Part shown: positions 1-64,000 of the stretch, piece by piece | Numbering within the stretch: the first letter of the stretch is position 1 | Layout of the letters: every line of letters begins with the position of its first letter | Origin: Gracilinanus agilis | Taxonomy: Eukaryota | NCBI RefSeq assembly: GCF_016433145.1 | Contig: NC_058130.1 | Coordinates: 350,951,010-351,015,009, forward strand | Length of the DNA stretch: 64,000 nucleotides | Direction of reading: 5' to 3' | Made by a program: the position numbers and the translations under genes | The notes under the pieces: model-generated | Databases searched by the model: none | What the model saw: only the letters and a program-made list of their open reading frames with translations | Told to the model about the DNA's origin: nothing

Positions 1-1106
1 TGGGGGGGCTGCGGGGAGAGTTCAATGGGGGTGATTTGCAAAGACAACATTTCAGAGTGATAGATTGGGTGAATTGAAGGCATCTCTCTTTCTGCCAAGC
101 CAGTCCATTCTCTAAAGCCCCTAGCAGTCAGGCTATAGGATTTTATTCTGGTTGCAGAATAACTCTGGTGTGGCTTTGCAAAGGGGTGGGGGGAGAGAAG
201 AGGGGTGGGCAAAAAAAAAAAAAAAGGCTGAGAGGAGAGAGAGGATACGTGAATCGTCCAGTGCAAACTCTATTGTTTGAAACTTACTTTATATCAGAAT
301 TTGAAGATGAAAACGGTAAGGAAGCCTTCACAATATTCAATGAAACTTTTTTCCTTGTGCTTTGCTTGTCTCCCGACTAACGCGTAGAGACCTTTTTTTC
401 CCCCTGTGTGCTTTTTTTTTTTTTTTTTTAATGGCAATGGGCGAGCTTGACTGAACTTTTACAGATAAAAATCTTTTGAAACTCCAAAACTAGTCGGGGG
501 TTGAAATGATTCTAGGACATCCAAATATTTTGTGATTCAAAGAATATCAAGTTGTTATATAAATATGTAATTTCATGAAGCATGATTATTTTAATTATGA
601 TTACCGGAGCTTTTGGATGGCTTATCATATAGTGGTCGGGAAAGATAAATGAGATGAGAGAACGTTTTGAAGTCATTTTCATTTTTCACAGAAATATTTC
701 AGCATAATATGGTTTCATGTCAGTGTCTTATGTAGCAGACAAGTGCATATTTTATGCCTGGGCGCAAAGGGCAGAATTAATATGATAGCTACAGTCCTGA
801 TGATCTAGGATAAGTTAAGCTCTTAATAGGCTAATCAAAGAGATGGAAGCGTGTGTTTTTGATTTACTTCTGGCCACTTGGGACGTGCTAGACTCATAAC
901 CCTACAGAGACTTATTTATCGGTGTGTGTCTGTGTATATATTGTGTGGTACGGAGTTCAAAGGGTTTTTTTCCCCCCTGGGTTTTATTGGAAACTCGCCT
1001 CCTGATGAAGTGTATGTACAAGCCCTGTCTTTGCTAATTTCTTTCATTGTTGAACTAGAGGCAAAGAGAGGGAGATAGGCAAAGATAGAGGAGGAGAGAA
1101 GGGGGC

Positions 1107-1108
<2 letters not shown>

Positions 1109-1176
<68 letters not shown>
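1109..1176. repeat. (GA)34 microsatellite
   Basis: Perfect GA dinucleotide run of 68 bp. Confidence 0.97.
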
Positions 1177-1182
<6 letters not shown>

Positions 1183-1377
1183 GGAGAGTGAGTTTCTTAG
1201 ACCCTTGTTTTTATTTGAGCTGCCGGTGCAACGCATTTGGGCCAAATGCCAACTGTCTGGGTCACACGCGTTTTATCCAAATAGATTTAGCGCTGCTGTC
1301 TGGAAATGGGCTGCTGAATGTTAACTTTAGGATCAACTCAACCAGAGCAGCTCAGACTGTTCCTCTCTGTCTCAGGA

Positions 1378-1417
1378 GGGGGTAGATGGTAGGGGGCATT
1401 ATAGGGGAGTAGGGGGG
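1378..1417 (+). other. Putative G-quadruplex motif
   Basis: GGGGG-tagatggta-GGGGG-cattata-GGGG-agta-GGGGGG. Confidence 0.55.
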
Positions 1418-1762
1418 TGACTTTTGCTGATTTTTTAAAAAAAAAGGCAAGCTGTGTGTTATTTCCAATGTATTCATTTACACTCAAAATCCTAGTCCTG
1501 TTTTTCTTTGCTTTTTGCTACCCCCTCCCCGTTTGCTTTAAGGTTATCCTTTACACGGGTTGATTCTTCTGAGACTTTAGGTGGCAGGATGACAGGTCTA
1601 AGAAAAAGTGGCAAGGGGAGTGGAAAGGGCTCTGGTACTAATGGAGAGGCAGAACATTGGAGGAAAAATGGCTTTGGGGCTCTTTATAATTGTTTTCTGC
1701 CTAGATGATAGCTGTTGTACTGGTTTGTATAATTTCAGGTCTTAGCTTTGATCATTTGGGGG

Positions 1763-1763
<1 letters not shown>

Positions 1764-1812
<49 letters not shown>
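1764..1812. repeat. (TG)~24 microsatellite
   Basis: Perfect TG run. Confidence 0.97.
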
Positions 1813-1815
<3 letters not shown>

Positions 1816-3839
1816 TTTGGATACCAAAGTAGCAAAGAACTCCTTCATTTTTTACTCATTTTGCCCAAATCAAACCCACTAGTTTTTCACAAGTGTCTTA
1901 AAATGAGGTCTGGGTAGGCATTTGTGTTTTTGTGACTCTCAAGGGTAAAATCTCTAATCTCCAGGCTTTTGAAACACTGTAATGCTTTTCATGTCCAGTC
2001 CAATACCTGTAAGATTAATTTCTATCCTAGCTCGCCTAAGTCCCTCCCTCCTCATTTCCTTAGCAACCACTCCTAGTACTCACTACTGTTCGTTTAAGAA
2101 GGCTCAGTCCCAAGTTTCACCATCTCTGAATTTCATGAGAGATTGAAGAGAGGGAAGAGAAAACTCGAAAACAACCTTCTGAGAACAAGTTCTTGCCCAA
2201 AAGCCTATCTTGCCAGTCAATCATGTATAGCTGACCAGGGCTGAGGTGGGGGATGGGGTATGGGGGGGTGTCTTTTGCAGACAGGAGTTGTGGAAAATGT
2301 GTGTTATCCTTGTTGTCTGGAAGGAATGTCTAGGGTTATTTGTAGTTGAATGATGAATTGAATTTCTGTACAAAAACCCCTTTCTTTTTGCACATTCACC
2401 TGTATTTTGTATTGGTGGGAGATGACTTTTTAAAGTTTATTGAGAAAGGAGGAGACCTCTGTCCTTGGATGGTTAAGTGAGGAGAAACCAACTTTAAAAT
2501 AAAATGAAGCGAATTAGTAAAGTAAGTAAGTAAATATTGGAAAAGAAGAAGTTGTCGGGGGGAGTGGCAACTTTATCTCCTCTACTTTGGAGCCCCCAGG
2601 AGTGACTGGATCCCAGCTGCCATACTAATCAGATCCTGGGGTGAGAGTGGAGGAAGGAAGCCCCCTAGGAGAGTGTTCTACCTGTTGCTTTAGCTGCATA
2701 TTAATAGCTCATGGGAGGAAGCCATGACCTCAGCTACACTCTGATTAGTGTGAGCAGGAAGTAACCAGGGAAGGGAAAGGTGATTTGTCAGCGGAAGCTG
2801 ACAACAAATGCTCTCTTCTTAAGGCAGGTTGCTGAGGCTAGAGACATTTACCAACAGCTTATCTCACCTCATTTCCCATCTTGCTAGAGGAGCTTTGATC
2901 TGGGGAAACAACTCAATGACACCTTAATTTTATAGCCTGATGATTTGTGGTGACTTTTTATGTTTTTTTGTAAATTGTGTTCTTTATAAATCGAATAGGC
3001 TCCTTTGAGGTTTTTGTCTGCTCCAAGAGACTTCATTAAATGGATTTGTGTAAGCCAGGAAAAATTGTTTCATACCTTTTTATTTCGGAGAGGGCCAAGA
3101 GGTCATGGGTACTTATAGAGTTCAACCTCTTCAGGGTGACCTATTTGAAGGGAGGGTTAGCTCTTCCTTTGGAAGAAGATGGGTTGGATGACAGCAGGCT
3201 GTTACACAAAGAACTGCTACATTTTGATCAGTGGGATCTTCCCCTCCTGTCCTTTCATGTCAATCTGATCTTTGACCTGTGGGCACCACATCTGGAAAGT
3301 TCAATGTCTCTACTCATCTGACGATGGCCCCCAGGCTGAGCAGGCTCTGGAGAGTAGCAATTATGAGGGTGATTTTTCTTAGGGAGGGAAACACCTGCCC
3401 ACTGGAGAGTAGGATGACCCATTAGTTTTTGACATGTGGGTTCCCCACAGCAGTTACATGTAAAAGACTTTAGATTGTTACTGAGGAGGGCTAAACTTTT
3501 CCCCTCCCTCACTTTTCATCAGCACTTAACTCACCAAATGCTAAGTTTCCTGAGATCTCCAGGCACTAGTCACTAGTAATGAAGACTGTAATTAAACTGA
3601 ATGTACAGTATGTCTGTTTCAATTTTTTAAGAGATTCCTTTATGCAAGACACTATGCCAGGCCTTGGGGATCCACAGACAACCCTTCAATAGTTCTTCAA
3701 TAGTCTGCATCTTCACAACAGTTTACATTCTATGGGGGTCTGGGAAGGATGTAGCATAACCAGGAAACAGTTGCATATTAGACTTATCCTCCCTGCTGCT
3801 GGTAATATTATCATTAATGTTAATAATTAAAATAGTATT

Positions 3840-4065
3840 CATATAGCATTTTAAAGTTTGCAAAGTGTTTTCCAATTATTACTTCACTGGAACCTCACAA
3901 TAACCCTGGGAGATAGGTACTATTATTATCTTCAAATTACAGTTGAAGAAATTGAGGCAAATAGAGGTTGTGACTTGCTCAGGATCATACGGTCTGAAGT
4001 CTGGAGGCTGAAGTCAGAGATTTGCACTCAGATCTTCATAACTCTAATTTCACTGTTCTATCTAC
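3840..4065 (-). mobile_element. MIR-family CORE-SINE
   Basis: acagttgaagaaattgaggc...gtgacttgctcaggatcatac, the reverse-orientation MIR core. Confidence 0.7.
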
Positions 4066-4235
4066 TCTGACAGTAGATGTGGAGGAAAAATTTCCATTCA
4101 TTTAATCCTGGCCTACTGTATTGCACCTTTGTGTTATTGCTCACAGGTCTAGGGCATCAAAAGATCACATATAGATGTATCAGACTACTAGAAAAATTGT
4201 AACTTTCTGATTTTGGCTCAGTAACATCACACAGG

Positions 4236-4468
4236 TATGTTGTTCAGTTGTGTCTGACTCTTCATGACCCCATTTGGGGCTTTCTTGGCAAAGATACTGC
4301 AGTGCTTTGCCATTTCTTTCTCTGGCTCATTTTACAGATGAAGAAACCGAGATGAACAGAGTTTAGTGACTTGCCCAGGGTCACAGCGCTAGCAAGTATC
4401 TGAGGCAAGAAGAGGTGTCTTCCCGACTGTAGTCCTAGCACTCTGCTACTGTACCACCTAGCTGCCCC
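4236..4468 (-). mobile_element. MAR1-like marsupial SINE
   Basis: tcagttgtgtctgactcttcatgaccccatttgggg...ttggcaaagatactg...gtgacttgcccagggtcacagc...cacctagctgcccc. Confidence 0.8.
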
Positions 4469-4604
4469 ATAATATGTCTGTACAAGGAACTTATACTCAA
4501 GGGTAATATCACTGAATTTCTTAAAATACCATAGTGATTTAGAAATGAATGAATGCTAATGAACATTCTTCCTTTAATATTACTTAGTTTTAAAATCTTA
4601 TAAT

Positions 4605-4760
4605 AATGCTTGACATTTTTATAGTGCTTTGAGATTGGCCAAGTGCTTTACATACATCTCATTTGATCTTCACAATATCCCTGTAAGGTAGGTACTTATG
4701 GTATTATGCTCATTTAGCAGACCAGGAAACTGAGGCTCAGAGAATTAAAGTGACTTGATC
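4605..4760 (-). mobile_element. MIR-family SINE
   Basis: atctcatttgatcttcacaatatccctgtaaggtagg...gaaactgaggctcagaga. Confidence 0.7.
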
Positions 4761-4948
4761 GTAAATATGGATATAGTATGTTCACTTAGGTAATATAGTC
4801 AAATGGGTTGGGAACTCAAGTATGCGGTGGTAGTTTTTTGTTTCTTTTTTGTATTGTGTCACTGAATAACTGTCTGGTCAGGGAAAATCTCTTTATCTCT
4901 GTTTCTTCCTCTGTTAAATGGAAATGAACACAATAATTCTGACAAGTA

Positions 4949-5351
4949 CAACAGGGCCCCTGTATCCATGGGGGCTACCTGCTTCAGATAGCTGAAACTG
5001 TGGATATAAGCAAACACCTGCTGACNNNNNNNNNNNNNNNNNNNNNNNNNNNNNNNNNNNNNNNNNNNNNNNNNNNNNNNNNNNNNNNNNNNNNNNNNNN
5101 NNNNNNNNNNNNNNNNNNNNNNNNNNNNNNNNNNNNNNNNNNNNNNNNNNNNNNNNNNNNNNNNNNNTCTGCCCCTTGGATTCACAATCCACAGCCCCTC
5201 CCTGCCAAAAAAAAACTTTAAAAAAGTGAAAATGGAAGCAAGAGAGACTATTGCTGGGGGCAGACTGCTGCCATAAGACTCTAGCATTTCAGGTTGACTG
5301 CAGATAACTGAAACCACAGAAAGCAAAATCACAGATAAAGGGGCCCTGTTA
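4949..5351. mobile_element. TcMar-Tigger MITE (MER44/Tigger7-like), gap inside
   Basis: TA|CAACAGGGCCCC...GGGGCCCTGTTA|TA terminal inverted repeats with TA target duplication. Subterminal motifs resemble recalled MER44 ends with CpG decay. Confidence 0.7.
5026..5167. other. Assembly gap (142 N)
   Basis: Run of N. Confidence 1.
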
Positions 5352-5464
5352 TAATTATTAATTATATTATCTTGCATAATTCAGAGAAGATGATTTCAAG
5401 GTGATATTATTCATTGTTACTGAAAAGTGATTACATCATCAAAAGGCATTATTCATAAATGAAG

Positions 5465-5610
5465 GCATTGGAATATAGGACTTGGGAACTCAAAGTCAGA
5501 CCTGGTTCAAGGACCATTTCTGACACTTAGAGTGTGATGTTGGGCAAATTGCTTCACACCCTGAGACTCAATTTCCCATCAATAAAATGAGGATAATGAT
5601 ATTTCTACCA
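5465..5610 (+). mobile_element. MIR-family SINE
   Basis: gacctggttcaagg...ttgggcaaattgcttcac...ctcaatttcccatcaataaaatgaggataat. Confidence 0.65.
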
Positions 5611-5649
5611 CTTATATTCCTCTTTTCTGCAACTTCTTTAGTGATTTCA

Positions 5650-6500
5650 TTCATTCTCTTTGTGCAGATGACTCATTATTTTCACCCCAGTCCTTTCACT
5701 TTGACTGCATGTTGATTATCTTCACCTGGATGCTCATCCTCTCCTCACACTCATCATTTTCCTTTAGTATTTCTGTCCATGGTACCATTATGCTCCCAGG
5801 GCACCCAGACATGAAATTTGGGAATCCTTTTTGGCTCTTTGCTTTCCTTCATCTCATTTCCTTCCCCTCTCCCTCATGTTCTACGAATATTCAAGTTCTG
5901 ATTATTCTCCTTCCATTATATTTCTCCCTCTGTTAGTTTAGACTTTTACCAATCAATTATAAGACCTTCCTAATGAGTTTCTTGGTTTCCAGTCTCTCTT
6001 ATCTCTGATTTGTTTTTCATACATCCCATGGACAAGTCAACCCATGTCCCTCCCCTGCTGAAAAATCATCAGTAGTTTCCTGTTAAGGTCCTTCACAGTC
6101 TGACACCAACTTGGACTTCCAGCATTATTTCCCATGATCACTTTCATAGGCTCCATGTTCCATCCCAAATGGAGTACTAGCTATTCTCTGAACTTGTCCT
6201 ACCATTTCCCACGTTCATTCATTCAGGAGGCCATCCTCATCTCTCATAACTGAAATGTATTTCCTCTTTTGTCTCTTCTTATTTCCCTTTGAAATCCTTG
6301 CCTTCTTTCTAAGTTTATTTAGGTACTTCTTTCACATGATTCCCTTACCTTCCAATGAAAGGATTCTATTTCTCTTCCAATTTTCCTCAGGTGTTTAGTC
6401 TGGATCTCTCCTTTGCCCTCACTCCATTCCACTTTATATTGTACCACTCTGTGTACATGCTATTTTCCCTTTAGTAGAGGAGGATAGGGACTTATTCTTC
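5650..6500 (+). mobile_element. L2 LINE fragment
   Basis: Pyrimidine-rich decayed L2 3' region (ccatgtccctcccctgctgaaaaatc, cctaatgagtttcttggtttcc). Confidence 0.6.
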
Positions 6501-6649
6501 TTTGTAAGGTTGTTACAATACAAACATTTTGTTCATATTAAAGCACTATATAAATGTATGCTATCATCATTATTTGTACTCCTCACAATGCTTTGCACAT
6601 AGATCTTTAACAAATATTAAAAAACTATGTCATGTGATTTAAGACAAAA

Positions 6650-7160
6650 CAAAACACCAGAGTATGAGTCAGAAGACCTGTGTTTTAGTCTTGCCCCTAC
6701 CTCTTAGTAGCTATCTGTGATGTTAGGCAAGTCACCTAAACTTTCTGAGGCTCAGTTTTCTCATCTCTAAAATGGGGATAAGAGTACTTTTCATGCTTTC
6801 CATGTAAGAACTAAATAAGATAATTTATATGAAAGCATTTCTTAAATTTTAAAGAACATAAAAGATGGGGGTATGGTAATATCACTGTTTAGACAGCTGG
6901 TAGTACAGTAGATAGAGCACTGGAATAAGAGTAAGGAAAGATCTGAATTCAAATCCAATCCCAGGAACTTGCTAGTAGGGGATCTTGGGCAAGCCACTTC
7001 ACTTCTGCCTGCCTCAGTTTTCTTTTCTGTTAAATGGGGATAATAACAACACCTACCTCCCAGAGTTTTTATGAGGTCAAATGAGAGAATATTTGTAAGG
7101 TGCTTTGCAAACCTTAAAGTACTATATAAATGTTTTCTATCATTATCATTATTATTATTC
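6650..7160 (+). mobile_element. Two tandem MIR-family SINEs (about 6650-6840 and 6893-7160)
   Basis: ggcaagtcacctaaactttctgaggctcagttttctcatctctaaaatgggg; the second copy is near full length with an (att) tail. Confidence 0.75.
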
Positions 7161-7464
7161 ATTGAATTAGTTCCTTTTTAAAAACTTAGGGGTGAGAAAT
7201 TTCTAGTAGTTATTGTTTTTATGTATAGTAACACCTCATTTATTTATTGTGACAGTTAAAAAGTGAAATATCCCAAATATGTGTCCAGTTAAATAAGGAA
7301 ACCCTACTTTATATACCAGATATTTTAACCATTTTAGATAGAAATCCTTCTAGAATGTTATCACACATGGCCCTACTTTCTTAAGCAGAGTAATCCAAAC
7401 ATAATCTAACCTTTTCTTCTAAGTTCATCCTTGTAAACATGACTTACATATTCAATCATTTTTC

Positions 7465-7712
7465 ATTTGTGTCTAACTCTTCATGACCCCATTGAAGTTG
7501 TTTTTTTTTTTTCTTTTTGGCAAAGATACTGCACTCGTTTGTCATTTCCTTCTCTAGTTCATTTTTCAGATGAGGAAACTGAAGCAAATAGGGTTAAGTG
7601 ATTTACTCAGGATCATACAGCTAGCAAAATATCTGAGGCCAGATTTGAACTCAGGAAGATGAGTCTTCCTGATTCCAGGAAGTGGACTCCATCCACTGCA
7701 CCAACTATCCAT
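7465..7712 (-). mobile_element. MAR1-like SINE
   Basis: tcttcatgacccc...ggcaaagatact...gatgaggaaactgaagcaaatagggttaagtg...aggaagatgagtcttcctga. Confidence 0.8.
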
Positions 7713-8769
7713 CCTGTGACTTATGTGATAGTTTAACTTAATGTAATACAGTGATTCTTTCTAGTACTATTTAGATGTATAAGGCAATTTGATTTTGCAG
7801 GAAATGTTTGTGGATTGTTTTTTGACTTCTTATTTTGTATCTCTCCATATCTATATCCTTCTGTTGGCCCTCAGTGAATGTGTCTCTCTTTCTCTCTCTA
7901 GCAGCACAAACATCTATTCTGATTTAACAGCTTTTGATCTATAGTCTAGGAAACCAGGTCACCAAGTTTATTTTAAAATCATCAATAAAGTGAGAGTAAA
8001 TATGTCCAGAGGGAGATATCTTCCTTGGATTATTAGTATGGATATGCATGTCCATCTTGACCTTTCAGAAACTTTGTTTATACTTGTTTGTATCCCATTT
8101 CTTGGCTATTCTCTAGATAGCCAAGGCTGTTGGATTCATGAACTCCACATAAGTGAGAGATTACTATAAACTGTTTTTTAACTTTTCAGCAGCTTAGTTT
8201 GGGCTACTGTTTGGGTGTATAGAGGCAGCTGTTCTATGTCACTATATTTACAGATTTGCATTGTCAGAGAAACAATACCAATCACCGAGTGTAATAATAC
8301 CTATAGTCTTGGAGTATGAATTGAACTGAAAATATGAGTTATGGAGTGCAACTGGCTTCCCATTTGCCATTATGACATTAGAAAATGTATGCGATTTTCA
8401 TTTTTGATTTTATAAAAAAATGAGAGTGGGTGAGTATTATTCTGCTTCATTCTGGAGATTTAGACATATACAAACACACGAATATGTATACAGATATCTA
8501 TGTATCTGTATATATCATGATCCCTCCTTTGGTTCCTTCTTTGGCTATTAACTGGGTCTGGCATTGTTCAGATAAAAATACCATTTAGGTTTCTAGCTCC
8601 ATGTTTAGTCTTATGGATGTTTATTTAGACTATAAAGAACAACAATGGTCTAATTGAATTCCCTCAAGTTATTTTGTAATTTATGTACTTTGGCAAGCAT
8701 TCTACAATATACAGTGGATCTGTCCATCCAGATGATTGTATTTTAACTTTATTTTTTTGGGTATTCTAG

Positions 8770-9052
8770 GTACAAAAATGGCCCTATTTCTGCAACTACC
8801 CAGCTTAATGCCTTACTGATGAAAATTTTTACAACTTTATCTTTCTTTTTCATTTTGGATTGAAAAAACAATGAATCCAGAGAGAGGAGAAAGCACAGAA
8901 TGTTGGAAACGAGCACCTGCTAAAAAGTGGAATATCTAATCACTAATTTCCAATAGATAGCAAACAAAACTGTTATGCTGCGGTACTGGAGTGGTGTTAA
9001 TTCTCTAGCAAGTAGGTAGCCCTCCAACAACACATCCATTTTTTTCTAAATT
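8770..9052 (+). promoter_or_regulatory. ADAMTS6: ADAMTS6 exon 2 5'UTR portion (283 nt) with six upstream ATGs in five uORFs
   Basis: Acceptor ttttttttgggtattctag|G at 8769/8770. uORFs at 8778-8819 (second ATG at 8808), 8819-8863, 8871-8939, 8900-8923 and 8975-9019. Confidence 0.75.
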
Positions 9053-9149
9053 ATGGAAATTTTGTGGAAGACGTTGACCTGGATTTTGAGCCTCGTCATG
9101 GCTTCATCGGAATTTCACAGTGACACCAGGCTTTCATACCGCTCCCAAG
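9053..9149 (+). CDS. ADAMTS6: ADAMTS6 coding exon (exon 2): signal peptide [32 protein letters not shown], phase-1 end
   Basis: ATG at 9053, 97 nt, donor AAG|GTAGGG, matches the ADAMTS6 N-terminus. Confidence 0.95.
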
Positions 9150-9878
9150 GTAGGGTTCTTCCTTTTACAACTGGTGAGAGATTGTTACTCTTCAAGTGTG
9201 CAGTGCTGGGTGGGGGTGATTCTAGCTGAATGAAGAGTGTCTTGGGGAACATGGCCATTGAAGCTGAGCCCTCTTATGATTGGAGTTAAGTAAGGGGAAC
9301 AGACCCAGGCTCACCTATATAAGTTTTGTTTTTCTTTTTAAAGCAGATCATCTTTTTGTCAAGGGATATGTTATAAATGTAAACCCTTTATGGCAATCTT
9401 TCCTCCTCTTTTATTGTAAGTTGAACTTTTTTTAGTTCATAAGAGGGCTTTTCTGTTAAAGAAATTTTCAAATTCCCCATATGATAGAATTCCTATCTGG
9501 TATCATGAGGAAATTCAGAGTATTGAATAAATGTTCTCTCTAAGTCAAAGAAGACTTCCTATATAAAGAGCATCAAAATTATTAAGCCCCACTTTGCAGC
9601 ATTCACTAAAGATTAATTTTGGGACTTTATTATAATGTTTCTAGATGGTAGAAATGCCATTTTAGCTTTTAACTTTTTCTTAGTTCTCCCTGCCAGACTG
9701 GGCCCCTTCTTTCAGAGAGGACACATTGCCAGAGTTTGACAAAAAGCAGGAATCAATATATATGTGGGTACACATAATGAAACATATAATTATTTATTAG
9801 GTATATATGTACATATATTTATACACATACATGTATATTTATTTACATACAGACACATTTGTATAAATATGTATACAG

Positions 9879-10088
9879 AACCGTTATGCTGCGATTCTAG
9901 AGTGGTATTAATTCTCTAGTAATTAGGTAGTCCTCTCACAACACTTCGAGTTTTTTTTTTAAATTACGGAAATTTTGTTAAAGACTTGGACTTGGATCTT
10001 GAGCTTCGCCATAGTTTCATCAGAATTTCATGGTGACAACAGTCTTTCATACTTCTCCCAAGGGAAGGATCCTCCTTTTACAACTGGT
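9879..10088 (+). pseudogene. ADAMTS6: Degenerate tandem duplicate (pseudo-exon) of ADAMTS6 exon 2, copying about 8968-9175
   Basis: About 35 substitutions in about 210 nt by eye. Start ATG>ACG (9966), donor GT>GG (10063-10064), no frameshift in the coding part. Confidence 0.9.
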
Positions 10089-10106
10089 AAAATCCTCCTA
10101 GAATCA

Positions 10107-10116
10107 TACACACACA

Positions 10117-10165
<49 letters not shown>
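10107..10165. repeat. (CA)n microsatellite, one interruption
   Basis: Direct inspection. Confidence 0.95.
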
Positions 10166-10168
<3 letters not shown>

Positions 10169-11274
10169 TTCTTCCTTCTTGTAAAATCCTGGCAACGGGT
10201 CCTCTCCTAAAGAAGAGCACTCAGTCTGCCAGGGAGGATTCAGAAGAAGCTATGTTTTAGAAATGGAATCCCTACCTTCTGTATAGGTATACTATATACA
10301 CATATATGTACATATATGTACACACATGTGAATGTACATATGCACACACATGTATATGGAGAGAGAGAGAGAGAACGTCCCAAAAATCATTATGTATTTT
10401 TAAACTAACAAAGCTGAAAACTGCATTCAGACCTTTGGAACATTTGTATATGCCAATAATCAGTAGGCATGGGCCATGTGATTTACTAGATTTGAACCAG
10501 TAGAGCTGGATTTGTAGAACAGAACAGGGATGGATGGGTAAGATATTGGACTTCCAAAGCTCACTAGTGTTCAGCCTTTCATTGTTAGACAAGGACTGAC
10601 CAGTTTCTGGGACTGTAGGTCACCATCATGTTGGGAGGCAGGTCGATGAATTTATATTGTCTAGAGTCAGGAGACAAGGACAAGAAAGGACATCTTGATG
10701 CTCAGTACTCTGCTGAAAACTATTCTGTTCCCAGTCTCCAGGAATTTAAATCTAGGGATTAGAATCAGACAGAAGAGCACAAGTTATTGCCCAGAAGAAA
10801 CCTCTCCTTCATTTTTAGAGTACTTGGCTCTCTGTAAATCATAAAATAGATTTTCTTATTATGGAAGAGTCCTTTCAAGAGAGGCGAAAAGTAAAGTGAG
10901 TGTTACCAGGCTATATAGTTAAGGCTGCTAGTTTTATGCCTGAGGTGTGCTTTCCAAGTCTCTCTCTCTCTCTCTTTTTTTTAATCAGTTCAAATAGGGT
11001 AAACTCCATGACCTATGCTTGATGATTACTGGTAAGCAATGAACAAAATGTCACCTTGCTCTATGAACCAGTCTGATGCTGGTCGTTATAAAATGGCATG
11101 TTTTTTTTAATACTTGTTCCCAAGAGGATTCAGCAAGAAACAATCTTTCGGAAGATAGTGCTCTAAATTTTCAAGGGCTCTCCAGAGAAAAGCCAAGACT
11201 GAGATTTGTATGTACCAAATGTAACTCTTAGAAAGTAGCTAATGATAAGAATAATTCACATGGATGTAGCATTT

Positions 11275-11465
11275 TAAAATGGACAGAACACTTCCCTCAC
11301 AATCACCCTGTGAGGTAAGTGGGACAAATATCATTAACGCTATTTATAAATAAGAAAAAAGAGGCTCTGAGAGTGTCTCTCTATTTTAACAGCCAGGAAG
11401 GATTTGAGGTGAGATTCCCACCCAGGTCTGTGGACTTCAATTCCAACAATGCCTAGTCTGCCACT
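11275..11465 (-). mobile_element. MIR-family SINE
   Basis: cctcacaatcaccctgtgaggtaag...gaggctctgagag...ggatttgagg. Confidence 0.6.
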
Positions 11466-11949
11466 CTTAGAACTGTGGCTCTTAGCATATAGTTTGGTCT
11501 AGAGGAAATTATATTATCTCAGCCCCTTTCTCCTCTGTTTTCTTTTGGCTGTAGTTTCATGGGAATTTATACTCATAGGGGAACTTCCTTTTTTGGGGGG
11601 GGGCAGGTATTTGCATTCTCTTAGCCTAGCAAATGGGGGAGGGGTGGTGGCATTAGAGGGAAAGGTAAGGAAACTAAAGAACTACCATTTGGGAAATGTG
11701 GGTAAGGAACATGTAAATGGTGTGGTCTAGTTACTTTCTGGTAAGATGTTTTGGCTAACTTTTCAGGGCATTATTGCTTAAAACCTTGTTGGAGAACTCT
11801 CACACCAGCTCATTTTGTTTTTGGTTGCCCATGGGTTTATTGTAATTTTTGACTTTCATTTTGATGGAAAATTTTATGCACAAGGCAGAACTAGGTCCCC
11901 CAAATTCACTTCATACAACGTGGTAGAAATTGGGGTGGGAGAAATCCAT

Positions 11950-12195
11950 CCAGGGGTGTCCTGGAGCACCATATGGCTCATGAAAGCCAATCTTTAGATT
12001 TCCGATGAAAGCATTTACAGTTCAGAAATCGACAAGTGTTTGTTACATTGACTTAATTTATTTTTTGTTGATTATCTAGATTTTAAAAAGTGATGGAAAA
12101 ATGTTAATAATTCAGATTAAATTTCAAAAATGTGTCATGTAGACATTTTTTCTCAGAGATCTGACTGTTAACATAAATGTTTAACATACCCCTGA
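11950..12195. mobile_element. hAT (MER63-like) DNA transposon remnant
   Basis: ccaggggtgt... and ...atacccctga ends. The interior is homologous to 26410-26830. Confidence 0.55.
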
Positions 12196-12435
12196 ACTCT
12201 CCTACCTCAAATAAATATCATTTGGATAAGTTAAATGATTAGGGGCGTGTTCAACTTTCATCCATTTCCCCTTTTCTTTTATTTTACTAAGTGATTTGTT
12301 TACTGGTACCTCACTCCCTTATGCTGGGTGAGTAGGCTTAATAGTATGGCATTGTTTGTACTACTGCTTGGTTCTGTTCCATTTTCTTCTCTTTCATGCC
12401 CATCTCCTGGACTGTTCTACTTTGTGATTACAAAG

Positions 12436-12800
12436 AGGAATTCCTGTCATACCTTGAACACTACCAGCTCACCATCCCAATCAGGGTTGATCAAAATGGA
12501 GCTTTCCTCAGCTTTACTGTGAAAAATGACAAACACTCAAGGAGAAGGCGGAGTACGGACCCTGTTGACCCACAGCAGGCAGGATCTAAGTTATTTTTTA
12601 AACTCTCAGCCTATGGCAAGCACTTTCATTTAAACTTGACTCTCAACACAGATTTAGTGTCCAAATATTTTACCGTGGAATACTGGGGGAAAGATGGGCC
12701 CCAGTGGAAGCATGGTTTTTTAGACAACTGTCATTACACAGGATACTTACAAGATCAACACAGCACAACTAAAGTGGCTATAAGCAACTGCATCGGGTTG
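12436..12800 (+). CDS. ADAMTS6: ADAMTS6 exon 3 (prodomain, includes RRRR basic motif)
   Basis: aaag|AG GAA TTC ... GGG TTG|gtaagt; 365 nt; [15 protein letters not shown]...SNCIGL. Confidence 0.97.
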
Positions 12801-13659
12801 GTAAGTGTATGTGACATGTTTGTTTTCTGTTAGGAGAAAGAACACATTTATCCAGGAAAGAGTACACATTTTTTCCCCCACAGGGCTTTTAAAAGTAGTC
12901 ATTTCTTTTAAAAAAAAAAGAGTAGTCTGTTTTGCTATAATGGGACATGTACATTTCCAAAAAGCACTGTACTTTTGCACAATCATGCAAAATTGGACAA
13001 TAAAAATCATAGTTTAAGAAGATAATGGGGTCAGGGACACAATGAGGCTCCAGGCGGTTGCTTGGGCAGAGGGGGTCTATGGTGGTGTGAACCATCCCTT
13101 CTCAACCCTCGACCACTACTGCAACAGAAGATATACAACAAATAATGGTATTTTACCTGGACAAATATCTGAAGTTTGTTTGGGAAAGTGAGTGTTGGAG
13201 TAAGTACGTGTTACTGTGAAGTTTTCTGCCTTCATTTTTTTCATCATTTTTTCTCAAGAAAGAAATCAAGCAAAAGAGAAACTCATGTCATTCTCAAACA
13301 TATCATTTGATTTTGGAATAAATCTGCATTTTCAAAACACACATTCCATCAGAACTTGCTCCAATAAAAAGAATTGTATAGATAATTTAAAGGTAGGAGA
13401 AAATCTAAAAAAGTTATCTTTTCCACTCTTATTTTTATTGGGAATATTTTTGGAAAGGATTCCTTTCCCTAGAAAGAATGGCTTTTAAATTTTTGCATCA
13501 TACAGAATGAAACAAATAGTCTCCAGACTGGTTTGTCATCTGGGTTTCAGAGGGTCTCTGTTTTTGATTTGTCAGAAAGCTACCCTTCAAATATAAAGAA
13601 AACTGATTCAGGTGAGAAAGATTACTTTTTCTTGGGTCAGATTTTCTGTGAAAGAGCTT

Positions 13660-13930
13660 AGGATCATAGTTTTAGATCTTAGAGGTCATCTGGTCCAAAC
13701 CCCTATTTTTACAGATGAGGAAACTGAGGCCTAGAGAACTTTAATGACTTGCTAAAGGGTACAAAGATAATGCATCGTAGAACTGGGATTCCAGCCCAGG
13801 GCTTCTCCCTCCAAATCCACTGCACTATATTACTTTTCTTTCTTAAAATGAGATCAAATGAGATATTTGTAAAGCTCTTAGCTCAGTGTCTAGCACAGAG
13901 TAGGTACTTAACAAATGCTTCTTTCCTTCT
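13660..13930. mobile_element. MIR3/MIR fragments (opposite orientations)
   Basis: gaggtcatctggtccaaacccc...acagatgaggaaactgaggcc (-), then aaatgagatatttgtaaagc...tagcacagagtagg (+). Confidence 0.65.
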
Positions 13931-14444
13931 TTTCTCTTCTTCTCTTCTCTTAGTAGTTCTAGGGACTGGAAATACATGTGGCTAATGACTGCTAGAATTC
14001 TCACTTAGGAAGGGATTAGAGTTCAGTCCTTAAAAAGGTAAATATACAAACATGATAATAGTATCTCTTCTGACATAAAGTTCTCATCTAAAAACTGAAG
14101 ATAAATCTTAATTGTATTTATAGGGAAGATTAAATATATGGCAAAAATATTGGGCACTTGAGACTATTGCAACTCCATTGGTAAAAGATCAGGCCTCTTT
14201 CCATCATATCATGCTGTCTATGCATGCATACAGTAGGTATTTAGTAAATCACCACAGTCTCATAGTTTGAATGGATTGGAAAGGGACCTTAGAGATTGGG
14301 CTTCTCATTTTATACCGGGGCAATTAAATTCCAGAGCAGAGAAAGCAGTTGCCAAAGATCACACATTTGCTCATATCCACAAATCTCACTCTGCTTCCTA
14401 CAAATAGGGAATGACAGATAATTTCCATGCCTACGATATAATTA

Positions 14445-14633
14445 CTTTTTCTTTAAACCTTTACCTTATGTCTTATTAATATGACTTCTAAGATAGAAGA
14501 GCAGTAAGAGCTAGGTACTTGGGGTTGTGACTTGCCCAGGATCATGCCGCTAGGAAACATCTGAGGCTAACTTTGAACCCAGGTCCTCCTGACTCCAGGC
14601 CTGTGCTCTATTCATTGAGCCTCCCAGCTTCCC
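14445..14633 (-). mobile_element. SINE1_Mdo-like SINE
   Basis: aaaccttttacctt...agaagagcagtaag...gtgacttgcccagg...ttgaacccagg. Confidence 0.75.
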
Positions 14634-14879
14634 TCTAACATATATTTTCAGAAATCATTGATTCTCCTCATTACTAATTAATTAATTAGTTAATTAATCA
14701 ATCCCCTAGGTCCCCTACTTAGCTATGTCATTATTCTTATCTCATGATGGCTAAGAAATCACATAAGGAGCATAGGATTTGAGAAACTTGAGTCCTTTCC
14801 AAATCATGCTACCTGTGTTGAAATCCCCTTTTCAGTTCCCCTTTATGTCTTGTCTTTCCCCTGTTAGAATGTAAGCTTG

Positions 14880-15080
14880 GGGGCGGCTGGGTGGCTTGGT
14901 GGATTGAAAGCCAACCCTAGAGATGGGAAGTCCTGGGTTTAAATCTAGCCTCAGACACTCCCTAGCTGTGTGACCCTGGGCAAGTCACTTAATTCTCATT
15001 GCCTAGTCCTTACTGCTCTCTTGCCTTAGAATCAATACACAGTATTGATTCTGAGTCAGGAGGTAAGGGTTTAAAAAGAA
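14880..15080 (+). mobile_element. SINE1_Mdo-like SINE
   Basis: gggcggctgggtggc...ctgtgtgaccctgggcaagtcacttaa...agaatcaatacacagtattgattc...ggtaagggtttaaaaa. Confidence 0.85.
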
Positions 15081-15745
15081 GAAAGAATGTAAACTCCTTG
15101 AAAGCAAAGACTGGCTCATTTGCTTCTATTTATATCTCAAATGCTTTACACAGTGCCTGTCAACACTACATCCATGTCTCTCTGTCTCTGTCTCTGTCTC
15201 TGAAGTTATGCTTTATCAAACAGAGAAGTATCTAGACAGTTTTTTTCTGTTTTCTGCAGAAATTTCTGGCAGGAATGAATCAGCCAGAATCATGACTTAA
15301 CTATCTGAGTAGGATTTGGCCTTAAGAGGATAAGATTCTTATGTAGATGACATGTTGTATACATTTATCATGAGTTTCTTCCTAAATAAGTAGTGTTTAT
15401 TAGGATGTTGTATTTCTATTCAAAACAGTGAGTTGTTGCTTTGAATAAATTTATCCAAAATAAATCTCTGTTGTAAACATTCTCGTTTTGATGGAAGATG
15501 TGAATTACCATAAGGAGGAACTATGCTCAGTCCTCATCCAAGTTTGGCATCCCTGTTAACGCCTATAAATCGTGGGTAAATGCTAGAGCATCCTTGTGAA
15601 GCGATTGTTTCAAGAAAAGGAAAACTCTACCATCCATTTAATGCCTCATTAGATCTAATCAATGTGGCTTACAGAAGTCAGAGGGATATAAACAGGCAGG
15701 AGCTTCAGTAGGCATTTCAGAGCACTTAGATATGCTTCTTAGAGA

Positions 15746-15966
15746 TCCTTCTCCTTCTCTTCTTCCTCTTCCTCTTCCTCCTCCTCCTCTTTCTCCTTCT
15801 CCCCTCTTACCTTCTGTGTTAGAATCAATGCTAAATATCCATAGGGGCTAGGCAATTGGAGCTAAATGACTTGCCTAGGGCCACACAGCTAGGAAGTATC
15901 TGAGGCCAGATTTGAACCTTGGACCTCCCATCACCAGATCTGGCAGATGAGCCACTTAGCTGCCCC
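15746..15966 (-). mobile_element. SINE1_Mdo-like SINE with (CTT/CCT)n tail
   Basis: cttaccttctgtgttagaatcaat...gccacttagctgcccc; target duplication TATGCTTCTTA(G/A)AGA. Confidence 0.75.
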
Positions 15967-15977
15967 TTATGCTTCTT

Positions 15978-16421
15978 TTTTTTTTTTATCATTTATTAAT
16001 ATTTATATTTTAGAAAAGTTAACATGGTTACATGATTTATGCTCTTACTTTTCCCTTCACCCCCCGACCTCCCCCCCTCCCCTGGCTGATATGCATTTCC
16101 ACTGGTTTTAACATGTGTCATTAATCAAGACCTATTTCCAAATTGTTGATAGTTGCATTGGTGTGGTAGTTTCGATCCCCAATCATGTCCTTATCAACCC
16201 ATGTATTCAAGCAGTTTTCTTCTGTGTTTCCTCTCCTGCAGTTCTTCCTCTGAATGTGGGTAGTGTTCTTTATCATAAGTCCCTCAGAATTGTCCTGGGT
16301 CATTGCATTGCTGCTAGTACAGAAGTCCATTACATTCTATTTTACCACACTGTATCAGTCTCTGTGTACAATGTTCTTCTGGCTCTGCTCCTTTCACTTT
16401 GCATCAATTCCTGGAGGTCTT
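15978..16421 (-). mobile_element. L1 (L1_Mdo-like) 3' end, 5'-truncated
   Basis: PolyT followed by catggttacatgatt...gcatttccactgg..., homologous to 42535-43211; 14-bp TSD with one mismatch. Confidence 0.85.
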
Positions 16422-17994
16422 CCCTCATGCTTCTTAAAGACCATAATTCTAAGTACTTTTAAAAGTACTTTCCCATACACTGTCTCATTGAATCTCATAG
16501 TATTCTCTGATATAGTATTATGCTTTTTTTTATGGATGAAGAGCCAGACTGAATTTGTAATTTCATTGGTGTTGTAAATTCATTGATATTAGGTGCTTCC
16601 AGATGAGAAAACTCCCCGTAAGCACCTGTTTTGTAATTTAGAGTCTTAAAGTTGTCTAGGAGATGTCTAGGAGGTAACCACAGTCACACAACAAATATCT
16701 GGTTAGTTGGGATTTGAATCCAAGTCTTCCTGGCTGGCCCAGGTTCATACCCAGAGGGTAAGTGACATGTTAAAAGACCCACTCAAACTCCCAGATTTCT
16801 GGTCCAGTAAATCGTACCATAGTACCTATTTGCACTGTCATACCCAAGGCCACCTTGGAAATAAGTGAATTTTATGTGCCCTCCTTCAATACCGTTCTCT
16901 CCCTCCCAGCTCCTTTCTGCCCTTTCTGGTAACCAGCATGCTACTCAGCTGCCTAAAACCTGCACAGTGATTTTCAGGAGCTAGCTGGCTCCCCATTTCT
17001 GCTTTTCCTAGCTCTAGCCAGGGGACATGCTCTCCCTTCCCCTATGGACTTGGATAGAGCCTCTCCTGGAGAAGTAGTTCTGATTCTGGCCAGCAAGGAC
17101 ACGTATAAGAAAAGCACAGAAGGAACCCTTGAGTCAGGAGGCAGGGCTTTAGGAGACTACTTAATATTAGGGCCATCTGCTTATAAATGAACAGCGTATT
17201 TGTTCTGAGAACTTTACTCCTGAGATGTAGGGATCTTCCTCCTGCTGATCTCCTGGCTGCTTCAACATGCATAGTTCTCCCAGGTTGTGACTGTTGGTAT
17301 GGAGTTTGTTCTTCTTCTCTTACTCTGCCTTCTAGTATCTACATCACATCCAGTAGAATGTGAGTTCCTTGAGGACTGAGGTTCATGTTTTTGCCTTTTT
17401 TGGTATTCTTAGTTAGCTCAGTGCTTGGCATGTAGTAATTACTTAGTAAGAATGATGCTTCCTCAGTTCTATCCCTCCTCCTTAGACATGGCATCCACCA
17501 CCTGGCATGACAATGTGCAGAGACTACAGCTGCTTCTAACTCAATTTCTCCGGCCTGTTCTCACTTCTGGAAATCTCCTGTACTTTCTGTGCCTGAGCCT
17601 GTGACCCCAATTCTAGCTGTATTGCCTTAGCTTGGGAAAACACTCTTCTTTCTTGGTCACTTAGACCTTAGATGTCTGCTGAGCTTCTTCCTCTGCATCA
17701 GGTAGAGAGAGTACTTTGCCACCTGGGTCTCCTGAGCCCTGGAAATCTCAACCTCCTGAAGCAACTTCAGAGAATTTGGAACATGCTCTTTATTTGAGAT
17801 GTTTTCAAAGACTTACCAACTTCTTGAATCTCAGAAAATATGGTTCTACTTTCCCTGAGCTCCAGAGATCTGGGTCCTGTTGGATTCAACAAGATATAGT
17901 AAGCACCTACTATGTGATAAGCACCAGTAACACAAAGAAAAAAATAAAATATTGACTGATCTCAAGGAAAATGGAATCACTGAACCCTGGTCTT

Positions 17995-18185
17995 GTGTTC
18001 TCTTTCTGTCTCTGTCTTTGTCTCTGTCTCTGTCTCTCTCCCTTCCCTTCCTTTCTCCCTCCCTCCATCTCCAGTTAGATGTGTTTTTCTGACTCTGTTG
18101 ACCTGTCTTTGTCTCTCTTTGGTGTGTCTCTGTGCCCATTTCTCTGTCTGTTTTTCTGTCTCTCCCCATCAGCCTTCCTCTGTTT
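17995..18185. repeat. (TCTCTG)/(TC)-rich low-complexity tract
   Basis: Direct inspection. Confidence 0.8.
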
Positions 18186-18299
18186 CTTGGTTTACCAGAA
18201 GGACAGGGATTGACTCTGATCTTTGAAATCTCACTTGTATGAATTTGTTAGTCTAGTTTTAGTCAGTTTTCTTGATCCACCAGGACTGGTTTTAACTAT

Positions 18300-18500
18300 T
18301 GCTCAGTGGCTCAGTGGATTGAGAGCCAGTCCTAGAGATGGGAGGTCCTAGGTTCAAAGGTGGCCTCAGACACTTCCTGGCTGTATGACTTTGGGCAAGT
18401 CACTTAACCCTCATTATCTAGCCCTTACTATTCTTCTGCCTTGGAACCAATACATATTATTGATTCTAAGATGGAAGGTAAAGGTTGTAAAAAAACAAAA
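18300..18500 (+). mobile_element. SINE1_Mdo-like SINE
   Basis: gctcagtggattgagagccag...ggcctcagacacttcc...ttggaaccaatac...gatggaaggtaaagg. Confidence 0.85.
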
Positions 18501-19644
18501 GCTATTGGTCTTGAGACGGGTCTCTCTAAGAAAGGAAATTTATTACTTACTTTGTCCCTGGAATTCAAAGGATGAGAAGTTGCTATTTAACCATGGTCAA
18601 AGGGATTTAAGAAAGGCAACTGAAGTAATTTTGATTCTGGAGTAACTCAGTTGCAGAAGGAAGAGAGACTGAGTAAGAGTCATAGATTCAGAGTAAGAAG
18701 GGAATCAGAGGTTATCAAGTCAGTGTCAAAGCCAGTATTACATCCTGATCCCAAAGTCTTCATTAGCATCTCATGCTAGAGGGGGTAGGATCAGAGCTCT
18801 TAATATGAACTTCACAGTTTGGTGTCTCAGCTTGGTTTCCACCAGAGCATCTTAGGATGTCCATGAATTTCTGTAGGAGTGCCAGAGCCTTTCATTGTAG
18901 TCTCAGAACCAGTTTCACTGATGCCAGACCCCAGGATCATCTGAGAGTCTCTTAGAAAAACACCAGTTCAGTCTTATAAAGATCAGAATTCCTACTCACA
19001 TCTATTGAGTTATCTTACTGAAATGCATCTAGACAGTGATTCTAATGGGATTGTGTACCATGTGAGTAGTCTTGAATATAGATGAGCCTATAATTATGAA
19101 ACAAGAAATAAAATTTCCTTCTCTTTCTTTTTTTGCCTGCTGCCCCTTCCCCCTTTCTATCAGTGAAGTTGATTTCCCTTATCCTTACAATGTCCATATT
19201 ATTAGACACTTGTGGTTATTTGCCCCTTACTCCCTTCCCTTTGGAGAATGAGAACTCAGGGAGGCAGAAGCTTGGTTCCCCCCCAACATTTTACATCCCC
19301 ATTTCCCTCCAAGGAATTGGGGTATTCTTTCCTTCTCTCCCTTATTTCCTCTTTCCCCTCCCAGGACTGCTTTGCCCACCCAGGCCCTGATCTGTGCAAT
19401 GATGATTGTCTGAGATTTTGTTAAATGTAAATACAGTAAAAACTGCTGCTCTCTTTTAAAACAAAAAAGGTAGAAATAGTAAATCTGATTAGGAGAGACC
19501 TGTATCCACTGTTGTATTTTACAGAAATTTCCTTTGAAAATTATATATCATGAACAAACATGAGCATTTCAGTTTACAGAGAAAAGCCAAAAAAAGGAAT
19601 ATATATAGGTTCTTTTTATTTTATTAATTAATTATTATTATTAA

Positions 19645-19838
19645 AAAAACAACAACCCTACTTTCTGTCTTCGAATCAATGGTTGGTTCTAAGGCAGAAG
19701 AGCGGTAAGGACCAGGCAGTAGGGGTTAAGTGACTTGCTCAGGTCACACAGCTAGGAAGTGTCTGAGGACAAATTTGAACCCAGAACCTCCTGTCTCTAG
19801 GCTTGGCTTTGAATCCACTGAGTCACCCACCTACCCCT
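19645..19838 (-). mobile_element. SINE1_Mdo-like SINE
   Basis: accctactttctgtcttcgaatcaat...ggcagaagagcggtaagg...gaatccactgag. Confidence 0.8.
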
Positions 19839-19959
19839 ATCTAGGTTCTTTAAAAAAAAGACATATATATTAAATTTAACCTGGTATTGGTGAAATCGTT
19901 CCATCTGTATTCCCTTAATAAACTTCTTTTGTTTTCTAATATGCACTTTAAAAATTCAT

Positions 19960-20320
19960 TAAAAAAATTTTCAGTTCTAAGTTTTCTCCCTCCCTCTGGC
20001 CCCTTCCCCACCCATTGAGAAGGCATGCAATATGATACCCATTGCATGTAAAGTCATGCACAACATATTTCTTCATCCTAATCGGCATGTAAAAATGTTT
20101 TATTGATACTTTTTTTGTGTCTATCATTACCCACTCATGTCACCCTGCCCCTCGACTCTCACATAAATGTACTTAAGGAAGATATATTGCTATATGGACC
20201 ATGTCTGAAACTGTGTCTCATTGTGAACCTGTAGTCCATCACCTCTGTGCTGAGAGTAGGGGAGACCTGTTTCAGTATCAGTTTTCTAGAGCCAGGAGTT
20301 GCCCCCATGCTTGTATTCCT
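19960..20320 (-). mobile_element. Older L1 3' fragment
   Basis: ttctccctccctc...cccattgagaaggcatgcaatatgatacccattgcatgtaaagtcatgc. Confidence 0.6.
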
Positions 20321-20904
20321 AAATTTGATACTAAGTAAACTTTATCAGCCACATTTGCCGGCAGCTCAGTTACTCTAACTGGAATAGGACGTTTAAAGCA
20401 ATAAAGCTCGCCACTGTTCTTATCAGTGACACGGCAGAGCATTGCTTAAATGGAGAAGCAGCACCTCAGTCTGTTGGGGAAATTGAAATGGAAATTGAGG
20501 GCTTCATCATCTCTACCAAATAGTCCAGGAGGGACATGGCTTGCCTAGTCTTTTGTGTCGGTAACAGGAAGCAATTCCCATTTTAAAGCTGCTCAAGTTC
20601 CTCTGAGTCTTTAGCCAAGTTGATCAGAATCAGTAACCTTGATAAATGAGAAATAACATTACTTAGAGAAAAAAAGAGATCGGAACACTACTTGGAACCT
20701 GTTTTCCCCTATCAGATCTGGGAGATGAGACTCTTTATGGAAGGAAACAGAGTGAAACATAGAAACAAAATCTGTGGATGTGATGAAAAAAATCTTGATC
20801 AGTGCAAGAAAAGGTGAGAACATTCCTTGATAAGGAAGAATGTATAGTATTGTCAGTCTTTAGGCTTCTTTATTCTTTGCACTAGATAGATTTATTTACT
20901 TGTT

Positions 20905-21103
20905 TAAAAAAAATCTTACCTTCTGTCTTAGAATCAATACCACATATTGGCTGTGAGGCAGAAGAGCAGTAAGGACTAGGCAACGAGGGTTAAGTGACTT
21001 GCCCAGGATCACACAGCTAGGAAGTGTCCGAGGTTGCATTTGAAGCTAAGACCTCCAGTCTCTAGATCTAGCTATGAAAGCACTGAGCCACCTAGCTGCC
21101 CCC
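20905..21103 (-). mobile_element. SINE1_Mdo-like SINE
   Basis: aatcttaccttctgtcttagaatcaatacc...gccacctagctgcccc. Confidence 0.85.
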
Positions 21104-21761
21104 TAGATTTATCTACTTGTATCTATCTACTTGTGGACTCAGGCCCAGTCACATGTGGATGTTCATTCTGACCCTGAGCAGGAAGCATCTTCTTCACTTG
21201 GCTGGGTATCAGGTTCCATGCCTGCTCCTGGGACCAAAGTAATTGACAGCCACTGTGCTCAGTTTACTTCACACTCCAAAACTATGGACTGTTTGCATAC
21301 ACTGGATTTCCTGTTTTCTCAGACCTGAAGTATCTGTCATCTCATTTCTCTTTGCTTGTCTGCTTCCTTTCCCACTTAATGTGGACAGTGCTTCCCCAGG
21401 CAAAGCCTACTCTGCCTTTTGGTATCTCCTGCTACCCCTGAGATGGTGGTACCCTTCTTAATCCAGCCCTTCTCTCATAATGCTTTATACTCTGGACCAG
21501 TTTCGTCCTCTTTCCTCTTATGAACTTATTCTATCGTGTCTTGTCGCTCTGAGTTGGGTCCTCCATTAGAAATAATTCTGATAAAATCATACATATCTGA
21601 GTATTAGCAACACTCTCAGTGTCCTGAAAAGTATCTTATTATAGTCATAATGGATTTTTTTAGTAATAACAGTCAAATTTTTTGTAATTAAGACAAAATT
21701 ATAGAGGACTTGTATGAGGTATAACGCTTATCCAAGGGAACTTATACACAATATATTTCAA

Positions 21762-21930
21762 GGGTTCTTAATCTGCAATATAGCAACCTGTTTTTTCACA
21801 AAAATATTTTGACAATAATATAATTGCTTTTCTTTGTAATCTTATGCATTTAAAAACATTATCCCAAGAATGGATCCATAGGCTTCACCACATCATCCAA
21901 GGGATCACTGACACAAAAAAGGTTAATTAA
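21762..21930. mobile_element. hAT-Charlie-type MITE remnant
   Basis: caagggttcttaatct start; interior is the reverse complement of motifs in 33714-33845 (ttctttgtaatc/gattacaaagaa, cataggcttcacca/tggtgaaatctatg). Confidence 0.5.
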
Positions 21931-23687
21931 ACTCCCTCAGTATACAAGTGAAGATACTCAGGATGAGAGAAGTGAAATTACTCATAGCAGCAAGCTCAGG
22001 TTCACTACTTCAGATCCAATATTCTGTCCACTACATCATGCTGACTGTACTTGTATAGGATTCTGGTCTCTGTCCATGGATAGAAAGCTGGCCTTGGAGT
22101 CAGGAAAGACTAGGCTCAATTCCTACCTCTCACATATACCTGTGGTAGGACCCTCAGCAAATCACTGTTCTTCTATGTGCCTCTGGTCAACTCTAATGCT
22201 AAAAGGTGCACAATAGTTGCTGATCTGGATTTGTGAAGGGATTTTTCTCACTGTGAATCACAAGTTGCAAATCTGCTCTTCACACCACAAAATTCTTAAA
22301 CTAAAGGATCCCTAATGGGAAGAGGGAGGGAACATACATTTATTAAGAACCTACTATGTGCCGTGTACCATGCCAAATGCTTTAAAAATATTATTTCATT
22401 TGATAAGGAAAGTCAAAAGGAAGGTATCCTAGAACAAAAGCACCTTTTTAGAACTCTTTAAATCTGTAGGTGGCTACCCACATTGCCCGAGTGTAGCCCT
22501 TAGTCTAAGTACTTGAGTAATGCCGATCTTCCTTAACTCTCTAGATTTATCCTAAGTTGAGAACCAGTAGTCACCACCTTAGACATCATCCAGTCTTTTC
22601 ATATTGTAGTTGAGAAAACTAAAGTCCAGGCACCTATGTTTTATGGCTTCACTACTAAGCCATGTGTCTTAGAATAATGGCCATAGAAAACAGTCAAACT
22701 TCTCTATTTTATAATTGAGAAAACTGAGGACTAGTGATCAGATGACTTATTCAGGATCACACAACTAGTGAGACAGAATTTGTACTTAAGTCCTCTGATT
22801 TCCCTTTCACTTGGTCATCCCATCTCTCACTCCATCAGTGAAGCTAGGAATGTGCCTTCCATATGCCATACTATGGCAAACATTACTCCTTTGTATGGTG
22901 GTATGAGTTCTTACTTTGCTCTGCATTCACATTTCTCCTCTTGTTTCTGTACAACAAAATTAAATCAATCAACAAATATTTTTGAGTTCCTATTATCTGG
23001 TATGTTTCTTGTTTTGATTATAATTGGAACAACCCCATTTATGTGATGCTTTAAGGGTTTGCAAAACACTTTCAATCTTCAAAGAACTTTAATTATCCTA
23101 AAAGACAGAAGTGAAAGGCTAATTGTATAGGGTTTAAAGAAATTCAACATAGCTCTGTGCTGTGTAAGGAATACAAAGAAAAAAACCATTTATCTTCTCT
23201 GAATTGAAGGGGTTTACATGCTACAGCATAGCACACATTCGCAAAGTAGCATACCATTAGCTGCCAAATGAATCGTACAAAAAATCATTATTGTAAGAGC
23301 TCAGAGGAAGGAGACTTTAGTTTTGGTCAGAATGCCTTTATAAATGAGAGCAATAATGAAAGATGGGGAAGATTTGGAGGGGAGTGGAGAGAGGATGTTA
23401 GACTAAATGTAGAGAGTTTCTAACTAGATTCCATTAGATTTATTTCAAGAATACATATGTTGTTATGTTACATGTTATATTATGTTATATATAAAAAATG
23501 AATATGCATTCTTTCAAAAAATAATAAAAAGAGAAGAGAAAAAAGAATACATATGATATATGTTCTCTTTTTTCTTGTGATTTCTTGGAATGGGAAGAAA
23601 GTAACAAACATATCCTATAAGAGGCTTTGCACTTTCAGTGTTTTTGGTAAACTAACCGACTTGTGTTTTTGTTTTCCCTTCTTTTAG

Positions 23688-23876
<189 letters not shown>

Positions 23877-23967
23877 TAGGAACGTGGGCAATGATCTCTC
23901 TTTCCTTTCTTTGACTAATATTGATTAGATAAGTGACCATAGCTTTATTTTGGTGTCTTGAAAAGTA

Positions 23968-24313
23968 CATGTACCCGTTCCACATTGTGACTTTACCCAT
24001 TGTGTCTTTGATATATCACAGGTTGGCATAAGAAATCAAACAGGAATTTTGGAGGAGTTTTAAGAAGCTGTTGACAACATAGGAAGGCTAGTAGATGACA
24101 CAGAAAAAGTTTAGAAACTCATTTTTATTTAAAGTTCCCGACAAACAGATTATGACCAAATGCATAACCCAAATTTTACAATAAGATACAGTGAACACCT
24201 TGTAAGAGTGAAAGAAAAGAATTCATACTTTTTCTCTCTTATAAAAGGAGGGCCAAAAAATATTATGGAGATTTTCAGATCATGGGACCTCTGCAATGTG
24301 GAAGGGATGCCTG
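23968..24313. mobile_element. TcMar-type MITE, copy 1 (346 bp)
   Basis: TA|CATGTACCCGTTCCACATTG...CAATGTGGAAGGGATGCCTG|TA inverted ends; colinear with 33846-34668. Confidence 0.75.
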
Positions 24314-24419
24314 TAGTAGATGACAATCATAGCAGATAATTTTGTGGCAATAGTAGAAATGATTGCTTTTTTAGGAATTTAACTTATTTAAGAATACATT
24401 AAATCTATATAAGGACAAT

Positions 24420-24840
24420 TTTAAAACTATAATGACCAAAACAAAGGAGGACTTGAATAATTGAATAGACTTTCCAGCTCATTAATAGGTCAAATTAATG
24501 TAGTAAAAATTTTAGTGCTGCCTAAATTAACATGTGTTCAATTTATTATCAATCAAAATGCCAAAAAACCTTTTTATGGAATTAGATAAAACTAAAGTCA
24601 AATTTCTTCTTTTTTTTTTAAACTCTTACCTTCTATCTTAGAATCAATACCACATATTGGTTCCAAGACAGAAGAGAGGGAAGGGCTAAGCAATGGGGAT
24701 CAAGTGACTTGCCCAGGGTCACACAGCTAGGAAGTATCTGATGCCAGATTTGAACCCAGGACCTCTCATCTCTGGGCCTGACTCTCAATTTACTGAGCCA
24801 TCTAGCTGACCTCTAAAATCAAATTTCTATGGAATCAAAG
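24420..24840 (+). mobile_element. Decayed L1 ORF2 fragment interrupted by a SINE
   Basis: Degenerate translation KEDLNNW...GQINVVKILVLPKL resembles L1 ORF2 (..WIGRINIVKMAILPK..). Confidence 0.6.
24615..24813 (-). mobile_element. SINE1_Mdo-like SINE
   Basis: Typical body; flanking duplication aaa(g/a)tcaaatttct. Confidence 0.85.
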
Positions 24841-25467
24841 TAGGTTATATATTGAACCCTTTAAAAATGCTGCTTCCTACTTGTTCTTGAAAACTAGCCC
24901 TTTTTGCCTCAAACTGAAAACTATGGGAAGAGTTGCATCTTGGATGACACACGGAAGATGTTTAGTGAGAATTTCATAGTATTTATATAAAGCTCTATAA
25001 TACCAAGGACTGGGGACTCAGGTTTGAGGGATCGAATTTCATTAAAGACCTAGGAGGAAGTCATGTTTTATTCATGGGCTGGAATATACTTGTAACACAC
25101 TGATAATACATAGAAGCTGATTTCTCTTCCATTCCCATCCTGAGGCATGAGTGTGTTGAGTATGTTAGATGTACTCAGGCCATCCTGGTAAGTTGAGCAG
25201 GAACTGATAGGATCAAAGCAACAGGAAGGCATTCAAGATCAGAGTAACTTGGAGTCAGACAAAGCTTAAATTGTTTAGGAAGATTTCCCATATCAAGGTG
25301 GGTAAGCATGAAGAAGGTCAGTGGCACTCCTAAGCAAAAACAATGAAATGATCCTCCTTAGGAAGTGTTTGCCCTCTCACCTATTTATATGGGTTTTACT
25401 AGACACAGATGGCCATGTACGGCTCCCAGTTCTAAATCTATGATCCCATGTGGTGCTAAAGTACTGT

Positions 25468-26156
25468 TGTGAGGAATATTATTATTTAGTTGTTATGTAG
25501 GAGACTTAGCAGGAAGGGCTGGAGAATTCCACATGGAATGGGGAAGCAGGAAGTGGCTTGCACTCTCTGAGAAGGACTCCATGGTGGTTGGGACAAGTAG
25601 TAACTGATTCCCTGGGAGACCTCAGAGCTAGTGGAGTTGCACCCTGATTCCCTGGGATCCTGGAATGTGGTGAAGGTTGGAAGCAGAGGACATCTATCCT
25701 GCACAACAGCATTGAGTAGAGAAGTGGCCTGTGATCTGGTGGACAGCTTGCAGATTCCTCTCCCTACCAGGCTGCTTTGGACCATCAGTTCTGGAGGAGT
25801 TGGTTCCTGGCATCCTGAAAACATCTCTGGACTCTACTGTGAGGATTCCCACTCCAGTCCTGTTATTCTCTGGGCCCTGCCTGGCTTAGGTCTTAGATTA
25901 GTGTAGATAAGTCCCTCCCTTGACCCTGTGCTTTGCCCTTAGCTTGTTAGTGTAGAATCCCTTATTCCCATCCTTTATTATTCTTATAAACCTTGCCTTT
26001 ACTTGCTGACTTCCATAGGCCTAGTCTTGATACTGCAGAGTGGCAACTGCCACCTCAGTAGCAGTTACCTCCTTGGCAGTAAAACTTGGTCTCCCTACCT
26101 TGTTTTGGTCCTGTCATCTGTCATTCCTGTCTCTCTCACCCCAGTGTGAACCCACA
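25468..26156 (+). mobile_element. Probable LTR (ERV) element, possibly with a short internal remnant to about 26380
   Basis: TG...CA ends (tgtgaggaat...gaacccaca), GC-richer than the flanks, tataaa near the 3' end. Family not identified. Confidence 0.4.
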
Positions 26157-26409
26157 AATAATAGCCCAGTATGCACAGATGGGAATTGTGTACATAGGGA
26201 CAATCAGATCTATAAGCATCCTTGGATTCTGATGGACCACGGAGAAAGGGGCTAGGTTCATAGGGAGTTCTTTGCAATATGGCTTCTTCTGCCAGAGAGT
26301 TTATCTCTAGGGGAGGCAAGTTGGTTGGGCTAGGTGCCATAGACTTCCTAAGCACTGGTTAGAGTATCTACTTAATGTCGTGAGCTCCTGGAATGCTTTT
26401 TTTTTCTTT

Positions 26410-26830
26410 TTTAGGTGGTTGGTATGCTGGTAGAGAGTTGATTTTTAAATTTCATTGTGACAAATGCTTCAAATAAGGGTTTGATTTATTTTTATTTTTT
26501 GATTGTCTAGACTTAAAAAAGTGATGTGGAAAGTGTTAATAATACAGATTAAACTTAAAAAGTGTGAGGGCAGCTTGGTAGTACAGTGGACAGAGCTCTA
26601 GACCTGGATTTCGGAGGACCTGGTTCTAATCTGACCTCAGATACTTCCTAGCTCTGTGACCTGGGCAAGCCAGTTTACTCCAATGGCCTAGCCCTTGTCA
26701 CTCTTTTGTCTTAGATTCAATACTAAGATTGGTATTAGGTACCAAATAGAGGGTAAGGTTTTTTTTTAAGTATTATGCATATACTTTTTTTCCTGGAGAG
26801 TTAGTTATTAACATTTTGCTAATACATAAT
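26410..26830. mobile_element. hAT (MER63-like) remnant with a + strand SINE inserted at about 26568-26770
   Basis: ttgattgtctagacttaaaaaagtgatg...gttaataatacagattaaac matches 12068-12125. Confidence 0.55.
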
Positions 26831-27079
26831 TATATCCTTTCTTCAAGTTGGTGAGAAATGCAGATGATCTCATTTCCTCTGAGAGTCAAAGATTCTTCAA
26901 ACATTGTAGGCTTTCTGTAAGCTGTATTATTTGATCTAAGAAGGGATTGTGCCAGTGAACCTTGCATTAGGAAACAGAACGCTAGTTGATTTTGAGGAAA
27001 TGAACTTAAAGATTTAAGAGCTTAAAACTCTTAAAACTTAAAGAGATGTTATACAGTTAGAAAGGAACAATAGTTTCTC

Positions 27080-27305
27080 ACTGTTGTTGAGTCATTTTCA
27101 GTTATGTCTGACTATTACTGACCCCATTTAGGGTTTTTGTGGCAAAGATACTGGAGTAGTTTGCCATTTCCTTCTTTAGCTCATTTCACAGATGAGGAAA
27201 TTGAGGCAAACAGCATGAAGTGACTTGCTCAGAGTCACACAGCTAGTAAGTGTCTGAGGCAGATTTGAGCTCAGATCTTCCTGACTCCAGACTGGGTGCT
27301 CTATC
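27080..27305 (-). mobile_element. MAR1-like SINE
   Basis: ttgttgagtcattttcagttatgtctgac...ggcaaagatactggagtagtttgccatttcc. Confidence 0.8.
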
Positions 27306-28459
27306 TATTAAGGATAGCCAAAACTTGTTCCTTCAAAGAACAGGGAGTCATACTGGATATTGGTGTTTTCTTTATTTTTCTGTAGCTGATGAGGGTATTT
27401 TTGTGTAACTAGATGGTAGACAGCTGGTCCTGTTGATATGAGTAAGAACTGGTGGTGACAAGATAGTACAGCCATCTTCCTGACTTTGCTCCTGGCTAGG
27501 AATAGGGATGGGGATAGACTAGAGCTATAATTATGAAATATTTATTTAAGCTATATATTTATCACTTAAACACCCTGGTTGGGGGAGTGAGAAAAGGCCT
27601 AAGCCAGGAGGCTCATACATGGGGATGGGCAAGAAGTATTTGAGTTGAGCAATGAATTGGTCATGAATATAGGGTGCTCACCTGGGAGGCCAAATGCAGT
27701 GTCTAAATTAGAAGCAGTTTGAGTAAGGAAAAAACAAAGTTTGTGGTGAGAGGTATGAGCCTAGAAAAGGCAGCAGAATTGTAAACAGAGATACCAATGA
27801 AGGCCTGGGTTCTCTAAGAAGTTTGCTCCATTTGCTGCATTTAGCTTCCTTCAGGTTGATGTTTATTTTTATGGGATCCTTTCCCTTAGCTTCTTCCAAA
27901 TTCACTTCAGCTGGACAGCTCCCACCACTGCCTGCAGTACTGTTCATGGAAATGGCAGTCTCTCAGTGGACAAATAGGTTTGTTGATAAAGACCATAGTT
28001 AACCTAGAAAGAACTACACTCTTTTAAAATATGTGTGTGGTGGCAGTGGGTGGTCATGTTCAAATTCAGTTAGTGATAATAGAAAAAGCCATTTGTTTGT
28101 TTGTTTTTTTGGTACCCCAGGAAACTCCTGAAGGTCTGGTTTACCCAAATATTTTTTGGAGGGGGGAAACTAAACGACTTTAGTTTTCAAAAGCCTTTTC
28201 CAAAAGGGTGTAAATGCTTTGGAGGAAACTATAGCATGGGAAGAGGTCCTCTTGAAGGAGTAGTACTGTCTGGAGGGTGTAGGTTAAGAGCATAGCATAT
28301 AGAGCTTGTAAGAAGTTGAAGTAGGTCATTCATGCTGACTACTAAAATAAAGCTACTTTAGGAGGTCAAGAAAAAGAAACCCAGAAGTTTGGGTGGCTCG
28401 AGGCAATATACTAGCAAAGAAAACCAGGAAAGTAATCCAGGAGTTCCTTTAAAGTTTTT

Positions 28460-29900
28460 TTATTTAAACATTTCCTTAAAAACACCATCAATACAATCAA
28501 CTAAACTTTAAGAAATTATTTCATAGAAATGAACATATTCCTTTACATTTTTTTACTTTTTATTTTTATATCACCTTTGTTTCCAAATATATCTTTTCTC
28601 CACTATGTCCAGGGAGATTTTTCTTATAACAAAGAACAAAAAAAGCAAAAAGAAAGAGGAGAGTTAAGTAGTTCAGCAAAACTGACATCTCAGCTGAATC
28701 TAACACCATATACATTGTTCAACATCCACATGGCTTTACCTCTGCAAAGAAGAGAGCAACAAGAATTTTCTCATTTCTTCTTTGTGGATGAATTGGTTAT
28801 CATGATTACGATTTTAATTCATATGTTGTTCTTTCTCTATGCTGCACTAGAGATACATATACATCTGAGTTTTCCTGGTTCTTGACTTTTCATCAGTTCA
28901 TATGTCTTCTGGGCAAGTCTTCTTGTATTCTTCATAGTCATCATTTCTGATAGAACAGTAATCTTCTCATGTTTTTCTATGTATGGGATCTTTATTTCTG
29001 TTATTTAACCTTCTTGGGTTATATTTCTAGCAATAGGTTCTCTGGGTTAAAGGGTATGAATATTTTAGTTACTTTCTTAACCTAACTTCAAATTCCACAA
29101 TAATTGTACTTATTCATAGTCACACTACCAGTATAGTAATGCTTTTTAAAATAACTCCTCCAACAACTGATTATTGACCTTTTTTTGGCTATCTTTGCTG
29201 ATTTGCCATGTGAGAAATGAAATCTCAGGGTTTTTTCAGGCAGTATTTATCTTCTTAGTGAGTTGAGGAATGTTTTCTTACAATTGTTATAGTTTGCAAT
29301 TCTTGCGAATAGCTGTTCACATCTTTTGACCCCCCTCCCCTTATCAATTGGGGAAATGTTCTTGATCTTATGTATTTGTTTGCTATGTATCTTGGTTTTT
29401 AGACACTTATCAATTATTTGATTTTTCCCTCAAATGATGTTGATTTTGTTCATGTAGAAGCTTTTCTACTTCATGTAATTGAAACAATCTCTTTCATCAT
29501 TTGTAATTGCTAAAAATTATTTTTTTGGTTAAGAATTTTCCCTTTTGACATATCTATGAAAGACCCGTAATCTGGTTCTCTTCTAAATTTTCTTTTAATG
29601 GTATGACCTGTAGAATTCAGGTCAGATGTTCATCTTAATCCTTTTGTGGTATGGGGCATTAGAAGTTGGTCTAACCTTAATTTCTGCCAAACCACTTTCC
29701 ACATTTTTTAGAAGTACTTATCAAAAATGGAGTCTTTTCAAAAGTTATTTATGTCCTTGGATTTACCATTTTCTGGCTTATTGTCTTGGATTGCTTCTGA
29801 CTTTTTTCTTATTTAGTCCTTTTTATTAATACATGATTTTGTTTATACCAGTACCAAATGGTTTTTGCTAATTATTGATTTCTTGTATGATTTGGATTCT
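28460..29900 (-). mobile_element. Old L1 fragment (3'UTR plus ORF2 end)
   Basis: T-rich; ctgggttaaagggtatgaatatttt, atctttgctgatttgcc, aattgaaacaatctctttcatc motifs of antisense marsupial L1. Confidence 0.65.
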
Positions 29901-30682
29901 AGATTCCCATTCATTCATATTTTTTTCTTCATGGAGGAATTTCAAAACTTGAAGAATTTAAAGCTTTTGTTCACTCCCACTGCGTCCTCATTAGAGTCTT
30001 TCTTTGCACAATTATTCCTATTCACTTTTCCTCTTATCTGACTGTAATATGAACTCCATTCTTCTGGTTCTATTTTTTTATTCATCATATGTAAAGGATG
30101 CTAGAGATTTCTTTATAGTTTCATAGTCCTTGGTTTTAATTGCATTATATTATTATATTAATGTATTAAAATTTTATTTATCTGTTCTTCTATTGTTGGA
30201 ACTTAGGTCGTCTTCAGTTTTTTTTTTTTTTTTTTTTTTGTGATGGCATGTCAAGTTGCTGTGACAACTTTTGAACATATAAATCTTTTCCTGTTATTTA
30301 TATTGATAGTGAATTCATGGTATATGACTAACAATAAAAATATTTATTTCAAAGGGTATGATGATGTTTGCTTTCCCATGTATAGTATCTTTTAGACCTC
30401 TTACTGGGTACTGCTGACCTTAGACCTTTAAGTATATAAAGAAGTAGAAAGAAGAGAGTGAAAGGGTCTCACAAATGTGCCTAGATTTTGGCTGGGGCAG
30501 AGAGAGAAAGGCAAAGGTCCTCCGTGTATTTCATTTGAGCAAACAACATGCTAACTGTATTAGGCTTTATATGAAATATAGTTGGAATTGAGACTTTTTT
30601 TAACCTGATTCATTAATGGTAACTCTCAACCCTGATTCTGTAAGTCTGTTTGTTCAAGGGTTATAGCAAAATCTTCATTAAC

Positions 30683-30813
30683 NNNNNNNNNNNNNNNNNN
30701 NNNNNNNNNNNNNNNNNNNNNNNNNNNNNNNNNNNNNNNNNNNNNNNNNNNNNNNNNNNNNNNNNNNNNNNNNNNNNNNNNNNNNNNNNNNNNNNNNNNN
30801 NNNNNNNNNNNNN
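30683..30813. other. Assembly gap (131 N)
   Basis: Run of N. Confidence 1.
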
Positions 30814-31018
30814 AACAAAACCTCTTACCTTCCATTTATAATCAATAATCAATACTGTGTATCAGTTCTAAGGTAGAAGAATGGTAAGGGCTAGGCAATG
30901 AGAATTAAGTAACTTGCCCAGGGTCACACAGCTAGATTGTGTTTGAAGTCAGATTTGAACCTAAAACCTCCTGTCTTTAGGCCTGGCTCGCAGTTCACTG
31001 AGCCACCCAACTGCTCCA
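30814..31018 (-). mobile_element. SINE1_Mdo-like SINE; the gap falls at its tail
   Basis: aaacctcttaccttcc...agaagaatggtaagggctaggcaat...gagccacccaactgctcc. Confidence 0.85.
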
Positions 31019-31359
31019 ATACTATATACTTTTTAGAAGCTATGGAGAGTGTCAGGAAATTAAACTAGTAGTATCAGATATCATAACCTTCCCCCTGCCC
31101 AAAGTTTGGAAATCACAGCATTAAGGACTGTTCACTGTTCTTAAATACCATCAATTTCCCTGGATAACAACTTTTCAAAGACATCAAGTAGGGGTTTCAT
31201 ATTTCCATCCTTTTTTCTCCTACTTTTAATTTGACCATTCATGGAAAATGCTTAATAAATATTTGTTCAGCAAATGACTGGAGTCATTATATCTGGGAGA
31301 TGTAGATTTCTAAAGTGAACAGTAATACTTTTTGTGCACTGCCAAAATTTAGAAACAAA

Positions 31360-32085
31360 GTGGATGCTCCATGATTGTGGAATGACTGAAAAAAATTATG
31401 GTATGCAAATATAATTTAATATTGTTATACCATAAGAAATTACAAATATGCAGAGTTCAGAGAAACATGTAAAGAGTTAATATGAACTGATTTGTGAGAT
31501 GTGAATAGAACCAAGAAAACAGTATACATAAACACTCTAATAATGTAAGTGAAAAGAACAGTAAAACAAAACCTAATGCTATTTAATTATAATGACAGGT
31601 CTTGGCCTTAGAGAATAATAATAATAGCCAACAGTGATATAGCACTTTAAGATTTGCAAAGCCCTTTGCATGTGTCACTTCATGTGACCCTTACAACAAC
31701 TCTGTTAGGTAGATACTACTATTATACCCATTTTATAGATGAAGAAACCGCAGTTGAGAAATGTTAAGTGATTTGCCTAGGGTGAATGTACATGACTGAG
31801 GCAGGATTCAAGCTCAGGTCTTCTTAGCTCTACTCCCAGGACTCTATTGACTACACCCTTCTGCCATATGGCAGAAGAAATGAGAAGAAATGTAGCTCTT
31901 TTCTTTTTTTGGAAGGAGTGGGGAGCCATGTGTAGTGTTGTATATACAAGGTCAGATGTGATTGCTTTGATTGGTTGATTTTATTAGATGTTATTCTTAG
32001 TTAGGCAAGAGGTTCATGGAGTTGGAGAGGGTATATCTGGAGTGACTGTGATATAAAAGCAAAAGATATTGATAAAACCTAAAAG
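31360..32085 (+). mobile_element. Old L1 3' fragment interrupted by a - strand MIR (about 31620-31865)
   Basis: aaattatggtatgcaaat...agaaacatgtaaagag...tgaactgat...agaaccaagaaaacag. Confidence 0.55.
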
Positions 32086-33199
32086 ACAGAATAAAATGAG
32101 GGACTAAATACTCCATTGCTAACTCACATTGTTTTTTCAGATGTAATAAGGACTTAATTGTAATCCACACGCACAATTTCCCACTCTTTGCTCACTTGCC
32201 TTCCTGTTTCCCTCCCACTCAACCCCTGCCCTCCAACTTCTAATTAAAAGTCTGACTTCTCATTCTTTGTTCCCATCCCAAAATTTGCTAGATCGGGTGA
32301 AGAATTTTATGCTTTGAAGCCTAAATTCATCACTTCCATTTTAAAAGAAAAAATACATCAAGAGTTAAAAATTTCAGGTCACAAAACAGTTTAACTCCTG
32401 ACAAGTGAAAAGTTAGCAGACCAAGATCACATGAAATAGCAATTCTCTTTCCCAGACTTTAGAATGCAGACCTTTTTTTCATTAAACTAACAGCCTGAAA
32501 ATCAATTACAGACTCCAAAGATACTACATGAATTTTCACCTTTCTATAGCCAAATAGTTTTTAGGTCTTAGTCCTGTCCCAAGATAAATGGTGCACATTA
32601 TACATGTCTTATTCAATTAGGTAACTCTGCTTGTTGAATGTGCGTGACAACCTAAAGTCAAACTCCTAAGTTGGTTGACCCATATACTGCTCCAAAAATG
32701 TGTGTGAATATGGACCAGCTTAGGCTTGGACATTCTCATTTTGTTTGGTGTAGGGATGTTTGAGATGGATCCAGAGATACCGTCAATGGATTTCATGATC
32801 TGTACTGTATCACTTTCAGCACCTCTAAAATGAATGCATCTTTTTACCATTAAAAAACCCTTTTTATTATAAAAACTTATTGGCGATCAAAGACAAATAG
32901 CTAAACAAATATATAAAGGAAGGGATAAAATCTTACATTAAACCCTGAGAATTGAAAGGCGTAGAAAAAAACAAATTAGCAGAAAATAAACAATGAAACA
33001 TGTTGGCTCTGATTTCCTTCCCATGTCTGTCTGAGATTTTAGGACCTTTGTCTTTGTCTTTTTGTTTTTAAATCTGCAATTGTTGTTAACAACTTTTGAT
33101 TATATATTTGAATAATATACTGCAATTACAGATAATTATTTTAAAATCTAACTTAGGCAGCTGTTGGGTAATAAGTGTTTGTAGGCAAAATTAATCTGT

Positions 33200-33465
33200 A
33201 GGGAGGTGGTGAAGTGGGATAGAACCCTGAGCCTGGAGTCAGGAAGATCTGAGTACAAATTTGGCTGCACACAGTTACTACCTGTTACTTGCTTCTGGGC
33301 AAGTTGTTTAACCTATGATTGTCTCAGTTTCCTTATCTGTAAAATGGAGATAATAATAGCACCTACCTCAAAGAATTGCTTTGAAGATCAAATGAGATAA
33401 TAATCACAAAGTGCTTAAATACAGCATCTGGAACCTACTAAGTTCTTTATATATATGTTAGCTAT
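33200..33465 (+). mobile_element. MIR-family SINE
   Basis: gtgggatagaaccctgagcctggagtcaggaagatctg...tcagtttccttatctgtaaaatggagataataat. Confidence 0.8.
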
Positions 33466-33490
33466 TAAATGCAACCTTTCAGTGATTTAA

Positions 33491-33696
33491 CAGAGGTGTC
33501 AAACATACAATTTGAGCCTGCAGAGTGCAGCTGGACTCAGATTAAAATATAATTGTAAATTAAAAATATTAACAAAATAAATAAAAATATAATAGAACAC
33601 AATATTGATAAGCAGTTTTCTAAGTTAATATGCAGGCTACAGGCATCGCTAGGTACTGTTTAGAAGCCCCATTTCTCTTTGAGTTTGATGTCACTA
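33491..33696. mobile_element. hAT-Charlie-type MITE remnant
   Basis: cagaggtgtcaaac...gtttgatgtcact imperfect inverted ends. Confidence 0.5.
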
Positions 33697-33713
33697 ATCT
33701 TTGGCACCATTCC

Positions 33714-33845
33714 AAGAGTTCTTAGCATCTGGGGGACCATGGATTCCTTTGGATGTCTGGTGAAATCTATGGAGCTTGCCTCAGCATAATGTTTGTACTA
33801 CAGAAAATAAGTGAGATTACAAAGAACACCAATTATATTAAAATG
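33714..33845. mobile_element. hAT-Charlie-type MITE remnant (related to 21762-21930)
   Basis: caagagttcttagc...ccatggattcc...tggtgaaatctatgg...gattacaaagaacaccaattatatt. Confidence 0.5.
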
Positions 33846-33919
33846 CAGGTATCCTACATTGTGGCTTTCCTTATCATGGTTTCAGCATATCATAGGTTGG
33901 CATAAGAAATTAAATGGGA

Positions 33920-34104
33920 GGGGGCAGCTAGATGGCTCACTGGATTAAGAGCCAGATCTACTGATGGAACCCAGTCCTTGATTCAAATTTGACTTCAGAT
34001 ATGTCCTCATTGCCTGCCTAGCCCTTATCACCCTTCTGCTTTAGAACCAATTTATAGTATTGATTCTAAAACAGAAGATAAGGTTTTATTATTATTATTT
34101 TTAA
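33920..34104 (+). mobile_element. SINE1_Mdo-like SINE nested in the MITE
   Basis: gggggcagctagatggctcactggattaagagcc...; TSD TAAATGGGA at 33911-33919 and 34105-34113. Confidence 0.8.
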
Positions 34105-34119
34105 TAAATGGGAATTTTG

Positions 34120-34384
34120 CAACTGATTGATCACATGGGTCTATGGGGATATGATTGGGGATGTAGATCTAAATCTACATCTAAATCTAAAAAGATCTAA
34201 ACGATCACCCCAGTGCAAATATCAATAATATGGAAATAGGTCTTGATCCATGACACATGTAAAACCCAGTAGAATTGCGTGTTGGCTCCAGGAGTGGGGT
34301 GGGAGGAGGGGAGGGAAAGAACATGAATCAGGTAACCATGGAAAAATATTTTAAATTAATTAATTAAATAAAATAAGAAAAAAT
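34120..34384 (+). mobile_element. L1 3' end nested in the MITE
   Basis: acatgtaaaacccagtagaattgc...gaacatgaatcaggtaaccatggaaaaat plus A-rich tail; TSD AAA(TG/CA)GGAATTTTG. Confidence 0.8.
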
Positions 34385-35959
34385 AAACAGGAATTTTGGG
34401 GGAGTTTTTCAGAAGCTGCAGATGTCAGCAGATGACACAGAAAAAGTTTAGAAACTCAGAAATGTATAAAATTTATTTAGAGTATTGTACAATGTCAACA
34501 TTTTTTATCTTTCAATACTATAAAGACACACAGTGAGTAGCCCATAAAAGAAAAAGAATAAATTCAAACTTCTTCTCTGGTTTGAAGGGAGGGCCAAAAA
34601 TTTTTATGCAGATTTCTAGATCATGGGGCACCATAGCCTTAGCTCCCACAATGTGGAAGGGATACCTGTTCAGCTACCAAATATTAACAGAGCAAGTTTC
34701 GTGAACATTAGGTTAAGACTCTGCTCTAAGACTAAGTTACAGAGGTGTCAACCTTTATTGGAAGAGTGTTTCCTCTTAAGTTCTTTATACTATTGAAAGC
34801 ACAGATCTAGCCCAAAGCCCATTGTCCCTGTCCATTTTATTGATGTATAATTAGAGTTGGAGAGAAATAAACAGAGCAGTCCAGGGTCCTAGATCTGTGT
34901 CAGGGATGGGGCAGGACTCTAGCTGACCAAATTTTAGCCCAGTGGCCATTCTACCAAATCAAGATACCCCCCCAAGAGTAGACAGCTGCCCATGTAGTGT
35001 GCTTCCAAGGATAACAAAAGACCTATCTCCCCCCAAACAGGTGCTCACTGGCTTGCTAGAGGATATGAAATTGCCATTCTCAGAGCATTTCCTTTTGGTA
35101 TAAGGCAAAAAAAAAGTTGCTATGAGGATGAAATCAGCCTGAGTTGGTGATGATGATGATGATGATAATGAATTACTTAAAATTAAGCATTTTACATATA
35201 TTATCTCATTTGAATCACAAAAGAACTAAAATAAGTGCTACCATTATCCCCACTTTTTGGATGAGGAAACTGAAACTGAGAGGTTAAGCAACTTGCCTAG
35301 AATCACATATAATAACACTGTGAGAAAAGTGCTATAATTTAGTTCCATTTTTACAGAAGGAAAGACCAAGACTGAGAGAAATCAAGTGATTTCCTTCTAA
35401 ATATTTGAGGCAGGATTTGATCTCAAGCCTTCCTGTCTCCAAGTCTACCTCTCTATCCATTATGTTATTCATTTGCTGAAACTATCTTGTAAACTTTCAA
35501 CCTATTAGTACACCTTTTCATATTAGGCTCTGTTATTTCTTTAGATAAGTTAAGAATGGGACAAGGGCTTGGTAAATATTGATGGAAAGAGTTGGAAGAG
35601 ATTACAAGTATGAAACTCTAGAAGTTCCTGTGAAATAGAGGGGAGGTATTTACTGGTTATAGTGGTTAAAAGAGAATTGGAGATTAATATAGGCAATAAG
35701 ACAGTTAAAAGATACCTTTTCTGCTTTTAAAAAATTTATTTTTTAGGCACAGATAAAATTATATCCTAGGTTGCTAAAATAATGCATCCCTTTTGAGCTA
35801 CTGCATGAAGTCATACAAAGGTGCCAGCTGAGGCCATTATAAACTTGTGCTACCTAATCCTATTATTATTCATTATTATTAAGCTTATAGTATATTTAAC
35901 TATTTTATTATTAAGCCATTATTAAGCTTTAAGGAGATTCTTTTAATATTTGCTGAATG

Positions 35960-36990
35960 GACTCTCCCTCTCTTATCCTCAATAGTGGCTATTCCAAAAA
36001 TATTTTCTTCTTTTCTCTCTTCAAGAGCCTCCCTTGAGCCCTTCACTTTTCAGCATAGGAGTCATCTCCTCTTCAGGCTTTTCCTGCCTACTAGTTCCTT
36101 CCCTGTTGTTCTCAAACATATTCAGTTCTCCTCTACCCTTAAAACCCTTCAGTTGACTTTGTTCTCCCCTGAAGCTATTAATCTGTATTTCTTTTTCCTT
36201 TCATTGCCAACCCCCTAGAAAAATTTGTCTAAACTTGCTTCCATTTCCTCACTCACTAACTTTGTAACCCCTTATAATCTGGCTTCTGAGTCCAACACTC
36301 TAAGAAATTGGGCTCTCAAAGATGGCTAGTGATTGTGTAGTTGTAGTATTTCATGAGATAGACTTAGTTCTCACCTTCCTTGGTTCTTAGATTTAGTTCT
36401 CACCTCACCTTTTTTCCTCTTCTCAACACACTCTCTTCCCTTGGTTTGGATGGCGTGGTTTTCTCTCAGTTTTCTTGGATGGATCAACATATATCTCCCA
36501 GTTCCCAAGACTAGAGTCCCTTGTGAACCCCTGAAAAAATGCTGTATCTTGAGACTTTTTCTTGTATCTTTTTACTCCTTCTCTTGGTAATCTCTTTTTC
36601 TCCCATGTGTTCTGTTCTCATTTCAATGGTGATACACATGATTCCCAAAGCCATATCTGTAACCCTCATGGCTCCCTTGAACTCCAGACCCACGTCATTA
36701 ACTGCCCATTGGACATTTTTGTTAGGCTGTTTCCTTGGGACTTTACATTCATTATGACTGCAGTAAAATTCATTCTTTCTCCTTCAGAGCACCCAGCTTC
36801 TCCTTTATTTCTATTTATGTAGGTCACTCATAACCTTGGGGTCATCCTTGATTTCTTTGACTCTCCATATTCCGTCTGTTGCCAAGTCCTTTCATAGTAG
36901 AATCAATAATCAATTAGTATCTCTTGCATTTATCCACATCTCTCCACTCACAAAGCCATCATTTTAGGCCCTCATACTTTGCCTGGAAAT
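35960..36990 (+). mobile_element. L2 LINE fragment
   Basis: ataatctggcttctgagtccaacact...gaaattgggctctcaaag...gaactccagacccac...ccttggggtcatccttga. Confidence 0.7.
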
Positions 36991-36994
36991 TATG

Positions 36995-38140
36995 CAGTTC
37001 TAGACACAACCCTGGATGAATAACTAATTCAGAGTGTTGATGAGTGTGTTAATCCTGGGAAGAGGTTTCTAGTGACATGCTTCAGACCTCTGTCTGGTCC
37101 TAGCCTGTTCAACATTTCTATCAGTGACTTGAAAGGAATATTTATCAAATTTGTGAATGACTTAAAGATAGGAGTTGTAACTGGCATTTTGGGAATCAAG
37201 GTTCAAAAGGATCTTGATGCATTAGTGATGAGCCAAAACCAACAAGATTAGACTTCATAGGAACAAATATCAAGTCAGATATTTAAGTTCAAAAATTCAA
37301 CTTTACAAGTATAGGATGAAGTGTGTTCTTGTGTGAAAAATATAGGGAAGACTGTGTGTAGTCTTGCTGTTTTCTGACCTGTTTAGAATGCATCTATGCT
37401 ATTGGGTTCAGTTCTGAGTGCCATACTTTAGGAAGGGCATTGATCAGGTGCCCTCTTGTGATGCACCTCTAGGATCAAAAAAAAAGTCCTCTGATTGGTA
37501 TTTAAAACCTTTGGCAGCTTGGTGCCTTCCTACCTTTTCAGTCTTCTTGCAGTTTACTCCCTTCTACCTGGAATGCTCTCTTTTTCTCATCTCTGCCTCC
37601 TGGCTTCCTTCAAGATTCAGATCAAATCTTACCTTCTGCCCAAGACCCTACCCATTGCTGTATGTATCTTCTATGCACAATTTTTTTGTATGCTGTCTCC
37701 CCCATTAAAGTGAGAGCTCCTCAAGGGCAGAGACTGTATTTTTCCTTTTTTTTTTAATCCCCAAGATAGTTCAGTGTGCCTGGCAGATGTTAACAGCTCA
37801 TTAAATGCTTGTTGACTGACTGATTGATGGGAAACTGGAATTAACCAGGATGATGAGGAGCCTGGAAAACCATGCCATATAATAATTATTTGAAGGAACT
37901 GGGAATGTTTAGCTTTGAAGAAAAGGGTACTTAGAGCAGATGCTATACCTGTCTTCAGGTATTTGCAGGGCTGCCATATGAAAGATGGATTAGATTTCCT
38001 TAGTTTTGCCCCAGAGAATAACTTGGAGCAATGGGTGGAAGTTGTGGAGAGACAGGTTGAGATTTAGTGTTCAGAAAAACTTGCTCACTATAAGGGTTGT
38101 CCAGAAATGAAATGAGTTGCCTCAGGGGTCTGTGAGTGGA
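36995..38140 (+). mobile_element. CR1/L3 LINE fragment, interrupted by an L2 3' end (about 37470-37815)
   Basis: cctgttcaacatttctatcagtgacttg...atcaaatttgtgaatgac (RT motif region), ggttcaaaaggatcttga, gaaggaactgggaatgtttagc. Confidence 0.7.
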
Positions 38141-38164
38141 GACTGGAGGCCAAATTTTTATTTT

Positions 38165-38352
38165 TATTTTTAAAAAACTCTACCTTCTGCCTTAAAATCA
38201 ATATTGTGTATTGGTTCCAAAGCAGAAGAGTAGTAAGGTTAAGTGACTTACCCAGGGTCACACAGATAGGAAGTATCTGAGGACAGATTTGATCTCAGGA
38301 CCTCCCATCTCTAGGCCTGGCTCTCAATCTACTGAGTCATCTAACTGTTCCC
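38165..38352 (-). mobile_element. SINE1_Mdo-like SINE
   Basis: ctaccttctgccttaaaatcaatattgtgtattggttccaaagcagaagag. Confidence 0.85.
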
Positions 38353-38869
38353 TGGAGGACAACTCAGTGAAGACGTAAGGGAGCATCTGCTCTAAGTACA
38401 GGTTGGAGTGGCTGCCTTTGGAGATCCTCTCTAGTTCTGAAATTTGTAATTCTATTCTAATTAACTACTACTCAAAACTAATTTTAGTTTTATTATTTAT
38501 TTAGTTACATTAGCTGAGAATGTGTTGTGCCATGAATAAAGAGACAATGAATTTTTAGGTTGAGTTAATAGAATTATAGCATACACACACCTCCAGTCAG
38601 AGAAGTGAGGAACTCGAGAGCGCAGACTGAGCCGTGTATGTTTTTGGACATGCTAATGTGGGAATTTGTTTTGCTTGACTATACATGTTTGTAATGAGGA
38701 TTTTGTTTTTCTTTGTTTTTTTCTTAATGAGAGTTGGGGAGCAGATAGGATAGAGAGAAAGAAAATTTTCAATGATCGCAATAAAAAAATCAAAGGATAA
38801 GTAAAACAATGCAAATCAAGGCATGTATCAGCAACATAAGAAATAATAATAATAATAATAATATAAAAG

Positions 38870-39085
38870 CTAGCACATAGAGCATTTTAAGGTTTCCAAA
38901 AGGCTTTGTAAATATTAGCTCATTTTATCCTCACAGCAGCTGTAAGAGGTAGGTGCCAATATTTCCATTCTACAGATGAGGAAACTAAAGTCACTTGTCC
39001 AGGGTCACTCAGCTGTTGAGTCTAGGGCTAGATTTGAATTCAAGTCTTCCTGATTTCAGCCAGGTCCAGTGCTCTATCCATTGCA
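38870..39085 (-). mobile_element. MIR-family SINE
   Basis: ctcattttatcctcacagcagctgtaagaggtagg...acagatgaggaaact. Confidence 0.7.
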
Positions 39086-39281
39086 CCATTGTCCTTTATT
39101 CCCTTTTCTATGCATGCAGTGTGAAAATCATACCCACCTCAGACATATTTGTGTCAGAGATGACTAGTTTAAAAAAAAAGAGGAGGAGTAGCAACAGCCA
39201 TTGTTAGAGATACTAGGACCAGAGAAGGATAAAAATATAAGTACATAGTAGGATGAGGGGAATCCTACTATGTTAATGTTA

Positions 39282-39502
39282 TTGTTGTTTTTCAGTCATG
39301 TCTGACCCTTCATAACTCTATTTGGGCTTCTCCTGGCAAAGATACTGGAATGGTCTGCCATTTCCTTCTCCAGCTCAATTGACAGATGAGGAAACTGAGG
39401 CAAATAGGGTTAAGTGATTTGCCCAGGGTCACACAACTAGATTAGAATCAGGACTTCCTGAGTCTAAGCCCAGGACTCTATCCACTGAGTCACCTAGGTC
39501 CC
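39282..39502 (-). mobile_element. MAR1-like SINE
   Basis: ttcagtcatgtctgacc...ggcaaagatactggaatggtctgccatttccttctccagctc. Confidence 0.85.
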
Positions 39503-40219
39503 TGCGGGCTACTAGCTACAACAGCATAATGTAGGTGTGTGTCTTTATCAAATGTCACCCTTTCCCCATAAAGGCAGCTAGCCTACATTTTCTTGTGGTA
39601 GAAATACCTTGACTTTGAAGGTCTCATCGTTTAAAAAAAAGTTTTATTGGTTTCTTAGGAACCAAAGGCTAAACAACAATACCACCAGTTACACTTGCCT
39701 AATAACTACAGTATTTCTATTCAGTCTTTGTCTAAGTAACTTTGCACAGGGTGGTGTCTCCTGTGCCTAAAATCTTCATCAGTGTTATCTCTGCTGCTTA
39801 AAACCCCAACCTGCTTTAAAGCTTAAGTGGGACTTCCTACGAGAGGTCTTTATTTCTCCAGCTATTAGTCTCCCCTAAATGACTTTTTTGGGCATATATT
39901 TTATTTGCTTATCTATGAACATATTGTATCCCTCTAATAGAATATAAGCTCCTTGAAGTAGAAACTTTTTTTTTTAAAAAAAAATCTGGCACCTAGCAAA
40001 TAGTAGATGTTTAATAAATGTATGTTGTTGCTTAATTCATTTCAAAGCTTAAATCTTTATTTATTTATTTATTTATTCATTAATTTATTTATTTTTGAAA
40101 CTTTCTTTTTTTAAGTCTTCAGAAGGTTTCTTTGTCTGTTCATTCTCACTGATTTTTCCTTTTATATGGTTATAGTGTTTCCTCCATTCTTCTGCTTCTG
40201 CTGTTTTTTAAAAATTATT

Positions 40220-40426
40220 ATTATTATTATTTTAATTTAAAGCCCTTACCTTCCATCTTGGAATCAATACTGTGTATTGGTTCCAAGGCAGAAGAGTGGT
40301 AGGCAATGGGGATTAAGTGACTTGCCCAGGGTCACACAGCTGGGAAGTGTCTGAGGCCAGATCTGAACCTAGGACTTCCCGTCTCTAGGCCTAGCTCTCA
40401 ATCCACTGAGCTACCCAGCTGCCTCC
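40220..40426 (-). mobile_element. SINE1_Mdo-like SINE (well preserved)
   Basis: aagcccttaccttccatcttggaatcaatactgtgtattggttccaaggcagaagagtgg...ctacccagctgcctcc; flanked by tttaaaaattatt-like duplication. Confidence 0.9.
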
Positions 40427-41162
40427 TTTAAAAATTATTTTTACAAAAATATTTTCAGATCCAACTAATTCCTCATATGTTTGTAATTGGTAAGAGTATC
40501 TAGTTCAATCCCCCAATTTTATAGATGAAGCAACTGAGGCTCAGGGAAGTGGCTCACCCAGCTATACAGATAAGGTGAGAAAGCAAAGATTTGAACTACA
40601 TTGTTCTGACTCCAAATGGAAAATCCCCTCTACTTTATGTTACTTCTGTCTCAATATCTTTTGCCTTATACAGCTCTTTATTGTGTAGTAGCTTAAAAAT
40701 AATTATTACTAATTTTTTAGTTCCAAGAAAGGAATAATAAAATGTCATAGGCAGGGAGGCTAGGATTGCTTTACAAAATATTGATTGCTTTTTCCCTCAT
40801 TATTCTTGGAGGGATGAGGATGAGTTTGAATTGGGTTTCATATTTGCTTGCAGGAGTTTAGGAAGAAGTTGATTCCAGTGGCTTTTTATGGCCCAAACAT
40901 CTTTAGCAGGGAATCTGATCTTGATATGACCCCTCCCTTGTCTTATCCATATTACTAGGGCAAGTCATTGCAATGGAAAAGCTGTGGGAAATCTTAGACA
41001 GAAGTGGTAGGACTTTCAAGTGCAGGATTTTAAAGCCTAGGAAGTACCCTATGCATAGTGGTCTGAGATCCCTTCTATTTCTTCCTTGACATCTGGCTCA
41101 ATGAATATAGTCTAGGAAAGTCAAAGGATCATACATATATAGTTGGAAAGATCATAATTTCA

Positions 41163-41420
41163 TGTTGTTGTTGTTCAGTCATTTTTAGTCCTGTAAAACT
41201 CTTCATGGCCCTATTTAGGGTTTTCTTGGCAAAGATACTGGAGTAGTTTGTCATCTCCTTTTTTTAGCTCACTTTACAGATGAGGAAACTGAGGTAAACA
41301 GTGTTAAAGTGACTTGCCCAGGGACATACAGCTAGTAAGTGTCTGAGCCTGGATTTGAACTCATAAAGATAAGCCTTCCTGACTTCAGGCTGACATTCTA
41401 TCCACAGTGCTACTTCACCT
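41163..41420 (-). mobile_element. MAR1-like SINE
   Basis: tgttgttgttgttcagtcat...ggcaaagatactggagtag. Confidence 0.8.
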
Positions 41421-41949
41421 TCCAAGTCATCTAGTCTTAACCCTTAATTTTACAGATGACTAAACTAAGGCAATTAAGAGATTAAATGACATTTATATGT
41501 CATATACAAAATAAGTAACACAGCTGGGATTTGAACCAAGATCCTCTGACACCAAATTCCGTGCTCTTTCCTTTTTTTACCTGCTGTTGTATGGCATCGA
41601 GCTCCATTGATCTGAGTTTGGTGGTGGACATAGGAAGGAACCAGGACTCTGGTCCCATTCAGTTAGTTTAAGGATGTCACCAAGAATGAGTTATACTCTA
41701 GACTAGTCTAATTAGGTTTGTGAATAAGAATATGTTGTTGAGGATCCCATTGTGGCCATTTCTAGGGACCTACCTACAAGAAAGAAAAAACATACTCCTA
41801 TATAGTCAGCATGGATAGGAATTCCTCGGGAGACTCTGGAGGGTTAGTCCAGATGATGAAGCTCCTAGGGCAGAGGGACAAGGAGAAACCAACCATTATA
41901 GTTGGCATGAATAGGCCAGTAAAAGACTAGCCAGGCAGGATTGTTGTAT

Positions 41950-42150
41950 TTTTGTTTTTTAACTCTTACCTTCTGTCAGAGAATTGAAACAATTCTAAGG
42001 CAGGAGAGCCCAGCCATAAGGGCTAGGCAATTGGGGTTAAGTGACTTGCCCAAGATCACACAGCTAGGAAGTGTCTAAGGCCACATTTGAACCCAAGTCC
42101 TCCTGACTCCAGGTCTGACTCTCTAACTACTGAGTCACCTAGCTGCCCCT
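41950..42150 (-). mobile_element. SINE1_Mdo-like SINE
   Basis: aactcttaccttctgtc...agtcacctagctgcccc. Confidence 0.8.
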
Positions 42151-42534
42151 TAGGCATGTGTTTATAACATAAATGCTTGCTGGATTGAGGGGAGGTTGTG
42201 GAGGGGGTCATCAAGGAACATAAGCTAAAATGATACTTTATGGGGGAAAAAAGGCAGTGTGCTCTGAGTTGGGTTCAAGGAGCTGACATGACATAATAGA
42301 AGAGAAATGGACAGAGAATCCAGAGATTTAGATTCTAGTTTTAGCTCTCTCACTGACCAAGCTGTATGACCTTATGCAAACCACTTTACTTTTGGGGGCA
42401 TTTGTTTCCTGCTCTGTAAAGTAAAGGCATTGGGTAAAATGATTTCAAAGTTCTTTCTCAAAATGGATATCAACATCATGGAATCATAGAGCATGGACAG
42501 GAAGTAATTTTTCTACTATTCTCTGCCTTAAATT

Positions 42535-43211
42535 AATTTTTTAAATTTAATTTATTTTATTTTTATTGATTAAGAAAATTTTTCCATGGTTACATTATTC
42601 ATGTTCTTTCCCTCCCTTCCTCTCCTCTCCTGTAGCCAATGAGCAATTCCACTGGGTTTTACATGTGCCATTGATCAAGATCTATTTCCATATTATTAAT
42701 ATTTGCACTGTGATGATTGCTTAGAATTTACATCCCTGATCATATCTCCATCGACCCATGTGATCAAGCAGTTGTTTTTCTTCTGTGTTTCTGCTCCCAC
42801 AGTTTTTCTCTGGATGTGGATAGCATTCTTTCTCATAAGTCCCTCAGAATTGTCCTGGATCATTGCATTGCTGCTAGTAAAGAAGTCCATTACATTTGAT
42901 TGTGCCACAGTATATCTGTCTCTGTGTATAAGGTTCTCCTGGATCTACTCCTTTCACTCTGCATCAGTTCCTGGAGGTCATTCCAGTTCACACGGAATTC
43001 CTCCAGTTCATTATTCCTTTGAGCACAATAGTATTCCATCACCAGCATATACCACAATTTGTTCAGCCATTCCCCAATCAAAGGACGTTCCCTCATTTTC
43101 CAATTTTTTGCCATCACAAAGAGCGTGGGTATAAATATTTTTGTACGTCTTTTTCCTTATTACCTCTTTGGGGTATAAATCCAGCAGTGGTATGCCTGTG
43201 GATCAAAGGGT
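42535..43211 (-). mobile_element. L1_Mdo-like 3' fragment (677 bp) with perfect 13-bp TSD
   Basis: TSD TCTGCCTTAAATT at 42522-42534 and 43212-43224; T-rich tail; L1 3'UTR and ORF2 end (minus-strand ORF 42890-43117 MMAKNWKMRERPLIGEWLNKLWYM). Confidence 0.9.
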
Positions 43212-43594
43212 TCTGCCTTAAATTCTTAATAGAACATCATGTCTAATTTTGTTTATAGTACTTTAAAAATAATGTATACTTTAAAAATATACTTTGTCAT
43301 ACTTTAAAAAGAGATATAGCCTATAAAATGGCAAGGGAAGAGAAATCAAAATGATATAATACATGATAAATATATCTGAAGTCAAGAAAGGATTTGTCAA
43401 ATGCTTAGCCTAGTGGTGGCTTCAGGTGACCAAATTATTCTCTGCACCTATATACAGGGTCTTTCTTTGCAAGGAAGCCGATGATCATTTTCTGTTTACT
43501 AAGGACCCAGTAAGAAAAAATGGTATTTTGTTTGAACGCAGAGAAGTACTTCCTGACTGTCACAGTGGTAAAATAATTTAAGTCTTCCTTAGAG

Positions 43595-43745
43595 AGCTTT
43601 AAAAAAACAACAGAAAAGAGGCAATTGCGATTAAGTGACTTGTCCAGAGTCACATAGCTAGGAAGTGTTTGAGGCCAGATTTGAACCCAAGAACTCCAGG
43701 TTTCCAGGTGTGGCTCTCAATCCATTGGGCTACCTAGTTGCCCCT
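43595..43745 (-). mobile_element. SINE fragment (SINE1_Mdo/MAR1 core)
   Basis: taagtgacttgtccagagtcacatagctaggaagtgtttgaggccagatttgaaccc. Confidence 0.7.
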
Positions 43746-44009
43746 AACTTCTTTTTGATTTTAGAAAGTTCAGTACCATTTTTTAAAATAAACTTTTTTG
43801 AGGACACAAGCATTTTGAGAAATCCCAATTCCATTCAAGAATGCTTTATTTCCATGCTGTTCTCATCTCTCATCTCATTCCCCAAACCTTGAAGAACTTG
43901 AATATATTTAGTGGCCGTAAGAGAAGCATATCAACATGAAACAGCTGTATTTTAAAAGGCTTAACTAGTGAACTCATCTGAAGTGGTTAATTATTTTGAT
44001 TCCTAGAAG

Positions 44010-44224
44010 ACCTCCCAAGAAGCAGCAAACCTTGGTGGTTGAATGATACTTCTGCAATTCCAGCTTCCCTCCCAATTAATGACACTTTAAGTAGTCATCG
44101 TAGACAGAAGAGATCTGTCAGCACTGAGCGATTTGTGGAGACGTTGGTCGTGGCAGACAAAATGATGGTGGGCTACCATGGGCGCAAAGATATTGAACAT
44201 TACATTTTGAGTGTAATGAATATT
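44010..44224 (+). CDS. ADAMTS6: ADAMTS6 exon 5 (end of prodomain, furin site RQKR, start of the metalloprotease domain); alternative start 44007
   Basis: tcctag|aag|AC CTC ... AAT ATT|gtaagt; (D)[71 protein letters not shown]. Confidence 0.93.
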
Positions 44225-44921
44225 GTAAGTTTTATCCCTCTTTGTTTTCTTACTTCTTATTTGTTTTGGCTAGACAATTTTTAGTGAGGATTTTAAATCC
44301 CAAGTGAAGAAAATACTTCAGTAGACTAACACAAATTCAGTTTATTTCAAAATGAATTTACCAAGTCCCTACCATGTGCCAGATACTAGCAACACAAAGC
44401 CAAAAATGAAAGACTCTGTCCTTAAGGAACTTGTATTCTTCTGCTGATTAGAAAATGACTATTTTGTATTCTCCAAAAAGGAAATGAAGGGTGCCCCAGT
44501 TGTCCTTTTTCAGTTTCTGGAAAGTTTTGTGTGGCCTCTGCTCGATTATGTTTCAGCGTTTTTATTTTAAAGAGAACATCGGCTGAGAATGATTTTTTTT
44601 AATACTGTTTGTGAAGTTTTTGCACATCTTAAAGTGATAGGTGTAATGCTAGCTGTTATTATTATGGTCATGTTAAAAATTATACGTAGATAGTTAAATG
44701 TTATTGCTTAAGACCCCTGCAAAAATTTTATAGGAGAGAATTTCTTTAGGTGGATTATAAAAAGCACTTGCATCAAGATATTGTTGGATAGAGTTTTATT
44801 AGTTAGGTTAATACTGCTTTTTAGAAAGCTCTTTCAGATATACTTGGCACTACTAGTTAGCCTCCTGAAAAATTGTGATAAATCATAAAATTCTACACTT
44901 TTCTTTAAAACTGCCAATTGA

Positions 44922-45095
<174 letters not shown>

Positions 45096-45522
45096 TAAAA
45101 CACAGGCTACAGTATCGTGTATTACCATAGAATCTATCTCACTCTCACTTTAGGAGGGTGTATTTGACTAGGGACCTCTACTTTAAGCATTCACTATTTT
45201 AAGCAAGATTAAAATACTTAAAAGGAATATTCTTCCCATGTCATGTTGGGGATATATGTTTACATATGTTAGCTGAATGTTATCAGTGCAAGTTTGAGCA
45301 TTTGAGTGGCAAAGATTTATAATAATGGTTTTATGTTTGGTTTTGTACGCGGATAATCTCAGTTTTTGTATTCACCTAATCGTTAAAGCTGGAGCTGAGA
45401 AGAATGCCTGCTCTGTAATACACTAGATGAACTCTAGGTCAGATTTTACAGAGATAAAAATTGGCAAGAGGAGATTATTCCTAGAAACCACTGCTTCTAA
45501 TTATAGTCCCATTTTAGTCTTC

Positions 45523-45846
45523 NNNNNNNNNNNNNNNNNNNNNNNNNNNNNNNNNNNNNNNNNNNNNNNNNNNNNNNNNNNNNNNNNNNNNNNNNNNNNN
45601 NNNNNNNNNNNNNNNNNNNNNNNNNNNNNNNNNNNNNNNNNNNNNNNNNNNNNNNNNNNNNNNNNNNNNNNNNNNNNNNNNNNNNNNNNNNNNNNNNNNN
45701 NNNNNNNNNNNNNNNNNNNNNNNNNNNNNNNNNNNNNNNNNNNNNNNNNNNNNNNNNNNNNNNNNNNNNNNNNNNNNNNNNNNNNNNNNNNNNNNNNNNN
45801 NNNNNNNNNNNNNNNNNNNNNNNNNNNNNNNNNNNNNNNNNNNNNN
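45523..45846. other. Assembly gap (324 N), probably hiding ADAMTS6 exon 7
   Basis: The run of N is certain; the exon content is inferred (see findings). Confidence 0.9.
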
Positions 45847-48112
45847 GCTTCTACCTAAAGCCTCAATGAAATAATCAAATGGATGTGTCATAATGAGAGC
45901 AAAGAGATAATTTATTATTGTTTAACCTTTGAAAACGAAAGTGGACTAGTCTATTAAAAATATTGACCAAACAGGAGAAAGGAAAGCTTTATGATTTGGC
46001 TTAAATTTGAAAAATGTGCTCCTTTCCACTTATAAAGTCAGGAGCCACAATTATTGAATGCAGGAAACTATATGATCAATTGAGTTTTTAAATTGACATT
46101 TGAGTGAAATGCATGTAAAAGCAAGCACATGACTTTCTGTCCAATAGCAGAGAGGGAAAAAATGTGGGGGGAGTAACAAATGTCATGGTTATCATTGGTC
46201 ACAAAACTTGACTCTTCAACCCCAAAGGTATTTTATTAAAAAAAACACACAATGGGGAAAATAGAAAATATAAAGTTACATTTTCCTTAAAAAATTTCAT
46301 ACTCACCGAGAATGCAAAGAATCAGGTTTATTATATTGTACTCTATGCAACTATCCTCTTGGGCAAATTAGTATCACTTTTATTGTATTTTCTAGTTGAA
46401 ATAACAGAAATAATGTATTTACCTCATCTTAAGACAACTGCCTCTTCTGATCTCATCAACATATAATAGAAACCAAAAGCAAAATGGAAGCAATATTGAT
46501 ATGGCCAAATTCAGTGCTTTTTCATCATCTTCTTTATTCGTCCTCATTTGCAGGGACATAGTTAATGTTCCCTTTGTGGAGTTTATCACAGATTAGGTTG
46601 CTCTCCAGAGATAAGATACTCAGCCAGAAAGTGTGCTCCAATGTTAAAACCCAGTCAAATTAAACCTCTTAGCATTTTGAAACTTTGCTTTGTGAATTGT
46701 TAGTTTACAGAAACAAAAACTGGGCTTTTGATTCCTATGCTTAATTTCATTTACTTTGTTACTAGATATTAACAAATCAGAAAATATTCTCATGAATCCC
46801 ATTTACTCCTCTCACATCAAATGTCATAAACAACATTACATTTGAATCTTTTTGCATTTGTGGTTAGATATATCAGTCTAATAAACTTTGGTATCTATGT
46901 CACTGTGGTCTGTTTGGTTCTAATTTTCCTTAAAAAAAAAATTCAGGCAATGTGATGATATAGACTAGAGTCTCAGTGTCAGATACTACATATGTACGTA
47001 TATGATACACATCGGTGAAACCGCTAGAGGAAAAGGCCTGTTCTAGGCCTTCACCAAAATAATCTCCAGGCATGTTTACACGGTGTGTGTATGTGTGTCT
47101 GTCACACATACACAAACATTTCCCCTGTGAGCCCTCTGCATTTCAGCACTCTTTCCTTGAAGCACCAGCATTTATGATTTAATCTTTTGCATCAAATAAC
47201 CAGAAGTTACACTAAGGGTGAATATTTATAAGAATTCAAATAATCAAATACAGCTGTGCTGTTCGCCACCCCTTCCACTGGCTGTTACGCACAGCTGTCT
47301 GAACTTGTTATCCTGAATCGGCTCAGCTCTCCCTCTGATCCTCTACAGAGCCTTTCTTTGCCTCTGGGAGCTCCTCTGAGTGGCTCCTTCCCAGCAATAG
47401 CCTTTGATGTCTGGTACTTGAACATCAAATTTAATTTTTAAACATTTCTTCTGATGATCCAGACGAGTTTGGAAAATGGTCTCAGGGTTTAATGAGGGCA
47501 GGATCCCACAGAGATGAGTGCTTAGACCATTGTGGGTGGGTCCTGGAAAATACCCCCATTGGGTGTCGTGGGAGGAGGGTGCCCTTTGAAATTGTTGTTT
47601 TTAAAACCTCCAATAGGTTAGAGCCTATTTTGGATTCTGGTCTCTGGATTACCAGGGCTACGGGGTGGCTTCTCGGTGCATAAGGTCGGGTTCCTTCTGG
47701 TCACAACTGCACCAGCTGCTCTTGAAACACTACTTGCTAGATAGAGCTGTAACTTTCTCAGGCTACGGATCTGACTCTTTCATTTATTTATTTCTGATGT
47801 GTGAAATGAAAGGAGTGTTTAATCATTAATGCTACTTTTAGTGAAGATAACAGTGTGAACTCCACAGCTGAGATTGCTTTGGTGCTTATGACTTACTGGT
47901 AACGTCCAGGGCTATAAGCCCTTCCTCTTGGAGGTAAGGTCACAAGTTACATTCCCTTGGAATGTCAACTCACTAGGGAGAAGGTACTCGCTATATTTGT
48001 CAAGAGTTCTGGCAGAACATATTCATGCATGTGCTTATCTCTATGGGGGTCAAATTTGGACCCCCATATTTCAATGCTTTATGCAGAGAATTACTTAGAA
48101 GGATAGTATTTC

Positions 48113-48182
48113 TTTCCTTCTTTCCTTCCTTCCTTCCTTCCTTCCTTCCTTCCTTCCTTCCTTCCTTCCTTCCTTCCTTCCT
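48113..48182. repeat. (TTCC)n tetranucleotide microsatellite followed by polyT
   Basis: Direct inspection. Confidence 0.95.
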
Positions 48183-48834
48183 TTTTTTTTTTTAAGATTA
48201 AAAGGCATGAAATGGCGTTTCCTATTGGTAGTATCATACCTCATTGTTGTTTTTGTTTTTAAAATTGAATCCTAATTTATTGTGTCTGAAAAACCTATCA
48301 AATCACCGTCGGACTAGAACTAGAATCATTCAAGAGAATAATTCTACTGTAGCAATAAAGGATTTTGAAGTATGTTCCCCTGATATTAAGATCATGGAAA
48401 TCCAAAGAGTATCTCCATCAGTATTTTCATATTGAAAATAATATTTCTTCTAAAGATGAGTACTTCATCTATCTGAAAACTGAATACCTCTGAATTTTAA
48501 AATTGGACTCTAGAATGTGTAAAACTTATGAAATTTTCATAGGAAAATGAATAAAAATTAATAATGATCTTTCAAATAAGTTATACAGACTGTGTCTAGA
48601 GGATCTGCTTGCACCATTATTACTGTTCTATGTCTCAGAGCAAAGTATAGTGCCTTTTGATTGTAGGCTACAATGCCATTCCATCATTTAAATCAGGAAA
48701 TGATTAATAATATTGCCTCTCTTTGAAATTCTAAGAAGGGAATTTAAGGAGTTAGAGAAGCATAGACATTTTTAAAGGTAGCCATTCTCTTTAAAAATGT
48801 TTATTTTAATTTTTAAAAATTTATTTACTTATTT

Positions 48835-48995
48835 ACCTAAAACCCTTACCTTCTATCTTAGAATCAATATTGTGTCTGGGTTCCAAAGCAGAAGAGCAGT
48901 AAGTGCTAGGCAATGGGGGTTAAGTGACTTGCCCAGGGTCACACAGCTAGGAAGTTTGAACCCAGTACTCTCAATCTACTGAGCCACCTATCTTC
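48835..48995 (-). mobile_element. SINE1_Mdo-like SINE with internal deletion
   Basis: aaacccttaccttctatcttagaatcaatattgtgtctgggttccaaagcagaagagcagtaag. Confidence 0.85.
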
Positions 48996-49919
48996 CTCTA
49001 AAGTAGTTGTACCCTTGAGAAATTTCATTTGGTTAAATATGACTACATTATAAATATTTATATATATCTTTGTAATGAAGAAAAGTAAATTGCCAGGTAG
49101 CATGGAAAATGTTGCTTTGGGAATATCACAGGGATAGGACCTGAAATTTGACATATACTTATTAACTTTTAAAATTTCCACACGATTTAGGTGTTTAGCT
49201 AGTAGCTGAAGTCAGGAAATATCCACCACAAGTTTAAAGTCAAAACCGATTTTCAAATTTGTTCATGGCAGAAATCTTCAAGCAATCCATTTATAGCTTA
49301 AAATTCAGAAAGGATTTAGGGGGCTTAAAGTGTGTTTGCTTCAGTATTTAGTAGCTAGCATGAACAGACTAATACACACATTTTCTTGGCTCACCCACAG
49401 TATAAACTTTTAGAATCATTATTTTTTCCTATGGTCAGGAAATTAAGAAATACACATAATTTATATATTTAAGGTATTAGCAATAACATGTGTATAAAAA
49501 TTGAAATTTTGGAACTTCTAACTCATTAATTATGAAAGCTCATTCAATTGCAATAATGAATTTCCTTTTAAAAATGTTTTGTTAATGAAAAGGAAAGAAA
49601 AAATAAATATATCTCTAAAATAAAGATGTTAAAAATAAGGCTTTAATTAAAATGGAGTGTACTTATCCTCTTACTGAGGTCACAGCCTGTTTACTTTTAT
49701 GATGTTGGATTATGAGTTGGTAAGCATTTCCAAAGTCAACTGGTGTGTTGTTTTTTTTTTTTTTTAGTTGGGAGTTGGGAGGTTAAATGGCTATATAGCT
49801 ACATGTTGAAACTTGGTCTGGTTTAATAGGACTTATTATATTAAAAATGTATTTAAAAGGACTAGATTGTGACTTCCCGACTGCATAGATTGGAGGTGGG
49901 GGGGGGTGAATTTGAATCT

Positions 49920-51160
49920 CAGATTTTGAAAGTTGGAAGGGGCTTCACTGGCCATTTAGTTTATCCCATGCATGAAAGGGATCCTTACTCTAATGTACCT
50001 TTCAAGTGATCTTTCAATATCACCCTCTGCTTGAAGACCCAGGAAGGAAAGCCCATTTTCTCTTGAGGCAGGACAATCCATTTGGATACCATTTTAATTG
50101 TTAGAATTTTTTTTTTTCTGATTATCAAACCTTTATTCACTTCTTTGCAATTTTACTCTTGGCTCCTGGATTTACTCTCTGGAAGCAAAAATTACACATC
50201 TTCCCCGTGTTGTGACAACCTTTCCAAAAGTTGAAGACTAAGCCCTGAGGCTTCTTTTCTCCAGGCTAAGCATCCCCAATTCTTCAACTGATCCTCATAC
50301 ATCATGGACTTACCCCCATGACTGTCTTCCTGACAGTTTCTAGTTTATCAGTGTCATTCTTAATATGTGATGCCCAGAATGAGATAGAATATTCCAGATA
50401 AGATTTTCTTTTTGTAAAGACTTGTGCATATATTTCAGATTTCAACATTAATGTCAAAAATACTTATTATTATTTTACATAGGATTTGTGCTACATCAGA
50501 ACATGAGACAAATACCACTTTAGTTTTAAAGGAAACATTAAATATTGGAAGTTGTGTTCCCTTTAATGGGGCCCAAGGTTATGTTAGCTTTCTTTTGGCT
50601 ATTACATCACACTGCTGAATCATATAGAGTTTACAGTCCACTAAGCACTCCAAATCTTTTCTGGAACAATTGCCGTCTCTCTGTCTTCCCCATTTTATAC
50701 TGTTTTACAGTTGATTTTTGTACCCCAATATCACAACTTATGTGAAATTGAATTTTTTTTGTGGCACAGTGCAAAACTTTATATTTATGCCTAATGAATT
50801 AGCATTAGATTTAGTTTGATTTTCCAGCTTGGAGGATCCTTTTGGATCCAGTGTGTTAACTGTTCCAGCTTTTATGTCTTATGCAAATCTGATGAGTATG
50901 TCATTCAAGCATTTATTCAATCATTAATAATTATGTGAAATAGCATCAGGCCAAGTACAGATCCCTGGGGCACCCTTCTGGGGACCTTGGATCCCACTTA
51001 CATTGAATGAAAAACAATTACTCTTTAATTCCAGTCATCCAATTAATTGTGAATCCACCTGGTTCTATTATATCTCTCCATTTTTTTCTGTAAGAACAGT
51101 AAAGATACTTCATCAAAACCTTTGCTAAGATCTAGGTAAGCTTGATCCACAGCATTAACC
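49920..51160 (-). mobile_element. CR1/L3 LINE fragment
   Basis: ttctccaggctaagcatccccaattcttcaac, ttcttaatatgtgatgcccagaa, ttcatcaaaacctttgctaagatctagg. Confidence 0.7.
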
Positions 51161-51186
51161 TAATATTGCTGTTGTTGTTGTGGACT

Positions 51187-51395
51187 ATTGGGTCATCCAG
51201 GTGGCACAGTGGATAGAATGTTGGACATGAAGTCAGGAACATTCATCTTTCTTAGTTCAAATCTGGTCTCAGACACTTACTAGCTGTGTGACCCTGGGCA
51301 AGTCACTTAACCCTGTTTGTCTCAGTTTCCTCATCTGTCAAATGAACTGGAAAAAGAAATGGAAAACCATTCTGGTATCTTTGCCAAGAAAAACA
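51187..51395 (+). mobile_element. MAR1-like SINE followed by a MIR (about 51420-51560)
   Basis: caggtggcacagtggatag...ctcagacacttactagctgtgtgaccctgggcaagtcacttaaccctgttt...ggtatctttgccaagaaaa. Confidence 0.85.
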
Positions 51396-53599
51396 TGACC
51401 TCGGGTACTTTAGTTCTGATTAGTCAGTTAACACTTCTGCCACAGTTTCCTCAACTGTATAAAGGAGATAATAATAGCACCTACTTTCCAGGGTTATTGT
51501 GAAGATAAACCAAAATTACATTTATAAAGCACTTAGCACACAATAGGTACTTAATAAATGCCTGTTCCCTTCCCTTTGTTCCTTTACCATCTTTTTCCTT
51601 ATCTTGGGTATTAACACCCTGTTATTTTTTTCAAAAAAAAAATTCAGAGTGAAGTTGACACTCCTTTATAACTCTTGACTTCTCATGGTATGCCTGACCC
51701 TTTAAAATTATTTAAACATAGGGATTATTTTTTTATAGTTGAGTTGTAAGGTTAATTCCCACTTTTTAAAAGAGCTCCCATAGACTAATCAACAAGTTAG
51801 AAAATTCTGAAAAGCTGCTAACTACTTAGCAAAGTAGTCAAGTAGCAGGTGGTTGCTGCTAACTAGCAATATTTATATAAGTGAAAAGCCTTTTGTTTCT
51901 CATTTATAGTAGAGCTAAGTTTTCTTTTCAGATGAGTTGATTAACAGATAGATGCATGTTTGGTATGTAGCTGAGCAGAGAAGAAGAATGCCTCAGCTTT
52001 TCTAGAAGGCAAAAACATGAATGCCTGAAAAAGAGTAGATCCCTAAAGGTGACTGGTTTCATGGAGTAATGACTTGGCTTTTATTTGCTGCAGTGGAAAA
52101 TCTACAGATTTTCATTGTTACACTGAGTAGTTGAACTGCTAGTAGGAAAAAAAAAAGTTTTCATGAGAAGATTTCTCCATAAAGTCAGAGTTAGTGAAAT
52201 AAATGAGAAAGGAAGATTATTTGTAAGCAGTTAAGAAAGAAATGCTTCTTCAATGAGTAGTAATGATATACTGAGTCTTGATTGAAGTTAGAAATAAAAA
52301 TAATAAAAAGTTAGAAATAAAATAATGGCCCCATTCTACTTATCATGGAGGAAAAATGAATTTTAATACTTTTGTTCTAGGGTTAGTTAACCTCCCTTTC
52401 CTCTATCCTTTTAAATCAATCATTTACCTTTCAACTGTAGGTCTCAGAAAGGGTCATAAAACCAATTCAAATGATAGTTTTTCCAGGAAATGTGTTTTAT
52501 AGTAATAGTTTGGGATCTGGTCTGTTAGAATATTCAGCTGCTATTTTGCTATGGAACCATAGACACTTCTGTAAGTAGAAAAGCTTTATTTTTGCCGTTT
52601 GTGGTTTGTAAGAAATGAACTTTGGAAACTGAAATTATACATGAGAAAATATTTGACAACTTAATTATCATGTATATTGTGCATGTACATATATATATAT
52701 ACATAAATTATGAAGAGAATTTTAACAAATTTCAACAATCATAGTTTTTTTAAGTTAGTATTAATGGTGTGGGTTATAATGACTTCTGAAAAGCATAGCT
52801 TTAGACAGTTTTGATTCTTGGAATACTTGATACAGTTAGACATATTAGCACATCTGAACATTATTAAGAAAACATGAATTTTCTAATGTGCAAGCATTTT
52901 GTCCCTTTGGGGTACCATAGAGACTTGGATTTGAAAAAATGATGCACATTTTTTTTTGTATTTGACTTCTGATTTTTTAATTTAATGCTTGGCCCTAACT
53001 AAGGCTAGATCATCACTGGCACCAATTTCAAAAATTCATTCTGCTTATTAAGTGATTAGTACTGCCTGTAGATGAGCTAGCTGGCTGGCAGTCCGAGTTG
53101 TGTGCCTAGCAAGGTCAAAGCTAAGAAGTGACCCTTAGCAGGAATTGTCGGGACTTTTTCTAATCAATAGCAGGTGTGAATATGGCTGAAGGAATATCAG
53201 AGAGAGTCTTGTTAGAAATGAGCTTATCACTACAATGGCTCCCTTGTGGAATAATGAATTTGAAGGCAGAATAAAAATGTGTTTTGTCTCCAATCGAAAG
53301 CTAGATAAAGTGTTACTTTGTTTTGTCAAAAGGTTCAAAATGGCACATAAGTTATTATTTCAAGATTTTGGACAATGGGAGGCAATTGTTCCTAATTATA
53401 TAAATATGGTGAGTTCAGGATAATCAACTTAAGGAGCCAATAATGAACCTGGCAAGATTGAACTTGTATAAAAATATTTAAGATGATTTAAAATAAAAGA
53501 TGATATAGCTTTGTAATTTAAAAGACAAATGTGACAAAGAGATGTAAACATGGAAGCAATGACAATATCATACCTTATAAAGCATGACCACTTTGTTCA

Positions 53600-56500
53600 A
53601 TAAGCATTTATTATGCCCCCAAATATGTGCCAAACTGTTCCGGTAGAATGGGAGTAGGATGAAAAAATTAAAGTCCATGCCTTCTTGGAGCTTGCATTCA
53701 TTTTCTTGGAACATATAAATAAAAATATATGCCTAAGACATAGAAAGTAATGACTGGGAGCGGGTGATGGATGAGAATAAGCCTCATATAGAAGGTAGTA
53801 AATAAATTGAACACTAAAGGAGGCTAGGAATGAAGAGATAATGTATTGAAGGAATGGGTGGCAATCTCTGTAAAGGCTTGGTGAACAGCAGAGTGGTTGT
53901 TTTATGGGTAGTTAGAATTCTTGAGAGGCATCTAGGTGGAATAGTAGATAGAATACTGACCTGGAGTCAGCAAGCCAGCTCTTCCTGAGTTTAAATCTGG
54001 CATCAGACACTTACTAGTTGTGTGACCCTGGGCAAGTCACTTAACCCTGTTTGCCTCAGTTTCTTCATCTGTCAAAAGAACTGAAGAAAGAAATGGTGAA
54101 CCACTCCAGAATCTTTGCCAAGAAGACCCTGACTGAAGAGTCAGACCTAGCTGAAAATGACTAGACAACAACATTATTTCTTGCAGGCTAATAATATGTC
54201 CATTACCTGAAAAAGTAGACTGAATTTAGCTTATGAAGAGCTATAAAGGCTAAATAGAGGAGTTTGTATTTTATCCTGGTACATCAGGGAGCCACTGAAG
54301 CTTCTTGAGCAAGGACTAGCAAAGATTATCATTTTGACAGGTACATGGAGGTTATATTGAAGATGGAAGAGGAGAGGGAAATCAATTAAGAGGCTGTTGA
54401 AATAATCTAGGTGAGAGGTGATGAGGACCTGAATTAGTGGGGATTGTGTGTGAGTAGAAAGAAAGGAAGAGAGGAATAGACATAAGAGATATTATTGAAG
54501 TAAAATCCTCAAAAACTGAATGGATATTGGAGGGTGAGAGAGAAGAGAGGAAGAGTCACTGATCACTCTGAAGCTTCAGACTTATGGGATTGGAAGGAAA
54601 TTGGCCCTCAACCAAAATAGGAGAGATGGGAAAAAGTGGATTTTTTTTGTTAAAAATATAATTAATTCTAACTCAAGCACGTTGAATTTAAGAAGCTAAC
54701 TAGAGATCCAGTTGGAAATAATGGTCATATGGAACTGGAATTTAGGACAGAGAATAGAGTTGGACATATTCATTTGAGAGTCTTGTAGAGAGAGGGGGTA
54801 TTTAAATTGATAGGAACTGATGGTTACGCCTCTTTTCTCCACACAGTATGAGTCAAGGTCCTTTACTAATAAAGAAAAAGTGATATGGAAGCTTGAAGAG
54901 AGAAGAGAAAGTTTGGAGTTTGGCGATAGAGAGTGTACAAGAGTCAATTAAACAAAAGTAAAAGAATTGCTCTGCTGTAGTGGGAGTGATCCAGGATTGG
55001 GATTTGACAAAGGATGATGTTAAAGGACTTAGAAAAGGATAGTACAACATGAAATTATTTAATTATAGGGTCAAGATTGGGAAGGAAGAAAAAAGAACAG
55101 GAAGAATACTGGTACTCTAGACAGAAATAGGAAAGTTTAGAAAGTATGAATTTGAGCAGAAAGATAATGAGTTTTGTTTTGGACATGTTGAGTTTGAGAT
55201 GCCCATAGGACATCAAATTCGAAATGTTCACTAGGCAGTGGGTGATATGGGACTTGAACTCAGGGGAGAGACTGGAACTATAAATATATATATTTCTATA
55301 TGAAGATGTGTAACACTGGAAATCATTGGCGAGAAATGATAATTAAACTCATGGGAGCTGATGAACTCACTGAGAGTGTATAAGGAGAAAAAAAAGGGGG
55401 GGCGGTTCAAGATAGAGCCTTGGAGGACACTTAGAGTTAGTGAGCATAACATGAATGAAGATCCAGGAGATTGAGAAAGATGGTGAGACAAGAAGGAGAA
55501 GAACCATGAAAGAATACTGTGATGAAAACCCTCAGAGAAGAAAATATCCAGAAGGAGGTATTAGTTAACACTCTCACATACTGCAGAGCAAAAATGATGA
55601 GGATTATGAAAAAGTTATTAGATTTGATAATTAAGAGAGCGTTGATCACTTTGGAGAGAGCAGTTTCAGTTGAGTGATGATAATGGAAGACAATTTTCAA
55701 AGGGTTTAGAAGAGGGCGAGAGAAGATATAGTGGGGAACTATGAATGTAGATGACTTTTTCAGTTTAGTTGAGAGAGGAAGAAATGAGTTGATAGGGAGG
55801 GAGAGATGGCAGGAAGTAGTGATTATTTTTATGAGAATGGGGAAGATGGCTGTGTTTGTAGGTAACAGAAAGAATTAGTAGGTAGGGGGAGATTGAAGAT
55901 TAGAAAGTGAGAATGTATGACTTGAGGGGCATCTTGCTGAAGAATATGGAAAAGGATGTGATTAAAGGTACATGTAGAGGGGCTAGCCTTGGCAAAAAGG
56001 ACCACTCTTCTTCAGAGACTGGAGTTAAAGGAGAAAATGGTGTGGGATGATATCAGGAGGATATAATAATCACCAACAAGCATTTATTAAATGCTTAATA
56101 TGCCCCAGGCACTATGTGAAGTGCTAGAACTACAAATACAAGCAGAAAGAAAAACAGTTCGAGTCCTCAAAAAGCTTTTATCCTAATAGGGAAAGACAAT
56201 AAATAAAAAGAAGCTGAAAGGGGGAGATGAAGCCATCTAGTGATATGACATGATAAAGTCCAAAATGTAGCCTGTAGAGGAATGAGACATGGCTGACCTG
56301 GGTATTCTTTTAAAATAAAGACTCTTCGAGGAGTCATCCAAGCAGAAGGAGAGGCAGAAGGAGTGAAGGATGCATCTAAGGTGTGAATTCCAGGGCTGGA
56401 GTGAACTTCCTGGATGAAGAAGTTTCTGGGATATAGTAGAGAAGAGGAATGAGGCTGTATAATGAGGAGAATGGGAGAAGCATCTTGCATTGAATGGCCT

Positions 56501-56620
56501 GGATTTTTTTAGGCAGAATGAGTGGAGGTCTTTAGCTGGGGGTAGAGGGAAAAAGAGAGGCTGGTATGGATGAATTGAGGGGAGAAGAGATTTGGGACAC
56601 CCTTGTATGTGAGAGGTATA
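53600..56620 (-). mobile_element. Long fragmented L2 remnant(s)
   Basis: Purine-rich; aataagcatttattatgcc, ttttggacatgttgagtttgagatgccc, tttggagagagcagtttcagttgagtgatg, agcatttattaaatgc. Confidence 0.7.
53930..54165 (+). mobile_element. MAR1-like SINE inserted in the L2
   Basis: gcatctaggtggaatagtagatagaatactgacctggagtc...ccactccagaatctttgccaagaagaccc. Confidence 0.85.
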
Positions 56621-57154
56621 AAGAAGTAGACAGGGCAAGTAAATATCAACCTCCATCGCTCCCTCCATTCCCATTTTACATGTGAAGAATCTGAGTTGTG
56701 GAGGGATTATATGACTCGTCCAAGACCACACAGCAAATAAGTGGTAGAAGAGTGGCTAAATTGAAGCTCTGTTGTCTCTGAATCTTCCCTTTGTACTCGA
56801 TGTTGGCTAGCCTTTTTGGAAGTATCGTATTCAGTTTTGGAGCCCATGGTGTGGAGTGAACAAATATTTAACAGTTCAGGACATTTTTTTTTCCAGTGCT
56901 GGGGAAGAAGATAAAAAGAAATGCTTCTTGTCCTCAGAGAGCTTCTATTCTACTTTATTGTTTATGATTCTTTCAAAGACATTGGGTAACAGATTGTCTG
57001 AGGGAAAGGTTCTATGAACTGGATTAATTTAGCAAGGGACTGGTAAAGCTGATTGGAAAACTGCAAATATTTCAGGTATATGAAGGGATATTTTTATGAA
57101 TGAGGATTAAGTAAAGCGCTTCTTTCATTCTGCCAGTAGAATCTTGCTTCTTTT

Positions 57155-57480
57155 ATTTATTTATTTAAAAATTTTATTTATTTAGAATATTTTTCCATGT
57201 GTTATATGATTCATGATTTTTCGCACCCCTCTTCCCTCCTCCCTCCCGAATCCAACAAGGAGTTCTACTGGCTTATACATGTATCATTGTTCAAAACCTA
57301 TTTCTATGTTATCCATATTTGCAATAGAATGGTCATTTAAAGCCAAAAGCCCAATCATATCCCCATCGAACTATGTGACTTATCTTATGTTTTTCTTCTG
57401 CGTTTCTGCTCCCATAGTTCTTTCTCTGGATGTGGATAGTGTTCTTTCTCATAAGTTCTTCTGGGTTGTCCTGGATCATT
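57155..57480 (-). mobile_element. L1 3' end fragment
   Basis: tttagaatatttttccatg...gagttctactgg...tctggatgtggatagtgttctttctcataag. Confidence 0.8.
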
Positions 57481-57532
57481 AGAGTCTTACTTCTTGAAGG
57501 AGCAAATTGTTCTGTTTTTGTCTTTGTAATGA

Positions 57533-57895
57533 ACTTAAAAAATCCTTACCTTCTGTCTTAGTATCAGTTCTAAGACAGAAGAAGGGCAAGGGCTAAGCAA
57601 TTAAGATTAAGTGTTTTGGGGGGCAGCTGGGTAGCTCAGTGGATTGAGAGCTAGGCCTAGAGACAGGAGGTCCTAGGTTCAAATCTGGCCTCAGACACTT
57701 CCCAGCTGTGTGACCCTGGGCAAGTCACTTGACCCCCATTGCCTACCCTTATCACTCTTCCACCTATAAGTCAATACACAGAAGTTAAGGGTTTAAAATA
57801 AAAAAAAAGATTAAGTGTTTTGCTCAGGGTCACACAACTCAGAAGTATCTAAGGTCTGATTTGAACCCAGATTCTGGCACTCTGTCCACTGGTAA
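57533..57895 (-). mobile_element. Older SINE interrupted by a younger SINE
   Basis: aatccttaccttctgtc...[insert]...ctcagggtcacacaactcagaagtatct. Confidence 0.75.
57619..57806 (+). mobile_element. Young SINE1_Mdo-like SINE with perfect 16-bp TSD
   Basis: TSD AAGATTAAGTGTTTTG at 57603-57618 and 57807-57822; polyA tail. Confidence 0.92.
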
Positions 57896-57999
57896 TAAAC
57901 TTTTATTGAATTAAATAGAATTCATAAGATAAGTCCAGAGGGAAGGGTTTGTGTGGTAGCAAAGAGGAATTGTTTTTTTTGGAAGAGAGAGGGAAGGAA

Positions 58000-58160
58000 T
58001 AAGTATTTTTATAGTATCTCCTATGGGCTAAGCACTTTTTGCAAATATTATCTCACTTGATCTTTGCAACAACTGGGTTAAGTGACTTGGGCAGGGTCAC
58101 ACATCTAGTAAGTGTCTGACACTGGATTTGAATTTAGTTCTTTCTGACTCCGGGCCCCAG
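58000..58160 (-). mobile_element. MIR/MAR core fragments
   Basis: ttatctcacttgatctttgcaacaac...ggttaagtgacttgggcagggtcacac. Confidence 0.6.
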
Positions 58161-58989
58161 GGTCTGTTTTCTCTTGTAGGATTTGTAAGACACTGAAATA
58201 TCTTGCCAACAGAGGTGGTTTGGTTTCCCTTTCTGTAGTTTTTAAAGAGAGGGTAGACAGATTACTTTCTTGGATTATGGGAACATAATCTGCTGCATCA
58301 ATCTGCTCTTCCTCTGCAAGGGAATGAAGTAGGTGTTCATGGACTCTTCTCTTAAACTGAATCAAGATCTATAGGAAAACCCCATAAAAAAAGCTGCTAG
58401 CTTGTTTCTACCTCTAATGTACAAAGATTTTAAAAATTTTTTGCAGAATTGAAGAGAAATTTAGAAATCATCTAGACTAACTTCTTTTATAAGTGAAAAT
58501 TGAAGCCTTGAAAGCTGCTTTGGAGGAAGTCACATAAGGAGGAGGGTACTGGACCCAGGAGCTGGATCTAATTCTTCTGGCTTTAAGCCTCCTTCTACTA
58601 CATCTTTCTGAAATGTTCTTTAGAAACTGCTTATTCCCTCTTTCCACTGATTTATCCAGGTTTGACCACTTGCTTTTACCTCTAGGCTTAGTCTTGCACA
58701 TCCTGTGTTTGTCTCTGGCCTTGGAAAGGAAGGACATAAAGATTCCCTCTAGAGTGACTTGACCAAGCATCAAATCTTATATTCGCCTCCTGTATCCTAT
58801 GTCTGTTATTCACACTTTTTTTTTTAGATCCTAATGTAATGTATTGAAAGTAATTTACCAACCTTATGACACTATTATATATGTACATCACTTATTATTA
58901 TGATAGAAATATCATATCAAGAATCTATTATGTTGTGAGCCATCAAATGCATGTGAAATTAATTCACTGATGTTTTATTTTATTTTTTA

Positions 58990-59170
58990 TTTTTATAAAA
59001 CCCTTAGCTTCTGTTTCAGATTCAATTGATTCCAAGGCAGAAGAGTGGTAAGGACTAGGCAATGACTTGCCTAGGTTCACACAGCTAGGAAGTATCTGAG
59101 GTCAGATTTGAACCCAGGATTTCCTGTCTCTAGGCCTGGCTCTCAATCCACTGAGCCACCCAGCTGCCAC
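58990..59170 (-). mobile_element. SINE1_Mdo-like SINE
   Basis: aaacccttagcttctg...ttccaaggcagaagagtggtaagg...ctctcaatccactgagccacccagctgcc. Confidence 0.85.
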
Positions 59171-59664
59171 CTGATGATTTTTAAGATGACATCATTTTCC
59201 CGACACCTAGCAAATCTTCTCTTAGGTTGGAGGCACTTTCAGCTTTTCAAATATCCACTATTTAGTGTAATCCATTCTATAACAACGCACTTCCTGGTTT
59301 AAGGGACTGTTCTCTAACCTGGAGTATCATCTTTTCTCTTAAAGAAGGTAAGACTAATAGCTCACATTTATATAGATCTTTAAAGTTTATAAAAATAAGC
59401 CTTACAAAAATAAAAATAGCTTAAATAATTATAAATACAAAAAAAAGTAGTTTGAATAATTCTCATTTTAGAAATGAGAGCACACAAAAAGTAAAGTGAT
59501 TCATCCAGGGTCATCTATCCTGGCAGAAAGAGCAGCAGGTTTTGACTGCAGATTGCAAATCCAGGAGCTCTGACTCCACTAAATTGTCTTCTATTTGTTC
59601 ACTTCTCTAACTCGTTCTCAGTTGTGCTTTCTTTTTGCTGTAATAGACACTGGTTAGGACTTGA

Positions 59665-59965
59665 TATAGTCAGTCTAGGCATTTATTAAGCTAATACCGT
59701 GTGTTAGACGTTAAGGACTGGGGATACGAATAAAGGCAGAAGATAGCTTCTGCCCTCTAGGAGCTCACAGTCTAATGAGTGAATACAGCATGAAAACAGC
59801 TCTGTACGAAAAAGCTATGGACAAGAGAAATTGGAGATAATCCACAAAACCATAGTAGTGAATTAGTTAACCCATTAAGTGGGTTCAGGAAAGTCTTCTT
59901 GTAGAAGATGAGATTTTAGCTGAGGTTTGAAGGAAGCCAGGGAAGCTTAAAGGTGAAGATGGAGA
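59665..59965 (-). mobile_element. L2 3' fragment
   Basis: agtcagtctaggcatttattaagc...gccctctaggagctcacagtctaatg. Confidence 0.7.
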
Positions 59966-59984
59966 GAATTCCAGGCATGTTCAA

Positions 59985-60715
59985 ACTCTGTCCCTCTCTC
60001 CCTCCTCCCTTCCCCCTCCCTGTCTCTGTCTCTGTCTCTCTTTCTCTCTTTCTCTCCTTCTCGCTTTCTCCCTTTCTCCTTCTCTCTCCATCTCTCTCCC
60101 TTTCTCTGACTCTCCTCTTTTTCTCCCTCTCTCTCCCTCTTACCCTCTCCTTCTCCCCACCCCCTTTCTCCTCCCTCTCCCTTTCTCTCTCCTCTCTCTT
60201 CCTTTCTCTCTCTCCCTGCCCCTCTCTGTCTCTGTCTTTGTCTCTGTCTCTGTCTCTCTCTTTCTCACTTNNNNNNNNNNNNNNNNNNNNNNNNNNNNNN
60301 NNNNNNNNNNNNNNNNNNNNNNNNNNNNNNNNNNNNNNNNNNNNNNNNNNNNNNNNNNNNNNNNNNNNNNNNNNNNNNNNNNNNNNNNNNNNNNNNNNNN
60401 NNNNNNNNNNNNNNNNNNNNNNNNNNNNNNNNNNNNNNNNNNNNNNNNNNNNNNNNNNNNNNNNNNNNNNNNNNNNNNNNNNNNNNNNNNNNNNNNNNNN
60501 NNNNNNNNNNNNNNNNNNNNNNNNNNNNNNNNNNNNNNNNNNNNNNNNNNNNNNNNNNNNNNNNNNNNNNNNNCATCTCTGTCTCCTCCCTCCCTCCTGT
60601 TCTCTCTGTCTCTCTCTGTCTCTCCCCCCCCCCCGTCCCTTTCTCCTCCCCCTTCTCCCATCCTCACCCATCCTCATCCCCCTTTCTGTCTCTTGCCATC
60701 TCCATCTCTTTCTGC
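59985..60715. repeat. Long (TC)/(TCTCTG)-rich polypyrimidine low-complexity tract containing a 303-N gap (60271-60573)
   Basis: Direct inspection. Confidence 0.9.
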
Positions 60716-62284
60716 CTGTCATGTGAATATTGAACTATTCTTACCAAAAGATACTCCTAGGCTAGGAATGGAATGGCATTGTCTTAATTTTTAGAACAAA
60801 ATGTATCTTGGCATTATGAAATTCAGAGGGAATTACAGCTTTAACTACTTGTGACCATTAATGCTACTTGGGTAAGTGATGACAGAAAACCCCAAAACAT
60901 TTTGTATTAATCCTTTGTTGAATTCACTGTTAAGAGGCTTTCCATAAGCAACAGCAGACTGGGACTGCTACTAATATAAAATTGTGCCTGAGTGGAAATC
61001 TGCCCTTTTATACAGAGGCAAGCCCAAGGCAAAATCATTCCCACACTTGGAGAAAAATTGCTCAACTTGAACCAAGCTCTTAAGTATGATAAACAGGGCA
61101 ACCCATCAGAAGGGGCTTGTACATCACAATTTCTTTAGGTACTTTGAAATGTATTAGAAATAGGCCCCATCTGGCCAGCTGTCAGAAATTCTATGAAAAT
61201 TCAGGCTTTTGCATATTGAGCCATATAATATATGAAACAGATGTGAAGAATACAGGTGTTAAGAACTGTGCCTAGAGGATTAGTCACCTATTCTTTAATG
61301 AGGTATGCACCTGCTATATGGGATGATACAACACACAGAACAGCTACAAATGGGGGCCTTTTAGGTATATTCAGATATTGAATAGTATATGATAAGCCAA
61401 AATATGAAATCTCACTATTATGGAACTTTTAAATTTGGAAATTAACTCAAGGCTCATTTGAAGAATTTTGCTTGATATTATTCTATTTCTCTCCCCTAAT
61501 CGTTTTTAGTGGACCCCCCCCACACACACACTTCTGACCTTCCGATACCTAGTTCCTTCTACTTTCTTCGACTCTTAAAAAGCAAGGAAGGACTCATAAT
61601 TAATTATCAGGTGATATGATGGGAGAAGAAAGGAAGAAGTAAAGATATTTACTTCCAAAGGACTAGGAAATCTTGAAAAATCTTTACGAGGCTTCTAAGA
61701 TGTCAGGGAAAGTGGGATAGAAGTATCAGAAGACTTATTGAAAATCTTGTAAATAATTTTTAAAAAGGCTCTTTAGAATAGTAAACATTTGTTTCCTTTG
61801 CTTCATAGCTAAGCAAACAAGAGAGGTTGCCAGGAAGTTTGCCTTACTTGCTAAGGACTCTAGCTGATAGGCAGTTTTATTGAGGGTTCTGGAGAAATCA
61901 AGACTGTCCAAAATTCCTTCCACCTTCTCTTCACAGAGCAGAACTTAACAGCAAAATGATGATTTAGAAGTTAATGACAAACAATCTGAACCAATACCCC
62001 CTACTTCTTTAATTTCATTATAGTTGTGCTTCTTGTGTAAGAGAAGAGATGGAATGGGTTCTGATAGCTTTAGAATATCTTCAGTTTTAATATTTTAATT
62101 TGGCTGCTTATTTTGAATATTTTATCATTACTTTGTCAGTAAATGATTCTTTTTTAAAAATATGATTAAAAGGGTTTTTTGATTTTTTTGTTTTTTACTC
62201 TTAAGGGACTGCTACATGTTGTTTTGAAGCTAGGACTTTAGTAATAATTCTTGCAGAGGGCAATGCCTGTTTTGGTGCAATTTT

Positions 62285-62440
62285 ATGGCCTGGATTTTAG
62301 AGTCAGAGAGCCAGAATTCAAATTTTGTTTCTGCCACTTAATACTTAGATGATCTCCCTGTACCTTAGTTTCCCCACCTGTACAATTTAAGAGTTGGTCT
62401 AGATGGTCTTCCAAGATCTCTGACAGTTTTGTGAGTTCTA
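62285..62440 (+). mobile_element. MIR-family SINE
   Basis: ctggattttagagtcagagagccagaattcaaat...cttagtttccccacctgtac. Confidence 0.6.
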
Positions 62441-64000
62441 ATTTTTGTAATGGAAGTCAGTGGGGGAAATGGGTTTGCATATTTAGAAATTCATTTTGCA
62501 GGTAACTTTTGGATAATGCATTTATTCCACATATTAAATGATATACTTATATGTAATATAATAATACTAATCATATTGCAAAAAAATCACAGAACCACAG
62601 AATTTGAGAATTGGAAGGGACTCCAGTGGCCATCTAATTCAACTTATATCCTGAGGAAATCCTCCCTAAAAGATATGCAACATTTCTTGGAGATTCTGAG
62701 CTACTATATTTACTAGAATAATTCTTTCTCCCTTTCATTTTTAATGAAAAAAATTAACATAAAAATCAAGTTTCCCCTCGTTTCTATCCTGGTTTTTCCA
62801 TTGCATGAAAGGAGTGTAGAATGATGTATCATTTGATGATTAGTGTTTCTTCACAGGTAAGCCCAAGCAACCCTGAAGGCAATAATTGTACCGCAGACCA
62901 TTGCTGAGCCTTTAAAGGCTGGATAATAGGAACTGATGAGGCATGGAGCAATGATTAAATTTTTCTTAGTTATTTTCAGTAAAACACAACTTGCTCTTCT
63001 TTAACTGCACCTGTAGGCCTTGAGATTCAGGACTCATGATGCTGACTTGCTGGCAAATTATATGATGAAGAAATATTTTGTATTTCTTCCTCATAACTGG
63101 GGGGGGGAGTGGGTACAGAATTTTCTGAGATGGTAAATAAACATGGTAGTGTAGAATTCTATATTCCTTGTTGTTTCAGTGATGTTTTCTCCCAGATTAA
63201 AGGATGAGCATCATTATTGTCACACGAGTAAAAACGAGAGAGTTGTTAAGAATCAGGACTTCATTGGTAGAACTGTAGTCAGACATACCTTAGCTGCATT
63301 ATTCACCTCCTGTTGTATGAATAACACTCTTCATTTCAGGATTTCAAGGTCGATACTGTTTGAGCTCTGTGTATGTACTGTTGAGATATTGAATGTGATG
63401 GCCCCTAATTTATGTTTGGAAAAATTCAATCCTTCATATTCAAGGGTGCTTTATTTTAACCCCAATTAGTATCTTTGAGTCCAGGTGTCTTCCCTCCAGG
63501 AATCCTATAAGCAATGGTTTTAATTGTGCTATCGGTGCTTCACTAATTAGTGACCTAATTAGGCATTCCCTAGCATGGTGGCAGAAACAACATGTGGGCA
63601 GCCAAGATGATAGTCAATCTCATACTCCTTTTGGTTTCCTGTTTCCCATTGGCTGTGTTTCTCCCAGAGCCTCTTTCTCACCTTCTCAGCTGCTTTTTTC
63701 TCCTTCATGTTTTGATTGCACTTCTTAGTTGGTCTCCTTGGGAAGAAAGCTTTTTCTTCCTTTTTGGAGAAGTGGCGAATTAATGGGCCCCTTGGATTTC
63801 ACTCAGTCTCAATGGGAAGCCTTCAAAGTTGCCAGATACTAAGATATTTTGTTATATATAGCAGGGAGAGACCCCCAGGAAAATCAATTACATTTTAAAA
63901 AAATTAAATAAGCTACTTAGCACTTTGAAGAAAAAAAAATAAAGCACATTATCTTCCCAGCTTGGAGGAGCATGTAAATTAAGGGGCCATTTTGGTTCTT

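What the first reader, a model, noticed from the sequence alone, without database searches (positions are those of the whole stretch)
8968..10088. Tandem duplicate of the ADAMTS6 signal-peptide exon about 913 bp downstream, frame intact but start and donor lost
Seen: 9879-10088 aligns colinearly to 8968-9175, covering the last about 85 nt of 5'UTR, the 97-nt CDS and about 26 nt of intron. The copy reads TEILLKTWTWILSFAIVSSEFHGDNSLSYFSQG versus [32 protein letters not shown]. By eye there are 18 substitutions in the 97 coding nt (5 synonymous), no indel or stop, ATG>ACG at 9966 and donor GT>GG at 10063-10064. It includes intron sequence, so it is a DNA-level duplication, not a retrocopy. It is bracketed by TA/CA-rich low-complexity sequence (about 9765-9878) and (CA)n (10107-10165). 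Inference: an old lineage-specific exon duplication, most likely now a neutral pseudo-exon since the substitution pattern looks roughly neutral. I am not aware of such a copy in eutherian ADAMTS6.
Basis: partly seen in the sequence, partly recalled or inferred. Interest (0 to 1): 0.7.

Follow-up and report, generated by a model that had tools for sequence, protein, structure and literature searches.

The report
Decayed intronic copy of ADAMTS6 exon
The first coding exon of ADAMTS6 has an old, decayed second copy about 0.9 kb downstream in the next intron, inserted next to an inverted copy of nearby intron sequence; it looks like an ordinary neutral relic of DNA repair, not a working exon.

Summary
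Window 8964-9175 and 9875-10088 are colinear, same-strand copies, 82-83% identical (blastn E 1e-56). The only indel is 2 nt in the 5'UTR T-run. The 97 coding nt carry 18 substitutions, with no stop or indel. The start codon is ATG>ACG (9966-9968) and the donor is GT>GG (10063-10064).

- The copy shows 11 amino-acid changes. Simulation of 18 random substitutions expects 11.6 +/- 1.7.
- An open frame is expected 42% of the time.
- 9 of the 11 changes are on the copy's side when judged against a turtle ADAMTS6.

It is not a simple tandem duplication. Homology is limited to about 212 nt. The copy sits between two inverted 112-114-nt arms (9643-9754 and 10167-10280, 74% identical). Both sides also carry TA/CA-rich low-complexity tracts. 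The copy's right end runs into arm-like sequence. I read this as one local templated insertion (template switching). At assumed rates of 1-4e-9 per site per year, the divergence dates it to tens of millions of years ago.

Lineage range is therefore untested. Interest is low. The scan's index holds only this same note for this stretch.

The parts
8964..9175 (+). Copy A, the source segment. It comprises the last 89 nt of 5'UTR (8964-9052), the 97-nt CDS of the ADAMTS6 first coding exon (9053-9149, ATG 9053-9055), the donor GT at 9150-9151 and 26 nt of intron.
   Evidence: The peptide is 30/32 identical to the N-terminus of P0012, named ADAMTS6.
9875..10088 (+). Copy B, the degenerate duplicate (pseudo-exon), in the sense orientation inside the 3286-nt intron 9150-12435.
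   Evidence: 82-83% identity to copy A, E 1e-56. No homology in the flanks beyond these limits.
9966..9968 (+). Lost start codon (ACG where copy A has ATG).
10063..10064 (+). Lost splice donor (GG where copy A has GT).
9643..9754 (+). Left arm of the inverted repeat. It is resident intron sequence and the likely template of the right arm.
   Evidence: blastn gives 73.7% over 114 columns, E 3.9e-12, against 10280-10167. Alignment.
10167..10280 (-). Right arm of the inverted repeat, an inverted copy of 9643-9754.
   Evidence: K2P between the arms is 0.32. The predicted RNA duplex of the arms is -106.7 kcal/mol, against -35.8 +/- 5.3 for shuffles.
9765..9874 (.). TA/CA-rich low-complexity tract directly left of copy B.
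   Evidence: Only sub-threshold mir-297/466-type Rfam matches. It folds no better than shuffles.
10108..10165 (.). (CA)29 microsatellite between copy B and the right arm.
10288..10362 (.). Second TA/CA-rich low-complexity tract, directly right of the right arm. It is of the same kind as 9765-9874.
10087..10096 (+). Exact 10-mer at the right end of copy B that recurs at 10181-10190 inside the right arm. Here copy-A-like sequence passes into arm-like sequence.
12436..12800 (+). Next coding exon of the gene (propeptide). It fixes the gene identity and the intron that holds copy B.
   Evidence: Acceptor AG at 12434-12435 and donor GT at 12801-12802. Pfam PF01562, E 4.6e-24. The named hits are ADAMTS6.

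Best explanation
A 212-nt piece of DNA was copied once, long ago, into a TA/CA-rich low-complexity tract about 0.7 kb further down the same intron. The piece comprised the end of the 5'UTR, the 97-nt signal-peptide coding part of the ADAMTS6 first coding exon, and 26 nt of the following intron.

I infer that the same event also laid down an inverted copy of the 112 nt of intron lying just upstream of the insertion point. The present order is: left arm, low-complexity tract, exon copy, (CA)n, inverted right arm, low-complexity tract.

The most likely mechanism is replication- or repair-associated template switching (FoSTeS/MMBIR-type, or synthesis-dependent end joining with a fold-back step). 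Synthesis would have left the low-complexity tract, copied 8964-9175, and then switched to the opposite strand at 9754. A stretch there resembles the sequence just after the exon and could have helped the switch. Synthesis then returned to its original path.

The copy never had, or soon lost, what an exon needs. It has no ATG and no GT donor, and the acceptor of copy A was not copied so far as can be judged. Since then it has drifted neutrally.

Shown: the two copies, the inverted arms, the junction sequence, and the neutral substitution pattern. Inferred: a single event, its mechanism, and its age.
For: - The copies are real and far beyond chance.
- Homology is confined to about 212 nt. No flank homology appears in either orientation. 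This rules out a simple 912-nt tandem unit that is still intact.
- Inverted arms surround the copy, with E 4e-12.
- The arms' K2P is 0.32 (0.21-0.48), that is 0.16 per lineage. Copy A to copy B is 0.19 (0.13-0.27), with copy A constrained. The two values fit one age.
- The right end of copy B is chimeric. It follows copy A up to ...CTGGT and then follows the arm. The exact 10-mer occurs at 10087 and at 10181, and only once more, at 54500, on either strand of the window.
- The inner ends of both arms resemble the first 20 nt of the intron after copy A.
- Low-complexity tracts of the same kind lie on both sides of the insert.
- Neutrality: 11 amino-acid changes against 11.6 +/- 1.7 expected from 18 random substitutions. 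P(no stop) is 0.42. NG86 dN/dS is 0.44, but Fisher p is 0.18. Coding divergence (0.22) is not lower than non-coding divergence (0.17).
- 9 of the 11 amino-acid differences are derived in copy B, judged against P0012 (named ADAMTS6) and P0006 (unnamed, spliced ORF).
- Fold-back and templated insertions at breaks are documented processes (PMC11724301, PMC5728401, PMC2943611; found, abstracts only read).
Against: - No reads and no second species were examined. The arrangement rests on one assembly.
- After 16-26% divergence the junctions are blurred. The arm-like piece at the end of copy B is followed by 11 unassigned nt, the (CA)n, and then the arm again from its inner end. That needs a further slip or a later small duplication.
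- The confidence intervals on the ages are wide. Two separate events cannot be excluded.
- Whether the arm sequence is a dispersed repeat in this genome could not be tested.
- Expression was not examined. A role in RNA is therefore not excluded.
Confidence: 0.6

Rival explanations
1. A simple tandem duplication of a unit of about 912 nt (8964-9874). Most of the second unit was later remodelled by inversion, deletion and microsatellite growth, leaving only the exon part recognisable.
For: Same strand and close spacing of 911-913 nt. An inverted piece of the first unit lies in the place of the second unit.
Against: Outside the arms, no trace of 9176-9642 is found in 10089-10800 in either orientation. 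The arms themselves are still detectable at 74% identity, so comparable remnants should be visible. The model needs several later events where the templated-insertion model needs one.
Confidence: 0.15
2. The inverted arms are the terminal inverted repeats of a non-autonomous DNA transposon. It picked up the exon fragment (transduplication) and inserted into the intron, or the exon copy landed inside a resident palindromic element.
For: Inverted arms of 112-114 nt flank the copy. The arm ends begin with AG-A-GGTAG on both sides.
Against: No target-site duplication is seen at 9642/10282 (by eye). No other copy of the arm occurs in 64 kb. The captured fragment comes from only 0.7 kb away in the same orientation, which a local copying error explains more simply. 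The right end of copy B merges into arm sequence.
Confidence: 0.1
3. Copy B is kept for a function at the RNA level. It could be a poison or decoy exon (cryptic acceptor AG at 9876-9877, cryptic donor GT at 10087-10088). Alternatively it could be the loop of a long intronic double-stranded stem that influences splicing, editing or circular RNA formation.
For: The arms are predicted to pair (-106.7 kcal/mol; 92 pairs in the minimum-energy fold) and to loop out copy B. AG and GT dinucleotides stand at the edges. Inclusion of 9878-10086 would bring a stop after 7 further codons (local translation).
Against: There is no sign of constraint. Copy B has diverged as much as, or more than, the neutral expectation in its coding, UTR and intron parts. 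The canonical donor and the start codon are destroyed. The cryptic sites are weak by consensus. No expression data exist.
Confidence: 0.05
4. Assembly artefact: only one copy exists.
For: Low-complexity sequence on both sides is the kind of place where assemblies go wrong. No read check was possible.
Against: 17% divergence with a transition-rich spectrum is not what a mis-assembly yields. 96% of the sampled 31-mers of 8900-10300, which include both copies, stand in read-derived contigs of run X1.
Confidence: 0.02

Closest known systems
Tandem exon duplications and their silent intronic relics (the source of mutually exclusive exons; Letunic, Copley and Bork 2002 from my own knowledge; Hatje et al. 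2017, PMC5740500, listed and not read)
   Same: A second copy of an exon lies in the adjacent intron, on the same strand, with the same length and phase (97 nt, no indel).
   Different: The copy has no working donor and no start codon. The first coding exon cannot be swapped in a mutually exclusive way without its ATG. Only 212 nt were copied, and an inverted copy of intron came with them.
Templated insertions and fold-back inverted duplications from template switching (FoSTeS/MMBIR; SD-MMEJ snap-back synthesis; PMC11724301, PMC5728401, PMC2943611)
   Same: Both templates lie within 1 kb of the insertion point. One piece is an inverted copy of the sequence directly beside the break. There is short identity and homeology at a junction. 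The insertion sits in low-complexity DNA prone to forming structures.
   Different: The pieces here (212 and 112 nt) are longer than the 5-34 nt inverted insertions described in yeast (PMC11724301 abstract). The event is ancient, so the junctions are eroded and the mechanism is inferred, not observed.
Gene-fragment capture by DNA transposons (Pack-MULE or hAT-type transduplication; my own knowledge)
   Same: A gene fragment lies between inverted repeats.
   Different: No target-site duplication, no further copies in the window, and a donor sequence only 0.7 kb away in the same intron.
Processed retrocopy, or pseudogene derived from a circular RNA
   Same: A lone copy of exon sequence away from its place. 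Its right limit falls at a GT that could be an in-frame alternative donor of copy A (9174-9175).
   Different: It contains sequence beyond the canonical donor. It has no joined neighbouring exons, no poly(A), and no permuted order.

Membership tests
ADAMTS6 first coding (signal-peptide) exon, for copy A | N-terminal peptide matches that of proteins named ADAMTS6 | tested here: met
   30/32 identical to the first 32 residues of P0012 (ADAMTS6, partial, Chelydra serpentina). P0012 was found through the next exon, not through this one.
ADAMTS6 first coding (signal-peptide) exon, for copy A | Followed in the same strand and phase by the propeptide exon of the same gene | tested here: met
   Exon 12436-12800 gives PF01562 at E 4.6e-24. 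Phase 1 at both edges completes a GAG codon. The named hits are ADAMTS6/ATS6.
Working alternative exon from tandem exon duplication (mutually exclusive exon) | Same length and reading phase as its neighbour | tested here: met
   97 nt versus 97 nt, no indel, no stop.
Working alternative exon from tandem exon duplication (mutually exclusive exon) | Intact splice sites (and, for a first coding exon, a start codon) | tested here: not met
   Donor GG at 10063-10064 and ACG at 9966-9968. Homology starts at 8964 or later, so the acceptor region of copy A was not visibly copied.
Working alternative exon from tandem exon duplication (mutually exclusive exon) | Purifying selection on the copy | tested here: not met
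   11 amino-acid changes against 11.6 +/- 1.7 expected under random substitution. Fisher p is 0.18. Coding K2P is 0.22 against 0.17 for non-coding.
Working alternative exon from tandem exon duplication (mutually exclusive exon) | Seen in transcripts | not testable with these tools
Processed retrocopy | Exon-exon joins, poly(A) tail, no intron sequence | tested here: not met
   26 nt past the canonical donor are copied. There is no exon-3 sequence next to it and no A-run.
TIR DNA transposon carrying a captured fragment | Terminal inverted repeats | tested here: inconclusive
   Inverted arms are present at 74% identity. It cannot be shown that they are the termini of a mobile unit.
TIR DNA transposon carrying a captured fragment | Target-site duplication at the outer ends | tested here: not met
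   The 8 nt outside the arms share 3-4 of 8 positions, and there is no TA/TA (read).
TIR DNA transposon carrying a captured fragment | Further copies in the genome | not testable with these tools
   None in the 64-kb window.
Templated insertion by template switching (FoSTeS/MMBIR, SD-MMEJ) | Inserted pieces copied from nearby templates, one of them inverted and adjacent to its template | tested here: met
   The templates are 8964-9175 (direct, 0.7 kb away) and 9643-9754 (inverted, 0.1 kb from the insert).
Templated insertion by template switching (FoSTeS/MMBIR, SD-MMEJ) | Microhomology or homeology at the switch points | tested here: inconclusive
   The 10-mer is shared by the end of copy B and the right arm. 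The arm's inner ends resemble the intron start after copy A. The left junction is buried in low-complexity sequence.
Templated insertion by template switching (FoSTeS/MMBIR, SD-MMEJ) | All pieces of one age | tested here: inconclusive
   0.16 per lineage for the arms, against 0.19 for A-B with copy A constrained. The values are compatible, but the intervals are wide.

The most novel reading that the evidence does not exclude
The exon copy, held in the loop of a roughly 112-bp intronic RNA stem formed by the inverted arms, is a regulatory module of ADAMTS6. It could act as a decoy or poison exon, using AG 9876-9877 and GT 10087-10088, with a stop soon after entry. Or the stem could be a double-stranded RNA structure that tunes removal of the first coding intron, editing, or back-splicing.
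Probability: 0.05. Interest if true: 0.5.

Novelty: new member of a known kind. Interest (0 to 1): 0.22.

Why it matters
It matters little for ADAMTS6 biology, because the copy looks dead. It has two modest uses.

First, it is a rare-genomic-change marker. A 400-nt composite insert with sharp limits is easy to score as present or absent in relatives.

Second, it is a clean natural example of how exon duplicates arise: by local template switching into low-complexity DNA, not by unequal crossing-over. The inverted companion piece is still readable.

Annotators should also know of it. Protein-to-genome aligners could place the signal-peptide exon on the wrong copy.

Tried and rejected
They were used only in local alignment and scripts.

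2. Relatives' DNA. I searched with the ORF around the next exon, hoping to fetch neighbouring intron from relatives. P0001 looked human-like or primate-like to me, and I did nothing further with it.

3. I did not send copy B to the large protein search. Its ORFs are short and lack an ATG, so they are unlikely to be on record.

4. Flank homology beyond the 212 nt, direct or inverted: none.

5. Known RNA families and tRNA-derived repeats in 9200-11000. Only sub-threshold mir-297/466-type matches appeared, on the TA/CA tracts (best 41.5 bits against a gathering score of 90). No tRNA was found. These are rejected as compositional. The tracts fold no better than shuffles.

6. dN/dS as evidence of constraint. 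The NG86 value of 0.44 rests on 6 and 12 changes and is not significant. The simulation shows no deficit of amino-acid changes.

7. Literature. No paper links ADAMTS6 with an exon duplication of this kind. One further search failed on a syntax rule.

Exons were searched singly by reference. A joined reading of exon, copy B and next exon was translated only locally.

Full report
WHAT IS THERE

Window 8964-9175 and 9875-10088 are two same-strand, colinear copies. MAFFT finds 35 substitutions in 208 aligned sites and a single 2-nt indel in the T-run of the 5'UTR. blastn gives 82.2% over 214 columns, E 1.2e-56. The spacing is 911-913 nt.

Copy A holds an ATG at 9053 and 97 coding nt up to 9149, followed by GT at 9150-9151. 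Copy B reads through in the same frame. It has 18 substitutions, 12 transitions and 6 transversions. Five codons are changed only synonymously, and there is no stop or indel. B has ACG at 9966-9968 and GG at 10063-10064. The TA/CA-rich tract and the (CA)29 at 10108-10165 are as described.

GENE IDENTITY

An open frame at 12345-12830 holds an exon at 12436-12800, with AG at 12434-12435 and GT at 12801-12802. It matches Pfam Pep_M12B_propep at E 4.6e-24. The phase fits: the last G of copy A plus AG gives GAG.

A protein search with this ORF returned named hits that are all ADAMTS6: Chelydra serpentina partial, Polyodon ATS6 and Salvelinus ADAMTS6-like. The Chelydra entry (P0012) also carries the N-terminus. 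Copy A is 30/32 identical to it and copy B 22/32. Copy A is therefore the ADAMTS6 first coding exon. Copy B lies in the 3286-nt intron that follows it, in the sense orientation.

No hit exceeded 90% identity, and none shared the window's private residues. No close relative was found, and the taxon of the window was not established.

IS THE COPY UNDER SELECTION?

No sign of it.
- Of the 11 amino-acid differences, 9 are derived in B, 1 is derived in A, and 1 is unclear. This is judged against two outgroup N-termini, P0012 (named ADAMTS6) and P0006 (an unnamed spliced ORF).
- Eighteen random substitutions placed on copy A give 11.6 +/- 1.7 amino-acid changes. The observed number is 11.
- The frame stays open in 42% of such trials, so the open frame says nothing.
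- Nei-Gojobori dN/dS is 0.44, but on 6 and 12 changes only (Fisher p 0.18). That method also overstates dS when transitions dominate.
- K2P divergence is 0.22 in the coding part, and 0.17 in both the UTR and intron parts.

Homology stops sharply. Local alignments of the flanks, direct or inverted, score no better than shuffles. There is one exception: 9643-9754 matches 10280-10167 in inverted orientation, at 73.7% over 114 columns, E 3.9e-12.

The order along the strand is:
1. Left arm, 9643-9754.
2. TA/CA-rich tract, 9765-9874.
3. Copy B, 9875-10088.
4. 19 nt, then (CA)29, up to 10165.
5. Right arm (inverted), 10167-10280.
6. A second TA/CA-rich tract of the same kind, 10288-10362.

A four-way alignment of the junction shows that the right end of copy B follows copy A up to ...CTGGT and then follows the arm. 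The exact 10-mer at 10087-10096 recurs at 10181-10190 inside the right arm. It occurs only once more on either strand of the window, at 54500. The inner ends of both arms also resemble the first 20 nt of the intron after copy A.

MECHANISM (INFERRED)

The simplest account is one templated insertion into a low-complexity tract. Synthesis left the tract and copied 8964-9175 from 0.7 kb upstream. It then switched at a homeologous stretch to the opposite strand and copied 9754 back to 9643. Finally it returned, leaving low-complexity sequence on both sides.

The ages fit. The arms differ by K2P 0.32 (0.21-0.48), with both sides free to change. A and B differ by 0.19 (0.13-0.27), with A constrained.

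At neutral rates of 1 to 4e-9 per site per year (my assumption, from general knowledge of mammalian rates), the event is about 40-160 million years old by the arms. The figure is too rough to name a clade. It is old enough that the copy should be shared widely, not private to one species.

Fold-back and templated insertions at breaks are documented (PMC11724301, PMC5728401, PMC2943611, abstracts only).

One weakness remains. After the arm-like 8 nt at the end of B come 11 unassigned nt, the (CA)n, and then the arm again from its inner end. A further slip or a later small duplication must be assumed.

RIVALS

- A 912-nt tandem unit later remodelled. This is unlikely, because the arms are still detectable at 74% while nothing else of the unit is.
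- A transposon with inverted termini that captured the fragment. I saw no target-site duplication and no other copy in the window. Genome-wide copy number could not be tested.
- A retrocopy. This is excluded by the intron sequence and by the lack of joined exons. I do note that the homology ends exactly at a GT (CTG|GTGAGA, 9174) that would be an in-frame alternative donor of copy A.
- An RNA-level function. The arms are predicted to pair strongly: -106.7 kcal/mol against -35.8 +/- 5.3 for shuffles, with 92 pairs in the minimum-energy fold. This would loop out copy B. AG at 9876-9877 and GT at 10087-10088 could frame a 209-nt poison exon (local translation). Nothing indicates constraint, however, and no expression data could be had.
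- An assembly artefact. This is not credible at 17% divergence. Read-derived contigs of run X1 hold 96% of the sampled words.

LIMITS

I worked beside them.
- One protein hit (P0001) looked human-like or primate-like to me and was left alone.
- The claim of lineage specificity therefore remains untested.

VERDICT

This is a real, old, DNA-level partial exon duplicate that is now a neutral pseudo-exon. It was made by a complex local copying event. It is an ordinary kind of thing with a nicely readable origin. No paper in the library describes it.

Noticed in passing
window 9171-9179: A second GT (CTG|GTGAGA) lies 24 nt after the canonical donor of the real exon. It would be an in-frame alternative donor adding 8 codons. 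The A/B homology ends exactly there.
   Followed up: partly
window 8975-8977 and 9886-9888: An upstream ATG in the 5'UTR of the real exon opens a short ORF of 14 codons. It is retained in copy B, where the ORF is 4 codons.
   Followed up: no
window 8936-8961: A possible branch point (CTAAT) and AG dinucleotides at 8955-8956 and 8959-8960 lie just before the start of homology at 8964. If the exon starts here, the duplicated piece begins within a few nt of the exon edge. RNA data are needed.
   Followed up: no
window 12385-12435: The last 40-50 nt of the intron before the propeptide exon read as a peptide (…[12 protein letters not shown]). That peptide is recognisably shared by ORFs from other, probably sauropsid, sources (P0002, P0003, P0007). 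The acceptor-proximal intron stretch therefore seems deeply conserved.
   Followed up: no
window 44000-44281: A further ADAMTS6 exon region, holding the RQKRSVS furin-type site and the start of the catalytic domain. It aligns with spliced ORFs P0040 and P0041. There was no Pfam match at E 0.01 for this short piece.
   Followed up: partly
window 9804-9879 and 10288-10362: Sub-threshold Rfam matches to microsatellite-derived miRNA families (mir-297, mir-466, mir-3149). The best is 41.5 bits against a gathering score of 90. They occur on both strands of both TA/CA tracts and are taken as compositional.
   Followed up: yes
window 919-1382 and 59950-60264: Long GA/CT-type simple repeats, which read as RERE/SLSL ORFs.
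   Followed up: no
window 52001-58000: A strong positive GC skew, up to 0.42 at 54-56 kb, with long minus-strand open frames at 55058-56755. This may be a repeat or transposon remnant.
   Followed up: no
window 5026-5167, 30683-30813, 45523-45846, 60271-60573: Four runs of N, left as they are.
   Followed up: no
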